Below are positions 1 through 64,000 of a DNA stretch of 64,000 nucleotides, one piece after another; position 1 is the stretch's first letter; every line of letters starts with the position of its first letter. Position numbers and translations under genes: made by a program. Source of the stretch: Opitutales bacterium (lineage in GTDB: Bacteria > Verrucomicrobiota > Verrucomicrobiia > Opitutales > JABSRG01); NCBI GenBank assembly GCA_049599475.1, contig JBMYOQ010000008.1, positions 32,001-96,000 of the forward strand, in the 5' to 3' direction. The notes beneath the pieces were generated by a model. The model made no database searches. It saw only the letters and a list, made by a program, of their open reading frames with translations, and had not been told where the DNA came from.

Positions 1-1
1 C

Positions 2-814
2 TTGGAGAAACTCCATGAATTTCCGGGCCTACATGACTACAAAGAATCTAATGTCCACGGACTATTCTCGAGGATACAGGCGAGGCTCAATGAATTCTCG
101 GACGAATACGGTTTTGATATCACGGGGACTCAGGCTTTCAAAGACTGGAGACTTCGAGCGAAATTGCGGGATTTGGATGCTGAGGAATCTGGTCTGACGC
201 AGCCTCCTTTTGTCCCAGAAGAAGAAAGCTCTATTGAGGATATCGGGCTGGATGAACCGGATGGGCGTGAGCTTATTGAGGCTGAAGAGGAAAATTCCAG
301 GGCACCTTTTGAAGGGATCACGAGTCCGATTTCTGAATTTCTCCAGGGACCCAACCCGAATTTGAAACGAGCTTTCGAGGCGCTTGCCAATTATTTCTTC
401 AGCATCAAACAAGTTGAAGAGGTGCTCATTTTTACAGCAGATCGCGAAGACCCCGACCAATGGTATGCACCGTGGGGGAAGGGAGTCCTATTTCGTGGCG
501 TGGGTAATCGTCCTATTGTGAAAACCTCGCAGCGCGACTTGATGGGCTTGGTGCTGCAAAGTGGGCGAGATCTCTTTGTACTCGATGCGGATGTTTCTAA
601 AGTGCAGCCCCTGATTCCTCGTTGGATGCAGATCCCATATCGTGTGAAATCATTGGGTATCTGGCCCATCCGCAAAGGCGACGAAATCTATGCGGTTTTG
701 CTAATGGCTCACATTGGCGAAGGCTACATGAACTTTGGGGAGCATGATATTCGGATTGTTCATCGCTTGCGGGAAGAATTAGAAAGAGCGCTTTCCGAGA
801 AGGTTCTGCACTAA
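2..814 (+). CDS. 5'-truncated signalling protein with C-terminal GAF-like domain
   Basis: ORF runs from the window edge. The C-terminus has a GAF-like pattern (LMGLVLQSGRDLFVLDA...SLGIWPIRKGDEIYAVLLMA...FGEHDIRIVHRLREELERAL). Confidence 0.5.
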   Translation: MEKLHEFPGLHDYKESNVHGLFSRIQARLNEFSDEYGFDITGTQAFKDWRLRAKLRDLDAEESGLTQPPFVPEEESSIEDIGLDEPDGRELIEAEEENSRAPFEGITSPISEFLQGPNPNLKRAFEALANYFFSIKQVEEVLIFTADREDPDQWYAPWGKGVLFRGVGNRPIVKTSQRDLMGLVLQSGRDLFVLDADVSKVQPLIPRWMQIPYRVKSLGIWPIRKGDEIYAVLLMAHIGEGYMNFGEHDIRIVHRLREELERALSEKVLH

Positions 815-911
815 TAATGGATCGATCGTATAAAACTTTACTCTATTTTTCCGTAAAACCTTGAAGGTCTTTACAAGATCTTTTCTATAACGACACCCCT
901 TTGCTAGCGGC

Positions 912-2087
912 ATGGCTCTTCTTACCTCTTCAGCTTCCAATTCTTCTAATTCTCGTAATACATCTTCGGGCGGGAAGAAAAAGGTCTCGTTCGCTGAGTC
1001 TCAGCGCCTAGCGAAGCTTAAGGCTTATGAAAAGCAGGCCAAGAAGAAGAAGATTAAGCTGGAGGATCTCGCGATATTTACAGAACAGCTCGCTTCGATG
1101 CTTGAGGCTGGCTTGCCTTTGGTAAGTGCTTTGGAAGCACTTCAAGATCAAACGGATGATCCTGTGTTCGCGATTATTATTCGAGACGTTCGCTTGGACG
1201 TATCATCGGGTACTGCTTTCTCCGAAGCATGTGCTAAATTCCCAAAGGCCTTTCCAAACTTGTTTTTATCGATGTCAGAGGCTGGTGAAGCCAGTGGTGG
1301 TCTAGCCGAAATTTTGGCAAAAACTGCGATCTATTTCAACGATTCGGTAAAGTTAGCCAAACAGGTTAAAAGTGCGATGACTTACCCGACTGCGGTTATT
1401 ACACTAGCGATTGGCCTGGTAACCGTACTTTTGGTGAAGGTGATTCCTGTCTTTGCTGAAATGTTCCAAGGGTTTGGTGCAGAGCTCCCGAAGCCCACGC
1501 AGTTCGTCATCGATCTCAGTGATTTCTTAGGCTCCTATATTTTGTACATTTTAGGAGGCATGTTCCTCTTTTACGTTTTTATCTCGAAGTTCTTCGCTAC
1601 CCCAAAGGGGCGCGTGATCCGGGACAACTTAGTGATGCGGATACCGGTGCTTGGAGAGTTAAATCGTAAGATTAACCTGTCTCGCTTCTGTCGAACATAT
1701 TCCATTCTGCTCCGGTCTGGGGTGCCTATTTTACGGTCCCTGGAAATCGTTTCGCGTGCGTCGAATAATGTCTTTGTAGAAGATGCCTGTACGCAGATTT
1801 CGCGTAACATTAGCCAGGGTGGTCAAGTATCGGAAACGATCGCGGCAATCCCATATTTTCCTCCGATGCTCAAACACATGAGTAAGGCTGGAGAACAGAC
1901 GGGTAATATTGACGGTATGATGAACAAGGTGTCCGACTTTTACGATAATGAGATTGAGACCCTCGTAGGGGCTCTCACATCGTTGATGGAACCCCTGCTT
2001 ATCGTCTTCTTGGGTGTCGTGATCGGTGGTATCGTGATGGCGATGTTCATGCCTATCTTCGAACTCTCATCCGTTGTCGGTGGATAA
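912..2087 (+). CDS. pilC: Type IV pilus / T2SS inner-membrane platform protein (PilC/GspF family)
   Basis: Motifs FTEQLASMLEAGLPL, AGEASGGL, KSAMTYP, GEQTGNIDGMM and SLMEPLLIVFLG...MFMPIF. Confidence 0.95.
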   Translation: MALLTSSASNSSNSRNTSSGGKKKVSFAESQRLAKLKAYEKQAKKKKIKLEDLAIFTEQLASMLEAGLPLVSALEALQDQTDDPVFAIIIRDVRLDVSSGTAFSEACAKFPKAFPNLFLSMSEAGEASGGLAEILAKTAIYFNDSVKLAKQVKSAMTYPTAVITLAIGLVTVLLVKVIPVFAEMFQGFGAELPKPTQFVIDLSDFLGSYILYILGGMFLFYVFISKFFATPKGRVIRDNLVMRIPVLGELNRKINLSRFCRTYSILLRSGVPILRSLEIVSRASNNVFVEDACTQISRNISQGGQVSETIAAIPYFPPMLKHMSKAGEQTGNIDGMMNKVSDFYDNEIETLVGALTSLMEPLLIVFLGVVIGGIVMAMFMPIFELSSVVGG

Positions 2088-2148
2088 GGGCCTTCGGATC
2101 ATCGACTTGAAACGGAGCGGGTGCGCGCCGTTCTGGATTTTCTAGGAC

Positions 2149-2676
2149 TTAAGCATCCAAGATCTGTATACGCTTCATGTCGTCCAGTAGGCCTTGTAGG
2201 CGTTTGAGCATAGCTGGATTGAGTGTATCTGAATCTTCTTCCCAGTCACTCGGTGCGGCATACACAAAACGCGGAACGATGACCGAACGAAAATCAAGCA
2301 TCAGGTGATTCGCTAGCCCCATGATGGACATGTAGCTATTGTGGCCACCCGCGGCACATAGGAAGCTGACCACTTTACCAGAGAATTTTTTTCCGATTAG
2401 CTCGATCACATTTTTGGCGACAGCGTTTGCGCTGTAACAGTAAATAGGTGTGGCAATTACGACATGAGACGCACGTTCCACAGATTCCGCGAGTTTCGCT
2501 GCGTTGGCATCGTCCCAGCCCTCATCGCTTCCGGCAAACGGGAGGGGTAATTCGCGCAAATCAACCAACTCGTGGGAAATGCCTTCGTCGCTGAGGTGCT
2601 CTGTAAACAGTCCTGCCAGGCGTTGAGATTTGGATTCGGAATTTAGGCTAGTTGCAATGACGGTGACGTGTTTCAT
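2149..2676 (-). CDS. NADPH-dependent FMN reductase
   Basis: Flavodoxin-like motifs TSLNSESKS, ELVDLRELPLP and IATPIYCYS..AVAKNVIE. Confidence 0.85.
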   Translation of the reverse strand: MKHVTVIATSLNSESKSQRLAGLFTEHLSDEGISHELVDLRELPLPFAGSDEGWDDANAAKLAESVERASHVVIATPIYCYSANAVAKNVIELIGKKFSGKVVSFLCAAGGHNSYMSIMGLANHLMLDFRSVIVPRFVYAAPSDWEEDSDTLNPAMLKRLQGLLDDMKRIQILDA

Positions 2677-2806
2677 GAAATAATTCTCATACTTTGTTTA
2701 CAATTTAGTGTTTCTGCATAAACATTGAATCCCCCGACGAGCTATCGGCAAATGGAATATGCTGATTCTCGCGGTTCTTACTCGGCTGTCACAGAAGATC
2801 TCATAC

Positions 2807-3811
2807 ATGCCTTACTCACCTGACCCGGAACTAGCCTCCTTTATCCAGTCGATTCCTAAGACCGAAACGCATTTGCATGTCGAAGGCTCGATGCCTTGGC
2901 AATTGCTCCAAGAAATCGATCCCGAGCTATACACCGAGCCGCCTCCGGGATGGGCAGACGATTTTAAGTATAAGTCTTTTAGGGAATTTGAGGACTATAT
3001 CATTGAGCACACAGGTAAATGGTTCACGAGTGCCGAGCGTTACCACAAGGCGGCGAAGGGTATTTTCCAGCATTGTGCTGATTCGAACGTGAAATACGTG
3101 GAGACCTCATTCCATTCTGGAATTGTTGCATGGGCGGGAATCCCAGGACGTGAGATTGTGGATGCTATTTTGGAAGCAGTGCCTGAAGGAATCGAGGCTC
3201 ATGTCTACATGGGGATGCTTCGCCTCGATCAGACGCCTGAGGTTGTCCAAGTATTGGAAGATGCGCTCTCCTGGGAACGCCTCAAGGGAATCGATTTACA
3301 TGGTCCGGAAGAACCCCCAATTCAAGATTGGACGCCTAAGTATTTTGAGCGTGCAGCAGGTCTCGGTAAGAGATTGAAAGCGCATGCCGGAGAGTTTGGG
3401 CCTTCGGAATGGGTAACGGATGCCCTGGACAAACTGAAAGTAAAGCGTATCCAGCATGGGGTGCGGTCCATTGAAGATCCGGCAGTAGTCCAGCGCTTGG
3501 TAGAGGAGAATATCACTTTGGATGTATGTCCTATCAGTAACATCAAGCTCGATGTCTTTGATAAAATGAGCGATCATCCCATAAGAAAGCTTTCACAGGC
3601 TGGAGTGAGCTGTACATTGAATACGGATGATCCATTTATTTTTGGTAACTCTCTCAACGAGGAGTATGCAGCGGTCGCAATGGAGCTAGGTTGCACTCAT
3701 AAAGAGCTCATTCAGTTTGCTCGAAATGGCTGGGACTTGGCTGAATGCAGCCCTGCAATGAAGTCCGAGAATATGGCTGAGTTGGATCGCTTAGAAGCAG
3801 GTCTCTCCTAG
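2807..3811 (+). CDS. Adenosine/adenine deaminase family protein
   Basis: PKTETHLHVEG, AHAGE, RIQHG, VCPISN and NTDDP metal/catalytic motifs. ATG at 2807 preferred over 2759. Confidence 0.92.
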   Translation: MPYSPDPELASFIQSIPKTETHLHVEGSMPWQLLQEIDPELYTEPPPGWADDFKYKSFREFEDYIIEHTGKWFTSAERYHKAAKGIFQHCADSNVKYVETSFHSGIVAWAGIPGREIVDAILEAVPEGIEAHVYMGMLRLDQTPEVVQVLEDALSWERLKGIDLHGPEEPPIQDWTPKYFERAAGLGKRLKAHAGEFGPSEWVTDALDKLKVKRIQHGVRSIEDPAVVQRLVEENITLDVCPISNIKLDVFDKMSDHPIRKLSQAGVSCTLNTDDPFIFGNSLNEEYAAVAMELGCTHKELIQFARNGWDLAECSPAMKSENMAELDRLEAGLS

Positions 3812-5652
3812 GCGGAAATCGTATCTCTGCGTTTGGGCTTAAGATATCTAGAAAGCTGTATCTTAAGCTCTTCTAACTGGAGAGGTTTTGTCAGAAAGGC
3901 ATCGACCCCGGCGAGCAAGGCATGCTGGCGATCCTCGGTAAATGCGTTTGCGGTAAGGAACACGACGGGTGTTTCAGCAATTTCCGGCGTTTCTCGAATC
4001 ATCCGGGTAGCCGTGAGGCCGTCCATGACTGGCATTTGCATATCCATAAGAACCAGGTCTGGTTTCAGCTCTATTGTCCGCTCTACGCCTTCTTCCCCAT
4101 TGTTGGCTAGGTGAATTTTTAGACCCAATTTCTCGAATACGACTGATATGAGCTTTTGATTTAGAATCCCGTCTTCGACAACTAAGACTACGCTGTCGGG
4201 GTCTAGTTCAAGGTCGAGTTCGGCGCTCATAGCTCGTTTGATTTCATCGATTTCGGGCTCAGAAATTTCAGTAGAAGGGAGAATAAGGGTGAATGTAGAG
4301 CCAAACCCAATTGCGCTTTGCACTGTGATGTCGCCCCCCATCAGCTTCGCTAGTTCTTTGGAAATTGCTAAACCTAAGCCAGTCCCACCAAATCTGCGGG
4401 TGGTATCGCTTTCGGCCTGTTCAAAGGCATTGAAAATGGACCATAGCTTATCATTCGGGATACCTATACCTTCGTCTTCAATAGCAATGTAGAATTGGTC
4501 ACCTCTTACACTTGCTCTAATGCGAATAGAGGTATCTGGTTCCGTAAACTTGAGCGCATTACCAACCAGGTTTGTGAGAATTTGATTGAGCCGCGTTGAG
4601 TCTGTTTTCTGATACCGCGGAAAATCGGGGTCGATGATTAGCTCGATTTGTTTTCCCTTTTGCTTAGCTGTGGCTGAGTAGACGTTGTGGAACTCTTCGA
4701 GTTGCTTAATGATATCGATAGGTCGTGTTTCGATGTCCAGTTTCTGTGACTCGATTTTCGACCAATCCAAGACGCTTTCGATCAGGCTCGAGAGTTGTTC
4801 ACCGGCCCCTTTGATATTTTGAAGATACTCTTCTATGATCACTGGGGAGTTCGTGTTTTTGGGGTCGGTCGCTAGCTTTGAAAAGCCCAGCATCGCATTC
4901 AAGGGGGTACGTATCTCGTGGCTCATGGATGCAAGAAAACGCGATTTGGCCTGGGCGTTCCGCTTTGCCAATTGTCCTTGAATTTCGGCGTCTCTCCGCG
5001 CGTTCATTGAAATGTATAGCACGATAGCGAGAACAATGATGGTGCCAGCTAAAACAATTGTGGTTGTGCCAACCGCGTGACGTGATTTTGCGAGTTGTTC
5101 TAGGGCTTGTTCACGTTTCTCACCCACATAACGGTGATACTGTTGATTCGTCTTGAGGGCGAAGGCTGCAGTGTCTTCAAGGATGCGGGTCACTTTTTCG
5201 ATGATCTCCTCAGTTGCCGATTCATCGCCGTCTTCTGCGGCAAGGATAATTGGCTGGAGTTCATTCAGCTGCTCAGAGATTTTCCATAGTTCGTCAGTCG
5301 AATCCAGCGCTACGGCGAGTTCTTGGTAGGAGTCTCCCTGTTTTAGGAGATCGACGCGGCTGAGAGCCACCTCGTAGCGCAGGCCTAGGTCTGAATAAAA
5401 AGGTGGGTCCTTAACTTCTGAAAGTGCAGTAATCTTTAACTTGGCAATTTCACTGTGAAGTTGGTGGACATTCCAAGATACGTTTTCTCGCGCTTCTCTG
5501 GAATCGTCGATGTGAACGCTAAGATTTTGTAGGATAGGGTGGATGTAACCTGTGTATGCGGCAGTCGTGGCTGCGATAACGGCCGTTAGGTAAATTAAAA
5601 AAACGAATTTTGCTCTAAAATCCTTCCGTTTCTTACTACCTGCGGGGGTCAT
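3808..5652 (-). CDS. Membrane hybrid sensor histidine kinase (periplasmic sensor, HisKA, HATPase, REC)
   Basis: Two TM segments, H-box FLASMSHEIRTPLN, NLVGNALKFT, DEGIG, GGTGLGL and a C-terminal receiver (LVLMDMQMP...FLTKP). Confidence 0.95.
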   Translation of the reverse strand: MTPAGSKKRKDFRAKFVFLIYLTAVIAATTAAYTGYIHPILQNLSVHIDDSREARENVSWNVHQLHSEIAKLKITALSEVKDPPFYSDLGLRYEVALSRVDLLKQGDSYQELAVALDSTDELWKISEQLNELQPIILAAEDGDESATEEIIEKVTRILEDTAAFALKTNQQYHRYVGEKREQALEQLAKSRHAVGTTTIVLAGTIIVLAIVLYISMNARRDAEIQGQLAKRNAQAKSRFLASMSHEIRTPLNAMLGFSKLATDPKNTNSPVIIEEYLQNIKGAGEQLSSLIESVLDWSKIESQKLDIETRPIDIIKQLEEFHNVYSATAKQKGKQIELIIDPDFPRYQKTDSTRLNQILTNLVGNALKFTEPDTSIRIRASVRGDQFYIAIEDEGIGIPNDKLWSIFNAFEQAESDTTRRFGGTGLGLAISKELAKLMGGDITVQSAIGFGSTFTLILPSTEISEPEIDEIKRAMSAELDLELDPDSVVLVVEDGILNQKLISVVFEKLGLKIHLANNGEEGVERTIELKPDLVLMDMQMPVMDGLTATRMIRETPEIAETPVVFLTANAFTEDRQHALLAGVDAFLTKPLQLEELKIQLSRYLKPKRRDTISA

Positions 5653-5655
5653 CCT

Positions 5656-6177
5656 CTACTCGATGGTAAGTGTCTTTACCTGCCAGACTGACCGAGAATA
5701 GTAGAGCTCCTTGCGTAGAGTCGGGTCGGTACTAAGTGGGTATGTTATAAAGATGGGGCCCATCTCTCTGACAGGCATGGGTTTGTCGACAAGGTCTATG
5801 GCCAAGACTATCGGGAATTTGTAAGCGTCGGAGACTGGAATAGATGTGTGATAATCGTTGTAAGCGACGGCTTTGATATTGTCTCCCTTCGCTTTCAGAA
5901 AATGTAAAACGTCGCGGAGTAAAGGGCCTGATTGGACGCGCTCGCGGTCGAACCATGGTTTCTTAATCTCAACTGTGTGCTGAGGGAATGTCTTGAGCTG
6001 CTCATAGCTCATGTAGGCGGTCTTGCCGTCGGAAGTGATTTCGATGTCCCCCGAGACTTGTAGAATTGGGCGAGTGTCGGGTCTCGGGATGCGCCCGGTT
6101 TCGGGGTCTAGTGTCGGTTGAGCGCACAACGACCCCAGAAACATCATGAACATTAACGGGAAAATATAGGTCTTCAT
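5656..6177 (-). CDS. Exported SUOX/molybdopterin-oxidoreductase-fold protein, PruR-like putative pterin-binding protein
   Basis: Signal peptide (LGSLCA|Q) and motifs PW..GPLLRDVL, A.NDY...IP, M.VREMGP...YP and RSVWQV. Lies 3 nt upstream of the kinase. Confidence 0.75.
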   Translation of the reverse strand: MKTYIFPLMFMMFLGSLCAQPTLDPETGRIPRPDTRPILQVSGDIEITSDGKTAYMSYEQLKTFPQHTVEIKKPWFDRERVQSGPLLRDVLHFLKAKGDNIKAVAYNDYHTSIPVSDAYKFPIVLAIDLVDKPMPVREMGPIFITYPLSTDPTLRKELYYSRSVWQVKTLTIE

Positions 6178-6503
6178 CGAAAGCTAAATACTCACAGGTA
6201 TGATGAGGGGTAGTCCGCCCATAGAATTCGTCCGTGGCTGCTTCAAATTTAAGTATTTTGCGCTTTCGAGACTGCTTTGATATCGCTCAGCGGAACATCG
6301 ATTCAATGGCTACGCTAGGCACGTGCTGGAAAAGTGTCCCCTTTGCGCGAGTATTTATCTCGCTGAAGCCTAAGATGCATAGAGTCCAAAGAGTTACTTA
6401 GAAAGATTCCTGCTCCCAATGAAGTGGCCTTTCCTTTATTTTCCTCGACCCCCTATGCTGTCAGAACGAGTCCTAAATGAAAGTCGATTCATTTCTCTGA
6501 CTC

Positions 6504-7292
6504 TCACGCTGTGCTGGGTTTAAGGCTCCAACAGACATGTCCTTCGGCATCCCAATTCAAAACCCATTTTGAGTCGAAAAGCCGTGCCATGGCTGTGACC
6601 TCTACCCAGCATTGAGCGGTCGGGTGCCAGTGCTTGTCCGAATCATTGAGGAGGGCATGGCGTAATTGTGGGGATTGTATCCCTAGGAGGCGTTCAGGAA
6701 CCTCTAGCTTACTGGAATATATGGACACGCCGTAAGGGTAGTGGCCTGCAGACACTTCGATATGGAAGGGCACGTCGAAAGGGCTTACACGATGGAGGTC
6801 CCTTAAAATGCAGAGAATGGAGTGACGCAGCATGCTGGCATCCCATTGCGGTGAAGGATTAACTGAATTTTCATTGAGGATCACAATATTCCGATAGCCC
6901 AGGAGCCGTTGATCTTTCACATACTCGACCAGTCCACCTACCAACTCCGATATCGGGCATGGCGCAATGATGGGCGACGAGAGGTGATTCAGGCATTCGC
7001 GAAACGAAGCGAGGCGATCGATCAAGTCCTTCGCTTTGCGGGCTTCATCCTGCAGACTGTTAATGATCTTCGGGCTAGGAGGGGTTTTGTTATTGGGCGC
7101 TCGATTTTGCTCCAGATCTAAGAACATGCGCATAGATGCCACAGGGCTGCTTAAATCGTGAGCTATATGCCCAAGAAGAGTGCCCCAGTCTTCTACCTGG
7201 TTAAGGATTGAAGACAATCTGTGGAAAGTCTCCTCATTGGGGTCGTTCTCGGATGGATCTCTCATAGATGTGTAACTGGACGGTGCGTCCAA
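6504..7292 (-). CDS. HisKA-containing degenerate histidine kinase / possible phosphotransferase
   Basis: H-box IAHDLSSPVASM is present. No recognisable N, G1 or G2 ATP-binding boxes. Confidence 0.6.
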   Translation of the reverse strand: MDAPSSYTSMRDPSENDPNEETFHRLSSILNQVEDWGTLLGHIAHDLSSPVASMRMFLDLEQNRAPNNKTPPSPKIINSLQDEARKAKDLIDRLASFRECLNHLSSPIIAPCPISELVGGLVEYVKDQRLLGYRNIVILNENSVNPSPQWDASMLRHSILCILRDLHRVSPFDVPFHIEVSAGHYPYGVSIYSSKLEVPERLLGIQSPQLRHALLNDSDKHWHPTAQCWVEVTAMARLFDSKWVLNWDAEGHVCWSLKPSTA

Positions 7293-7389
7293 TTGCGTCT
7301 CGTGTTTGACTGCAAAGGACTCACAGTTAATTCGTCATTATCATCTCATAAATGAGCCAACACCTTCGATGATCTTCATTTTCAAGCCT

Positions 7390-8283
7390 ATGCGACGCAC
7401 AATTCTTCTTTTCGGCCTCTTTTTAACCGGTATTCTCACCGCAGACGACACCCCTCGCACGGCCATTATCGCGGCATTCCCGGGAGAAATGGAAAGTATC
7501 CGGCGGGTTTTGGAAGGTGAGACCGTCATGAAGACCGTTACGATAAACGGCGTAGACTTCGAGCTTGGGGAAGTGTACGGGCAGCCTGTGGTCTTTTTCA
7601 TGACCCGTGTGAGTATGACAAATGCAGCCATGCACACTCAGCTGCTCTTATCAAATTTCAATATCGAGCGCATCCTGTTCTCCGGAATTGCTGGAGGGAT
7701 CGATCCTGCGATGAAGAAAGGCGATGTGTCCGTTCCGAAGGATTGGATCCATTATATGAAGGGCTCATTTTATAACCCCCATCCCGAGGAGGAGGGCGCC
7801 TTCGTGGTCCCGTCCTGGCGTGAGAAACCCGAGTTTTCAAATTTTGGAATGATGCACCCCGCGCGTGTCCAAGCATTGCGTGACGGCGTGGAGGAGCCTG
7901 AAAGCAAAATAAAATTCCCGGCAGACCCTGAGCTGTTGAAGCTAGCCGAGAGCGCCTTGAAGGATCACGAAATTGTCAATGCGACGGGAAAAGAGGCACT
8001 GATTCGCTTTGGTGGAGTGGGTGTCTCGGGGCCAATTTTCATGGATAACCGTGAATATCGAGAATACCTCTTTGAGACTTGGGATACAGAAGTACTGGAC
8101 ATGGAATCAACGGCGATAGCCCACGTCGCTTGGTCCAATGGTGTACCGTGCCTGATTGTCCGCTCGATCAGTGATTTGGCCGGGGGCCAAGAAGGGCATA
8201 ATGAGATTTACGAATTCGCTGGTCTGGCTCAGGACAACGCTGCGAAGGTTCTGGATGCTGTCCTGAAAGCCCTCGCGAAGTAA
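7390..8283 (+). CDS. 5'-methylthioadenosine/S-adenosylhomocysteine nucleosidase with signal peptide
   Basis: AIIAAFPGEM, ILFSGIAGG, LDMESTAIAHVA and IVRSISDLAG. The ATG at 7390 gives MRRTILLFGLFLTGILTA. Confidence 0.88.
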   Translation: MRRTILLFGLFLTGILTADDTPRTAIIAAFPGEMESIRRVLEGETVMKTVTINGVDFELGEVYGQPVVFFMTRVSMTNAAMHTQLLLSNFNIERILFSGIAGGIDPAMKKGDVSVPKDWIHYMKGSFYNPHPEEEGAFVVPSWREKPEFSNFGMMHPARVQALRDGVEEPESKIKFPADPELLKLAESALKDHEIVNATGKEALIRFGGVGVSGPIFMDNREYREYLFETWDTEVLDMESTAIAHVAWSNGVPCLIVRSISDLAGGQEGHNEIYEFAGLAQDNAAKVLDAVLKALAK

Positions 8284-8284
8284 G

Positions 8285-10435
8285 TCAGTTCGGTTCTGCG
8301 GATTGGGCGATGGTGATATCGTTGTCGACCCACTCGGTAATCCTATTGAAGTCGATGGGCCCGGTTCGAATGCGAGCTAGCCACATAGGGTGAATGTATC
8401 GCTCGTTGATGTTAGCTAGATAAGACCTCCAGGCTTGTGCTCCATTTTTAAGGGCCTCGATTGCGTTGTCTTGATCTGCTTGTTTTCCAAATTCTCGATA
8501 CAAATGAAGGTGAGTGGCTCCTTTGATTTTGTATCCATAATAGCGACCCAGATAGGCCATAGCCTCGATATCTTTGCTTGTCTCAGACAGTTCCCAGTCG
8601 TTGCTTTCTGGGATCGATTCGAGGTATTCCAGGGATGATGCCGCGTTTTCGAGAAGCTGTTCAGAAAGGTACAGAGGAGCTCTTCCCTTTAGGTCTGTTC
8701 CTGACTTTAGAGCTTTTGCATATTCAGGAATCGAAGCGTTTCCTGCCCCTGGATGGTCTCCCATTGTGATAAAGCGATCGACACTGTAAAAACCTGTTTG
8801 GCTCTTTGCTGCGTTGGGAACGCCCATACAGGCCTCAGGGTACCAACGATAATCGAGCGATCCCCAGTTAAAGCCTGTGACCAGCGGGTAGAGCATGGAC
8901 GCACCTTGCCAGGCCTGAAGAAAGGAACGAGCATCGATGCTCGGAAAGCGGGACTGGAGGATATTTACGAAGCGGTCATTGCTCAGTTCAGAGTCGTAAG
9001 CTAGGCGCCCCCAGAGCATCCATTGAAACCAGTGTTTGCGGATCTCAAGATCGTTGGGTTTTGGGTGGTTTTTTCGGATATGCTCGCGCCCCCATACCCA
9101 TCCGTCCGAGCCGAAGTAATAGCCTTCGGTGATGTCTTTAGGTATGTTTTGAACGAAGGTACGCAAAAAGTCCGGAGCCGCCCAGCGAAAGAGATAGGTG
9201 CTATCGTTTCGCATGGTCCAGATGGTTTTGAGCTCTTGCTCGTAGTCCTCAATGTCACGTGCAAACCGTTGATAAAAGGGTTGTTCGACTGCGCTATAGG
9301 CATGGGCCTGCGCGTATTTGAAACTGAACAGAAAATCAATTTGTGGATGTTCAATGAGTGGCTTAAACGTGTCTGCGATTGCCTGGGCGCCTGCTTGGTG
9401 TTGTCGGTGAAGAAATGTGATCTCTCGATTGGGTTGTTCGGAAACTGCATCGAGGACCGCCATTCCATAAGTTTCGAACATCCAGTCCTCTTTCGCTTGA
9501 TCGCTCGCATCATGCATGTTTTCACCCGTAGTGATGCCGATGCCCTTCAGATCTGGGTAGGTTAAAAACAGCTCCTTTACCGATTCTCGGAAATACTTCT
9601 TGGTCTCCGGATTCTCAAGGCTGTCGTCGATCCCGTATTTACCTTCGGTGCCGTAGTCGAAGACGTTCCATGTTACGAAGTAGAAGTCCACGTTGCGGCT
9701 TTTTCCATAACGCATGACTTTGCGCCAGAATTCGATTTTTTCGTTTATTGAAATTTCTAATACAGTCTCGAGTTCGTCCAAAATGTCGTCGCTGTCGAAA
9801 TTACGACCACGCCCGTCGTAGTACTTTTTCTCGAGGTCGACTGCGCGTTTTACATCGTCGAGTGCAATATCAGGATAGTTGGGCGGCTTTACCAACGAAG
9901 GGAATGGGTGCAGGCTCCATAATGAAATGTAATTATATCTGTGATACGCTACTTCATCGATGAAGTCCTCCCAGAAGCTCATGTCCCACATGTGCGGAAT
10001 ATTGTGCTGTGCGGCGTCTCCCATGTCGCTGTAACTGGGAGTGCGGGCGTCAAGGGGTATGTTTAGCTTTACGCCCCGCATGCGCATGTCTGGAGACTGG
10101 CGGTGGGGTTGTATGTCGTCGAGCCCGCCTCCGGAAAGAATTTCGGCAACTTCGAAGCCTCCGTACATCGCACCCGCCGGGTCTGTTCCGATAATTCGAA
10201 TTTCGCCACTCTGGGATTTTTGGATGGAGAAGGATTCCGGCTGGTTCGGATCCTCTTGTATTTCGAAAATTATAGTAGGTTCAGAAGCGGCTGGGACTTG
10301 CTTTATCTTGGAGGCGGCAAAGGCGATCGCTTCGATTGATTCATCGAAAATGATGTTTGAATACAAATTATACGACGTGACCAGGTGTAAGCAAATGGTC
10401 AAGCCGCGTCCAAGTAGGCGGTGAAGAGGTATCAT
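8285..10435 (-). CDS. Secreted putative glycoside hydrolase-like protein (GH20/GH67/GH115-type N-terminal domain plus barrel)
   Basis: ESFSI....IRIIGTDPAGAMYG..E motif typical of GH20/67 N-domains, followed by RMRGVKLN...RYNYISLW. Family is uncertain. Confidence 0.55.
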   Translation of the reverse strand: MIPLHRLLGRGLTICLHLVTSYNLYSNIIFDESIEAIAFAASKIKQVPAASEPTIIFEIQEDPNQPESFSIQKSQSGEIRIIGTDPAGAMYGGFEVAEILSGGGLDDIQPHRQSPDMRMRGVKLNIPLDARTPSYSDMGDAAQHNIPHMWDMSFWEDFIDEVAYHRYNYISLWSLHPFPSLVKPPNYPDIALDDVKRAVDLEKKYYDGRGRNFDSDDILDELETVLEISINEKIEFWRKVMRYGKSRNVDFYFVTWNVFDYGTEGKYGIDDSLENPETKKYFRESVKELFLTYPDLKGIGITTGENMHDASDQAKEDWMFETYGMAVLDAVSEQPNREITFLHRQHQAGAQAIADTFKPLIEHPQIDFLFSFKYAQAHAYSAVEQPFYQRFARDIEDYEQELKTIWTMRNDSTYLFRWAAPDFLRTFVQNIPKDITEGYYFGSDGWVWGREHIRKNHPKPNDLEIRKHWFQWMLWGRLAYDSELSNDRFVNILQSRFPSIDARSFLQAWQGASMLYPLVTGFNWGSLDYRWYPEACMGVPNAAKSQTGFYSVDRFITMGDHPGAGNASIPEYAKALKSGTDLKGRAPLYLSEQLLENAASSLEYLESIPESNDWELSETSKDIEAMAYLGRYYGYKIKGATHLHLYREFGKQADQDNAIEALKNGAQAWRSYLANINERYIHPMWLARIRTGPIDFNRITEWVDNDITIAQSAEPN

Positions 10436-10521
10436 GGTGCGGAATGTGAATCCTATTACAAAAACTTGGTGATTAGAGGGATTTTGTAACTGGATTTATT
10501 GCTGTTAACCGAATTCCGCGG

Positions 10522-11016
10522 TCAATTGTTTCGCATTTCTTGAATGCGCATCGGCATCGAATCGATCTGTCGAAAAATTGCATCGATATCCAGGCGTCGG
10601 CTACGGCTCTTCACTCCCGCATCTTTTCCAATCAGTGCGACATTGCCGGGTTGGATGGGATATTTCTCCGCTAGACTGCGTGGAAATGTGCGTTCGATCT
10701 TACCTGGAAAGTTGGAGGTGACTCGATTATCTGAGATGACGAACCAAAGAATATGACGCTCATCGATCTCAGCAGTTCGCGATTTTAGGGCAGATACCAA
10801 ATCCTCTGAGTCGTCTTCGGCGTCTACCAGAATGAGGCGGTTTTCCCATTGCAGTTCGTCAACATGCTTTAGCATCTGTGCTTCATCGGCATTCACGATA
10901 TAGGCAAAAGAGAAGAGAAGGGCACCGATACGAGTCTTAGCGCGAGCGCGCAAACTCGAGAATGGATTCAAAATTGGGTTCGTATCCCTTGCTCGAGTCG
11001 ATTTTGAGGATTTCAC
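10522..11016 (-). CDS. DUF4174 domain protein (true start possibly TTG at 10953)
   Basis: LQWENRLILV, LIGKDAGVK and IF.QIDSMPMRIQEM. Confidence 0.85.
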   Translation of the reverse strand: MKSSKSTRARDTNPILNPFSSLRARAKTRIGALLFSFAYIVNADEAQMLKHVDELQWENRLILVDAEDDSEDLVSALKSRTAEIDERHILWFVISDNRVTSNFPGKIERTFPRSLAEKYPIQPGNVALIGKDAGVKSRSRRLDIDAIFRQIDSMPMRIQEMRNN

Positions 11017-11473
11017 AGTTTAAATCCGGTGGAGTATAGCGGTTTGGAGGAAGCTTGGTTTGATTCAGAGGAGCATTGTGAAAAAAGTCCCAGCGGGTAT
11101 CTTTTTGCCTGCGCTCATTCACTCGCTGCATCGCGAGCTCTGCGGAAATGTCGAAAAGCACGATTTTTACCCTAGCGATCTTCGCGAGTTCTTCAAATTT
11201 TGGAGCCCAGAGTTTGTGCTGAAAGGCCGCTTCGGCGACCACGGTGGATCCGGACTCCAGAAGCAATTGAATGTTTTTGAAGAAGAGTTCGTAGACTTCG
11301 TGAGCTAATGAACCCCCTGGAGCGCCCTTGTCGCCCGTGGTATTCACGATTCCCTCTTTGATTCTGTCGCGACTTATGAGAGGGCACCGTATGGCCTCCG
11401 CAAGTTTGAGGGAAAGTGTTGATTTCCCGGATCCCGGACGTCCGGTTACAATGATTAAATTTGGCCTAAACAT
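10937..11473 (-). CDS. AAA_33-type P-loop kinase/ATPase
   Basis: Walker A GRPGSGKST and ISRDRIKE. Confidence 0.8.
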   Translation of the reverse strand: MFRPNLIIVTGRPGSGKSTLSLKLAEAIRCPLISRDRIKEGIVNTTGDKGAPGGSLAHEVYELFFKNIQLLLESGSTVVAEAAFQHKLWAPKFEELAKIARVKIVLFDISAELAMQRVNERRQKDTRWDFFHNAPLNQTKLPPNRYTPPDLNCEILKIDSSKGYEPNFESILEFARSR

Positions 11474-11530
11474 GGTCTAATATGTGCGCGGACGATTTGA
11501 TAATAGATCTGTGCTGATAAGATTAAGACA

Positions 11531-12139
11531 GTGAAATTTTCTGTTCGTAGGTTCCAGTATTTGGCGATCATAGGCCTCGTGATCGTCGTTTCCATGAAAC
11601 CCGGGGGCCTGGGCGCTGAGAGGGACCAGGAGGATTTTTTTATGGATGTATTGTTTGATTTTGTCGGAGATTCTCCCAACCCGGCCTGGCCGTCGGTGAA
11701 TGATGGGGTGATGGGTGGCATCTCACGTGGCGGCGCTTCGATTGTTCCGGAAGGGATGCGCTTCAAGGGCATTTTATCACTGGAAAACAATGGCGGGTTT
11801 TCCTCGATCCGGCGAAACGTGGAGCTGGATTTGTCCGGCTATCGAGGAATAGCTTTCCAGGTGCGAGGAGATGGGCGAACGTACGATCTACGCATCGAGA
11901 GTAACGCTCGGCTTTGGGGACGTTGGCCTGTGTCTTTTGGATCAAAATTTGAAACCCAGCGAGATGAGTGGATCGAGGTCCGTGTGCCCTTTGATACCCT
12001 CAATCAGACTTGGCGAGGGCGTCAGCTGGAAGGCTACAATTTCGACCCGAGTAAAATTCAAATGCTGGGATTTTTGATCGGGGACAAATCTCCAGGGGAA
12101 TTCCAATTGGAAATCGCGCGAGTCTCTGCTTTTCGTTGA
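11531..12139 (+). CDS. CIA30 family protein
   Basis: VNDGVMGGIS, LSLENNGGFSS, VRGDGRTY and GEFQLEI. Confidence 0.92.
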   Translation: MKFSVRRFQYLAIIGLVIVVSMKPGGLGAERDQEDFFMDVLFDFVGDSPNPAWPSVNDGVMGGISRGGASIVPEGMRFKGILSLENNGGFSSIRRNVELDLSGYRGIAFQVRGDGRTYDLRIESNARLWGRWPVSFGSKFETQRDEWIEVRVPFDTLNQTWRGRQLEGYNFDPSKIQMLGFLIGDKSPGEFQLEIARVSAFR

Positions 12140-12142
12140 CGC

Positions 12143-12328
12143 ATGGAAAGCGATTGCAGTGTGGTGTGCCCAACTTGCTTTGAGACCTTCGAGGTGTCAG
12201 GGCCGGCGGTGTATGAAGTGCCCACTGAGTGGGATTACGACTGCGAGGTCTGCTGCCGCCCGATGCTGATCCGGTTTTATGCCGAGGATGATGAGGTCTT
12301 TGCTGAGGCTTTCGGTATCAATGAGTAA
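12143..12328 (+). CDS. CPXCG-motif cysteine-rich small protein
   Basis: CPTC...DCEVCCRP zinc-ribbon pattern. Confidence 0.8.
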   Translation: MESDCSVVCPTCFETFEVSGPAVYEVPTEWDYDCEVCCRPMLIRFYAEDDEVFAEAFGINE

Positions 12329-12368
12329 AACCGCCTCTTGATCGTTCTACGATGATTTGAGCGCGCTC

Positions 12369-13163
12369 TTACTGCTTGTAGAGATTGTAAATTTCTAGGG
12401 CTCCGGGCATCAGCTCTTGAAGGCGGCGAATGCGTGTTTCGTCTGCAGGGTGGGTCGATGCCCATTCCGGAGGACTTCCGGATTTTTGGGCTTTCATCTT
12501 TTCCCAGAAAGTGATTGCGGCGCGTGGATCGTAGCCTGCTCGCGCGGCGTAGTAGAGACCTATTTCGTCAGCTTCGCTTTCATGGAGTCGGCTGAAGGGG
12601 AGGAGCACGCCAAATTGGCTTCCGGCACCATAGGCCGCCATAACCATGAGGCGCGTGTCGTCTTCCATATCACCGGTGCCTAGGTACAGGGCCGCTCCGA
12701 GACCCGCTGCCAGGAGTTGCTGTGACATGCGTTCATTCGAATGGCGCGCGGTAACGTGGGCGATTTCGTGACCTACAACAGCGGCCAGTTCATCCTCGGT
12801 ATCTACCAAATCGATCAAGCCCGTGTAGACGCCGACTTTTCCTCCGGCCATCGCGAATGCGTTTACCTGATCGTCGTCAAATACCACGAATTCCCACTGA
12901 GTATCTGGGAAGTCTTGCTTCACCACGGCCGAGATGCGCCGGCCAAGGCGTTGCACCATCGCATTGTATTTCTTGTTTTTTGAAATCTTGGTGTTGGCCT
13001 TCATGTCGTTGAAGGCCTGAAGTGACATGGACGTGAGCTGCGATTCAGGGATGAGGTTGAGCGCGCTGCGACCAGTCTCAGGGACGGTGGTACAACTAAC
13101 CCCCATCATTATAGTCAGGGCTAGAAGGAGGGGCGTAAGGGTGTGTCTGATGGAAGGAAACAT
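12369..13163 (-). CDS. M48 family zinc metallopeptidase lipoprotein
   Basis: Lipobox GVSC, NAFAMAGG, HEIAH, ESEADEIG and STHP. Confidence 0.93.
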   Translation of the reverse strand: MFPSIRHTLTPLLLALTIMMGVSCTTVPETGRSALNLIPESQLTSMSLQAFNDMKANTKISKNKKYNAMVQRLGRRISAVVKQDFPDTQWEFVVFDDDQVNAFAMAGGKVGVYTGLIDLVDTEDELAAVVGHEIAHVTARHSNERMSQQLLAAGLGAALYLGTGDMEDDTRLMVMAAYGAGSQFGVLLPFSRLHESEADEIGLYYAARAGYDPRAAITFWEKMKAQKSGSPPEWASTHPADETRIRRLQELMPGALEIYNLYKQ

Positions 13164-13186
13164 AGCAGAATAAATTTTTGGAATTG

Positions 13187-14143
13187 TCAGGCGACGAGAC
13201 CTGTATCTTCAGGAACGCCGGTTACAATATTGAGGCTCTGGATTGCTGCGCCAGATGCTCCTTTGCACAAATTGTCTATTCGGCATGCCAGGAGGAAATG
13301 TTTAGACCCCGTTCCAGATACAAATATTTCTGCGCGCTGACTTTCGGCGCAGGCCGTAGGGTCCATCAGTCCTCCAGATACCATTTCTGGGGAATTCGCT
13401 GGGAACACGTTTATGAACTGCTCTCCGGCGAAGTGCTTTGAATAGGCGTCGGTAATCGATTCCGCAGATTGATCAGGTTTCACAAGTTGTGATGCGTGGA
13501 CTGGAATAGTCACGATCATGCCGCGGTAAAAACGCGCGACGGTTGGCAAGAATGCCGGAGCGTTGTCGAGCCCGCTCCATTGTTGCATCTCGGGCAAGTG
13601 CTTGTGTTGCATAGCAATTGCGTAAGGACAGGCGGCGAGATGTTCCCCTGGATCTGACTCAAATTGCTGAATCATCTTTTTTCCGCCTCCACTATAGCCT
13701 GTGAGGGATGTGGCACTCAGGAGTGCGTCGGGGCTGAGGAGGCCGGCGTCGACCAACGGGCGCACCAGAAGTAAGTAGGCCGTGGAATGACAACCGGGAT
13801 TGGCGATGCGCTTGGCTTTCTTGATCTTCTCCCGCTGGCCTTCAGTGAGCTCCGGGAGGCCAAAGGCCCAATCAGGGTGTGTCCGGAATGCAGTGCTCGC
13901 GTCGATCACCACGGTGTCAGGATTTGTGATCAAGGGGACGATTTCGCGCGACGCAGAGTCTGGCAGGCACAAAATGCTGATATCTGCTTGGTTGTGCAGA
14001 TTCGCTCGGGCCTCGACATTTTTCCGCTGCTCTGGGTCGATCTCCAAAATTTGGATATCCGAGCGGGCATTGAGATACTTTAAGATCTCAAGACCGGTGG
14101 TCCCTTCGCTTCCGTCTACAAATACTTTAATCTGCTCGCTCAT
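13187..14143 (-). CDS. argC: N-acetyl-gamma-glutamyl-phosphate reductase (type 2)
   Basis: VFVDGSEGTTGL, DASTAFR, IANPGC, GYSGGGK and DNLCKGASGAA. Confidence 0.95.
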   Translation of the reverse strand: MSEQIKVFVDGSEGTTGLEILKYLNARSDIQILEIDPEQRKNVEARANLHNQADISILCLPDSASREIVPLITNPDTVVIDASTAFRTHPDWAFGLPELTEGQREKIKKAKRIANPGCHSTAYLLLVRPLVDAGLLSPDALLSATSLTGYSGGGKKMIQQFESDPGEHLAACPYAIAMQHKHLPEMQQWSGLDNAPAFLPTVARFYRGMIVTIPVHASQLVKPDQSAESITDAYSKHFAGEQFINVFPANSPEMVSGGLMDPTACAESQRAEIFVSGTGSKHFLLACRIDNLCKGASGAAIQSLNIVTGVPEDTGLVA

Positions 14144-14246
14144 AGTAGAGGAGGGGAACTAATCCATCATCGCTACATTAGGCAATGGGTAAATATTCGA
14201 TAGGAGCTGGCTCAACAGGACCCGCTGTCGCTTGTGATTATGTTCC

Positions 14247-17200
14247 TTAACGGCGCTCTGAGATGATCACCGTGGTCTCACGTTCACCGTGTTCGACCAG
14301 CAGGGATATTGGCAGCCCGTGAGACGGAACGGTTGATGCGTTTAATCTCGATTCCAGGTGATCATACTGCAACCAATCTGGAAGTTGAGAACCATCGGCG
14401 ACACGTAATCCGATCTGCGGTTGATTCTTGAGTCCCTCGGGCAGTTCGAACGAAAACCCGTGGCCTGAGGTGGAGGTTCCGCTTGGTAATGTGATTACGA
14501 TAAGTCCGTCCGTGATTTCTGTAGTTCTCGTAACGAACTGAGTGGATACATCTTCGAAGTGCGTGTAGGGACTGATGATGGACGCTGTCGTCGTTTCTTG
14601 TATTGTAAAAGTATAGTTGCCGAGATCTGCACCTGAATATGCATATGTGAGGTTTACTGTTTTGTCGGAGCCGACCATCGCGTCCTCAAACATTCCAGTC
14701 ACGGAGTAATTCACGGTATCTCCGCTGAGAATTCCTGAGAAGGTGACACCGTTTGTATTCAGCGATGCATCCAGAGTTCCGTCATAAATTTTATCGTTTG
14801 CGGTGATGCCACTAATGGAAACGCTGGCGGGGGTAATGTCGGCAGTAAAGCCCGAAGGTTGGACTAGAGTGTAGTTCCCCGCGTCAGTGCCGCTCAGAGT
14901 GTATCCGTTGACCGTAACGGGTTTTCCATTACCTACATTTTTGTCGGAAAAGGTTGCGGAGCCGGAGTTGTTGAAGCTTACATTATCACCACTGAAGACT
15001 CCGGAGAGAGTTGCACTTGCGGTATCTAGAGTCGCTGCAGTGTTCGCGTCGTAAACTTTGTCGTTTGCTGTAATGCCGACGATGGAAACGCTGGCGGGAG
15101 TAATGTCGGCAATCAGGCCCGAAGGTTGTGCGAGGGTGTAGTTTCCTGCGTCGACGCCGCTTAGGGTGTAGCCGCCGACAGTTACGGATTTTTCAGCGCC
15201 TACATTCTTGTCGGCAAATGTTGCAGACTCGGTGTTGTTTAGACTTACAGTATCTCCGCTTAAAATTCCGGAAAGAGTGGCGCCTGAGGTATCTAGGGTC
15301 GCCGTAGTGTTAGCGTCGTAAACTTTGTCATTTGCCGTTATGCCGCTAATGGATACTGTGACGGGCGTAATATCGGCGCTTAGGCCCGAAGGTTGGGCAA
15401 GAGAATAGTTTCCCGCGTCGGCGCCGCTTATCGAATACCCACTGACTGTAACGGATTTTCCGTCGCCGACATTTTTGTCTGAAAAAGCGGCCGTCCCGGT
15501 TCCGTTTAAGTTCACGATGTCCCCACTTAAAGTGGATATCGATGCAGTGCCGGAAAGCGAAGCGTCTGTTGTGGTGTCGTAGACTTTGTCAATTGCCGAA
15601 AGGCCCGTAACGGTTAGCGCGTATGGGTTTACCGTCAGCGACCCGTTGCTCAAGGCCCCTACGGTATACCCAAGGTCGGGTAGGGTGCTAGCTGTAACGG
15701 AATACGTGCCTACTTCAAGTCGAGCGGAAGTAGAATATGTCGCGCCATTCACAGTCATGGTGACACCGCTGTCTCCATTTACGATCGTTCCGACTGAGGC
15801 TGTGAAGGCAGGTATGGTGTCTCCATAAGTAATCGTCTCGGAGGATATGCTTCCTGAAAGATTTATTTGCTCACGATAAATGGCATTGTTGCCTGCGCTC
15901 AGCGCTGCTGTGTAGTTACTCACCGATTCGTCGGAGTTATACCGAAACCGCCCGCTGCCAGAACCGATGAAATCGGTGAGGCCCGTCGATCCAGAAACGC
16001 TACCAGAATACAGAGTGGCACGCCCTCCACTGCCCATAGATATCGTGGGTGATCCGCTAATGTTCAAATCTCCTCCTGTAGATGTTCCGGCGGATTCGTC
16101 TAAACCGGCATTTAGAGTGACTGCGCTGGTCGTATTGTCTGTAGTGGAAATGTCCTGACTTAATGTTAAGTCTCCAGAGCGCGTGGCTATGTTTATTGTT
16201 CCTGTAGAGCTCAAGCCGTTTGTGCTTCCGATCGAGCCGATCTCGACTGCGTTGGAATCAATGTAGAGTAGGCTGTCTACACCGTTCGCTGCCAAAGTGG
16301 AAACGTTGCCGCTGGCGTTATCCAGACTGATGGCCCCATCGAGCAGCGCGAGGTTCTCTGCGACTACGTAACCGCCAGCTCCGTCGGTAACGTTTCCTGC
16401 ACCAGTCAGGGTAATTGTATCGTTCGTAGCGGTTAAGGCTGAATTGATGGTGATATCGTCGCCAATTATGTTTATTGGACCGGAGACTGTGATATCTGAA
16501 GAGAGAACAATGTCTGATGTATTACCTGCTTTACCCAAAGTGAGCCCGGACGCATCGGTAGATATATCATAGTCGTTTGATTGCCAGGTGAGTGTTCCGC
16601 TAAAACTTGCGCTCACAGGCTCTATAGTGACCGTGCCGCTTGTATTGAATTCGAACCCACCTCCTGAATCGAAAGAGAAATTGTCGGCTTGGATATTAAT
16701 ATTGCTGGTGCTCGCTGTGACATCTGTCCCGGCTCGATAACCAATAAAAAAATCATCATCGTACGGTTGTAGCGGTCCACCGCCATTTGCGAGGAAATCA
16801 ATATCACCGCTTGCGGCTAATATGTGTGCATTCTCTTGAAATCCGAGATCACGATCATCCCCGGAACCGCTAATGGAAATACTTCCCGTTCCGGTTGCTT
16901 GAATGGTGCCTGTGCGACCGAAACCTACCGCGAAATTTAACCCGATATTTTCGATGAAAGCACCCCCATTAGAAATTCCTGAAAGGGTAATATCTCCATC
17001 TTGTGTTCGAATCATTGTGTCCGCTACACCTCCCGGTCCGTAGCTGATGATGACTCCGTTGGCGAACCAACCATTCGACCCCTGGCCTTCCATGGTAATA
17101 TCTCCTGACGTGCCGGCATCGATCGTGATACCTTCGAAGGTGTGGATACCGGAGGATTCGTCATCAGACGCGTCGCCGACTGTGGAGTTTCCGCGCATCG

Positions 17201-19673
17201 TAATATCTCCTCCGCCTGAATAGATGGTGACGAAGGCTCCTGTTTGGTCAGTCCCCAATTGGACCGCTCCAGCAATGTCGTTGACGTTTTTGAGAGCGGA
17301 GCCTGTCGGCGCTGTTGTTCCTGCGCTGCCCCCTCCGAGGATGATATCTCCTCCTCCAGATGCCGTGCTGGTATTGGAGCCACTGCGATCTGAAGCTGTG
17401 CGGCTATCGAGAGATGTTGTGCTTTGCAGATACACATATCCACCTGCGTCGTCGAAATTGGCCCAAAGTGTGATATCACCCGCATTGGTTGCGATGTTAG
17501 AATTCGTCGATACAATTACATCGTCTGCCGCTTTGAGTCGAACTCCGGCGCCTGAGTTCGACGTCGTTAAATCGTCGTCGACAGTGATATCTCCGCCATA
17601 AATGCTGAGGCTTCCAGCTATATCGATGGCACTACTTAGAGTGACGTCGACATTTGTGGCACTGCTGTCACTTCCTATGGCGAGGCCGAGAGTGTCGCTT
17701 ATTCTTAATCCATCGAAGGTGCCAGATCCGCTGGTTGAAGAATAATAACCACCGGATTCGGTGCTATCCCAGGTGACCGCCGCGGTGAAGTTGTCTTCGA
17801 AGGGGGCTATCGTAAGGGTCCCTGTGCCGTCGATTTGAATAATCTCAGTGGCGTTTTGGAAATCGAAGAAAATTGTATCGGTGATCAAATCTACATCCCC
17901 TGACCCTGCGTCTACGCTCGCGACGCCTTCAAAGGCTGAAATACCCGTATCATTTATGCCGACCTCGCCTGTCGTACCAACTATTCTGAGGTCACCTCCT
18001 CCAGTTGTGATGCTAGAACCTCCGCCGAGCTCCACGCCGATGAGGTTTGATTCTCCTCCCATGGCAGCGCCTGCGCCTACGGTATGCCCATTCCAAGTGC
18101 CTGTGAGCTGACCTCCACCAATCCACATGTCGCCTCCATTAGTATCCACATTAGAGTCGACGATGACTCCGTTTCCAGACCCTGTGAAGCCTGCGGCTCG
18201 GTCAACTTCGGAAACCAAGATTAGGTTGAGTTCACCGCTTGAAGATGAAATATCTCCGCCTAATTCCAAGCTGAGAAGTCCGGTTGAAGATAACGTTAGG
18301 GTGCGTTCGTTTGCTCCCGTATATTCGATGGGATCATAGACCTCGAGTGTGTAATTGGCGCCGGTACCCGTAGTGATCGCGACATTACTAGAAGCGAGTG
18401 CAGTCTCGATCGATTCCGTTGTATTGGTGGCGACTTCGATAACGTTACTGGCGTCTGAGATGATTACGTCTCCTGGGTCGAGCAGCCAGTTTCCCGCGCT
18501 CCCATCGCTTGCTAATGTGGATACGAAGACATCGTTTACATGTAAAGTGCGTCCCGAGGTTTCTACCGCTCCGCCACGGCCTCCCTGTGCTCCGCCTTCG
18601 GCTATGATCGATCCATCGACCGTAGTCACCGAGGATTCATTGGTGATATCCGACCAAAGAACAATGGTCCCTCCGTTGCCCTGTTCGATCGCACTTGCGT
18701 CAATACGTGCGTCCGCAGCCATATCTACGGTGGTTGCTTGATACATGCTGCCTCTGCCTTGCCAATCACCGCCAATGAGGATTTCTCCGCCACCGGTTTT
18801 ACCACGTGCTTCAATAATTGAGCTGGATGCCAAGTTGATATCATCGCCTTCGAGGAAAATGCGGCCTCCTTTATTTACGAGATTGCTGGCGTTGATTTCA
18901 CCGCTATTATTTACGATACCTCCACGCAGCTCGTTTACCGCGGTAGCTGAAAGGATTACCGTACCGCCCGATGTGATGATAGCATTTCTGTTTTCTACCA
19001 AAGTTTCGATCTGGCTTTGCGTAGTCGTTACATCGAGAAGAGATAAGTTGTCTCCGAAGTTCAGGCTTATCTTTTCGCCTGAGGCGAGTGCGACCGTACC
19101 CATATCTGATGTGATTACGCCGGAGTTTACGACCTCAGGCGCGAGCAACGCGATATAGCCGCCTTGGTCGGCGTTTAGACTGCCTTCGTTTACAACGCTT
19201 CCCGTAGCATCTCCGCGGTAAAAGGTGCTTTTACCTTCCAAGAAATCTTCGGCCGAAATGTGGTGCGTTGTTGCCACCAGGCCACCCACATGAACGCGCG
19301 AACCTGGAGAAAAGTAGATCCCCTCAGGATTCGTTAGAAATATCTGTCCATTGGACTCGATATTTCCGAATATTTGACTCGAACTGTCTCCGAATACCCG
19401 ATTCAAAGTGACACTCGTGTTTGATGGTTGGTTAAAGAAAACCTGTGCGTCGCTTCCGATATTAAAGCTACTCCAATCTATAGAAGCGCGGTTGCTCGAT
19501 TGGTCTATGTCCATCCGAGCACCATTGCTCCTAATGTCTGCCTGTCCACCTACAACATTCCCGCCGGAAGGGAGTTGGTTCGGGGCTGGGATTTCCTGTC
19601 CGAGGGAGGTGTATTGAAAATTTGATACTCCAAAGAGCAGAGTGACGCAGTGTAATAAAGGTTTCTTCATCAT
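14247..19673 (-). CDS. Filamentous haemagglutinin-family TpsA exoprotein with YDG repeats
   Basis: N-terminal secretion domain (LPSGGNVVGG, IDWSSFNIG, LNRV, NGQIFLTNPEG), GG.VETSG/WLLDP motifs, beta-helix low-complexity body and KVYD repeats. Confidence 0.93.
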   Translation of the reverse strand: MMKKPLLHCVTLLFGVSNFQYTSLGQEIPAPNQLPSGGNVVGGQADIRSNGARMDIDQSSNRASIDWSSFNIGSDAQVFFNQPSNTSVTLNRVFGDSSSQIFGNIESNGQIFLTNPEGIYFSPGSRVHVGGLVATTHHISAEDFLEGKSTFYRGDATGSVVNEGSLNADQGGYIALLAPEVVNSGVITSDMGTVALASGEKISLNFGDNLSLLDVTTTQSQIETLVENRNAIITSGGTVILSATAVNELRGGIVNNSGEINASNLVNKGGRIFLEGDDINLASSSIIEARGKTGGGEILIGGDWQGRGSMYQATTVDMAADARIDASAIEQGNGGTIVLWSDITNESSVTTVDGSIIAEGGAQGGRGGAVETSGRTLHVNDVFVSTLASDGSAGNWLLDPGDVIISDASNVIEVATNTTESIETALASSNVAITTGTGANYTLEVYDPIEYTGANERTLTLSSTGLLSLELGGDISSSSGELNLILVSEVDRAAGFTGSGNGVIVDSNVDTNGGDMWIGGGQLTGTWNGHTVGAGAAMGGESNLIGVELGGGSSITTGGGDLRIVGTTGEVGINDTGISAFEGVASVDAGSGDVDLITDTIFFDFQNATEIIQIDGTGTLTIAPFEDNFTAAVTWDSTESGGYYSSTSGSGTFDGLRISDTLGLAIGSDSSATNVDVTLSSAIDIAGSLSIYGGDITVDDDLTTSNSGAGVRLKAADDVIVSTNSNIATNAGDITLWANFDDAGGYVYLQSTTSLDSRTASDRSGSNTSTASGGGDIILGGGSAGTTAPTGSALKNVNDIAGAVQLGTDQTGAFVTIYSGGGDITMRGNSTVGDASDDESSGIHTFEGITIDAGTSGDITMEGQGSNGWFANGVIISYGPGGVADTMIRTQDGDITLSGISNGGAFIENIGLNFAVGFGRTGTIQATGTGSISISGSGDDRDLGFQENAHILAASGDIDFLANGGGPLQPYDDDFFIGYRAGTDVTASTSNINIQADNFSFDSGGGFEFNTSGTVTIEPVSASFSGTLTWQSNDYDISTDASGLTLGKAGNTSDIVLSSDITVSGPINIIGDDITINSALTATNDTITLTGAGNVTDGAGGYVVAENLALLDGAISLDNASGNVSTLAANGVDSLLYIDSNAVEIGSIGSTNGLSSTGTINIATRSGDLTLSQDISTTDNTTSAVTLNAGLDESAGTSTGGDLNISGSPTISMGSGGRATLYSGSVSGSTGLTDFIGSGSGRFRYNSDESVSNYTAALSAGNNAIYREQINLSGSISSETITYGDTIPAFTASVGTIVNGDSGVTMTVNGATYSTSARLEVGTYSVTASTLPDLGYTVGALSNGSLTVNPYALTVTGLSAIDKVYDTTTDASLSGTASISTLSGDIVNLNGTGTAAFSDKNVGDGKSVTVSGYSISGADAGNYSLAQPSGLSADITPVTVSISGITANDKVYDANTTATLDTSGATLSGILSGDTVSLNNTESATFADKNVGAEKSVTVGGYTLSGVDAGNYTLAQPSGLIADITPASVSIVGITANDKVYDANTAATLDTASATLSGVFSGDNVSFNNSGSATFSDKNVGNGKPVTVNGYTLSGTDAGNYTLVQPSGFTADITPASVSISGITANDKIYDGTLDASLNTNGVTFSGILSGDTVNYSVTGMFEDAMVGSDKTVNLTYAYSGADLGNYTFTIQETTTASIISPYTHFEDVSTQFVTRTTEITDGLIVITLPSGTSTSGHGFSFELPEGLKNQPQIGLRVADGSQLPDWLQYDHLESRLNASTVPSHGLPISLLVEHGERETTVIISERR
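14580..15630 (-). repeat. About four tandem YDG-type repeats (period 267 nt / 89 aa) in TpsA
   Basis: Homologous DNA blocks at about 14821, 15088 and 15355 encode ITPASVSI.GITANDKVYD...F.DKNVG..K.VTV.GY.LSG.DAGNY.L.QPSG. Confidence 0.85.
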
Positions 19674-19688
19674 GGGCCTACTCTCAGT

Positions 19689-21365
19689 CTAAAAGGGCAT
19701 GGAAGCTTCGAGCCAAAATCGATTCTTGATCAGGCTGCCATCCTGGTCCCTACCAGTATCTGAAGCATCTGGATTATCGCTTATTCTTCGGGCATAGGTC
19801 GCCTTAATCTTTATTGATTTGGGGCCTACCCAGTTTAAGTAGATACCCCCGCCGTCCAATGCATACGTGTTAGGGTTTCGGTTAAAGGGGTTGTCATGGT
19901 TTACTCGAACATATCCCCAGTCGTAAAACCCGGATACAAATAAGTCTGGTCGTACCATGTAGCGAAGTTCTAATGTGGTCGCTACTGCGTCATCACCGCC
20001 TCCTTCGTTCGCTGGGTAGGCGCGAACTCCTGTAGGTCCGCCTAAATAAAACTTCTCAGATGAGTCGAGATTTCCGTCTGAAAATTGACCTCGCGCTGCA
20101 CCGTAAATAGAGGTCTTTTGATTGATTCGTTGTTGCCTGGATACGAAGTAATTGAGCTTAGTGTAGCGGCCGTCCAGAATTGGTAGTTCATTCAGGTTGA
20201 GGTTATCCAAGTCAATATTGCCTGAGCTCAAGGTGATGTTCGCAAAATTGACACTACCGCCGAAGGCATTATCGAATAAATTGGCTGTTAGTCCGATGGT
20301 GAAACTGTCTGAGGTATAATTGGATACAGAAACTCCACTCGCTTCGTTGTCGTAGAGGCTCTCTTCATACCTGGTATTCAGGTAGACATTCCGAGTACGT
20401 GAGCGAATGAGTGGGTAATGTGCATTGGCTGCTAAAACTCTTGAGCTACCTTTTATGTTTAACTCCTCGAATCCGTCTGTTGTTATTTTGTAACTTAACC
20501 AAGATCCCGAGACACCTAACCTGAGCCCGTTGTAGCCGACGGGTAAACTGTATGCGTAGCGCCCATATCGGTTGCCCTCTGAAATGAGCGCACTCGCAGA
20601 GACTAGATCTCCGATGCGGAGTGGACTATTCAAGAAAACGTCGAGTGAAACGCGTTCTTCTCCCGTGGCGCGAGACCCATAGTTGTCTACAGTGACTTCC
20701 CCGTCGATACGACCCTCGCTGCCGGAAATGAGGAGTAGGTCTGTCTCACCTTGGGATTCACCGGGTACAAATGTGCCCGATGCTGCCAGGCCCGGTAAGT
20801 CATCGAGGAGTAGCATGGCTCTGTTCAGTTTTGCTAAATCCAGAAACTCTCCAGATGGCTGATTTTCTTCGATATACTTCTCAATGGTTCTCTCTTTGAG
20901 GATCTCTGATCCCATGGACTCTAGTTGGGTATCACCGAATCGAGCTTCGACGATTCTTAAGGTGACCTCGCCATCTACAATCTCTTGTCGCGGTAAATAT
21001 ACCCGGGCTAGTCGATTTGCATTTTGGTAGGCCTCACCGACCGCAGCGGCCGCAGCGTTGAGTCCGTGCATGTCGAGCGTTTTGCCTATGAAAGGGCTTA
21101 CCGCCTGAGAAAGGGCCTCGGCATCCAGGATGGTGTTGCCGGAGAATTTAAAAGCGCTTACAGTGACCGTAATGCCTTGGGTATCGCTGCTCTCGGTGGC
21201 ATCGGGAGAAGACTGCTCTTTTAGGTCGGGTATTTCCCTGATCTCAGGTTCCTCAAATTGCTGCTGCAAGGTCCCGGCGTCGGGCAGACCTTGGGCTAGA
21301 ATCTCCGGACAGTATGCTAATAGGGAGGCAGTGAGGGTGAGAAATTGATTCCTCAATGAAGGCAT
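19689..21365 (-). CDS. ShlB/FhaC/HecB family TpsB outer-membrane transporter
   Basis: POTRA region (FSGNT, ARVYLPRQEI..G), DNYGSRATG, LDSSEKFYLGG..GVRAY and a terminal Phe. Lies directly upstream of tpsA. Confidence 0.95.
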   Translation of the reverse strand: MPSLRNQFLTLTASLLAYCPEILAQGLPDAGTLQQQFEEPEIREIPDLKEQSSPDATESSDTQGITVTVSAFKFSGNTILDAEALSQAVSPFIGKTLDMHGLNAAAAAVGEAYQNANRLARVYLPRQEIVDGEVTLRIVEARFGDTQLESMGSEILKERTIEKYIEENQPSGEFLDLAKLNRAMLLLDDLPGLAASGTFVPGESQGETDLLLISGSEGRIDGEVTVDNYGSRATGEERVSLDVFLNSPLRIGDLVSASALISEGNRYGRYAYSLPVGYNGLRLGVSGSWLSYKITTDGFEELNIKGSSRVLAANAHYPLIRSRTRNVYLNTRYEESLYDNEASGVSVSNYTSDSFTIGLTANLFDNAFGGSVNFANITLSSGNIDLDNLNLNELPILDGRYTKLNYFVSRQQRINQKTSIYGAARGQFSDGNLDSSEKFYLGGPTGVRAYPANEGGGDDAVATTLELRYMVRPDLFVSGFYDWGYVRVNHDNPFNRNPNTYALDGGGIYLNWVGPKSIKIKATYARRISDNPDASDTGRDQDGSLIKNRFWLEASMPF

Positions 21366-21857
21366 CGTAATGCTGCGCGGTAGAGGTTCATAGATTTGAA
21401 CGCAGTGCAGCGCAGAGCCCTTGATCGATGTGTCGTCGGCAACGCTGTGATAATCAGTAATCTATTATCAATAGGGGTGTCGGAAGGTGGAAATCGGAAG
21501 TGTGGGTGCATGCGTCTTCGTTCATCGGTCTATTCAAGAAGACCGTTCGGATGCTCTTATAATTAGATACTCTAGGGTTTACCTTGAACGAAGGGGCGGT
21601 GATTTACCTGATTTTTACTGAGAATTCTCGAGTCGTAATCTTCGCAATAGATCCGATATCCAGAATCGGTGGATTCGTGGAACTGGGTCTCTCGAGAGTG
21701 CCTCTCCGAAGCCATTAGTAGCCACCAGCCCAAGAGCTGTTACGTCCGTTTTATAGACCGTATTGATGGCGGCTATGCCAAATCCCTTGAGTCTCCGCAT
21801 CCAGCGGGAATTTTAGCTACCGGGAAACCTCCTAAGGTTGTGAATAATGCCTATGCC

Positions 21858-23378
21858 CTATTCGGTTTCTCCGACTTGAACGTTATTGAAAATGAAGGAA
21901 GTGGTCGGGTTGTTGAGCCAATTGTTTACCTCCGGTTTTAGGAGGTAGAATCGCAGGTAGTGGTAGATGGGAGCGATGGGCATATCCTCCATCGCCATGA
22001 TTTCGGCCTCTTGGAAGAGTGCCATGCGTTTTTCTGCATCGGGCTCCTGGCTGGCAGCGGTGAACAGGCGGTCGAATTCTGGATTATTGTATCCGCTGTG
22101 ATTATTTCCAGATTCAGCACGGAACAGGTCTAGATACCCTTCTGGATCAACACCTCCGACCCAGGCCGCGCGCGAAATATCGTAGTCGCCCTCGCGGATT
22201 GTATCGAGGTATACCTTCCACTCCTGGTTTAGGAGTGATACCTCGATGCCCAAATGCGTTTTCCACATTTGCTGGACAGCTTGAGCAATTGCCCGGTGCC
22301 CTTCGCTTGTATTGTAGATGAGGGTGAGCGAAGGAAAGCCTTCTCCATTTGGAAACCCTGCATCTGCCAGGAGTTGGCGGGCCGCATCGAGATCTTCTTC
22401 GAAACTCTCAGGCTGTGTATAGCCAGCAATCAAGGGGGGGACAAATGTGTTGGCGACAGGTTGGCCTCCGTTGGTGACGAAGTTTACGATCTCGAAGCGG
22501 TCGATAGCGAAGGCCAGAGCCTTACGGACACGGACATCATCCAGCGGTGGCTTGCTTAAATTGAAGCGGTAATAATAGGTGCCGTAGAAGCTGTCCGCGC
22601 GCATATCTTCGCGACCGGATTCACGGAATGTGCGCAGTTTTGAAGGAGGCACTGTCGAGGTCTTGTGGATACTATCCGTTTCATAAGCGCGCAGCTCAGT
22701 GTCGACGTTTTCAATTGTTCTGTAGACGATCTTATCGAGGTGGATTTCCTCCGGCTTGTGGTAGTAGGGGTGGCTTTCTACTACGATGCGATCATCTTGT
22801 ATCCATTCGGTAAGGACGAATGCGCCGTTTCCTACAAGGTTGCCAGGTCTGAAGTATTCAGTGTCGATCGAAGTCTCAGCACCAAAAGGCTCCATGCTGG
22901 GGCGATGGATTGGGTAGAAGCATGTCTGAGAGAGACTTGTGATGAAGAAGAGCTTAGGCGTCGTCATCGTAACTTCAAAAGTATAGTCGTCGATTACTCT
23001 GATGCCTACGTCTTCCCATTCTGCTTCGCCTTGATTGTATTTCTCGGCATTGATAATCGAGTTGAAATAGAAGATGTAAGGCGTGCTTATTTCAGGCCTG
23101 AGGGCGCGACGAAAACCGGCTACCCAATCTGCCGCGACCACGGGGTCGCCATTCGACCAGCGTGCTTCTTTTATGAGGTGAAATGTGTACGTTTTGCCAT
23201 CGTCCGATGCCGTGTAATGTGTGATGGATACAGGCTCAATATTCCCAGTTTCCGGATTGTAGCGCATGAGCGGATCATAAAGCGCGTTCATGATATTGAA
23301 ACTGATAGAATCTGTCGCGATGTGTGGGTCGATCGCGGGCGGCTCAGATCCAGGGCCAATTTTGAGCGTCTTCACCAC
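21858..23378 (-). CDS. oppA: Peptide ABC transporter substrate-binding protein (OppA family); the N-terminal lipoprotein signal extends to about 23475 across an apparent frameshift
   Basis: EPPAIDP, ARWSNGDPV, VGNGAF.L.EW, PPLDDVRVRKAL.FAIDR and NQEWKVYL. Confidence 0.9.
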   Translation of the reverse strand: MVKTLKIGPGSEPPAIDPHIATDSISFNIMNALYDPLMRYNPETGNIEPVSITHYTASDDGKTYTFHLIKEARWSNGDPVVAADWVAGFRRALRPEISTPYIFYFNSIINAEKYNQGEAEWEDVGIRVIDDYTFEVTMTTPKLFFITSLSQTCFYPIHRPSMEPFGAETSIDTEYFRPGNLVGNGAFVLTEWIQDDRIVVESHPYYHKPEEIHLDKIVYRTIENVDTELRAYETDSIHKTSTVPPSKLRTFRESGREDMRADSFYGTYYYRFNLSKPPLDDVRVRKALAFAIDRFEIVNFVTNGGQPVANTFVPPLIAGYTQPESFEEDLDAARQLLADAGFPNGEGFPSLTLIYNTSEGHRAIAQAVQQMWKTHLGIEVSLLNQEWKVYLDTIREGDYDISRAAWVGGVDPEGYLDLFRAESGNNHSGYNNPEFDRLFTAASQEPDAEKRMALFQEAEIMAMEDMPIAPIYHYLRFYLLKPEVNNWLNNPTTSFIFNNVQVGETE

Positions 23379-23486
23379 CTCCTCAGGGGCTTGAGTTTCA
23401 TTCGCTTGGGGCCCACATGCTGTGAACAGCAGTGCGAATAGGGGGGTGATCAGGAAGATGGCTTTTTTTGCGCATATTGTGTAGAG

Positions 23487-23771
23487 TTATTTTTTGTCGT
23501 GGTGCCCTAAGTCCCGTTCGGGGGCTATGATGTCGCGGATGCGTTTTTTAAGTTCACTGGCTCCTGGGAAACCGCCGTCAGCCTTGCGTTCCCATATCAA
23601 ACTCTCGCCGATCGATATTTCAAATACACCGGGTGCATCGTTCTCAGGATAGAGCAAAACGCCTTCGATATCGTCGGAAAAGGAGTGGAGGATTTCTTGG
23701 CTCATCCAAGAGGCGCGCAACATCCAGTTGCACTTCGGACAGTATTTGATGGTGACGCGTGGTTTGCTCAT
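23487..23771 (-). CDS. SelT/SelW/SelH (Rdx) family protein
   Basis: ITYCxxC-like IKYCPKCNWMLRA.W, G.FEI and IWERKADGGFP...ELKKRIRD...PERDLGH. Confidence 0.93.
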   Translation of the reverse strand: MSKPRVTIKYCPKCNWMLRASWMSQEILHSFSDDIEGVLLYPENDAPGVFEISIGESLIWERKADGGFPGASELKKRIRDIIAPERDLGHHDKK

Positions 23772-25246
23772 TTACCGGGTTTGTCTGGAATGACTTCTGG
23801 AAGCTCGATTGTGAAACAAGCGCCAGATTCTGGGATGTTTTTAGCGGATAGCGTGCCGCCATATTGCTCAATGATTTCTTTTGAGAGAGCAAGGCCCAGG
23901 CCTAGTCCAAAGTGTTGGCTGCTGTTCTTAGTTGTGAAGTTAGGTTCGAAAATACGTTCCAAATTTTGCTCAGGGATACCTGTGCCGGCATCGCTTATTT
24001 TGATTTGAATCTTTCCTTCAATAAACGTGGCGCCGAGTGCGATTTTCTTACCCTCCGGTGTCGCGTCCATAGCATTTACCAGCAAATTCGTGATCACCTG
24101 ATTGAACTCTCCTGGAGCTATCCGGACCTTGGGCAATTCGTTGAGTTCGATCCTTAGGTCGTAATACTTTAGTCGATGGTTGAGAACTGTCCTGGTGTCG
24201 CGAATACAGGTCAAAATGTCAGTATCTTCGACAGTCGTGTTCTCTGGTTTGCCGTAGCGTTTGAGGCTCTTGACTAACCCAAAAATACGCTCCGTAGTCA
24301 GCTGTGCCGTCTTGAGGTAGGCCCCAGTCTCATAGGCGTTCAGAGCTTCGCTTATGCGTTGCTCAGGTTTGCTAGTGAGGCTGCGTTTCAAAAGTTTGTT
24401 TAAGTCGAGGTCGGGGCTCTCCGGGAGAGATGCCAGTCGTCTCAGGAGGCTGCGTGGCAACTGCGGGTGATCTTTCTCTAAAGATTTCAGGCGTGCCCGG
24501 ATTGCTGAGGCGTCTGGTTGGCTCTGATCGATCCCTAATTGGTATAAGCCGAGCGCAGTCTCGCTATTTAGGTTCTTGGAATTTGAAGATTCGAGAGACT
24601 GTTTGGAGCACTCTTGGAGGCCCTCTATCGACTGGCGCAATGCCGATGCCGGGTTATTAATTTCGTGAGCCACCCCGGCTACGAGTTGACCCATGACAGC
24701 CAAGCGCTCCGAGTGGGCAAGGCGTTCGCGGGTCTCTTCAAGTTCTCTAAGGGTTTCCTTTAGATGATTGCGCTCGTTCTCCAACGCGATGGACAACTCT
24801 GCATTCTCCGCATTGATGGCTGCCATACGCTGGACGCGTTCGCAAAGATTCCCGATCAACAAATGGTCCACCGTTTTGCTGAATTTCGAAAACTGCTCGC
24901 GGACTTTGTCGAACAGGTTTGGCGTAAAGAGAAGGCATGTAACATCGTCAACCGCCACCGATTTTGAGTGAGTCGGGCGGCCGGACCAAAAAGAGATCAA
25001 TCCTAAAAAAGATCCCGGACCTAGGATATCGACAAATATTTTGCGGCCACCGTGACTCTTACTCTCACGTGTGAGTTCAGCAACTCCGCTGAGAATCACA
25101 TAGAGATGCTTGTTTTGAGCGTTCTGGTCGAGGATCACCTCGCCGGGCTTAAAGCTGCAGGTCGGGAGTTTTTCAGACTCCACAAAATCGGTGAGAATGC
25201 CGAGGTTTTCGGCATCCATGGTAACTTGCTGGGTGCTAGATTCCAT
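23768..25246 (-). CDS. Cytoplasmic cNMP-binding-domain sensor histidine kinase
   Basis: cNMP-like N-terminus (FKPGEVILDQ, LYVILSG, GPGSFLG), H-box AGVAHEINNP, NLLVNAMDA, DAGTGIP and GLGLGL. Confidence 0.9.
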   Translation of the reverse strand: MESSTQQVTMDAENLGILTDFVESEKLPTCSFKPGEVILDQNAQNKHLYVILSGVAELTRESKSHGGRKIFVDILGPGSFLGLISFWSGRPTHSKSVAVDDVTCLLFTPNLFDKVREQFSKFSKTVDHLLIGNLCERVQRMAAINAENAELSIALENERNHLKETLRELEETRERLAHSERLAVMGQLVAGVAHEINNPASALRQSIEGLQECSKQSLESSNSKNLNSETALGLYQLGIDQSQPDASAIRARLKSLEKDHPQLPRSLLRRLASLPESPDLDLNKLLKRSLTSKPEQRISEALNAYETGAYLKTAQLTTERIFGLVKSLKRYGKPENTTVEDTDILTCIRDTRTVLNHRLKYYDLRIELNELPKVRIAPGEFNQVITNLLVNAMDATPEGKKIALGATFIEGKIQIKISDAGTGIPEQNLERIFEPNFTTKNSSQHFGLGLGLALSKEIIEQYGGTLSAKNIPESGACFTIELPEVIPDKPGK

Positions 25247-25293
25247 TCAATGTAAGGGTGCGCTGCGCTGGTTACCCTAGTTCTAGGTATAAC

Positions 25294-25326
25294 AAAAAAC
25301 CCGGAGCCGTGGACGGCAACCGGGTT
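25294..25326 (-). terminator. Rho-independent terminator after pdhC
   Basis: Minus strand reads AACCCGGTTGCCGT-CC-ACGGCTCCGGGTT followed by a T-run. Confidence 0.75.
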
Positions 25327-25351
25327 CTTCAAAGAGAATGAAAATTTTTCC

Positions 25352-26638
25352 TTAAACGAGGATCAAGGAAGGATTTTCGAGAATGTCGCGCAAGGTGCTA
25401 AGGAACTCGGCGCCATCCGCTCCGTCGACTGCGCGGTGGTCGCAGCAGAGAGCGAGGTTCATTACCTGGCCAGCCTGGATGGATCCATCCTTGGCAACGA
25501 TCGGCTTCGCAACGGATGCTCCGACGCAGAGGATGCCTGCATTGGGTGGGTTGATAATTCCGAAGAAATTGCTGATTCCGAGGCGTGGCATACCCATGTT
25601 TGAAACTGTGAAGGTGTGGCCCGACATTTCGGCAGGGCTGAGCTTCTTGGCCTGAGTCTTCTTGATGAGGCTCTTGGCTTCCGCGCTGATTTGGCGAATG
25701 CTCTTGTTGTGAGCGCCTTCGATGGTGGGGGTGAGTAGGCCGTCTGGGATCGGTACTGCGAAGGCCAAGTTTACCTTGTCGTGGTATTCAATGTGGTCGC
25801 CCATCCAAGAGACGTTCATCGCAGGCACGCGGCGCAGGGCTTCGACACTGGCCTTAAGAATAAGGTCGTTCACTGTGAGCTTCACCCCTTGAGACTCGAG
25901 TCCAGCATTCAGCTCGCCGCGTAGCTTTAGAAGGGCTCCGGCGTTTACTTCGATGCTGAGGTAGAAATGAGGAATGGTGTTCTTGGATTCCAGAAGGCGG
26001 CGAGCAATTGTGCCGCGCATAGTGGACACAGGGACTGTCTTGGCTTCTTGGACGAGGCCACCTGGGAGTGGCGCTGCCTTCGCTTTTTCAGCAGGGGCCG
26101 CCTTGGCAGGGTTCTTCGCAGCGGCTTCGACGTCGGCCTTCACGATGCGCCCGTTCGGGCCCGTGCCCTTGACGGATGAAAGATCTACTTTGAGTTCGGC
26201 AGCAATCTTCTTGGCAAGTGGGGATGCCTTTACACCAGAAACAGCTGGTGCAGCTGCGGGAGCCGGAGTCGATGCGGGTGCCGGAGTGGGCGCTGGAGCA
26301 GGAGTCGGTGCCGCCTTGGGCTCTTCCTTCGCTGGTTCTGCTGGTTTCTCTTCCGCTGGGGCTGCCTTAGGTGCAGATTCGACTGCGGGAGCGTCCTCGC
26401 CCTCTTCGCCAACGGCACAAATGGGCTCTCCAATAGCTACTTGCTCTCCTTCGGCTACATACAGTTTGAGGATGACGCCGTCTTCGAAGTTTTCGACCTC
26501 CATGGTCGCTTTATCGGTCTCGACTTCGGCGATCATGTCGCCAGAAGCAACGGTTTCGCCTTCTTTTTTCAGCCAGGATACGAGCACGCCGTGTGTCATC
26601 GTATCGCTCAGTTTAGGCATTTCAATTATAGTAGCCAT
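25352..26638 (-). CDS. pdhC: Pyruvate dehydrogenase E2 dihydrolipoamide acetyltransferase
   Basis: Lipoyl ETDKATME, PSBD ASPLAKK...GTGPNGRI and catalytic DHRAVDG. Confidence 0.97.
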   Translation of the reverse strand: MATIIEMPKLSDTMTHGVLVSWLKKEGETVASGDMIAEVETDKATMEVENFEDGVILKLYVAEGEQVAIGEPICAVGEEGEDAPAVESAPKAAPAEEKPAEPAKEEPKAAPTPAPAPTPAPASTPAPAAAPAVSGVKASPLAKKIAAELKVDLSSVKGTGPNGRIVKADVEAAAKNPAKAAPAEKAKAAPLPGGLVQEAKTVPVSTMRGTIARRLLESKNTIPHFYLSIEVNAGALLKLRGELNAGLESQGVKLTVNDLILKASVEALRRVPAMNVSWMGDHIEYHDKVNLAFAVPIPDGLLTPTIEGAHNKSIRQISAEAKSLIKKTQAKKLSPAEMSGHTFTVSNMGMPRLGISNFFGIINPPNAGILCVGASVAKPIVAKDGSIQAGQVMNLALCCDHRAVDGADGAEFLSTLRDILENPSLILV

Positions 26639-26692
26639 GGATGTCGTTGAAGAGTGTTGTTATTAAATTTGTTGGAGAGGAGTAGGGGAACC

Positions 26693-27667
26693 TTAGATGA
26701 TCGAGAGCACTTCCTTGATTACGTTCTTCGTGGAAGGGATCTGGAGTTTTTCGAGAGGCATTGAATAAATTTGTGGCGCGTCGAGAGCAGAAACACGCTT
26801 GATCGGAGCGTCCAAGTAATCGAAGGCTCTCTCTTGGATCAAGTAAGCGATCTGGGCGTCGACTCCGCAGAACGGCTTATTTTCCTCTACGAGCACGGCC
26901 TTGCTGGTCTTTTTGACCGACTCAATGATCGCATCTTCGTCGAGTGGGCGAATCGAGCGCAGGTCGAGGACCTCAGCTTCAATTTCGTATTCCTCTTCGA
27001 GAATCTTTGCGGCTTCGAGACAGGTGATGACTGCACCTCCGTGGCAGACGAGCGTCACGTCTGTGCCCTCGCGTTTGACGTCTGCTTTGCCCAGAGGAAC
27101 GATATAATCTTCCTCAGGCACTTCCCACTCCATCCCGTAAAGGACGGTAGATTCCATGAAGAAGACTGGGTCATTATCGCGGATTGCGGCCTTCATCATG
27201 CCCTTGGCATCGTAGGCTGTTGCCGGGTATACGACCTTTAGGCCAGGAAAGTTAGCTGCGCTATTCTCGGGTGTGTGTGAGTGTGTCGCGCCGACGTTGG
27301 TGCCGCCGTTTGCGGGTCCGCGAATTACGATAGGGCAGTTGATCTGGCCCCCGGACATGTATCGCACCGCTGCAGCGTTGTTGACCATTTGGTCCCAGGC
27401 TACGTAGGCAAACGAGTAGAACATCAACTCAATGACTGGACGGATGCCGAGCATCGAGGCGCCAATGCCCATTCCGATAAAACCTGCCTCGGAAATAGGG
27501 GTATCGACGACACGCTTGTCGCCATACTTGGACCACAGTCCTTCGGTCACTTTGTAGGCTCCGTTGTACTGAGCTACCTCTTCGCCCATGAGGACTACGT
27601 TTTCATCGCGTTCGATCTCTTCTGCGAACGCATCATTGAGTGCTTGTCGGTATGTAATGGCCGGCAT
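26693..27667 (-). CDS. pdhB: Pyruvate dehydrogenase E1 beta subunit
   Basis: GEEVAQYNGAYKVT, DTPISE and DLRSIRPLD. Confidence 0.97.
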   Translation of the reverse strand: MPAITYRQALNDAFAEEIERDENVVLMGEEVAQYNGAYKVTEGLWSKYGDKRVVDTPISEAGFIGMGIGASMLGIRPVIELMFYSFAYVAWDQMVNNAAAVRYMSGGQINCPIVIRGPANGGTNVGATHSHTPENSAANFPGLKVVYPATAYDAKGMMKAAIRDNDPVFFMESTVLYGMEWEVPEEDYIVPLGKADVKREGTDVTLVCHGGAVITCLEAAKILEEEYEIEAEVLDLRSIRPLDEDAIIESVKKTSKAVLVEENKPFCGVDAQIAYLIQERAFDYLDAPIKRVSALDAPQIYSMPLEKLQIPSTKNVIKEVLSII

Positions 27668-27682
27668 GGTAAAAATCTAAAA

Positions 27683-28783
27683 TTAGCCCTCGATAGAGTT
27701 GAAGAAGTGTGTGCCTGTGCTTCCCGCTTCGGTTTTGTTGTCCACTTCCCAGTAGACGTCCGAGAAAATTTCTTCTGCAGGAGGGAAGGGGCTGGCTTCA
27801 GCAAATTCGACAGAGGCTTTGGCTTCTTCCTTGGCTGCCTTCTTGATTTCCTTCGCGGATTCTTCAGTTAGGACGCCCTCTTTGATGAGGATATTTTGAA
27901 ACAGGTTGATCGGGTCGTGATTCTTTTTGTAGTTCTCGATCTCTTCCTTGGAGCGATACTTTTGGTGATTCGCGTCGGCGATTGAGTGACCGTAGTAACG
28001 GTAGGTTTGGATCTCTAGAAGCGTCGGTTTGCTCTCATTGTGAGCTCGCTCGATAGCTTTCTGAGTCCCCGCGCGGACTGCGTAGATGTTGGATCCGTCG
28101 ATTACGTCCCAAGCCATGTTGTAGCCTTCTGCGCGCGCCGCTAGACCTTCTGCCGGGTGAGAAGATGAGCGCACCTGTGAGGTGCCCATTGAGTAACCGT
28201 TATTTTCAATGATGAAAATTGCTGGGAGGTCGAAGAGTGCTGCCAGGTTCAAGGATTCGTGGAAGGCTCCTTGGTTGATCGCGCCGTCGCCAAGGTAAGT
28301 CATACATGAACCCTTTTGGCCCTTGTATTTCACGCCATAAGCGAGGCCGATTCCCAGAGGAGTCTGACCACCGACGATTCCATGCCCGCCCCAATAGTTC
28401 TTATCGGGAGCGAAAAAGTGCATCGAGCCGCCCTTACCTTTGGAGCAGCCGGTATATTTTCCATACAGTTCCGCCATGCACTCGTTCATATTCATCCCGA
28501 CGGCCAAAGCGTGGCCGTGGTCGCGGTAGGCCGTGATGATGTGGTCGTGCTCACCCATTAGGGAAACGGTACCGACTGCGGTCGATTCTTGACCGATGTA
28601 AAGGTGGAGGAATCCGCCCATCTTTCCCTTTTGATAGCTTTGTAGAGCGCTCTGCTCGAAGACGCGGATACGCTCCATGTCGCGATACAATGCGATCTTT
28701 TCATCGGCGGATAGACCGGCGTTGATCGGCGCTTTCGAGAAATCCTCGGAGGATGGTTTGCGGGCGTTTTTCTTCTGACTCAC
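27683..28783 (-). CDS. pdhA: Pyruvate dehydrogenase E1 alpha subunit
   Basis: GGFLHLYIGQE, GKGGSMH, GDGA...ENN TPP motif and TYRYYGHS. Confidence 0.97.
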   Translation of the reverse strand: MSQKKNARKPSSEDFSKAPINAGLSADEKIALYRDMERIRVFEQSALQSYQKGKMGGFLHLYIGQESTAVGTVSLMGEHDHIITAYRDHGHALAVGMNMNECMAELYGKYTGCSKGKGGSMHFFAPDKNYWGGHGIVGGQTPLGIGLAYGVKYKGQKGSCMTYLGDGAINQGAFHESLNLAALFDLPAIFIIENNGYSMGTSQVRSSSHPAEGLAARAEGYNMAWDVIDGSNIYAVRAGTQKAIERAHNESKPTLLEIQTYRYYGHSIADANHQKYRSKEEIENYKKNHDPINLFQNILIKEGVLTEESAKEIKKAAKEEAKASVEFAEASPFPPAEEIFSDVYWEVDNKTEAGSTGTHFFNSIEG

Positions 28784-28845
28784 AATTTTATGTACAGCTA
28801 GGAATGCCGTTGGTGAACGGGACTGAAGGCGGAAAGTTGGGAGAA

Positions 28846-29334
28846 TCAGAGCGATTCTTCAACTACTAATTCCACATTGTTGTCAGAATCGAAGCTCGCT
28901 CGAACGGCGGTGAATCCGTCCAGGTGTCGATCGTAGAAAGGCCAAACGATCGTCTTGTCGGTCTCTGGAATGCTAATTTCGTCGATTTCTTGCCGGGTGA
29001 AAAACTGGAATGGGCCCTCGTCGATCTCCTTTGGTAGGGAATTTAGGGTGGGCTTGATTTGAAACATGAACATTAGCCAATGAGTGTTTCCCTCATAGGC
29101 CTTCTCGGCGACCATTGAGAAAAGATGCAGGTCGTTGTGGCTCAGGGTGAGTCCCAGCTCTTCGTGGGCCTCTCTAGCTGCACACTCGTAGGGAGATTCG
29201 CCGATAGCCATTTCCAATTTCCCCCCAGGGGGACTCCACAGGCCGTAGTTTGGGGCCTTGCGTCGCTGCATCATAAGGATCTTTTTTGACGAATCTTGAG
29301 CAAACAGAAGGGTGCTGATTTTGTATGGTGTCAT
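28846..29334 (-). CDS. NUDIX hydrolase
   Basis: Nudix box GGKLEMAIGESPYECAAREAHEELG. Confidence 0.9.
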   Translation of the reverse strand: MTPYKISTLLFAQDSSKKILMMQRRKAPNYGLWSPPGGKLEMAIGESPYECAAREAHEELGLTLSHNDLHLFSMVAEKAYEGNTHWLMFMFQIKPTLNSLPKEIDEGPFQFFTRQEIDEISIPETDKTIVWPFYDRHLDGFTAVRASFDSDNNVELVVEESL

Positions 29335-29419
29335 AGTTTATGCGGATCAAGCGGCGTTAATAATAGCGAGATTTTTATTGCATTAAGGTCATTTGAGACG
29401 TTAAGGCTCCCTCTTGCTT

Positions 29420-30013
29420 ATGAGATCCGTTCTACCCCTATTAGTCCTGATGGTCCTTCCGGCTGCCCTGAGAGCAGGCATTGAGATCCAGGATGTTTCA
29501 TTCAGCGAGCTCCGTAGTAAATCCATCTTAATGGCAGTAGAGCTCAAGGCCGGCCGGGAATCTGGTTCCCGAGATAAATACATCAGTGACATCAAGGTCG
29601 CGGTCTACGCGAGTTGGGGAGATCGAGGGCAGACGGATCCGGCGAGTCTGAAATTTTACCGATCCGCAGCAGAAATTGTGGCGATCGAGGTGAACGACAC
29701 CGTAACCGTTCCATTTATTCTGTCTGGAGCTGTCGCTGATCGTGATGAGCTACGTAAAGATCCTTTTGGATACTATATCGAAGTTCAAGTGGGCGGTGAG
29801 GCCGTTCCCTTTTCGCCAGAATTTGTCTCGCCCAGTATTCGCGACAACGCCAGTGCTATTCGCTCTATCAAGCAGCGTGCCGAAGGCGAGGACGGCAAGG
29901 CAAATGACGGCCTTTTCGTACCTTTTTATTTAGCCACATATGGGCTTGAAAACGCGAGTATCAGAAGCCTGCCGTTCTTCCGCAGATCTGAGATCGAATC
30001 AATTTTTGAATAA
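29420..30013 (+). CDS. Exported protein, positional counterpart of Akkermansia Amuc_1102
   Basis: Signal peptide (ALRA|G). First gene of the pilM-like to secretin cluster; the call rests mainly on synteny. Confidence 0.5.
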   Translation: MRSVLPLLVLMVLPAALRAGIEIQDVSFSELRSKSILMAVELKAGRESGSRDKYISDIKVAVYASWGDRGQTDPASLKFYRSAAEIVAIEVNDTVTVPFILSGAVADRDELRKDPFGYYIEVQVGGEAVPFSPEFVSPSIRDNASAIRSIKQRAEGEDGKANDGLFVPFYLATYGLENASIRSLPFFRRSEIESIFE

Positions 30014-30062
30014 TTAGTCTTGTCTTTAACACACTTTTAGCAGTTGGTTTTTTAAACACCCG

Positions 30063-31805
30063 ATGAGTTTCTTTACCCCACTTGTTATCCACTGCGGAGC
30101 CAGCAGTGTTTCCGTCGCTCGTTTCAGCGAAGGAGGATCCGGTAAGCGAACCTTGGAGTCGTTCGTTACGAGCGATTTGGTATATGATTTTTCCTCAGAT
30201 GAGGAGTGGTCGTTCGCAGTAGTCGAAAAGCTTAAGGAATTATCTTCGAGCGCAGGTCTTTCGGGACATCCGGCAACATTGATTTTGCCTGGTTTCCGAT
30301 TGCTCACGAAGTCTTTCAAGATTCCACACGTTGAGGAAGGGCAGCGAGCACAGATCATTGCCTTTGAGGCACAGCAAAATATTCCGTATCCGCTAACTGA
30401 AGTTGTATGGGATAGCCAAATCATCGGAGATGACGGCATTGAGACAGACTGTCTGTTTGTCGCGGCCAAAAATGACTTTATCCAAAGTCTTCTAAATCAG
30501 CTTTACGGCATCGGGATGAATGTAGTCCAAGTCACCGCTTCTTCGGTGTTGGACCACAGCGCGGTTCGATCGATTTTGGGAAGCGGTGCAGATCAGCACC
30601 TCTTGATCAATATTGGAGCGCGCGCCTCGAACCTTATTTTCATCGGGGAGAACGGATTCTTCGTGCGTAATATCGCGTTGGGCGGTAACTCCCTCACTCA
30701 GCAAATCGCAGATTCTATCGGGTTGAGTTTTGCTAAGGCCGAGGCCTTGAAGGTGAAGTTCTTCACCGGAGCTGAGTCTTTTGCTCAGGATGACCCGCAC
30801 GTTAAGATGATTTTGAACTGTGCTCAGCAGTTCATGCAGCGAATTAGCACCGAGGTTACACGTTCCACCGTGAACTATCGCAGGCAGAACAAGGGCAAAA
30901 GTGTTAGCTCAATTTTGCTTACTGGTCGCGGCTCGCTTCTGAGTGGTTTCACCGACTACCTGAAGCAGAAGCAAAAGGTGGAAGTCCAATACTTTGATCC
31001 ACTGGAATGTGTGGAGATTGCTCCGAGCGTGAACACTGCGAGCTTGGACATGGCAAAATTCCAAGTATCTGAGCTGTTCGGCTTGGTTTCTGATCTTGGA
31101 GCATCGGGCTCGACCACTATCAATCTTTTACCTCCGCACATCCAGGCAGAGCAGCGTTTCTCAAAGCAGAAACCTTTCTATCTGACCGGGGCGTTGGCTC
31201 TTGGGATTGCTGCGTTGCTACCATTCTTCTACCTCAGCTCTAAGGCTTCCGCATTGAGCGATACTGCGAAGAGTTACAAGGACGCGACACAACCGCTCCT
31301 TGCAAATCAGACGATGATCGCAGACAAGACTCTGAAAGCTGAAGAAATCGCTTCAAAGATTCAGAAAGTCGAGGGCCTCGCGGACTCGCGCTTCAATTGG
31401 GCATTCTTCTTTGCTGATGTGCAAAAGGCTTTAGACTCTGTCCGTGATGCTTGGTTGGATGAACTTACCGTTGATCGTGAGCTGAAGGAGACCTCGGTTC
31501 TGAGTCAAACAGCGTATGACGACTTTGGTAATCCTCTGAAGATTACGCAGACAACGGTAGATTATAAAGTGGTCCTCTCCGGGCGCATGCTTCTTCGAGG
31601 TGAAGATTCTAGAGTGGTCCCAGATGCAGCGATTGATCCTTCTGAGATTACCAGCCGCATCCGCAGCCTTACCCAGAGTCTAGCCGAGTCTGATTTTTTC
31701 ACCAATGTCTCTGATCCTACGATTGACTTCACTAAGCTCAACGAAGGTCTGAACCTGATCTCTTTCCAGTTAACCCTGACGGTTGATTCCGAAAAGCCAC
31801 TGTAA
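30063..31805 (+). CDS. pilM: PilM-like (PilM-PilN fusion, Amuc_1101-type) type IV pilus assembly protein
   Basis: Actin-like motifs FEAQQNIPYPL.EVVWD, INIGA, GGNSLTQQIA and LLTGRGS, then INLLP, a TM segment and a periplasmic PilN-like region. Confidence 0.85.
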   Translation: MSFFTPLVIHCGASSVSVARFSEGGSGKRTLESFVTSDLVYDFSSDEEWSFAVVEKLKELSSSAGLSGHPATLILPGFRLLTKSFKIPHVEEGQRAQIIAFEAQQNIPYPLTEVVWDSQIIGDDGIETDCLFVAAKNDFIQSLLNQLYGIGMNVVQVTASSVLDHSAVRSILGSGADQHLLINIGARASNLIFIGENGFFVRNIALGGNSLTQQIADSIGLSFAKAEALKVKFFTGAESFAQDDPHVKMILNCAQQFMQRISTEVTRSTVNYRRQNKGKSVSSILLTGRGSLLSGFTDYLKQKQKVEVQYFDPLECVEIAPSVNTASLDMAKFQVSELFGLVSDLGASGSTTINLLPPHIQAEQRFSKQKPFYLTGALALGIAALLPFFYLSSKASALSDTAKSYKDATQPLLANQTMIADKTLKAEEIASKIQKVEGLADSRFNWAFFFADVQKALDSVRDAWLDELTVDRELKETSVLSQTAYDDFGNPLKITQTTVDYKVVLSGRMLLRGEDSRVVPDAAIDPSEITSRIRSLTQSLAESDFFTNVSDPTIDFTKLNEGLNLISFQLTLTVDSEKPL

Positions 31806-31806
31806 T

Positions 31807-32787
31807 ATGGAATTCGCAAAAAAATATCCTGTTTTTTTGTCAATCTGCGTGTTGTCAGCAGTGATGCTGGTGTCAGGGATCGTATTGACATTTATGACAC
31901 TTGGTAAGGTGTCAAAAGCTGAGTCGAGTGTGCAAAGAGCTAAGAATCAGTTTAATGCACTTCAATCTGGTAGCCCGTCTCCGGTTTCGGAGAACATCCA
32001 GGCATTGGATACGAACATTGCAAATCTGAGTGATTCGCTTACGAGTGCTCTTTCTCGCCTCGAAGCGACGCGCCCGTTCGTCTTGGCTGAGGACGCAGAT
32101 GTGCTGCTCCCGACTATCGTGAAATACATTCGTGATTTCCGAACCCGGGCAGCTGCAAATGAGTTTGTGATTGTTAAGCAAGACGAGGCATTTGGCTTCT
32201 CAACTTATGAGAAAGACGTGCCGCCACCTGCGCGTGAAAAGGTCCCTCTTGTGGATAAGCAGCGCCAGATTCTGACCTATGTCGTTCAGCGCCTATTTGA
32301 CTCTGCTCAAGTAGGTGAGGCTATCGAAGTCGTGTCGGTTTCACGTGAATACGTAGAAGTCGAAGAAGATCCTACTGCGAACACAAACAATCGCAGAGCA
32401 ACGACCTATGATGATCAGTTTGAGGTGGATCCCGCTGTAACGGCCCGTGTGGATGGTGCCGTGGATACGCTTGCTTTTGAAATCGTGTTCAGCGGATACA
32501 CCGAGTCACTTCGACGATTCATCGAATCTTTGTCTCAATTTGAGCTCCCTGTTGTGATAAGAAGCGTAGAGGTTGAGCGAAAGCAAGTTGAGGAGAGTAG
32601 AAGCTCATCAAGCCGCAGCAGCTCGGCGCGCAGCACCTTGGAAGATCTGTTTGGTGTCAGTGGAAATAGCAGCGATGCTGACGAAAGCGCGACCACCACG
32701 GTCTCCGAGCGCAAACCGATCGTAGACCAAAACGAAAGTATTTTCACCATCGTCGTGGAATACGTAGAAGTATCGATTCAACCCTAA
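31807..32787 (+). CDS. Amuc_1100-like pilus-associated (PilO-like) protein
   Basis: N-terminal TM, coiled coil, FGFSTYE..PP and FEIVFSG....LRRFI..L.....PVVIRSVEVER. Third position in the cluster. Confidence 0.7.
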   Translation: MEFAKKYPVFLSICVLSAVMLVSGIVLTFMTLGKVSKAESSVQRAKNQFNALQSGSPSPVSENIQALDTNIANLSDSLTSALSRLEATRPFVLAEDADVLLPTIVKYIRDFRTRAAANEFVIVKQDEAFGFSTYEKDVPPPAREKVPLVDKQRQILTYVVQRLFDSAQVGEAIEVVSVSREYVEVEEDPTANTNNRRATTYDDQFEVDPAVTARVDGAVDTLAFEIVFSGYTESLRRFIESLSQFELPVVIRSVEVERKQVEESRSSSSRSSSARSTLEDLFGVSGNSSDADESATTTVSERKPIVDQNESIFTIVVEYVEVSIQP

Positions 32788-32796
32788 CTTTAGCCA

Positions 32797-33681
32797 TTGA
32801 TGAAAGCTTTTGCAGATAAAATTCTATGTGGATGCGGCGTCGCGGCTTTGGTCGCCAGCGGAGCCTGGACATTTATGTCTCTCGGAGGTGTGCAGGCTCA
32901 GGATATTTCGAATGTCGCGAATTCTCCAGCGGGAGTGAAGGTCGACCCGGTCTCAGCACCCAGTGCGAGTGTTGAAGCGCCCGACTGGAAAAGTCCGGTA
33001 AGCCAAGATCCAGAAGACGCAAATTGGGTTTATGGTGTGTTTACCCCACCGAAAATCTACGAGGATAATGGATATTTCTCTGCCGTGCCTCCGAAAATCG
33101 AGGGGACTGGTCCAACGCATACTATCGACGTGGAGCTTATTGAAATGGCTCAAAAGCTTTACCGCTTCCAATTCGAAGGTTATGTCGAAGAAGATGCCTC
33201 GGATCCCAGGAAGAATTTGGCGATGCTATTAGACCGCGAAACCAATTTTGCGGTGCGTGCACGCGTCGGTCGCGAATTCCCGAACGAAGGTATTCGTATT
33301 CTTGATCTCGATATCCAGCGCAGTCTAGATGCAGACGGTGTCGTTTCCCGAATAGAACGTGTGACCATTCAAGAGATCGCAACGGGTCTCGAAGTCATAT
33401 TGGAAAACGGAATCGATAAATACGAAGAAGACGTATCCATAAAGATCCGATCTTCCTTCACGGGTGATATTGTCGAAATCGACGCCGAGACCACAACTTT
33501 CGAACTCAATGACCTGACCTACGCACTGATCAATGTAGATGTGCCCAACTCTCAGGTAACGGTTCGTAAACCCATCGAGGGCGAGGAAGGTGAAGAAGAT
33601 TTTCTGACCGAGACCCTAGAAATCGTTGAGTTGTCTACCGACTCGATCTCCTCTCCGGCTACAAACTTGCCACTCTTCTAA
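32797..33681 (+). CDS. Amuc_1099-like pilus-system protein
   Basis: N-terminal hydrophobic anchor, VFTPPKIY and beta-rich body. Lies between the Amuc_1100-like gene and the secretin. Confidence 0.55.
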   Translation: MMKAFADKILCGCGVAALVASGAWTFMSLGGVQAQDISNVANSPAGVKVDPVSAPSASVEAPDWKSPVSQDPEDANWVYGVFTPPKIYEDNGYFSAVPPKIEGTGPTHTIDVELIEMAQKLYRFQFEGYVEEDASDPRKNLAMLLDRETNFAVRARVGREFPNEGIRILDLDIQRSLDADGVVSRIERVTIQEIATGLEVILENGIDKYEEDVSIKIRSSFTGDIVEIDAETTTFELNDLTYALINVDVPNSQVTVRKPIEGEEGEEDFLTETLEIVELSTDSISSPATNLPLF

Positions 33682-33735
33682 TCCCTGTCCGCCTAACTAA
33701 TCATTTAAACTCGATTACACTCCTACTGATTGCGA

Positions 33736-36483
<2,748 letters not shown>

Positions 36484-36623
36484 AGCAGGTCTTGAGAGCC
36501 TCTTCTCAATGAATCTTATTCCGAATGAGCACTCAGAGATTATTCTCTGGGTGCTCTCGTGATAGCAGAGAAGGACTTCTTTGCCCCATAAATATCCCTA
36601 TTAACTGCTCTTTCTGAATCATC

Positions 36624-38561
36624 ATGATTTTTCAGCTGAACAACGACTACTCCTATTTAGGAAAGATAGTGGGACTCGTATTTTTCGGTTTCCTCTGTAA
36701 CCAAAGTAACGCGGACTATGAATCTGAGGCCGCAGCCAATACTCGATTGTACGCTGAAGGCACAATTGCTGGCATCATCGACACATATGCTAAAGTCGAG
36801 GCGCAGCCCGAAGATGTTTCCCGATTCGCTGATGACCTTTTGAATGGAGCGTCGCTCGAATCAATCTTTCTCGATATGAGAGAAGAGATTCCTGACATGG
36901 CGGTCGTGGAGGACAAAATGGGCGCTTTTCACATGATCACGGATACATACCCGGATCCTGCTAATTATATAAGCCTACATCAGCGATCGATTGGTATCCT
37001 AGGCGAGGTGACATTAGGCGAAAATGGAAATGAATTTGAGGATACTCTCGAAATAGGTGTTAACCAGATTGTGAATTCTGATCTGGAGCTGATAGCCTCT
37101 GGTGGAAGCCTTTTCGTAGAACAAGATTTCGACCACTTCGAGTTTACGATCACTGAGCCCGGTCTATTCGTTATATTTACTCGAGACAATGCTTCGTCTT
37201 TGTTTGGAACTGAAATGACCTTGTTCGACGAGAATGGAAACAACATAGGTTTCGATGATAATAGTGGTGCGGGATTCTTCTCTCGTATTGAAACGACTCT
37301 TGAGCCCGGAACGTATGTGGTTCGTGTTGAGGGCGACTTCTTTGATACTGGAAATTACACCCTGGTTGTAAGTTCAACCAGCACGGTAGGTTTCGGCGAC
37401 GATGATAATGACGATGACCATGGGGACTCAATTCAGACAGCAACACCCATTTTACTTAACTCAAATACGTTTGGAACTCTAGATGGACAGGCGCTAGACG
37501 ACGGTGGCTTGTTTGTGAGAGACCGAGACTTTTTTGCCTTCAGTTTAACTGTTGAGGGAACGGTGTCTGCCTATACGACAGTGACTGATTTCTTTACCGA
37601 CACATATATAGAACTGTATGACTCAGATGGAAATATCATCCTCGAAAATGATGATGGGGGTGTGGATTTAAACGGCTCTGTGACCACAACTTTGGAGCCA
37701 GGCCGATATTATCTGAATGTGCGCGGGTTCAGTTTAAATGAAGTCGGTGATTATGCTCTGACACTCACTGGACCTCAAGGGGCGGATCGCCCCGCGTTGT
37801 CTTTGGAAGATATCCCAACTAGCCTGATTTCATTTGCAAGTTTGTCTCTTGCTGAACCTGAATATTCAAATGAATTCGCCTCCGCGACTGCTCTGGTGGA
37901 TGAATACAATGATGGTGTGAATAGCAGGCGTGAAATTTTTAGCGCGCTGTATGAAAATAGAGTTGAAGGAAGTCCCACACAGATTCAGATTAACCAGGGA
38001 CAGAACCGTATATTTGACCTAGGTGGAGTCAGTGAGTTTGTGGCAGGCTTTGTGATCGACGTGGTGTTTGGCCTTCAACCTATCATCTGGGATGTTCCGG
38101 ATACAGGCCGAGCTGATTTTGCTGCAGCACTCAACGTTATCTATAAAGCTGGAGAATCTAGAGATCGAGATGTCTTAAACAGCGAAATTAGTGACATTTC
38201 CGATGAACAACTCGTAACCGAAGTATTGGATTCGCCTTTGTTAGAGGAAGGTAAGGTCGAATTTGGGGTGTTGTCATTTGTTACTGGAGGAAACCTCTCA
38301 CTGGGATGGCTCAATAGTGTGGAATATGGGATGCTCTATGGCACAAATTACCCATGGTATTACAGCCTTGATCTAAACGAGTGGGTATTCTCTGAGGCCA
38401 ATTTAGATGGTGATGATTGGTTGTATGTAACGGGCTTGGGCTGGGGTTGGATCCCAGAGGAGGAATTCCCTTATTTTTATTCTGCCGATCTGAATAAATA
38501 TATTTATCTGGAGGATGGCTTCTACTATGACTTCGAGTCAGATTCTTGGGTCGCTTACTAA
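36624..38561 (+). CDS. Secreted acidic protein with two PPC-like (pre-peptidase C-terminal) beta domains and an aromatic C-terminal domain
   Basis: Two repeats of DxDxFxF...DTxxxLYD..G......DD.G.......TLEPG.Y...V.G.....G.Y.L, a DDHGDS motif and a W/Y-rich tail. Confidence 0.75.
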   Translation: MIFQLNNDYSYLGKIVGLVFFGFLCNQSNADYESEAAANTRLYAEGTIAGIIDTYAKVEAQPEDVSRFADDLLNGASLESIFLDMREEIPDMAVVEDKMGAFHMITDTYPDPANYISLHQRSIGILGEVTLGENGNEFEDTLEIGVNQIVNSDLELIASGGSLFVEQDFDHFEFTITEPGLFVIFTRDNASSLFGTEMTLFDENGNNIGFDDNSGAGFFSRIETTLEPGTYVVRVEGDFFDTGNYTLVVSSTSTVGFGDDDNDDDHGDSIQTATPILLNSNTFGTLDGQALDDGGLFVRDRDFFAFSLTVEGTVSAYTTVTDFFTDTYIELYDSDGNIILENDDGGVDLNGSVTTTLEPGRYYLNVRGFSLNEVGDYALTLTGPQGADRPALSLEDIPTSLISFASLSLAEPEYSNEFASATALVDEYNDGVNSRREIFSALYENRVEGSPTQIQINQGQNRIFDLGGVSEFVAGFVIDVVFGLQPIIWDVPDTGRADFAAALNVIYKAGESRDRDVLNSEISDISDEQLVTEVLDSPLLEEGKVEFGVLSFVTGGNLSLGWLNSVEYGMLYGTNYPWYYSLDLNEWVFSEANLDGDDWLYVTGLGWGWIPEEEFPYFYSADLNKYIYLEDGFYYDFESDSWVAY

Positions 38562-38618
38562 TTAAATAATCCAGAAGGGCTTGATTGCGCTTTTTCTAAA
38601 CTCAACTATTTAATCATC

Positions 38619-38648
38619 AAGGCCTCCCGTTTAAGGGAGGCCTTTTTT
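38619..38648 (+). terminator. Rho-independent terminator
   Basis: AAGGCCTCCC-GTTTAA-GGGAGGCCTT followed by TTTT. Confidence 0.8.
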
Positions 38649-38653
38649 GCGTC

Positions 38654-39514
38654 ATGAAAATTTTCTTACTCGATAGCTTCAATTTAATTTTCCGAGCCTA
38701 TTATGGGATGCCGGATCTAACGCGTTCGGATGGATTGCCTACGGGGATGTTGCATGGTTGGGTGCGTACGCTGTGGTCGCTTGAAGATCAGTTTCAGCCT
38801 GATCAGATGATTGCAGTGATGGATTCGGGAGCTGACGATCGAGAGGAATTGCATGCGGATTACAAGGCCAACCGAGGAGAGACTCCCGAAGCGATTACTC
38901 AGCAACTGCCTTGGCTTGAAAAATTGACCGAGCGCATAGGGATACCCTTAGTCGAGTTTTCTGGGGCTGAGGCTGATGATGTCATCGGTGTATTAGCTCA
39001 TGCCTATCAAAGTCGGGGTGATGAGGTTGTCATCGTGAGCGCCGATAAAGATCTGGGGCAGTTGGTTAAAGAAGGTATCCGACAGCTGTATCCGCCTCCC
39101 ACCGCAAATCCGCGCCTTGGGTGGCGCATGATGGATACAGAGGCCGTTGAAAAGAAATTTGCGGTGCGTCCGGATCAGATCGCTGATTATCTGGCTTTGA
39201 TCGGAGATACTTCCGACAACATTGATGGCATCCCGGGTGTCGGACCGAAGACCGCTGCAAAGTGGCTGAATTCTTACGGAAATCTGGAGAATATTATTCA
39301 AAATTCTGGGCGCCTGAAGCCGCCGCGTTTCCAGCAAATCGTTGCGGATTCAGTGGAGCTCCTGAAGCGAAATCAGCGATTAACGCGTTTGAATCTCGGG
39401 CTGGATGTGGAGATACCGGAACCGATGAGCGTCGATGTGCTTGCCGCGAGCTCGATTCTTGAAGAACTAGAAATGAAAAAAGCCGCAAGGGATCTTGCGG
39501 CTCGTATAAAGTAG
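38654..39514 (+). CDS. Stand-alone 5'-3' exonuclease (PolA N-terminal / flap endonuclease-like)
   Basis: LLDSFNLIFRAYY, YKANR, EADDVIG, SADKDL and H3TH motif GDTSDNIDGIPGVGPKTA. Confidence 0.93.
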   Translation: MKIFLLDSFNLIFRAYYGMPDLTRSDGLPTGMLHGWVRTLWSLEDQFQPDQMIAVMDSGADDREELHADYKANRGETPEAITQQLPWLEKLTERIGIPLVEFSGAEADDVIGVLAHAYQSRGDEVVIVSADKDLGQLVKEGIRQLYPPPTANPRLGWRMMDTEAVEKKFAVRPDQIADYLALIGDTSDNIDGIPGVGPKTAAKWLNSYGNLENIIQNSGRLKPPRFQQIVADSVELLKRNQRLTRLNLGLDVEIPEPMSVDVLAASSILEELEMKKAARDLAARIK

Positions 39515-39533
39515 TGGAGTTGGGCGAGGGGAG

Positions 39534-40274
39534 TTATTCTTCTCCGCCGACCTTCGGGTCGTAGATGTAGCCCACGCCGTGAATTGTGCGGAAGGCTTCG
39601 AAAGAAGTATTATGCCGATTGAAGTGATCACGGATTTTTACGATATACTGGTCGAGTGAACGACTGCGGACATCCGCGTGAATCCCCCATACGGCGTGGA
39701 TAAGGCTTCGGCGTGTGAGTACTGTATGAGGATTGGATACAAGGTATACCAGGATCCCGAGCTCTTTACGCCCAATCTTCTCCGTGCCGCCATCCGGGAA
39801 TTGCATCTCAAGGCGTTGTGGATTTACCACGACATCACAGAATTTGAAGTCCTCGTTCGCAACCGTAGCGTTCTGAGTAATATGGAAGTCCTTATTCGTT
39901 TCCGCTCGACGTAACACGGCGTGAATACGTGCGATTAGCTCGGGGAAGGAGAATGGCTTGGTGATGTAATCGTCACCCCCCATTTCGAGTCCCTTGACCT
40001 TCTGCACTTCAGAGCTGTTTCCGGTAAGGAAGATCACTGGGATTTGCACATTCATGCGCTTGAGTTCTTCGAGAAGACTGAAGCCTGAACCGTCTGGCAA
40101 ATTTACGTCCAGAAGCATTAGATTCGCGAAGTTGTTCTTCAGGAAACGCGGTACATTCGCTGTCCTGTAGTAAACTTGAGTCATCATGCCCGCGAGTTCG
40201 AGTTGTTCGGCAATCAGGTTCGCGAGCTCTTTTTCGTCGTCGACGACAAGGATAAGGGGTTTGGGCTTAGACAT
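39534..40274 (-). CDS. OmpR-family response regulator
   Basis: ILVVDDE, LLDVNLPD, GGDDYITKPF and winged helix ...RTIHGVGY. Confidence 0.93.
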   Translation of the reverse strand: MSKPKPLILVVDDEKELANLIAEQLELAGMMTQVYYRTANVPRFLKNNFANLMLLDVNLPDGSGFSLLEELKRMNVQIPVIFLTGNSSEVQKVKGLEMGGDDYITKPFSFPELIARIHAVLRRAETNKDFHITQNATVANEDFKFCDVVVNPQRLEMQFPDGGTEKIGRKELGILVYLVSNPHTVLTRRSLIHAVWGIHADVRSRSLDQYIVKIRDHFNRHNTSFEAFRTIHGVGYIYDPKVGGEE

Positions 40275-40767
40275 AGGCCTGGGCAGAATTGAGTTCTCGG
40301 ATGTCCATCAAAACTTCTTGAGCGTGGAGGTCGGGTTTTACTTTGCGGTAGGTTTTGAGAATTTTCCCGTCCGGTCCTACGAGGAATGAGACCCTATGAA
40401 TGCCTTCATAGATTTTCCCCATAAACTTCTTTTCTCCGTAAACGCCAAATGCTCGGGCGATTTCGAAGGATGAGGTGTCGGAGGCCAGGAAAAAGGGAAG
40501 CTGATATTTCTTACGAAACTTCTCATGGGACGCATATGAGTCTCCACTGACACCGATTACTGGAAAATCCACATCTGTGAAATCTTGATGTGCATCTCTA
40601 AAGGCGCATGCTTCTTTTGTGCAGCCAGGGGTGTCGTCTTTCGGGTAAAAATAAATAAGAAAAGCTTTTCCTGCTAATTCTTGTGTATTTGCCGAGACGC
40701 CTTCCTTGCTGACAAAATCGAGTGTGGGAGCAATTGCCCCCTCTGCTAGCGGTTCAATCGAAGGCAT
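40267..40767 (-). CDS. bcp: Peroxiredoxin Bcp/PrxQ
   Basis: YFYPKDDTPGCTKEAC. Start MPSIEP at 40767 preferred. Confidence 0.93.
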   Translation of the reverse strand: MPSIEPLAEGAIAPTLDFVSKEGVSANTQELAGKAFLIYFYPKDDTPGCTKEACAFRDAHQDFTDVDFPVIGVSGDSYASHEKFRKKYQLPFFLASDTSSFEIARAFGVYGEKKFMGKIYEGIHRVSFLVGPDGKILKTYRKVKPDLHAQEVLMDIRELNSAQAYV

Positions 40768-40952
40768 GGGGTAGTTTGTAAGTTCAGCTGTAAAGATCGT
40801 ATGAAAACGTAATTCGTTAAGGTGGGCCTGCTGATTTTTTTTTACAATTTCAAAATGCGTGCGGTGACCCATTTTCATGACTTTATTCTGCGTGGTGGAA
40901 TAGCAGTCGTGAAGTCTCCTGTTTACTGAACTGAAACGTAGTTAGTCGTTGC

Positions 40953-41804
40953 CTAGAGCCTGCAGTTATTAATGTGAGTTTCCAGGATTGCTGTGGCGCC
41001 AATTCCTTCGAGGGCATCCATTACCTCGTTGAGGTTTTTCCGTTTCACCATGACTCGCATTGCGGACCATTCTGAATCTTCAAGTTTAGATACCGTGGGA
41101 GATTTAAATCCGGGAGTAATTTTTTTCGCCTCCTCAATGCTTTGGGTGGGAACGTTGTATTCCAGTAAAGACCAAGAATTAGAGATGACGACCCCTTCAA
41201 GCCGGCGTGTTACGATATCGGCTACTTCGGGGATGCGCACCGATTTATTTTGGAGCAATACTACCTCGTAGGATTCGATATCCTCGAGGACGCGGAGGTT
41301 ATTCGCGACCAAAGTACTTCCGGTTTCGACTAAGTCGACTATCGCATCGGCGACACCGAGAGATATCATGATTTCAACGGAACCAGATAGTGACATGAGA
41401 TGCGCGCTGGCTCCATTTGCCGAAAAGTGGCGCTTGGTGATCTGAGGGAAACTCGTTGCGATGCGTTTACCATCGAGGTCGGCGACAGATTTGTAATCCG
41501 AATCGTTGGGTACGCAGATCGACATGCGGCATTTGCCCACGCCGAGTCGGAGGCGGATATCCAAGTCGACACCGGCTTCTTGGACGGAGTCTAGGCCCGT
41601 TAAGCCCATGTCGAGAGCACCTTCTGCGCAGAGCACCGGAATATCGGACCCTCGGAGAAAGATAATCTCGATCGGCATGCCTTTTACTTTTGCGAAAAGG
41701 CTACGGTTCTGCCGTCGAAACTTGATTCCAGCCCGCTCAAACAGCTTGGCGGATTCTTCGGCCAATCTCCCTTTGCTGGGGAGTCCTATGCGTAAATTTT
41801 CCAT
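40953..41804 (-). CDS. hisG: ATP phosphoribosyltransferase (long form)
   Basis: LPSKGRL, GSVE, ADAIVDLVETGSTL and C-terminal regulatory domain (PG.KSPTVS.L). Confidence 0.97.
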   Translation of the reverse strand: MENLRIGLPSKGRLAEESAKLFERAGIKFRRQNRSLFAKVKGMPIEIIFLRGSDIPVLCAEGALDMGLTGLDSVQEAGVDLDIRLRLGVGKCRMSICVPNDSDYKSVADLDGKRIATSFPQITKRHFSANGASAHLMSLSGSVEIMISLGVADAIVDLVETGSTLVANNLRVLEDIESYEVVLLQNKSVRIPEVADIVTRRLEGVVISNSWSLLEYNVPTQSIEEAKKITPGFKSPTVSKLEDSEWSAMRVMVKRKNLNEVMDALEGIGATAILETHINNCRL

Positions 41805-41810
41805 GAGATA

Positions 41811-42149
41811 TTATTGAGTTCTCGATGCCTTCTCTTCGAGGCCAGATATTCCAAAGCGTTTTGCCAGTTCTTGTTCGACGTCTTCGAGGCGTATGTCGTT
41901 GTTCGCCATTAAAACGAATAGATGGTAGATGACATCTGCCGCTTCATAAATGGTGTGCTGGCGGCCCTCTTCGCCGGGCTCGCTGGCTGCTTCGACGACT
42001 TCGTTGGCTTCCTCGAGCACCTTGGCGCCGATTTTGGGCAATCCTTTTCGAAATAAACTAGCGGTGTAGGATTTTTCAGACGGGTTGCTCTTGCGATCTT
42101 GGATCACGGACATCAGTTCGCGAAGAATATCTGTTTGGTCTTGGGCCAT
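41811..42149 (-). CDS. hisE: Phosphoribosyl-ATP diphosphatase
   Basis: SYTASLF, KVLEEANEV and EAADVIYH. Confidence 0.95.
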   Translation of the reverse strand: MAQDQTDILRELMSVIQDRKSNPSEKSYTASLFRKGLPKIGAKVLEEANEVVEAASEPGEEGRQHTIYEAADVIYHLFVLMANNDIRLEDVEQELAKRFGISGLEEKASRTQ

Positions 42150-42433
42150 GGTGCAAAGTTTGTGAGTAGAACTTCTCGCGGAAATGGGTCAAGAGTCCGC
42201 TCAGGTTTTTTGGGAATCTCCGGAGCTTCTAGGGCGGAATTTTGAGTGATATTTTAAAACCGTGATAATTAACACGGGAATCCGGTGCTGATGTGGATTT
42301 TTACCTTGATTAACAATGAGTTGGAGCATTTTATCTGACCCCTTTCCGCTATTGCCGGGGGCTTCCTGGAAATAGCACAAACACTAAAAATCCAAATAAC
42401 CCTTAACCCTCTCGAAAGAGAGAACTATCATAC

Positions 42434-44095
42434 ATGAGTTCCTTAATGGACGAACTAATGGCTGAATCTCAGTTCCAGCAACTGGGTGAAGGCTCAATCA
42501 TCAAAGGCACAATTATCGAAGTGCGGCCAAACGAAGTCGTTGTAGACATCGGAGGCAAATCAGAAGGCGTCATCCCTGGCCACGAATTTTTCGATATCGG
42601 GGAGCTGCAAATCGGAGAAGAAATCGAAGTATTTCTCGAGAAGCTAGAAGACAAGGAAGGTAATCCTATCCTGTCATTCGATAAAGCTGAGCAGAAGAAA
42701 AACTGGGAGAACATCCTCAGCAAGTGTGAAGAAGGATCTATTGTCCAAGGCCGCGTGAAGGCTAAGGTCAAGGGTGGTCTTATCGTCACAATCGGCGTGG
42801 ATTCTTTCTTGCCTGCTTCTCAGATCGATATCCAGCCGCCAAAGAATTTGGACCAATACGTTGGCCAAACTTATGACTTTAAAGTACTCAAGATCAATAC
42901 CGAGCGCCGCAACATCGTTGTATCTCGCCGCGAGTTGATCGAAGAGCAACGCCAAGAAAAGCGCCGCAAGCTTCTCGACGAAGTTTCACCGGGCGATCAG
43001 CGCACAGGTGTGGTCAAGAACATCACCGATTACGGTGCGTTCATCGACCTCGATGGCCTCGACGGTCTCCTCCACATTACAGATATGTCTTGGGGCCGCA
43101 TCTCTCACCCAAGTGAGATGCTGAAGCAGGGTGAAGAAGTCACTGTGATGATCATCGAAGTAAATCGTGATCGCGAGCGTGTCTCTCTTGGCCTCAAGCA
43201 GCTTTCATCTAACCCATGGGAGAAGATCGAAGAGAAATACCCAATCGGTGTTAAGGTCAGCGGTAAGGTCGTTAACCTCGTTCCTTACGGTGCTTTCGTT
43301 GAAATCGAAGAAGGTGTTGAAGGTCTCGTGCACGTCACTGAGCTCTCTTGGACAAAGCGCATCTCCAAGCCAAGCGAAGTCCTTCGCGTTGGACAGGAAA
43401 TCGACGCAGTCGTTCTCGGTATTCAGAAAGAGGAGCAGAAGATTTCTCTCGGTGTTCGCCAGCTCGATGCGAATCCTTGGGATATGGTCCGCCACAACTA
43501 CCCAGCAGGTGCACGCGTTCGTGGACAAGTCCGCAACCTCACCAGCTACGGTGCTTTCGTAGAACTCGAAGAAGGTATCGACGGTATGATCCACGTGTCA
43601 GACATGAGCTGGACACGTAAGGTAAACCACCCAAGCGAAGTCCTCAAGAAGGGCGACGAAGTGAACGCGATCGTTCTCGATGTAGATGCAAGCCAACAGC
43701 GTATCTCCCTCGGCATGAAGCAAATCACTGTCGACCCATGGGAAGAAATCGAATCTTACTTCAAGATCGGTGACGTCGTTAAGGGCAAGGTCTCTAAGAT
43801 CACCAGCTACGGTGCATTCGTAGAGATGGAGCACGACATCGACGGTATGGTTCACATCTCTCAAATCAGCGAAGAGCGGATTGAGAAGGTGAAAGACATC
43901 ATGAATGTCGGTGACGAAATCTCAGCTCGTGTCATCAAGATCGACCGCGAAGAGCGCCGTATCGGACTCTCCGTCAAGGCAGCGAATTACGACGAAGACG
44001 AACTCGAGCGCGAGCGTATCGCATTCGATGCTCTCAACAGCAGCGACGACCTCGCGAACTTGGGAGACATCCTCGACAACGTCCCAACCAAGTAA
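42434..44095 (+). CDS. rpsA: 30S ribosomal protein S1
   Basis: Six S1 repeats (YGAFVE..EG.DG..HVS..SW) and the codon bias of a highly expressed gene. Confidence 0.98.
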   Translation: MSSLMDELMAESQFQQLGEGSIIKGTIIEVRPNEVVVDIGGKSEGVIPGHEFFDIGELQIGEEIEVFLEKLEDKEGNPILSFDKAEQKKNWENILSKCEEGSIVQGRVKAKVKGGLIVTIGVDSFLPASQIDIQPPKNLDQYVGQTYDFKVLKINTERRNIVVSRRELIEEQRQEKRRKLLDEVSPGDQRTGVVKNITDYGAFIDLDGLDGLLHITDMSWGRISHPSEMLKQGEEVTVMIIEVNRDRERVSLGLKQLSSNPWEKIEEKYPIGVKVSGKVVNLVPYGAFVEIEEGVEGLVHVTELSWTKRISKPSEVLRVGQEIDAVVLGIQKEEQKISLGVRQLDANPWDMVRHNYPAGARVRGQVRNLTSYGAFVELEEGIDGMIHVSDMSWTRKVNHPSEVLKKGDEVNAIVLDVDASQQRISLGMKQITVDPWEEIESYFKIGDVVKGKVSKITSYGAFVEMEHDIDGMVHISQISEERIEKVKDIMNVGDEISARVIKIDREERRIGLSVKAANYDEDELERERIAFDALNSSDDLANLGDILDNVPTK

Positions 44096-44120
44096 TTGGG
44101 AAAGTAATTTCTTACACATC

Positions 44121-44159
44121 AAAGGCGCTCTGCGAAATGCAGGGCGCCTTTTTCGTTTT
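44121..44159 (+). terminator. Rho-independent terminator of rpsA
   Basis: AAAGGCGCTCTGC-GAAAT-GCAGGGCGCCTTT followed by a T-rich tail. Confidence 0.85.
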
Positions 44160-44336
44160 CAGGTGTCGCCTAATCAAAAGCTTACGAAAGGCGTAGAGTT
44201 GGAGATGAACCGCGAATGAACACGGATAATAAGCCCCACGTGTTTACGATTTATGTTTATCCGTCCATTGCTGCGCCTTCTTCGGCCAGCCTACGTCGTG
44301 GTAAAATAGATCGTTTTGAAAGTACTCTATAAACAC

Positions 44337-44366
44337 AAAAAACGCCTCAGCGAATGTGAGGCGTTT
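44337..44366 (-). terminator. Rho-independent terminator of galE
   Basis: Minus strand reads AAACGCCTCA-CATTCGC-TGAGGCGTTT followed by TTT. Confidence 0.8.
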
Positions 44367-44397
44367 GGAAAATTTAAGAGACGTGTAGCTGTCGATC

Positions 44398-45387
44398 CTA
44401 GTCGGCGTATCCTTCGGGGTTGCTCTTATGCCACTTCCACGCGGTCTCTACGATACTGTCTATGGTTGGGTATTGGATTTCCCAGCCAAGCTCGGTGACA
44501 GCCTTTGTATTGTCTGCGTAAAGTGCTGGTGGGTCGCCTGCGCGGCGTCCTTGCTCGACTACGGGAACTGTCAGTCCAGTAACTTTCTCAACCGCAGCAA
44601 TCACTTCGCGTACTGAGAAGGGTGTGCCTGTTCCGAGGTTGTAGAAGAGGCCTGTGCCAGGCTCGCCGAACTTATCGAAGGCGGCGATGTGGGCGCGCGC
44701 CAGATCGTTTACGTGGATGTAGTCGCGCTGACAGGTCCCATCCGGTGTCGGATAGTCTGTGCCGAAAATCGCGATATTTTTGCGGCGGCCAGTTGCGGCA
44801 TCGAAAATTAGAGGAATGAGGTGGGTTTCGGGATCGTGATGTTCGCCGATTTCACCGGTCTCGTCTGCACCAGATGCATTGAAGTAGCGGAATGCCGCGA
44901 AACTCAGACCGTAGGCATGGGCGTAGGCCTTAAGCGCGTTCTCGATGTCGAGCTTGGTCTGCCCATAGGGGTTGATCGGGCTCTGGGGGGTCTCTTCGGT
45001 GATCGGAAGTGTCTCTACCACACCGTAAGTCGCACAGGTTGAGGAGAATACGAATTTTTTGACGTCGCAATCGATCATCGCCTTCAACAGGCGGTGCGTC
45101 GCGATCACGTTGTTATCATAGTATTTGTAAGGCTCGGTAACGGACTCGCCTACATAGGCATAGGCCGCAAAGTGCATGACGACCTCAATGTTTTCCTTTT
45201 TTAGGATCTCCGAGACAGCCGCCTGATTCCCCAGGTCCACTTCGTAAAAGGGAATATCCGCTGCGACTGCAGAACGGTGACCATAGACCAAGTTATCCAA
45301 AACGACTGGGGTGTGCCCCGCAGTTTGGAGCGCTCGCACGCAATGACTACCAATATATCCGGCTCCTCCGACGACTAATACTTTCAT
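44398..45387 (-). CDS. galE: UDP-glucose 4-epimerase
   Basis: GGAGYIGSH, HFAA...VGES, FSSTCATYG, YGQTK, RYFNASG and DGTC.RDYIHV. Confidence 0.97.
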   Translation of the reverse strand: MKVLVVGGAGYIGSHCVRALQTAGHTPVVLDNLVYGHRSAVAADIPFYEVDLGNQAAVSEILKKENIEVVMHFAAYAYVGESVTEPYKYYDNNVIATHRLLKAMIDCDVKKFVFSSTCATYGVVETLPITEETPQSPINPYGQTKLDIENALKAYAHAYGLSFAAFRYFNASGADETGEIGEHHDPETHLIPLIFDAATGRRKNIAIFGTDYPTPDGTCQRDYIHVNDLARAHIAAFDKFGEPGTGLFYNLGTGTPFSVREVIAAVEKVTGLTVPVVEQGRRAGDPPALYADNTKAVTELGWEIQYPTIDSIVETAWKWHKSNPEGYAD

Positions 45388-45608
45388 ATGAGTAAACGGA
45401 TAAAGTAGATCGCCGTAGAAAATCCAAGCCTTTGTACGCAGAAAACCTTTTTAGATCGAATTGCTTAAGAATCTGAAGCGATTTTAGTGTGTGGCCCCTT
45501 ACTATTTATGAGATTATTTGATTGTTTTAGAGAATCGAATTGGCGGGAAATCGCGCCTTCACCGTTGACAGCCAGAGGGAAAGTGATGGTCTTTCCGGTT
45601 TCACATCT

Positions 45609-46844
45609 ATGGAATTGAGCCGTATAGTTATCACAGGTCTGGGTCTTACATCACCCCTTGGGGATGATCTCGCCACTTTCAGAAAGAACCTCCTCGAGGG
45701 AAAAAGCGGCATCCAAACAAAGGATCTAAGATATATCGGTGAGGTGCCTGCGGGCGCTTGTAATTTTGATGCACGCAAGTATCAAAACCGCAAAGAGATC
45801 CGTATAGGAACCCGTGCGGGAAGCATTTCTATTTATTGCTGCAGAGAGGCTGTCGCGAACAGTGGACTAGACATCGATTCAATCGATAAATCTCGGATCG
45901 GTGTCTACATCGGCACAACTGAACACGGCAATGTTGAGACCGAAAACGAGGTCTACAATATTTCTCAGTTCGACTACGACACGAAGTATTGGACGCATCA
46001 TCATAACCCGCGGACGGTCTCAAACAATCCGGCAGGTGAAGTGACGATCAATATGGGTATCACGGGGCCGCATTATGCCATTGGAGCTGCTTGCGCAGCG
46101 GGCAATGCCGGCATCATCCAGGGTATGCAAATGCTTCAGCTCGGAGTGGTCGACTATGCCTTAGCCGGTGGAGTCTCGGAAAGTATTCATACATTTGGAA
46201 TTTTTGCGGCATTCAAAAGCCAGGGTGCTCTAGGTGAACATGCGGATCCTGGAAAAGCATCGCGACCGTTCGACGTAGATCGCAACGGAATTGTCGTCTC
46301 TGAGGGAGGCGCGGTATACGTCTTGGAACGACTTGAAGATGCACAAGCACGCGGGGCTCATATCATCGCTGAAATTGCAGGTTATAGCATTAATTCGGAT
46401 GCGAGTGACTATGTCCTGCCAAATCCGATCCAGCAGGCTGCGTGTATGCGCGAGGCTTTGAAACGTGCTGGTATGCAGCCAGACGAGATCGATTTGGTAA
46501 GCACACACGCGACCTCGACGCCTCAAGGCGACATCCAGGAGTGTGAAGCTGTCCGCGAGGTATTCGCGAGCTCTTCGAAGACTTACGTGAACAATACTAA
46601 GAGCTATATCGGGCATGCGATGGGCGCAGCGGGTGCCCTGGAACTCGCTGGAAATTTGCCGTCATTTGAGGATGGCTTGATCCATCCTACGATCAACGTG
46701 GATAAACTTGACCCAGCTTGTGAATTACCCAACCTCGTCATCAATTCGGTCGAGGACGCGGGTTCCGTAAACACTATTCTCAATAGCTCCTTTGGTATGC
46801 TGGGTATTAATTCAGCGCTAATCGTGAAAAAATTTGAGAACTAG
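45609..46844 (+). CDS. Beta-ketoacyl-ACP synthase (FabF-like, divergent)
   Basis: Cys-His-His triad (GAACAAG, STHATST, KSYIGHAMGAAG) and SFG motif. ATG at 45609. Confidence 0.9.
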   Translation: MELSRIVITGLGLTSPLGDDLATFRKNLLEGKSGIQTKDLRYIGEVPAGACNFDARKYQNRKEIRIGTRAGSISIYCCREAVANSGLDIDSIDKSRIGVYIGTTEHGNVETENEVYNISQFDYDTKYWTHHHNPRTVSNNPAGEVTINMGITGPHYAIGAACAAGNAGIIQGMQMLQLGVVDYALAGGVSESIHTFGIFAAFKSQGALGEHADPGKASRPFDVDRNGIVVSEGGAVYVLERLEDAQARGAHIIAEIAGYSINSDASDYVLPNPIQQAACMREALKRAGMQPDEIDLVSTHATSTPQGDIQECEAVREVFASSSKTYVNNTKSYIGHAMGAAGALELAGNLPSFEDGLIHPTINVDKLDPACELPNLVINSVEDAGSVNTILNSSFGMLGINSALIVKKFEN

Positions 46845-46894
46845 GGCAAACGCCTCATCTTTCGATATTATACTGATAGCTCACCTGAAATTTT

Positions 46895-47155
46895 ATGACC
46901 AAAGACGACGTCAAACAGATTGTTAAAGACATCATTGAAGAAATTGCTCCAGACGAAGATCTCGGAAGCTTGCAAGATGAGGTGCGCCTGCGCGACCAGT
47001 TGGATTTGGATTCAATGGACTTTTTGGACATCGTCATGGAGCTGCGCAAGCAACACGGCATCGAAGTCCCAGAGGCGGACTACCCTGAGTTGGCGAGCCT
47101 CCAGAGCTGCGCAGACTACCTGCTCCCTAAGTTTGAAGCTAAAGCAGCTTCCTAA
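46895..47155 (+). CDS. Acyl carrier protein
   Basis: Acidic 86 aa protein with DLDSMDFLDIVMEL phosphopantetheine site. Confidence 0.92.
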   Translation: MTKDDVKQIVKDIIEEIAPDEDLGSLQDEVRLRDQLDLDSMDFLDIVMELRKQHGIEVPEADYPELASLQSCADYLLPKFEAKAAS

Positions 47156-47160
47156 GGCAC

Positions 47161-48594
47161 TTGTCTAAAGTGACGTCGCTGGACGGCCAGCATTTTGATA
47201 CCGTAATCATCGGCGCTGGTATGTCTGGCCTGGCCGCCGGTATCCGCTTGGCGCTCGCTGAAAAGAAGGTGCTCATTCTCGAGCGTCATGAGGCGCCTGG
47301 TGGGTTGAATTCCTTCTACTCGCTTCGCAAACGACGGTACGACGTAGGCCTGCATGCGATGACGAATTATGTTCGGCCCGGGGTGAAAAACACTCCATTG
47401 GGCAAGATCTTTCGGCAGTTGCGCATCAAGCGAGATGCCTTCGATCTCTCGGAACAAATAGGCTCCCGAATTGCGTTCCCTGGTGTGGACCTACGCTTCA
47501 GTAACGATTTTGAACTCCTCGAATCTGAAGTCGCTCGAGCCTTTCCGGACCAGATTGATGGATTTCGCGAATTGAAGAAATTTGTGGAGACTTTTGATGC
47601 TACGAATCTCGATGCAGGCGAGGAGTCCGCAGACCCCACGATCGCGCGTTTCATAACCAATCGGAAGCTCCGGCATATGCTCTATAGCCCGATCTGCTAT
47701 TATGGTAGCTCGCGCGAAAACGACATCGATTTGGGGCAATTCGTAATCATGTTTCGTTCGCTCTTCATGGAAGGGTTTGCTCGTCCTTTTCAAGGTGTCA
47801 GGCAAGTGATTCGTGCACTTACCAAAAAATATGCGGAACTGGGCGGATTGCGTAAAATGCGTCTAGGTGTGAAAGCGATTCGCGCTCAAGGGGGCCGAGC
47901 AGATGTGCTCGAGCTCGACAATGGCGAGACGATATCTGCGGAAAACGTTATTTCTACGATTGGTTTGGTTGAGACAGAGCGACTCTGTTCAGACAAGGCC
48001 GCAGTCGAGAAAGACGTGAGGGTGGGGAAGCTCGCCTTCACTGAAACGATCACCGTATTCGATGGACAGCCGCAGGATATGGGATGGTCGGATACGATTA
48101 TTTTCTTCAACGATTCAGAAAATTTCGATTATGCCTCACCGAAGGATGCCCTCGTGGATCCGCGTAGTGGGGTTATTTGTTTCCCGAATAACTACCAGTA
48201 CGCCGAGGGACAGCAGTTGGACGCTGGGTGGTTGCGTGTTACTGCACTTGCAAATTATGATCGCTGGAAGGCTCTCGAAGAGAGTGAATACCGCGTATCC
48301 AAGGACCTCTGGTATGATAAACTTCAGACCGCAGTAGAGCCGTTTTTAGCTACTGCCAAACCTGCAGATTTCGAGAGCAAGATTTTAGACAAAGATATGT
48401 TTACACCTCTTACTGTGGAGCGATTCACAGGGCATCTCGGGGGAGCGATATATGGTTCCACCGAGAAAGTTAAGGACGGGACAACACATCTGGATAACTT
48501 GTATCTCTGCGGTACAGACCAAGGCTTCCTGGGTATTGTCGGAGCGATGTTAAGCGGTATTTCGATTGTAAATCGCTACTTGGTTCAGCGCTAG
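47161..48594 (+). CDS. Phytoene-desaturase-family FAD/NAD(P)-dependent oxidoreductase
   Basis: GAGMSGL...ILERH..PGG, DVGLHA, FTPLT..RFTG...GAIYG and NLYLCG...G.LGIVGAMLSG. Confidence 0.85.
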   Translation: MSKVTSLDGQHFDTVIIGAGMSGLAAGIRLALAEKKVLILERHEAPGGLNSFYSLRKRRYDVGLHAMTNYVRPGVKNTPLGKIFRQLRIKRDAFDLSEQIGSRIAFPGVDLRFSNDFELLESEVARAFPDQIDGFRELKKFVETFDATNLDAGEESADPTIARFITNRKLRHMLYSPICYYGSSRENDIDLGQFVIMFRSLFMEGFARPFQGVRQVIRALTKKYAELGGLRKMRLGVKAIRAQGGRADVLELDNGETISAENVISTIGLVETERLCSDKAAVEKDVRVGKLAFTETITVFDGQPQDMGWSDTIIFFNDSENFDYASPKDALVDPRSGVICFPNNYQYAEGQQLDAGWLRVTALANYDRWKALEESEYRVSKDLWYDKLQTAVEPFLATAKPADFESKILDKDMFTPLTVERFTGHLGGAIYGSTEKVKDGTTHLDNLYLCGTDQGFLGIVGAMLSGISIVNRYLVQR

Positions 48595-48603
48595 AGAAGA
48601 GCT

Positions 48604-49254
48604 TTACCCTGCGTTTTCGGACGCGGAAACCAAATTGTGCTTAATGGCGTAGCGGGTAAGGCCCGCGACATCGTGAATGCCGAGTTTCCGCATGATATTC
48701 GTGCGATGAGTATCTGCGGTTCGAGCGCTGATGAAAAGCTTTTGGGCAATTTCCTTATTACTGTAGCTCTCAGCGATCAGTTGTACGATCTCCCTCTCGC
48801 GTGGTGTGAGGGATTCTACAGAATCGTCGACCCCGCCGTTCATCATGATTTCCTGCATGGCCTCCATGATACGGGGGCCAAAGAACGTGCGTCCGCCTGC
48901 GACTTGTTCGATTGCTTTGCGCAGCTCTGAAAGGCTGGCGTTCTTCTCAATGAAACCGGCGACTCCGGCTTTCAAAATACGGTTTACGGTATTGCGGTCG
49001 GTGAGCCCTGAAAAGACCAGTATATTTGTCTCGGGCATATCGCGCTTCAAGTGATGAATAACTTCTACTCCGTTCAGTTCCGGAAGCATAATGTCGAGAA
49101 TCACCAAATCGGGCAGTTCGCGATTGCAGAGTTTGATTCCCTCGTGGCCATCTCCTGTGGATCCTGCCAGCTCGAGCATGGGTAGACCCTCTAGCATCTC
49201 CGCGATCAGTTCACGGAGGATTGTTTGATCTTCGATTACAACCACCTTATTCAT
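48604..49254 (-). CDS. NarL/LuxR-family response regulator
   Basis: VVVIEDQ, LVILDIMLP and LTPREREI...SNKEIAQKL.IS.RT..THR.NIM.KL. Confidence 0.95.
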   Translation of the reverse strand: MNKVVVIEDQTILRELIAEMLEGLPMLELAGSTGDGHEGIKLCNRELPDLVILDIMLPELNGVEVIHHLKRDMPETNILVFSGLTDRNTVNRILKAGVAGFIEKNASLSELRKAIEQVAGGRTFFGPRIMEAMQEIMMNGGVDDSVESLTPREREIVQLIAESYSNKEIAQKLFISARTADTHRTNIMRKLGIHDVAGLTRYAIKHNLVSASENAG

Positions 49255-49330
49255 CGCTCTAAAAGTCGCTCTTTTGGATGCGTGCTTGAGCGCTAAGTGA
49301 TCTTAGAGGTCGATTATTTACTGAGATATT

Positions 49331-49783
49331 TTAGGACTGAGCGGCTCCGTAGACCGCGTCTTCGAGCCTGTCGCGCAGTCTGCGAGCTCCACCGGCCAGG
49401 TGTTCAATGCGATGAAATTCGCCGTTTTTCGTCTCGATCTTTAGCTTTTTATCGGCTTGATCGTAGTGAAGACGCTCTATGTCGGTGAACTTTAGAAAGG
49501 TGCGGCTTCGAGGTTTGATGAGGGCAAGGCCTTCATCATAGAGTTCAATTTTGCGAGGGCCCTGGATGTGGTTAATTTGAAAAACGATGGTAGCGCAAAA
49601 CGCGATAACCGTGGCTATGATTAGCAACGGAGACCAATTCAGAGGTATGCTCGATATGATGACTACGGCACATATAATCATCGCGGCGCAGGAAAGCTGC
49701 GTTTGAGCTGTAAATAATTGGCGGTTATATGTGCGAATCGGTTTTGATAACTCCAATCGGGTGCGATCAGATTTTTCGTTCAT
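49331..49783 (-). CDS. Hypothetical 2-TM membrane protein with C-terminal beta (PH-like) domain
   Basis: Two hydrophobic segments. Clear paralog of 50126..50575. Confidence 0.65.
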   Translation of the reverse strand: MNEKSDRTRLELSKPIRTYNRQLFTAQTQLSCAAMIICAVVIISSIPLNWSPLLIIATVIAFCATIVFQINHIQGPRKIELYDEGLALIKPRSRTFLKFTDIERLHYDQADKKLKIETKNGEFHRIEHLAGGARRLRDRLEDAVYGAAQS

Positions 49784-50125
49784 GCAGGGGGATGAATGAG
49801 AGTTATATTCTAGGAAAGCGTACTTCCGCGGAGAACGTCAGTGCACTAAGCATTTAGAGAGGGGACTTTCCATAGTGATGAATAAAAAATTCGTGAGAGG
49901 TTTAGCAAATGATTTACCTCTTTTATCATTTAACATGTTTGCGTATGAAGATTAGACGTTTCGAAACGTTTCCAGAGATGCGCTGTCTAGCTACCAAGGA
50001 TTGATGGAACGTTTATGGCTTAAGTGATAAGCTGTTATCGAAAACGACCGGTGAGCTTTAACTCAAGTTAATAATGTTACTCCTGGATGGAGGCGCCCTA
50101 GGTCAAACCTCTTCTGTTCGCAGTT

Positions 50126-50575
50126 CTAAATCGTCTGCCCGTAAACCGCTTTCTCAAGATGATACATGAGGCGGTTCATATCGACTCGAAGATTGTCGAT
50201 TTGTAGGAACTCTCCCGATTTGGTCTCTATTCGCAGTCGATTCGTCTCTCGATTTGCGTGTAGGCGCTCAATTTTCGCATAGCTGAGCTCGGCTCGCTTC
50301 ATGATACTGGTTAGAACGACGCTCGATTCATATAGTTCTATTTTGAAGAAACGCTTTACGTGAAAACTTAGGAGCGCGACTGAAATGAGAATAAGTCCAC
50401 CCGCTACGAGTGCGTAAGTGAGTGGCCATGCGAAGATTACTTTGCATACGATTAGCACAATCGCTGCGATAATGAGTGCGTATGAGAGGTGAAACCCTGG
50501 GGTCAGCAATACTCCGTGGTAGGTTCTGAAAGGCTCGGGTGTGTGTGTAGAGTCTGTATCTTCTTGTGCGGGCAT
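50126..50575 (-). CDS. Hypothetical 2-TM membrane protein with C-terminal beta (PH-like) domain
   Basis: Shares KIELY, IERLH, IETK.GEF and LE.AVYG with 49331..49783. Confidence 0.65.
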   Translation of the reverse strand: MPAQEDTDSTHTPEPFRTYHGVLLTPGFHLSYALIIAAIVLIVCKVIFAWPLTYALVAGGLILISVALLSFHVKRFFKIELYESSVVLTSIMKRAELSYAKIERLHANRETNRLRIETKSGEFLQIDNLRVDMNRLMYHLEKAVYGQTI

Positions 50576-50623
50576 CCGTTGCTAATCGTACTAACGTTTG
50601 AGCCAATAAAAATGGCCTTTTGT

Positions 50624-51175
50624 TTACAAGAAATTACCGATAGAGGAATCTAGTTTGAAGGATTGTATGGGTTCGTAATTATTCCCGGTGGGGCGAGCTA
50701 TACTTTCGTAAAGTTGGAACTCAGATATGTATATCGAAAGCTTGTGCCAATCATTGAATGATTTGAGCAATTGGCGTATGGATTCGTGAGCCTGGCTTGA
50801 ACAACGTGCGAGGGTAATGTGCGGGCTGTAAGGGCGGAGGTCGGGTTGAATGCCGGACGCGTAAAGGGAATCTTGGATCTTCTTATAGAGTTGAAACAGG
50901 TGCGGATGGCCTTGTCCCACACCTGCCCACAGGACTCTCGGTGCATCCACTTTGGGAAACACGCCTAGTCCCTGGATCGGGAGGAAAAATGCTCGGACAC
51001 TGATTTGTTTCAGCACCTCAACGACGCGATCTTCATCTGCGTCTCCGAGAAATTTCAGAGTGATGTGATACTGGTCGGGACGTTTCCAGCTGACTCCGGG
51101 AATCTCTTCAATGAGTTCTTGTAGAATGGTCCGAATGTTCTCGGGGATATCAATCGCTATGAATAATCTGCGCAC
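50624..51175 (-). CDS. thpR: RNA 2',3'-cyclic phosphodiesterase (2H phosphoesterase)
   Basis: RLFIAI and two HxT motifs (YHITLKFLG, PHITLAR). Confidence 0.93.
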   Translation of the reverse strand: MRRLFIAIDIPENIRTILQELIEEIPGVSWKRPDQYHITLKFLGDADEDRVVEVLKQISVRAFFLPIQGLGVFPKVDAPRVLWAGVGQGHPHLFQLYKKIQDSLYASGIQPDLRPYSPHITLARCSSQAHESIRQLLKSFNDWHKLSIYISEFQLYESIARPTGNNYEPIQSFKLDSSIGNFL

Positions 51176-51243
51176 AATTTATCCGACGATACGAGCTATC
51201 GCCGGCTTTTCAAAAATGCGACGAGTTAAAATGCGCTTTGGCT

Positions 51244-52410
51244 CTACAGGCTTGTCGCAGCGCTCATTTTACCCACTAGGATTTCGCGATCAGAGTTATC
51301 CGATTTTCCCACGAGTGATACGTGGCTCGCTTCTTCAGCATCGGCGTTGAAAGTAAACGTTGCGTTGCCGCGCGACGTGAAGATTTCACGTTCGGAACTC
51401 GGGTCGCCATACAGGTAGATCAACGTATCTACATCCACGATTCCCGCTAAGTTGTGCTCCAGAGCTATTTCTTTAAACGCAGCGGGTATCCATGCTCCAT
51501 TGTCGACTGAATTGAGCGTGGTCAATGCGTAGCTTAGGCGGAAATTATAGTCCTCAGGAAGAGCGGAAAGGCGCTCGAAGAAGTTGCTGGTATCCTCGAG
51601 TTGCAGAGGGCTTTTAGCGATCGAGGCATTGGAGGTTTCGACTACGTTGATGATCTGCTTAAGCTTCCAGGAAATCGGATCAACAATATGGATCGAAATA
51701 AGATCGGGGAGTTTTTGACCTTCTGGACTTGTTGAAGCTATGCCGTAAATGAGGGCGTGTTTGGCTTGGATCGGTTGGCCTTCGTAGAAGAGTTGATTGC
51801 TCTTCAATCCAATTTTCCCTGCCGGCTTGAGGCTGAAGCGCGTGCCATCTAGGCGAATAAGATGCTCGCGGATATTTTGGGTCCAATCGTCGAGGGTGAC
51901 CGCTTGGCGTTCTTCAATTGTGTAAATCGCGTCGAAAATGATTTGGCTATAGCCGAGGCTGTAGGAGGATTCGATAATACGGGCTGCGAGGTCGGCTTGA
52001 ATGGCGTCACTGGACGGTTTTGCTTCAAAGGCACTGGTGTATTTTACCGATGGAGTCGTCTCTTCTGAGGTGGCTGGTTGCCGTCTGCTGATCGCTGCAT
52101 CTCTGAGTCCCTGCAGAGTTTTCTCGCCCTCAGCTATCGCGGCTTCCCCTTTGCTAATCAGCTCTTTGCCCGCTGCGTGAGCTCGAGCAACCGAGTCTTT
52201 TTGGGTGCTCGAAGAGTCCGTTCGATTCAAATACCATTCGCCCGATTTAATGTCGGAGGCACCTTTCTCTTTTTGGGCAACGGCCTTTTCCCACCGGATT
52301 TTTTCTCCAGTGGTGAGTTCGTTGTAAATTTCATTATCGCTCGCATTTGCGAAGCCAAGGGTGCAGCACAGTAGCGATATAAGGACAGCGGAGGAGAACT
52401 TGATATTCAT
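51244..52410 (-). CDS. Hypothetical secreted protein
   Basis: 388 aa ORF with signal peptide (FANA|S) and a helical N-terminal region. Confidence 0.65.
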   Translation of the reverse strand: MNIKFSSAVLISLLCCTLGFANASDNEIYNELTTGEKIRWEKAVAQKEKGASDIKSGEWYLNRTDSSSTQKDSVARAHAAGKELISKGEAAIAEGEKTLQGLRDAAISRRQPATSEETTPSVKYTSAFEAKPSSDAIQADLAARIIESSYSLGYSQIIFDAIYTIEERQAVTLDDWTQNIREHLIRLDGTRFSLKPAGKIGLKSNQLFYEGQPIQAKHALIYGIASTSPEGQKLPDLISIHIVDPISWKLKQIINVVETSNASIAKSPLQLEDTSNFFERLSALPEDYNFRLSYALTTLNSVDNGAWIPAAFKEIALEHNLAGIVDVDTLIYLYGDPSSEREIFTSRGNATFTFNADAEEASHVSLVGKSDNSDREILVGKMSAATSL

Positions 52411-52557
52411 CGAGTTGTCGGGGTATTGTGATTCAGAGGTTTACTGTAGTGTTGAAGATTTAAACGTCGTTATAACCGAAGTAAACTTTGATATCGCGAA
52501 GAATTAGACTCCTTTTTGACAGGGGAATCATCCGCTTTGTTCAACAACTGTTGCGTT

Positions 52558-53640
52558 TTAGGCTATTTGCGCGGAGCACGATAGGGCTTCCGGAGTCTCG
52601 CAATTGGGTCGCGCGACGAGCCCGGGGTAAGGTTCCTCTGGGTAAGGAATTTCAGACTTTCCATCCTCTATCATATAACGATCGCAGACTTTTAGGAGGT
52701 CCGCCGTCGTGCGCGCTCTCCGCATCTCATAGAGGAAATGTCCATTGGGCTCGATGCTCGTGCCGACAAAGTTGACGAATTTTTTCATTCGGCCATTCCA
52801 AAGGCGGTCAGGGTGGTTCTCTTTGAAAGTCGCGACTTGGATCTTATCTACGTATTCACGGACGTCGCCAAGAGTTGGGCGAAATACTTCTCTACCTGAA
52901 TAGTGGTCTCGTATCTGTCTGAAAATCCATGGATTTCGTATGGCGGCTCGGCCCACCATGAGACCCGCTCCACCAACCTGTTTTTGCACCTCAACAGCTT
53001 TGGTTACCGAGGAGACTTCTCCATTCGCCAAAAGCGGGCACTTCACAGTGTCTGCCGCTTTGCGGATTAGGTCATAATGAACAGCGCTCTTATAACCCTC
53101 ATGAACGGTGCGGCCGTGCAGTGAAAGTAGGTCCACCTCGCAATCGTTGATGACCTGTAGGAGCTCTTCGAACTGTTCCCAATCGGCAAAGCCGACGCGC
53201 ATTTTTACGGTGAACGTCTCGGGGATTGCCTCTCGAAGACAGCTGACAACTCGACGCATTTCACTGACATCTCGGAGCAATCCGCCGCCGACGTTTTTCT
53301 TGTAGACCTTGGGTGCTGGGCAGCCGAGATTTAAATCTATGCCGGCTATCGGCAGCCCTTTTAGGGCTTTCACAGTGCGTCTTAGAGGTTCCTCAGCTTC
53401 TCCGATTAGCTGAGCGAAAACAGGGCGCCTCGTTCCATGATCCGTGATCGAAGAGACAATATGTGGCTCCGGCTTTGAATGCTCTGTTACTCTGAAATAC
53501 TCTGTGAAAAACCAATCAGGTGGTCCGGTCTCCCCAATCAACTTCATGAAAGGAAGCGTCGTTACGTCTTGCATCGGTGCGAGCGCGGTAACAGGTCCGC
53601 TCGGCTCGATGGTAGCGGGAAGTTTAGGTGAAATTTCCAA
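52558..53640 (-). CDS. tRNA-dihydrouridine synthase family protein
   Basis: LAPMQDVT, IDLNLGCP, VKMRVG, LHGRT, ANGEV and MVGRAAIRNPWIF. Confidence 0.92.
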   Translation of the reverse strand: MEISPKLPATIEPSGPVTALAPMQDVTTLPFMKLIGETGPPDWFFTEYFRVTEHSKPEPHIVSSITDHGTRRPVFAQLIGEAEEPLRRTVKALKGLPIAGIDLNLGCPAPKVYKKNVGGGLLRDVSEMRRVVSCLREAIPETFTVKMRVGFADWEQFEELLQVINDCEVDLLSLHGRTVHEGYKSAVHYDLIRKAADTVKCPLLANGEVSSVTKAVEVQKQVGGAGLMVGRAAIRNPWIFRQIRDHYSGREVFRPTLGDVREYVDKIQVATFKENHPDRLWNGRMKKFVNFVGTSIEPNGHFLYEMRRARTTADLLKVCDRYMIEDGKSEIPYPEEPYPGLVARPNCETPEALSCSAQIA

Positions 53641-53665
53641 GGTTAGGAAGTTTGGAATTCCGGAC

Positions 53666-54127
53666 TCAATCTCCCGGCGATTGGTCCTGTTGCTGTTTCA
53701 GGATCTTGTCCAAAATCTCAGTCATATCGTCGACTAGATCGAGTACTTTGGAAGAGACGTAAATGGACTGTTTTCGCTGCAGAGCGAGCACGATACAGTC
53801 ACTAGGACGGGCATCGATCTCGACGATTTTGGTGCCGAGTTCATTAGACATCTTTAGAACAAGCCGAGCATAGTAGGTCCCATCCTCGAAATCGCTGATG
53901 ATTACCCGTTCTATTTCTACCTGAAATCCATCGAAAATGTGGCCGATTAGGTCGTGCGTGAAAGGACGCTCTTTCTTTACGGCGTTGAGGGTCATCGAAA
54001 TCGTGCTTCCGATTCCTTGGTCTACATAAATGACGAAGGTCTTCTCGTCATTGCCCAGGAATATCGCACACCCGCTTGAGGTGGGCATGACTCCTTTGAT
54101 TTCTACGGCCGATTGCTGTGAATCCAT
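53666..54127 (-). CDS. Bifunctional nuclease family protein (DUF151)
   Basis: RPFTHDL, GTYYARL and IDARPSD.IVLAL. Confidence 0.92.
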   Translation of the reverse strand: MDSQQSAVEIKGVMPTSSGCAIFLGNDEKTFVIYVDQGIGSTISMTLNAVKKERPFTHDLIGHIFDGFQVEIERVIISDFEDGTYYARLVLKMSNELGTKIVEIDARPSDCIVLALQRKQSIYVSSKVLDLVDDMTEILDKILKQQQDQSPGD

Positions 54128-54196
54128 TGCTGCCTATGGTCGGTATTTTTGGGTTCCGATCAAGCATTTGCCTCCTATATGAAGGAATAACTTTGA

Positions 54197-55327
54197 TTAG
54201 GCTGTGCTTGCCTCATGGGCTTGGGATCTCAAGGCGCTTTCAGAGTGCTTCCGATTACTTGAGATGAACGCGTATAATTCGCTGAAAGCTTCCCGCTCGT
54301 TTTCGGAATGAGAGTTTTCATTAAAAATTTTAGCCGCTTTATCGAACAGGCTCTGTATTTCCGATTTTAATGCAGCGAATGTGGGTTCTGACTGGAGGAG
54401 TGAATGCAGGCGTCGTTGATGTTCGAGAGCGGAGAGTTTCCCAGACAATACGCTATTCATAAAGGCTTGGTCATCGCTGCTCAGACTCGGATAGAGGCGA
54501 CGTAGGTAGAGCGTTTTAACGCCGCATTGAAGGTCGTAGGCCACGTCTTTGAAGGCATCGAAATCCAAGCTGATTTCATGGAGATCATTCTCGATTTGAA
54601 ATGCTATGCCGATGGGTAACGACGCCTGTTTAATTGTTTGCATGACGTTTCCTCGCGCGTTTGCGAGCAAAGCGCCTAAGACGAGGGGGCTCTCAAAAGT
54701 GTAGATCGCAGTCTTTAGCTCGTAGACAGAGTAAATCCAACTCTCATGGACTTCAGGGATGGGTTGATCCCACAGGTGAATCTCTAGGGCTTCGCCGGCA
54801 CCGGTGAGCTGAATCATCCGCGAAAAATAGCGCACGAGTTCGCGCTGAGTGGGGCCATCAATTGATTCGTGGACTAAGAGCTCAAAGACATATCCCTGGA
54901 GGATGTCCCCCATGACGATCGCTGAGCACTCGGCGTTTCTCGGGCGAATCGAAGGCAAATTCTCGATATGCTTGTGTAGCGTTGGCTCACCTCGCCGCGA
55001 TGACGATTGATCGATCACATCGTCATGGATCAGCAGAAAAGCGTGGAAAACCTCCAGAGCTACCGCGATTTGAGTGACATGGGATGGGAGTGTTTCCTTC
55101 TCGAAGCCAGATAAAGCGCGAAAGCTACCTGCAAACAGAAGCGGTCGGATCCGCTTTCCTGGGCTCATTACGACTTTAAACAGGGCGTCCAAATAAGGTT
55201 CGAGGGCGGGGTATTTCTCAAGCCTGTGGCGTTGCTCGATGAGCGCTTCTTCGAGGCATTTTTCGATCTGTTCGCGGTCTCGCATCATAGCGTCGCGCAG
55301 AACATAACTTTTCGGGGAAGCGTTCAT
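54197..55327 (-). CDS. Polyprenyl synthetase family protein
   Basis: GKRIRP, FARM LIHDDVID.S..RRG.PT, GD and LKTA.Y. The second motif is altered (FQIENDLHE). Confidence 0.88.
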   Translation of the reverse strand: MNASPKSYVLRDAMMRDREQIEKCLEEALIEQRHRLEKYPALEPYLDALFKVVMSPGKRIRPLLFAGSFRALSGFEKETLPSHVTQIAVALEVFHAFLLIHDDVIDQSSSRRGEPTLHKHIENLPSIRPRNAECSAIVMGDILQGYVFELLVHESIDGPTQRELVRYFSRMIQLTGAGEALEIHLWDQPIPEVHESWIYSVYELKTAIYTFESPLVLGALLANARGNVMQTIKQASLPIGIAFQIENDLHEISLDFDAFKDVAYDLQCGVKTLYLRRLYPSLSSDDQAFMNSVLSGKLSALEHQRRLHSLLQSEPTFAALKSEIQSLFDKAAKIFNENSHSENEREAFSELYAFISSNRKHSESALRSQAHEASTA

Positions 55328-55428
55328 GAGACTACTTGTGTGTAGAGTTTCTAGCAAATTGCAAACCGCCGCTTCTCCAAATCCAATTTTGTTTGAGTCG
55401 GTAGGTGAGTCCTACCACCTTCATTCAG

Positions 55429-55983
55429 ATGCGAAAGATGCGGGATGACGCTGTAAACTTATACCTAGTGGGCTTTATGGGCACTGGTAAATCAACCATA
55501 GGCAGGCGCGTCGCTGAGGAATTAAAAATGCGGTTTGTTGATTCAGATCATGCGATCGAGAAGAAATACCGCATGGCTATCCCGGAGATTTTTGAAAAGC
55601 ACGGTGAGGCACATTTCAGGGCACTGGAACGAGAATTTGTCGACACGGGTCACCCCAAGCGAGGCATGGTTGTCGCCTGTGGAGGTGGACTTGTTGTTCA
55701 GGACGGAATGCTCGAAACGCTAGAAAACAAGGGGATCGTCGTTTGCCTAGTAGCATCTGAGGAGACGATCATCCAGCGAGTGTCTTCGAATCCCAACCGT
55801 CCATTGCTTAATGTCGATGATCAGCGGGAGCGCATCCGTAAGCTCATTGCAGAGCGAGAGCCTATTTACCGCAAGGTGAACACCCAATTGATGACTGATA
55901 TGCGTCCAGTCCCCAGTGTCGTGGGGCATTTGGCACGGACTTATCTACACGAAGCGGCTCGTTTTAAAAACCGTTCAGCCTAG
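55429..55983 (+). CDS. aroK: Shikimate kinase
   Basis: GFMGTGKST, GEAHFR, GGG, RPLL and REPIY. Confidence 0.95.
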   Translation: MRKMRDDAVNLYLVGFMGTGKSTIGRRVAEELKMRFVDSDHAIEKKYRMAIPEIFEKHGEAHFRALEREFVDTGHPKRGMVVACGGGLVVQDGMLETLENKGIVVCLVASEETIIQRVSSNPNRPLLNVDDQRERIRKLIAEREPIYRKVNTQLMTDMRPVPSVVGHLARTYLHEAARFKNRSA

Positions 55984-58304
55984 GCTGCCGCGTGGCTGTT
56001 GCCTGTGGATTTGTGCTGATACAGGTTTGCTGGATCCAGAATCAGGGCAATGTTGCCGTCGCCTAAAATGGCTCCGCCTGCCACACCTTTGATGCGTCCG
56101 AGAAGGTTTCCGAGATTCTTAATGACGACCTCTTGCTTAGAAATCATTTCGTCGACGAGCAGGGCTACGGGGCGAGATGCAGTCTCTATAATTACCAAGA
56201 TGCCTTGGGAAATATCTTGTTGCGCGTCCTGGATGTCGAAGGAGTTGTGCAGGCGCACGTTAGGTACGGTGTTTCCTCGGAGGTCGAGGACTTCCATGTT
56301 TCCTTGAATGGTCGATAGCTGATCCGCTTCAGGTTTGAGGGCCACCTTGACGGTCGGCGTTGGAAGGATGAAGCGTTCGAAACCGACACGCACCACGAGG
56401 CCGTCAATGATTGCCATCGTAAGCGGAAGTTTAATGCGGAATGTGGTGCCCATTCCTACCACAGAATCGACTTCTACCGAGCCGCGCAGGCTCTCGATGT
56501 TTCGGCGGACAACATCCATGCCTACACCACGGCCTGAAAGGTCTGTGACTGTCTCAGCGGTGGAGAATCCTGGGGCAAAAATAAGTAGGCGCTTGTCGCT
56601 GTCGCTGAGCTTTTCATCTGGGCCCACAATGCCTCGCTCAACGGCCTTAGCGAAAATTTTGTCAGCATCGATACCACGACCATCATCTGACATTTCGATG
56701 ACAATGTTCCCGCCCCTGTGATACGCTTTGAGAAGAATGGTTCCTGCTGCTGGCTTACCGGCTTCGGTGCGCTCTTCAGGGGTGGCTTCGATGCCGTGAT
56801 CGATCGCATTACGGATCATGTGGACGAGAGGGTCTCCGATCATTTCGATCACATTGCGATCGAGTTCGGTTTCCTCACCGTCGGTCTCTAAATTTATGGT
56901 TTTCCCCAGGTCATTTGAGATGTCCCGTACCATACGGCCTGCTTTTTGGAAAGTGGGCTTGATGGGTAACATCCTCAGTGCCATTGACGAATGTTGAAGC
57001 TCTTTGGTGATCCGAGATAGTTGGGCGACCCCGCGTTGAAGGGCGACGGTGTCCGTCTTCTCAGTGCTAGCACTTTCTTGGATCTGGCTTTGCACGATGA
57101 CAAGTTCGCCCACCATATCCATCAAATTGTCGAGCTTGCCCGTATTTACACGAATGAAAGATTCGTCCTTTATGGGGGCTCGGCGAGCTGGTTTTTTCGC
57201 TTCCTTTTTCGCTGGTTTGGTAGCTGGTTCTTTACTTGCAGCTGCCGGAGCTGGTGCAGATGCAACGGGTGTGGGTTCTGCAGGTGCCGCCGCAGGTTCT
57301 GCTTGAGGAGTCGGCTCTGCTTTCTCCGAAGACGCTTCAGTTGTCTCAGGTTTGTGAGCGAAGAAAGATTGAGCGAGCTCCAAGGTTGTAGGCAATGCTT
57401 CCTTGGAATCCACTTTGTCCGAAATCAGATAGCCTTCGTCGGGTGAGCTAGTGCTGTCTTCTTCTGAGCCGTCTTGGGCTTCCGCTGCTTTATTCACCTC
57501 CCAGATAATATGGGAGACTTTTACGACCTCTGAGGGCAAAGTCCCGTCCGACAGACAGTCTGCAATTTGGCTGTTAATGACTTCGATCGCGTCTTTGCCT
57601 TCTAGAATGCCGCTCACCAGACGCGAGTTGAGAACAATTTCTTTGTTTCGTGCGCGGTCTAAGACCGACTCTAGGTTGTGAGCCAGTTTTTGGAGCGGCA
57701 CGAGTCTCAAAAATCCGGCAACGCCTTTGATCGTGTGGAACGAACGGAATAGAGAATTCAGGCTCTCGTCATCGTCGGGATCCTTCTCGATGGTCAAAAG
57801 GGCAGCTTCGATCTGCTCGACATGATCATTTGCCTCTGTGTGAAATTCTTGGAGAAGTTCTAGGTCTTCCTCTGGATCGAGCTCAAGGAGGATATCGACC
57901 TCCTTTTCCAGTGCCGCGATTTCTTCACCGGAAGGTTCTTCGGATTTGGGCTTTGATTCTTCTACCGGGGCGGCAGGAGCATTATCAGACTGGAAAGGGA
58001 AGGGTTCTTCGCCGTTGGATGCTTGAGTCAACGCGAGCTGCGACCAGTTTACGAACGATTGGACAAATTCAATTTCTTGATGGCTCCAAGTCGGTTCTAC
58101 GTCGAGACGCTGGTCCAGTGCCCGAGTTACTTGTTTGGCGGCATCTGAAAAAGGCTGAGCTCCATCCATGTTGGAGAGCTCTGAGAGTAGGGAAAACGCA
58201 GGGATGAGCCCCGTATCTGATCCGTCCTGGGCGAGGATCGACTCGGTCGCTATTTGATTTATGAGGTTTCCGATTTCGGATAGGTTCTCTTTAAGTGTTG
58301 GCAT
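55980..58304 (-). CDS. cheA: Chemotaxis histidine kinase CheA
   Basis: HPt FRSFHTIKG, dimerisation region LD.LMDMVGELV, HMIRNAIDHG, SGRGVGMDVV and a C-terminal CheW-like domain. Confidence 0.96.
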   Translation of the reverse strand: MPTLKENLSEIGNLINQIATESILAQDGSDTGLIPAFSLLSELSNMDGAQPFSDAAKQVTRALDQRLDVEPTWSHQEIEFVQSFVNWSQLALTQASNGEEPFPFQSDNAPAAPVEESKPKSEEPSGEEIAALEKEVDILLELDPEEDLELLQEFHTEANDHVEQIEAALLTIEKDPDDDESLNSLFRSFHTIKGVAGFLRLVPLQKLAHNLESVLDRARNKEIVLNSRLVSGILEGKDAIEVINSQIADCLSDGTLPSEVVKVSHIIWEVNKAAEAQDGSEEDSTSSPDEGYLISDKVDSKEALPTTLELAQSFFAHKPETTEASSEKAEPTPQAEPAAAPAEPTPVASAPAPAAASKEPATKPAKKEAKKPARRAPIKDESFIRVNTGKLDNLMDMVGELVIVQSQIQESASTEKTDTVALQRGVAQLSRITKELQHSSMALRMLPIKPTFQKAGRMVRDISNDLGKTINLETDGEETELDRNVIEMIGDPLVHMIRNAIDHGIEATPEERTEAGKPAAGTILLKAYHRGGNIVIEMSDDGRGIDADKIFAKAVERGIVGPDEKLSDSDKRLLIFAPGFSTAETVTDLSGRGVGMDVVRRNIESLRGSVEVDSVVGMGTTFRIKLPLTMAIIDGLVVRVGFERFILPTPTVKVALKPEADQLSTIQGNMEVLDLRGNTVPNVRLHNSFDIQDAQQDISQGILVIIETASRPVALLVDEMISKQEVVIKNLGNLLGRIKGVAGGAILGDGNIALILDPANLYQHKSTGNSHAAA

Positions 58305-58344
58305 AACTGTGCTGGCTCGTAGCTCGGGTTTCGCGATTGTGTGA

Positions 58345-58371
58345 TAGTCGGATTCCTAACGTTGCCCTTGA
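58345..58371 (-). promoter_or_regulatory. Putative sigma28 (FliA)-type promoter of cheA
   Basis: Minus strand reads TCAAG-N14-TCCGACTA, about 40 nt upstream of the cheA ATG. Confidence 0.55.
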
Positions 58372-58531
58372 ACCTTTTTCTGGAATGGCACTCTTATGCC
58401 GGGGTTTTTTTGACGAAACGCTCCAAATTCACCCTAGAGAACGGGTAGACCAGTCTCCGGCACGCGCTGTGCTAAACGTTCGTCGCTGCTCTCCACAGAG
58501 GTAGCATGAAGGAATTCAACCCTTTCAAAAG

Positions 58532-59689
58532 ATGCCACACACAATATCTCCAAAACGCACAGCATCGTCATTTGCGATGCTTTCATTGCTGGGCGCCTTG
58601 TCCGTTCCAGCATTTTTACAAGCTCAGCCGACTTTGGAGGATTCTCCAATCCGCTTGAGCAGTAATGAAAACGCCTTCGGTTTCACGCCGAAAGCTAAAG
58701 AGTCCATGATCAAGTATATTGAGAATGGCGGCTACTATAATCGAAACAACGTATCTGAGCTGGTTTCCGTTCTCGCTAAGAAAGAGAATGTCTCCGCGGA
58801 TCAAATCATTACCACCGCGGGCTCTGGCCCCGTGTTGATGATGACTGCCTTGGCCTATGCTGAGCCAGGCAAGAACGTTGTTACAACTGCGATGGGCTAC
58901 ACCCAGTTGACGCGAAAATTTGAGGCCCATGGAGGCGAAGTGAGGTATGCTCCGCTTTCTGAGGACATGGGTTACGACTTCGCCGCATTGAAAGCGGCCA
59001 TCGACGAAGACACTGTCATTGTCTACATCTGTAATCCGAACAACCCGACAGGTTCCTTGGCCAATCCGAATGAGCTCAAGCAGTTCATTATGTCGGTGCC
59101 TAAGGATATTCTCGTCTTTGTGGATGAGGCGTATCTTGAGCTTTCCGAGGGTAGTTTTGCTATGAACACGATGTCACCCATGGTGAAAATTCGTAAGAAC
59201 ATGCTTCTGGCGCGCACCTTCTCAAAGAGCTATGGGATGGCTGGATTCCGTGTAGGTTACGGCGTGGGAGATCCGGCTGTGATTGAGAAAATTCGCCACT
59301 ATTACATGGGCCCTCCCACTTATTTGACTGCGATCGCTGCGGTTGAGGCTATCAAGGACACCGAGCATATGGCTGCAAATGTGAAGCGTTATCAGACCGT
59401 CCGCGATTACACGGAAGCTGGTTTCGATTCACTCGGGGTTCCATACGTGGACCCTCAAGGTGCCTTCATTTACTTCAATTCCGGTCTTCAAGTGGATGAA
59501 TTGCGTAAGGCTATGTCCGACGCCGGTATCTTGATCTCAGGTTCTCGTGAATCTGGAGTTGAGCCAGGAACCTACAGCGATTGGGCTCGCGTGAGCATTG
59601 GTAAAAAGGAGGAGATGGATGCCTTCCTTACTACGCTAGCCGGGTTACTCGGCAAAGAATTTTCACCATCCAGTGATCTGAATATCTAG
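58532..59689 (+). CDS. HisC-like class I/II PLP-dependent aminotransferase with N-terminal signal peptide
   Basis: LSSNEN, ICNPNNPTG, VDEAY and RTFSKSYGMAGFRVGY. Hydrophobic leader ends in LQA. Confidence 0.88.
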   Translation: MPHTISPKRTASSFAMLSLLGALSVPAFLQAQPTLEDSPIRLSSNENAFGFTPKAKESMIKYIENGGYYNRNNVSELVSVLAKKENVSADQIITTAGSGPVLMMTALAYAEPGKNVVTTAMGYTQLTRKFEAHGGEVRYAPLSEDMGYDFAALKAAIDEDTVIVYICNPNNPTGSLANPNELKQFIMSVPKDILVFVDEAYLELSEGSFAMNTMSPMVKIRKNMLLARTFSKSYGMAGFRVGYGVGDPAVIEKIRHYYMGPPTYLTAIAAVEAIKDTEHMAANVKRYQTVRDYTEAGFDSLGVPYVDPQGAFIYFNSGLQVDELRKAMSDAGILISGSRESGVEPGTYSDWARVSIGKKEEMDAFLTTLAGLLGKEFSPSSDLNI

Positions 59690-59726
59690 CAGTTGTCAGT
59701 TTGTATAGATGCCCGAAACGGCCTCC

Positions 59727-61367
59727 CTATTGCGGGGAGGTCGTTTTTTGTGGCAGGGTATCGCGGATCATCTGTCTCAGTTGATCGATGCGGATCGGTT
59801 TTCTTAAAAAATTATCGGCGCCGGCCTCCAAAATTTGGGACCGGACATTTTCGCCGCCGCCGGCTGAAATCGCGAAAATGGTGCAGTGTAGATCGCTTTT
59901 GCCCTCTCGCTCGATCTTTCGAAGACGCGAGCACAGGTCGACGCCATTCACCCGGGGCATAAATATATCGGTGATTACCAGGAGGTGTTGCCCCGGACGA
60001 AAAATCTCGGCGGCTTCTTGTCCATCAGAGGCCAAATCACAGGATAGGCCGCTATAGCGTATGAAGCGTTCGATGTAAGCCCGTGAATTTTTATCATCCT
60101 CGACAACCAAGATGTTTGCGTGCGGCTCTTGGGCTTGCTGGGAGTCAGTCGGTTTCTTGTCCTCTTTGGGCTTTACTGGTTTAGCTTCTTCGATTGCGGA
60201 GAATGGTAGCGAAAACTGGATGCTGGTGCCTGCCTCATCGGACTTTTTGATGAGGATCTTTCCTTTCATCATCTGACAGAGGCGTTTGCAGAGTGCCAGG
60301 CCGAGGCCCGTTCCCCCCTTGCTTTGATCCCGGCTCGGCTCCCCCTGGGCAAACGGTGCGAAAATATGGTCTATCCGCTCGGGGGCGATTCCACAGCCTG
60401 TATCTTCGGCGGTACATTCCAAATAGCCTTGCTCCTCAGGTAGTTCGGGTGCGATCCATTCTGCCGAAACGGTGATGGAGCCACCCTCAGGAGTGAACTT
60501 TATCGCGTTGTCCAAGAGATTCTTGAGGATCTGGATAATGCGTAATTTGTCCCCAGATATGATGCATGGAATGCTGGGATCTAGTTGCGATTGAATGGAG
60601 ATTTTCTTGTTGAGCGCCCGCGTCTCGACAAAGGAAATTGCGTCGAGAATGGCCTCCGTCGGGGAGATGTCTTCAATTGAAAGGGAGATCGTGCCCTGGT
60701 CGATCTTCGAATGATCTAAGACGTCGCTGACTAAATCAGATAAAAGGAGGGCATTTCTATTTAGATATGAAGTGTATTCGCGCTGTTCATCATCCAGTTC
60801 GGTTTCCTCCAGTAATGACGAAAACCCAATGATATTCTGCAGTGGCGAGCGGATTTCGTGGCTAACCATGCTCACAAAGTAGGTTTTTTCATTGGAAGCC
60901 TGCTCTCTCGCAAGGCGACTTTCCAGGAGCTCGCGTTCGTGATTCTGTCGACTGTAGTCCAGCTCTGCGCGCATTTTAGCTGTGAGAATCGCGCGCTGAA
61001 TGGTTCGGCTGGTGTAATTCTTTAAATCGATGATTTCTTTAACTCCAGCGCTGATAAACGCAACGGCTGCCTGATCGTCTACCGAATCACTGATAACAAT
61101 CACTGGCAGAGACTGCTTTGAATTATAGGCCCATTTTAGAGTCTCCTGGAGGGATGGGTCCTCAGCATGCGCTGCTTGGGCTAGAATAACAGAAGGGTTG
61201 GCTGATTCGAGTTTTTCAGCTAGGCCTTGTTTTGCACTCAAAATGGAAACAGAAACATTATCACCCCCATACCGACTTTCAGTCTCTTGGACACTGAAGC
61301 TATCGATCAGTTGATCTCGAATAGATTCTGCAATCACATCGATGTCGCTAACGATGATAAGGTTCAC
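59727..61367 (-). CDS. Cytoplasmic hybrid histidine kinase (pseudo-REC, HisKA, HATPase, REC)
   Basis: SMVSHEIRSP, NLLDNAIKFT, DTGCGI, GGTGLGL and C-terminal REC (ITDIFMP...LRKP). Confidence 0.92.
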   Translation of the reverse strand: MNLIIVSDIDVIAESIRDQLIDSFSVQETESRYGGDNVSVSILSAKQGLAEKLESANPSVILAQAAHAEDPSLQETLKWAYNSKQSLPVIVISDSVDDQAAVAFISAGVKEIIDLKNYTSRTIQRAILTAKMRAELDYSRQNHERELLESRLAREQASNEKTYFVSMVSHEIRSPLQNIIGFSSLLEETELDDEQREYTSYLNRNALLLSDLVSDVLDHSKIDQGTISLSIEDISPTEAILDAISFVETRALNKKISIQSQLDPSIPCIISGDKLRIIQILKNLLDNAIKFTPEGGSITVSAEWIAPELPEEQGYLECTAEDTGCGIAPERIDHIFAPFAQGEPSRDQSKGGTGLGLALCKRLCQMMKGKILIKKSDEAGTSIQFSLPFSAIEEAKPVKPKEDKKPTDSQQAQEPHANILVVEDDKNSRAYIERFIRYSGLSCDLASDGQEAAEIFRPGQHLLVITDIFMPRVNGVDLCSRLRKIEREGKSDLHCTIFAISAGGGENVRSQILEAGADNFLRKPIRIDQLRQMIRDTLPQKTTSPQ

Positions 61368-61458
61368 GGAAAAGACGTTATTTTTTTATCATTAATATTC
61401 TATCCTAATCCCATTCTATCGGCGTATATTTACTAATTACTTACAATAAACTAAACTC

Positions 61459-62352
61459 GTGGAAAAGGAACCTCAAAAACACGCTCTAGAAAACGGAATT
61501 GATCGCTTCTTGGGAAAGGCAAGTCCCAAGATCGTTTCATACGATGCAGATATTCTGGTGCCAATCCCGCGTTTTCACAATCGGCAGAATCTAGGAATTT
61601 CGAGCGATGTATCGATTTTCAAAGGTTTGGATCTTTGGACTGCATTCGAAGTATCGTTTCTCCTCGACTCCGGATTGCCTGTCGTGGGTGTGATACAATT
61701 TTCGGTACCTGCGAATTCCCGGAATATAGTGGAATCGAAATCGGTGAAGCTGTACCTATCGAGTTTTAATTCTGAACTAATGGGAGCAGATGTCCCTTCT
61801 GCAGTAGAGGCGTTTTGTGCGCGTGCCCGTGCCGACCTTAGTAGGAAGACTGGTGACACTGTCGATGTGAGATGGGTAACTCGTTGGGAGAAGCCTGCTT
61901 ATTTGAGTAATTTCGTCACTCTCGAAGGGAAGCATGCATTGCTGGAAAATTGGAATGAATGTATTGAAGGGACCTTGGATGTCCAAAGCTCCGACGAGGT
62001 GAAAACCATACAATGGCACTCGGCGCTGTTGCGATCGCAATGTCGGATTACTCAGCAGCCGGATTGGGGAGATGTATTTATCGAGATTAAAGGACACCGT
62101 TTCCCCTCTGAACAAAGTATGCTGGGACATATTATCAGCATGCGGGAAGAGGAGCATTTTCACGAAGAAATCGTGGAGTCAATTTTTGTCGATTTGCTGA
62201 AGAGCTGCGAGCCCGAGCAATTGTTGGTGTATGCCCAATACACGCGTCGGGGAGGTGTGGATATCAATCCCCTACGGTGTCTTCACTTGGAAAGGTATTC
62301 TGGCTGGCTCACGGGGCCATTTCCTGCATATAAGCCAACTTTCCGTCAATAG
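61459..62352 (+). CDS. queF: NADPH-dependent 7-cyano-7-deazaguanine reductase, bimodular (type II) QueF
   Basis: DLWTAFEVS, IVESKSVKLYL.SF, LLRSQC.IT.QPDWG, FHEE and YTRRGGVDINP. Confidence 0.93.
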   Translation: MEKEPQKHALENGIDRFLGKASPKIVSYDADILVPIPRFHNRQNLGISSDVSIFKGLDLWTAFEVSFLLDSGLPVVGVIQFSVPANSRNIVESKSVKLYLSSFNSELMGADVPSAVEAFCARARADLSRKTGDTVDVRWVTRWEKPAYLSNFVTLEGKHALLENWNECIEGTLDVQSSDEVKTIQWHSALLRSQCRITQQPDWGDVFIEIKGHRFPSEQSMLGHIISMREEEHFHEEIVESIFVDLLKSCEPEQLLVYAQYTRRGGVDINPLRCLHLERYSGWLTGPFPAYKPTFRQ

Positions 62353-62386
62353 CCCGAATAGCATAGTTATCTAAATAGAACTTATT

Positions 62387-63115
62387 TTGAAGAAGAACGA
62401 CAATATCTATCAAGACTCGCTCGAGCACATTAAGCCCTTCGCGTTCGACGAGGGTGTTGTGAATGTATTTGAAGATATGATTCAGCGTTCTGTCCCTGGG
62501 TATGGGCTTACATTGAATCTGATGGCGAGTGTCGCTAAGACTTTGAAAACAGATTCCCCGCTCTGCTATGATCTAGGTTGTAGCTTAGGTGCGGGAATAA
62601 TTGCAATCGATCGTGGGCTTCGTGAGAAGTCTGGTAAGATTATCGGAGTCGATGTTTCCGAGCCGATGATCACGCAAGCGAACGAGAATCTAAATAATGC
62701 TTCATTGCACTCGGAGTGGTTGTTGAATCATGCGGATATTAATACAGTTGAGCTAGGGTCGCATGATTTGAGTGTGATGAATTTTACATTACAATTTATT
62801 GAGAGAGATAAGCGCGGCTCACTCGTGTCTAAAATATACGAAGCTTTGAGGCCCGGAGGTATGTTTTTACTTTCTGAGAAAGTGAAATTTGAGGACTCGG
62901 CTGAGCAGGATTTTCAGGCCGAAATGCATCATAATTTTAAGCGTCTGAATGGGTATTCCGATCTAGAGATCAGCCAAAAGCGAACGGCCTTGGAGAACCG
63001 ATTGATTCCCGAAACCTCAAGTGAGCATATCGCACGGCTCAAAGACGCGGGCTTTGAAACGGCGTTTACATGGTTTCAGGCCTTCAATTTTACATCCTTT
63101 TTAGCAGTTAAGTGA
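62387..63115 (+). CDS. cmoA: Carboxy-S-adenosyl-L-methionine synthase
   Basis: F.FDE.V..VF.DMIQRSVPGY, YDLGCSLG, NFTLQF and FKR.NGYS.LEISQKRTALEN. Confidence 0.96.
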   Translation: MKKNDNIYQDSLEHIKPFAFDEGVVNVFEDMIQRSVPGYGLTLNLMASVAKTLKTDSPLCYDLGCSLGAGIIAIDRGLREKSGKIIGVDVSEPMITQANENLNNASLHSEWLLNHADINTVELGSHDLSVMNFTLQFIERDKRGSLVSKIYEALRPGGMFLLSEKVKFEDSAEQDFQAEMHHNFKRLNGYSDLEISQKRTALENRLIPETSSEHIARLKDAGFETAFTWFQAFNFTSFLAVK

Positions 63116-64000
63116 AGGTCCCTGATCAGTTTTTGAGCGCTTTGGAATCTGCGCATGATTTGCCCTGGATGGCTGAACTGCGGTCGAAATTAGAGGTGCA
63201 ATATCGTGAGAATGTCCACGGAGATATGCCTAAATGGGAACAGGCCCTAGCTGCCCTACCTCGGCCATCTCGCATTAAGAAATCCTTAAACACCTCAGGT
63301 GTCGGATTTGAGACCGATGAAGAGATTCTGGGGCTCGAGGCGCTTCTAAAAACCTTCCATCCTTGGAGGAAAGGGCCTTTTCAATTGGGCCAGACATTTA
63401 TCGATACCGAGTGGCGCTCAGATTGGAAATGGGATCGCTTGGTCGAGGGTATCGAGTCTCTATCTGGAAAAGCGGTGCTCGATATCGGTTGCGGGAGTGG
63501 ATATCACCTCTGGAGGATGCTCGGCGAAGGGGCTCGATGGGCAATTGGTTTGGAGCCCGTGCATGTGTACGTTTATCAGTTTGCAGTCTTACAGCATTTT
63601 CTAGGGTTTGAAGATCGGGCGGCGGTATTGGGTTTGCCTTTTGAGCCGTTTCCGCAATCGACTCAGTTCTTCGATGCAGTTTTCTCCATGGGAGTTCTAT
63701 ATCATCGAAAGTCACCGATTGAACACCTTGAGGCGGTTCGGGATAGTTTAGCTCCGGGAGGTCAGTTGATTCTGGAAACCCTCGTGGTGGAGGGGAATGA
63801 GCACACCGTATTGGTTCCGAATGGGCGCTATGCTCAGATGCGTAATGTATGGTTTCTTCCCTCAGTGAAGATGCTTACTGCTTGGATGAAGCGATTGAGG
63901 TTTAAAGATGTTCAGGTGTTGGATGTCACTCGAACGACTACGGAAGAGCAGCGTACCACTGATTGGATGACCTTTGATTCTTTAAAAAAGTTTCTAGATC
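63112..64000 (+). CDS. cmoB: tRNA U34 carboxymethyltransferase, 3'-truncated by the window edge (absent from the ORF track)
   Basis: GTG overlaps the cmoA TGA. Translation gives HGDMPKW, PWRKGPF, IDTEWRSDWKWDR, VLDIGCGSGYH, FSMGVLYHRKSP and RYAQMRNVWFLPS. Confidence 0.95.
   Translation, partial: MKVPDQFLSALESAHDLPWMAELRSKLEVQYRENVHGDMPKWEQALAALPRPSRIKKSLNTSGVGFETDEEILGLEALLKTFHPWRKGPFQLGQTFIDTEWRSDWKWDRLVEGIESLSGKAVLDIGCGSGYHLWRMLGEGARWAIGLEPVHVYVYQFAVLQHFLGFEDRAAVLGLPFEPFPQSTQFFDAVFSMGVLYHRKSPIEHLEAVRDSLAPGGQLILETLVVEGNEHTVLVPNGRYAQMRNVWFLPSVKMLTAWMKRLRFKDVQVLDVTRTTTEEQRTTDWMTFDSLKKFLD

Follow-up and report, generated by a model that had tools for sequence, protein, structure and literature searches.

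Two adjacent genes on the reverse strand of the window (the whole 64,000-nucleotide stretch of DNA that was analysed) encode a small exported protein and a membrane-bound hybrid histidine kinase, with a third co-oriented gene upstream of the pair. The features are as follows.

3808..5652, reverse strand: DTB-type hybrid histidine kinase, 614 aa (Pfam, NCBIfam, motif positions)
5077..5535, reverse strand: periplasmic DcpA-type sensor, kinase residues 40-192 (HMM, alignment, BLASTP, model)
5449..5475, reverse strand: W60-x7-E68 signature of the sensor (alignment with 89 other sensors)
5656..6177, reverse strand: PruR-type periplasmic protein, predicted to bind pterin, 173 aa (phmmer, model, Foldseek)
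5683..5685, reverse strand: W165, predicted second aromatic of the pterin sandwich, equivalent to A. tumefaciens W160
5851..5859, reverse strand: N107-D108-Y109, pocket Asn and Tyr, equivalent to A. tumefaciens N102 and Y104
5953..5958, reverse strand: P74-W75, Trp at the position of the Moco-ligating Cys, equivalent to A. tumefaciens 69PW70 (7kos alignment)
6121..6177, reverse strand: probable Sec signal peptide, PruR residues 1-19 (sequence, hydropathy)
6504..7292, reverse strand: 262-aa protein upstream of the pair with a HisKA-like His, H45 (Pfam HisKA only)

The small-protein gene lies directly upstream of the kinase gene, and the junction reads TAG-AGG-ATG, which is the 3-nt gap given in the preliminary description. 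The corresponding gap is 4 nt in G001, a genome of the same genus as the one carrying this locus (G000).

The best PDB match of the 173-aa ORF was A. tumefaciens PruR (7kos, E 5.5e-32, phmmer). Structure 7rkb was matched at E 1.5e-28, and all 4 PDB sequence matches at E<=1 were PruR. Its predicted structure (pLDDT 95) aligned to 7kos with a TM of 0.89-0.94 and an rmsd of 1.4-1.5 A, and Foldseek ranks 1-7 were PruR (query TM 0.75-0.89), with sulfite oxidases (about 0.6) and YedY (0.6) at lower TM. The protein had been described as an exported SUOX-fold protein of about 173 aa with NDY and RSVWQ motifs; NDY indeed occupies residues 107-109 and SVWQ residues 163-166, and the comparisons of sequence, structure and pocket residues place it with PruR. 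The N-terminus is basic-hydrophobic, with neither twin-arginine motif nor lipobox, and cleavage is predicted before Q20-P21; an xQP junction without Cys is common to PruR orthologs. The sole Cys is residue 18, inside the signal peptide, and the mature part (154 aa) has none, as had been claimed.

In the alignment of 83 PruR rows, W75 and W165 are Trp in every row, the pocket Asn is present in 82 and the Tyr in 81. The PW motif in place of the Moco Cys is defined in PMC11194511, and every pterin-pocket residue seen in PruR structures with bound pterin is retained. By analogy with 7rkb and 7kp2, the protein would bind a non-Moco pterin. The SUOX fold is common to PruR and to the Moco domains of MsrP/YedY and sulfite oxidase, and together with a weak PF00174 match below cut-off it could point to a Moco-dependent MsrP/SUOX-type enzyme, or to a Moco carrier, that the kinase merely regulates. 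MoaC is present in G000, so a genome-level argument against such an enzyme fails. Unlike MsrP/YedY, however, the protein is shorter, has no Tat motif and is not predicted to be an enzyme; PruR structures fit it far better than SUOX or YedY; and two other genomes bearing the pair (G441 and G664) gave no MoaC match. Without a Cys past residue 18, and thus without a Mo-ligating Cys, a Moco enzyme is rejected on sequence, and we give this reading almost no weight.

The kinase is built from TM, DcpA-type sensor, TM, HisKA (235-302), HATPase_c (351-461) and REC (489-597), with no PAS, Hpt, GGDEF or EAL domain recognised by Pfam. The catalytic motif residues are H245 in HisKA and D537, T567 and K589 in REC. 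The best NCBIfam match was TorS/BarA-like, below cut-offs, and the best native and proteobacterial matches of the kinase core were equal (about 42%), which neither favours nor disfavours a core swapped in from a native kinase. Hydrophobic 19-residue windows start at 12-17 and at 192-201, marking two segments separated by about 155 aa, and WNVHQLHSE and RYEVALSR lie at residues 60-68 and 92-99; the earlier picture of a 2-TM hybrid kinase with these motifs was correct.

The preliminary description had also proposed that the periplasmic domain is DcpA-like, and the sensor did align to DcpA with W60-x7-E68 at the conserved position (W in 70 and E in 87 of the 89 other sensors). On a profile built from 4 DcpA sensors of the GGDEF type it scored 25.5 bits (best of 200 shuffles 4.2), and on a 79-sequence proteobacterial DTB profile 43.5 bits (best shuffle 9.7). 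BLASTP aligned it to BLM14_RS27540, a protein entered as PruR-DcpA in Dataset S1 of PMC11194511, with 20/56 identities over the helices that carry W-x7-E and R-Y-E (E 4e-5). The sensor shares only 12-24% identity with proteobacterial DTBs, and a HMMER representative search, which carries no taxonomy, returned 2,323 relatives of the sensor. A further W-x7-E at residues 123-131 lies off the conserved position. The sensor is modelled as an all-helical bundle (pLDDT 91); the Foldseek search against solved structures gave no match at E<=0.001, only weak 4-helix chemoreceptor domains, and found no solved DcpA-like sensor.

Modelled without ligand, the PruR-sensor complex scored 0.75 and the best control 0.01. 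This score is a model confidence, obtained while PruR structures are public, and the mark of 0.75 was attained by 116 of 157 solved pairs and by 2 of 215 mismatched ones, counts that are a rough guide for self-made alignments. At least 91% of contacts agreed between runs, with a partner pLDDT of at least 89. On PruR the modelled interface comprises residues 73-77, 106-107, 135-139 and 165-166, which is the pterin cleft. Modelling of the pair thus makes contact between PruR and the sensor likely, over the pterin cleft.

The name PruR-DTB was introduced in 2024 for a PruR paired with a kinase that bears a DcpA-type sensor (Greenwich et al., PMC11194511), a class that makes up 23-29% of about 5,500 pairs there. 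Its periplasmic domain measures about 140-150 aa, a receiver domain is often present and PAS is optional (PMC11194511; PMC13259868); Ruegeria pomeroyi SPO_RS00830-00835 is one example. The pair described here has the same order of an exported PruR followed by a 2-TM, WX7E-bearing DcpA-type sensor with a TorS/BaeS-like kinase and REC. The preliminary description saw novelty in the phosphorelay wiring and in the phylum; the former is already published as PruR-DTB, so kinase coupling is rejected as a novelty, whereas the latter stands, since no report of the pair in Verrucomicrobiota or Opitutales was found in the literature and this host lineage is absent from Dataset S1. Our copy also differs in having no PAS domain and no neighbouring cognate response regulator. 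With PruA-PruR-DcpA of Agrobacterium tumefaciens (PMC4488946; PMC11194511) it shares the PruR pocket, the two PruR proteins being about 41% identical when aligned by structure, and a homologous sensor domain; the output, however, is a His-Asp relay and not a DGC/PDE, and no PruA homologue with TGX3RXG was found. TorT-TorS offers an analogy (PMC11194511) in that a separate periplasmic binder governs a membrane hybrid kinase, but PruR has another fold, and the kinase reaches 310 bits against a TorS cut-off of 676 and has no Hpt.

No cognate response regulator is adjacent at the locus. The 262-aa protein, in which Pfam recognised no ATPase domain, is a candidate phosphotransferase, and its tie to the pair is likewise a candidate one. 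It occurs in 3 of 151 genomes of the order (G000, G001 and G003, the last of the same family). In G003 its gene adjoins pilC, away from PruR, and a role as fixed third component is not supported. Six Hpt matches were found in G000, one of them stand-alone at G000:C50:8804-9265. No canonical GGDEF enzyme was found in this genome; the only GGDEF match (31.9 bits) is an ABC-ATPase fusion without a GG[DE]EF motif. Synthesis of c-di-GMP as the output is unlikely.

G000 does encode FolE2 and can therefore produce a pterin precursor, which overturns the idea, raised by the lack of FolE1, of no pterin synthesis at all. FolB, FolK, FolP and QueD were not detected. Neither was a PruA/FolM-type pteridine reductase, nor a PruA homologue with TGX3RXG, so that no obvious source is seen for tetrahydromonapterin, the ligand in the Agrobacterium model. 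With FolE2 but no FolB, FolP or pteridine reductase, the PruR ligand may be external or an orphan dihydroneopterin. Several other candidates were considered. The PF00809 match is by sequence a methionine synthase and not a FolP substitute. A PTPS-FolE2-reductase operon is rejected, PTPS being absent from G000 and the G664 match lying in an apparent queC-queD-queE cluster. MptE-like matches, considered as FolK/FolP substitutes, fall in frames of 335 and 615 aa that may be Maf-like. FolK is absent from all 6 sensor-paired genomes, against an order baseline of 52/81 with FolK (family-level chance 0.013, post hoc). Independent-pair tests on the RpoB tree, with 3 supported pairs only, gave a median p of 1, and a tie between FolK loss and the pair does not reach significance when relatedness is taken into account.

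The missing pterin enzymes would also fit another flat heterocycle as ligand (a purine or nucleoside product, lumazine, a flavin fragment, or a breakdown product of folate or Moco), with the same pair and contact. The flanking genes encode an adenosine-deaminase-family protein, an FMN reductase and a nucleosidase, and in the G001 ortholog the pocket Asn is replaced by Asp, which the review PMC13259868 connects with a possible change of specificity. However, these flanks are not common to other Opitutales pairs, the pocket of the G000 copy matches pterin-bound PruR throughout, FolE2 could supply a precursor, and PruR of V. cholerae, an organism likewise lacking PruA, has been crystallised with neopterin (PMC13259868, PMC11194511). 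A ligand other than a monapterin/neopterin-type pterin is unlikely, and a pterin remains our preferred reading.

In a genome survey that scored up to 8 candidates per genome, PruR was found in 7/401 genomes of the order Opitutales and in 1/401 phylum-sampled genomes (G000 only, 0/400 others), and a Verrucomicrobiota-wide system is rejected. The neighbourhood survey suggested earlier showed the pair to be rare, occurring in G000, G001 (two copies), G441, G664 and G478, and it is also present in a third Verrucomicrobiota-labelled record. This patchy distribution, the interruption of the G478 kinase by insertion sequences, a G617 match on a 3.4-kb contig of 66% GC and a promoter/terminator scan at chance level, with no clear promoter signal above shuffles, could suggest a decaying or misbinned proteobacterial cassette without function. 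But the 109-kb contig that carries the pair also encodes a PilC with 80% identity to its counterpart in the Opitutales-labelled G003, and the two genes of the pair have 48-50% GC against 50.5% for the genome. The pair is also syntenic and intact in G001, and between G000 and G001 pN (0.20-0.22) is below pS (0.76-0.81, saturated), indicating purifying selection. Decay or misbinning is thus very unlikely. The host had been called a probable verrucomicrobium, and the label of G003 PilC and the identity of the G001 kinase to an NCBI Verrucomicrobiota-labelled protein bear this out. At the smc-uppP gap G001 has a copy of the pair; both G000 contig ends enter the same 7-nt repeat, which makes direct adjacency of smc and uppP, with no hidden second copy, likelier.

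In the PruR tree the proteobacterial sister grouping has support of 84/88, unstarred. Without constraint the tree requires 4 changes, and a single Opitutales clade occurs in 0% of 200 bootstrap trees; the genomic contexts of the pairs differ, and in G000 the block is flanked by pilC and the gene of the 262-aa DHp protein, which are adjacent to each other in G003. The changes, the bootstrap trees and the contexts argue against an ancient, vertically inherited Opitutales system with many losses in place of serial transfers, a difference of history and not of mechanism. One clade for all 9 Opitutales-side PruR rows is nevertheless not rejected (p-AU 0.084), and long branches blur placement in the tree; vertical descent is a minority reading that we hold to be rather improbable.

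We consider it probable that the locus is a PruR-DTB two-gene sensing module of Opitutales, which an ancestor of the genus probably took up from Proteobacteria and which was kept under selection. Judged from its signal peptide, PruR would be taken to the periplasm by Sec. There, as in the solved orthologs, its ligand would be a small unconjugated pterin instead of Moco, sandwiched by Y109 and W165 with N107 taking part. In the model, the pterin-cleft face docks onto the sensor helices bearing E68 and E94-D101. Docking would move the kinase/phosphatase balance, with transfer from H245 to D537, and, as the architecture requires, the phosphoryl group would then leave the kinase for a response regulator by way of another protein of Hpt or DHp type.

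The architecture is not new; its range and context are, and the class is extended to a phylum unlisted by the 2024 survey. In the available text of PMC11194511 and PMC13259868, no DTB system is reported as experimentally tested. Three questions are left open by the authors: the identity of the sensed pterin, its possible external origin and a link between DTB output and c-di-GMP. A compact copy without PAS, in a host in which PruA, FolB, FolK, FolP and a canonical GGDEF enzyme were not detected, is a clean natural case for these questions. Tentatively, and with more doubt than confidence, we suggest that Opitutales without the canonical folate pathway repeatedly acquired PruR-DTB to read, independently of c-di-GMP, a pterin foreign to their own folate synthesis, either excreted by neighbours or of dihydroneopterin type from the orphan FolE2 and an adjacent Nudix hydrolase. 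If this is true, pterin sensing would serve outside Proteobacteria as an interspecies cue, by eavesdropping on vitamin donors, or as a dedicated one.

Both ORFs and every motif quoted in the preliminary description were found in the sequence. The PruR ORF is separated by 3 nt from the hybrid kinase ORF, which at its stop shares 4 nt with a convergent adenosine-deaminase-family gene; the same overlap occurs in the same-genus genome (G001). The features are as follows.

2759-3811, plus strand: adenosine-deaminase-family gene, flanking the pair in the host genome (G000) and G001
3808-5652, minus strand: hybrid kinase ORF, 614 aa
5656-6177, minus strand: PruR ORF, 173 aa
6504-7292, minus strand: DHp-only protein, 262 aa; it has a HisKA-like His and gave no match to an ATPase domain
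7306-8283, plus strand: nucleosidase with a hydrophobic N-terminus, flanking the locus in G000 and G001
14247-19673, minus strand: 1808-aa protein with repeats, apparently resembling a filamentous-haemagglutinin-like secreted adhesin

A PDB sequence search with the PruR ORF gave four matches at E ≤ 1, all of them PruR structures (best 7kos, E 5.5e-32). An AlphaFold2 model of residues 20-173, built on an 83-row alignment, had a pLDDT of 95. The proposed structure comparison with Agrobacterium tumefaciens PruR (Foldseek) ranked PruR chains in the first seven places (7kos TM 0.89-0.94, rmsd 1.4-1.5 Å), ahead of sulfite oxidases and YedY, which had a query TM of approximately 0.6. According to PMC11194511, the family is defined by 69PW70 in place of the Moco Cys and by the pocket residues N102, Y104 and W160; P74-W75, N107, Y109 and W165 of the window protein align to these and are conserved in 81-83 of the 83 rows. 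PDB matches, Foldseek ranking and PW and pocket residues together bear out the PruR-like identity first claimed, and this small exported-type protein is a PruR. It presumably binds pterin. Its single Cys is residue 18, and a putative signal peptide would direct it to the periplasm.

In the kinase, Pfam recognised HisKA, HATPase_c and REC domains and found no domain match in the periplasmic part. H245, the N, G1 and G2 boxes, D537, T567 and K589 are all intact. Sensor profiles were built from proteobacterial PruR partners only. The window sensor scored 25.5 bits against the profile of four GGDEF-type sensors (best of 200 shuffles 4.2) and 43.5 bits against that of 79 kinase-type sensors (best of 200 shuffles 9.7). 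BLASTP against BLM14_RS27540, a member of the four-sequence profile that is entered as PruR-DcpA in Dataset S1 of PMC11194511, gave 20/56 identities spanning the W-x7-E and R-Y-E helices. The sensor shares little overall identity (12-24%) with its proteobacterial counterparts; of 89 other sensors, 70 conserve W60, 87 E68, 80 R92 and 87 R99. The sensor was modelled as an all-helical bundle (pLDDT 91), which matched no PDB structure at E ≤ 0.001. The claim of a DcpA-like sensor was upheld by the profile scores relative to shuffles, the BLASTP match and the four conserved residues, and the kinase bears a DcpA-type sensor.

Modelling of the two proteins together, also proposed earlier, predicted a complex with a score of 0.75, against 0.01 for the best of three controls. 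Among 157 solved pairs, 116 reached the score mark in use, compared with 2 among 215 mismatched pairs; these rates are approximate with our own alignments. Runs shared at least 91% of contacts, with a partner pLDDT of at least 89. In this ligand-free model of protein chains only, the predicted interface comprises PruR residues 73-77, 106-107, 135-139 and 165-166, which form the pterin cleft, and sensor residues 64-71 and 91-109, including E68. PruR would therefore be predicted to dock on the kinase sensor.

The wiring to a kinase and phosphorelay, put forward as the novelty, did not hold up as such, as it is the PruR-DTB class already named in PMC11194511. There the term is used for PruR whose partner is a TorS/BaeS-like kinase bearing a DcpA-type sensor; the class makes up 23% (Results) or approximately 29% (Discussion) of 5,595 pairs, frequently with a receiver domain, and is restated in the review PMC13259868. 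In the literature searched, no paper besides these two uses the term. The window pair is a genuine PruR-DTB in identity and architecture. The survey in PMC11194511 covered all public bacterial assemblies under an iterative 60% identity rule and reported Proteobacteria only. Text search of its three supplements gave no Verrucomicrobiota or Planctomycetota entry, and the names of six other phyla gave none in Dataset S1. Our literature search retrieved no paper joining a pterin-binding protein with Verrucomicrobiota, though the network of bacterial and archaeal PruR-like proteins in PMC13259868 may include sequences of this kind.

A hybrid kinase lacking an Hpt domain requires a separate relay partner. 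This kinase has no Hpt, and a partner is therefore needed. The host genome gave six Hpt matches, one of them stand-alone and beside a receiver, with neighbouring genes that read as anti-sigma/STAS-like. The DHp-only protein, which we take to resemble a ChpT-like transferase, is possibly, by this analogy, a phosphotransferase of a small Opitutales clade. Its counterpart in G001 is 84-87% identical and that in the same-family genome (G003) 53%; in a search of 151 order genomes it turned up in three, each of which also has PruR. The relay partner and signalling direction assigned to the pair are presumptive. The only GGDEF match in the host (G000:C37:2092-3414) is degenerate, lacks the catalytic motif and is fused to an ABC-type ATPase.

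The proposed survey of Verrucomicrobiota found PruR in three of the 7 family genomes and in 7 of 401 from the order; of 401 genomes sampled across the phylum, one gave PruR, and this was the host itself (4.68 Mb, 96.6% complete, single PruR copy). The host's taxon labels rest on relatives, the kinase of G001 being labelled Verrucomicrobiota and the PilC of G003 Opitutales. Intact pairs with W-x7-E hybrid kinases occur in G000, G001 (two pairs) and two other Opitutales (G441, G664). In a further one, G478, the pair (L092:7716-14237) has F-x7-E, with F replacing W, and the kinase is broken by insertion sequences. This pair adjoins carAB, which gave an alphaproteobacterial impression, and the contig also bears native rpoB. 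In G003 the partner is cut off at the contig end. A match in G617, partnerless, divergent and on a small contig of 66% GC, was set aside as a probable contaminant. The G001 ortholog (L096:3648-4187) has Asp for the pocket Asn (LDDY), which its close relative P0003 retains; such a swap is tied to possible ligand specificity in PMC13259868. The second G001 pair (L097:6625-9037) is 48% identical and lies between smc and uppP. Host contigs C50 and C136, flanking the smc-uppP place, both stop there in an identical 7-nt tandem repeat. In the G664 (L093:5691-8125) and G441 (L095:5694-7951) pairs PruR belongs to one divergent subtype (NG[YF], terminal WM), which comes with a sensor subtype of its own.

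The best 80 named loci were all from Pseudomonadota, mostly Burkholderiales, and a motif screen of their partners gave 76 kinases, 1 GGDEF protein and 3 unclassified; as a list of the top matches, this set has no bearing on other phyla. As 614 records of a plasmid collection carry PruR-like genes, many of them enterobacterial and 380 predicted conjugative, the family is mobile. A PruR tree was made of 31 rows picked from 103, leaving out two short fragments and the partnerless divergent L094 and L113. The G000 group formed one clade (100/99) beside a mostly betaproteobacterial DTB clade (84/88, unstarred), and the Opitutales rows needed 4 changes; a single origin of these rows was not rejected (p-AU 0.084). 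In G003 the DHp gene comes immediately after a REC-HDOD-pilC cluster; in G000 pilC and the DHp gene are set apart by an FMN reductase, the deaminase and the pair. The GC content of the pair is ameliorated, and between G000 and G001 pN is approximately 0.2 with pS saturated. The most likely origin of the pair is an old transfer.

As to the ligand, FolE2 was above cut-off in the host and is followed by a Nudix gene (L121:1408-2998, contig C2), an order shared with G003 (L120:743-2411). FolE2, a GTP cyclohydrolase, is present in 6 of 7 family genomes irrespective of PruR; FolK and FolP were not detected in this family (FolP gave nothing above cut-off in 7/7 genomes). The host also has DHFR and MoaC; FolE1, FolB, FolK and QueD/PTPS were sought there and not found. 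None of its 17 short-chain reductases has TGX3RXG, and the pteridine-reductase model was never best among the matches listed. V. cholerae, according to PMC13259868, has PruR without PruA. A non-canonical folate route may exist in the host. FolK was absent in 6/6 sensor-paired genomes versus present in 52/81 order genomes, a post hoc comparison of incomplete genomes, and a phylogenetic test of the association on 29 RpoB rows gave p 1, with too few contrasts. These points, like the PruR-independent spread of FolE2, count against a link between the pair and a lack of folate synthesis. By our own count 15 of 41 sampled Opitutales families gave no FolK match, and approximately 6 changes on the RpoB tree are needed for FolK absence across Opitutales; absence in whole families points to folate synthesis having been lost more than once, or to an unknown substitute.

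What the pair adds is a phylum-level extension of the PruR-DTB range. The boldest reading, which we consider rather improbable, would, if true, be that Opitutales lacking the folate pathway sense pterin with a c-di-GMP-independent output.
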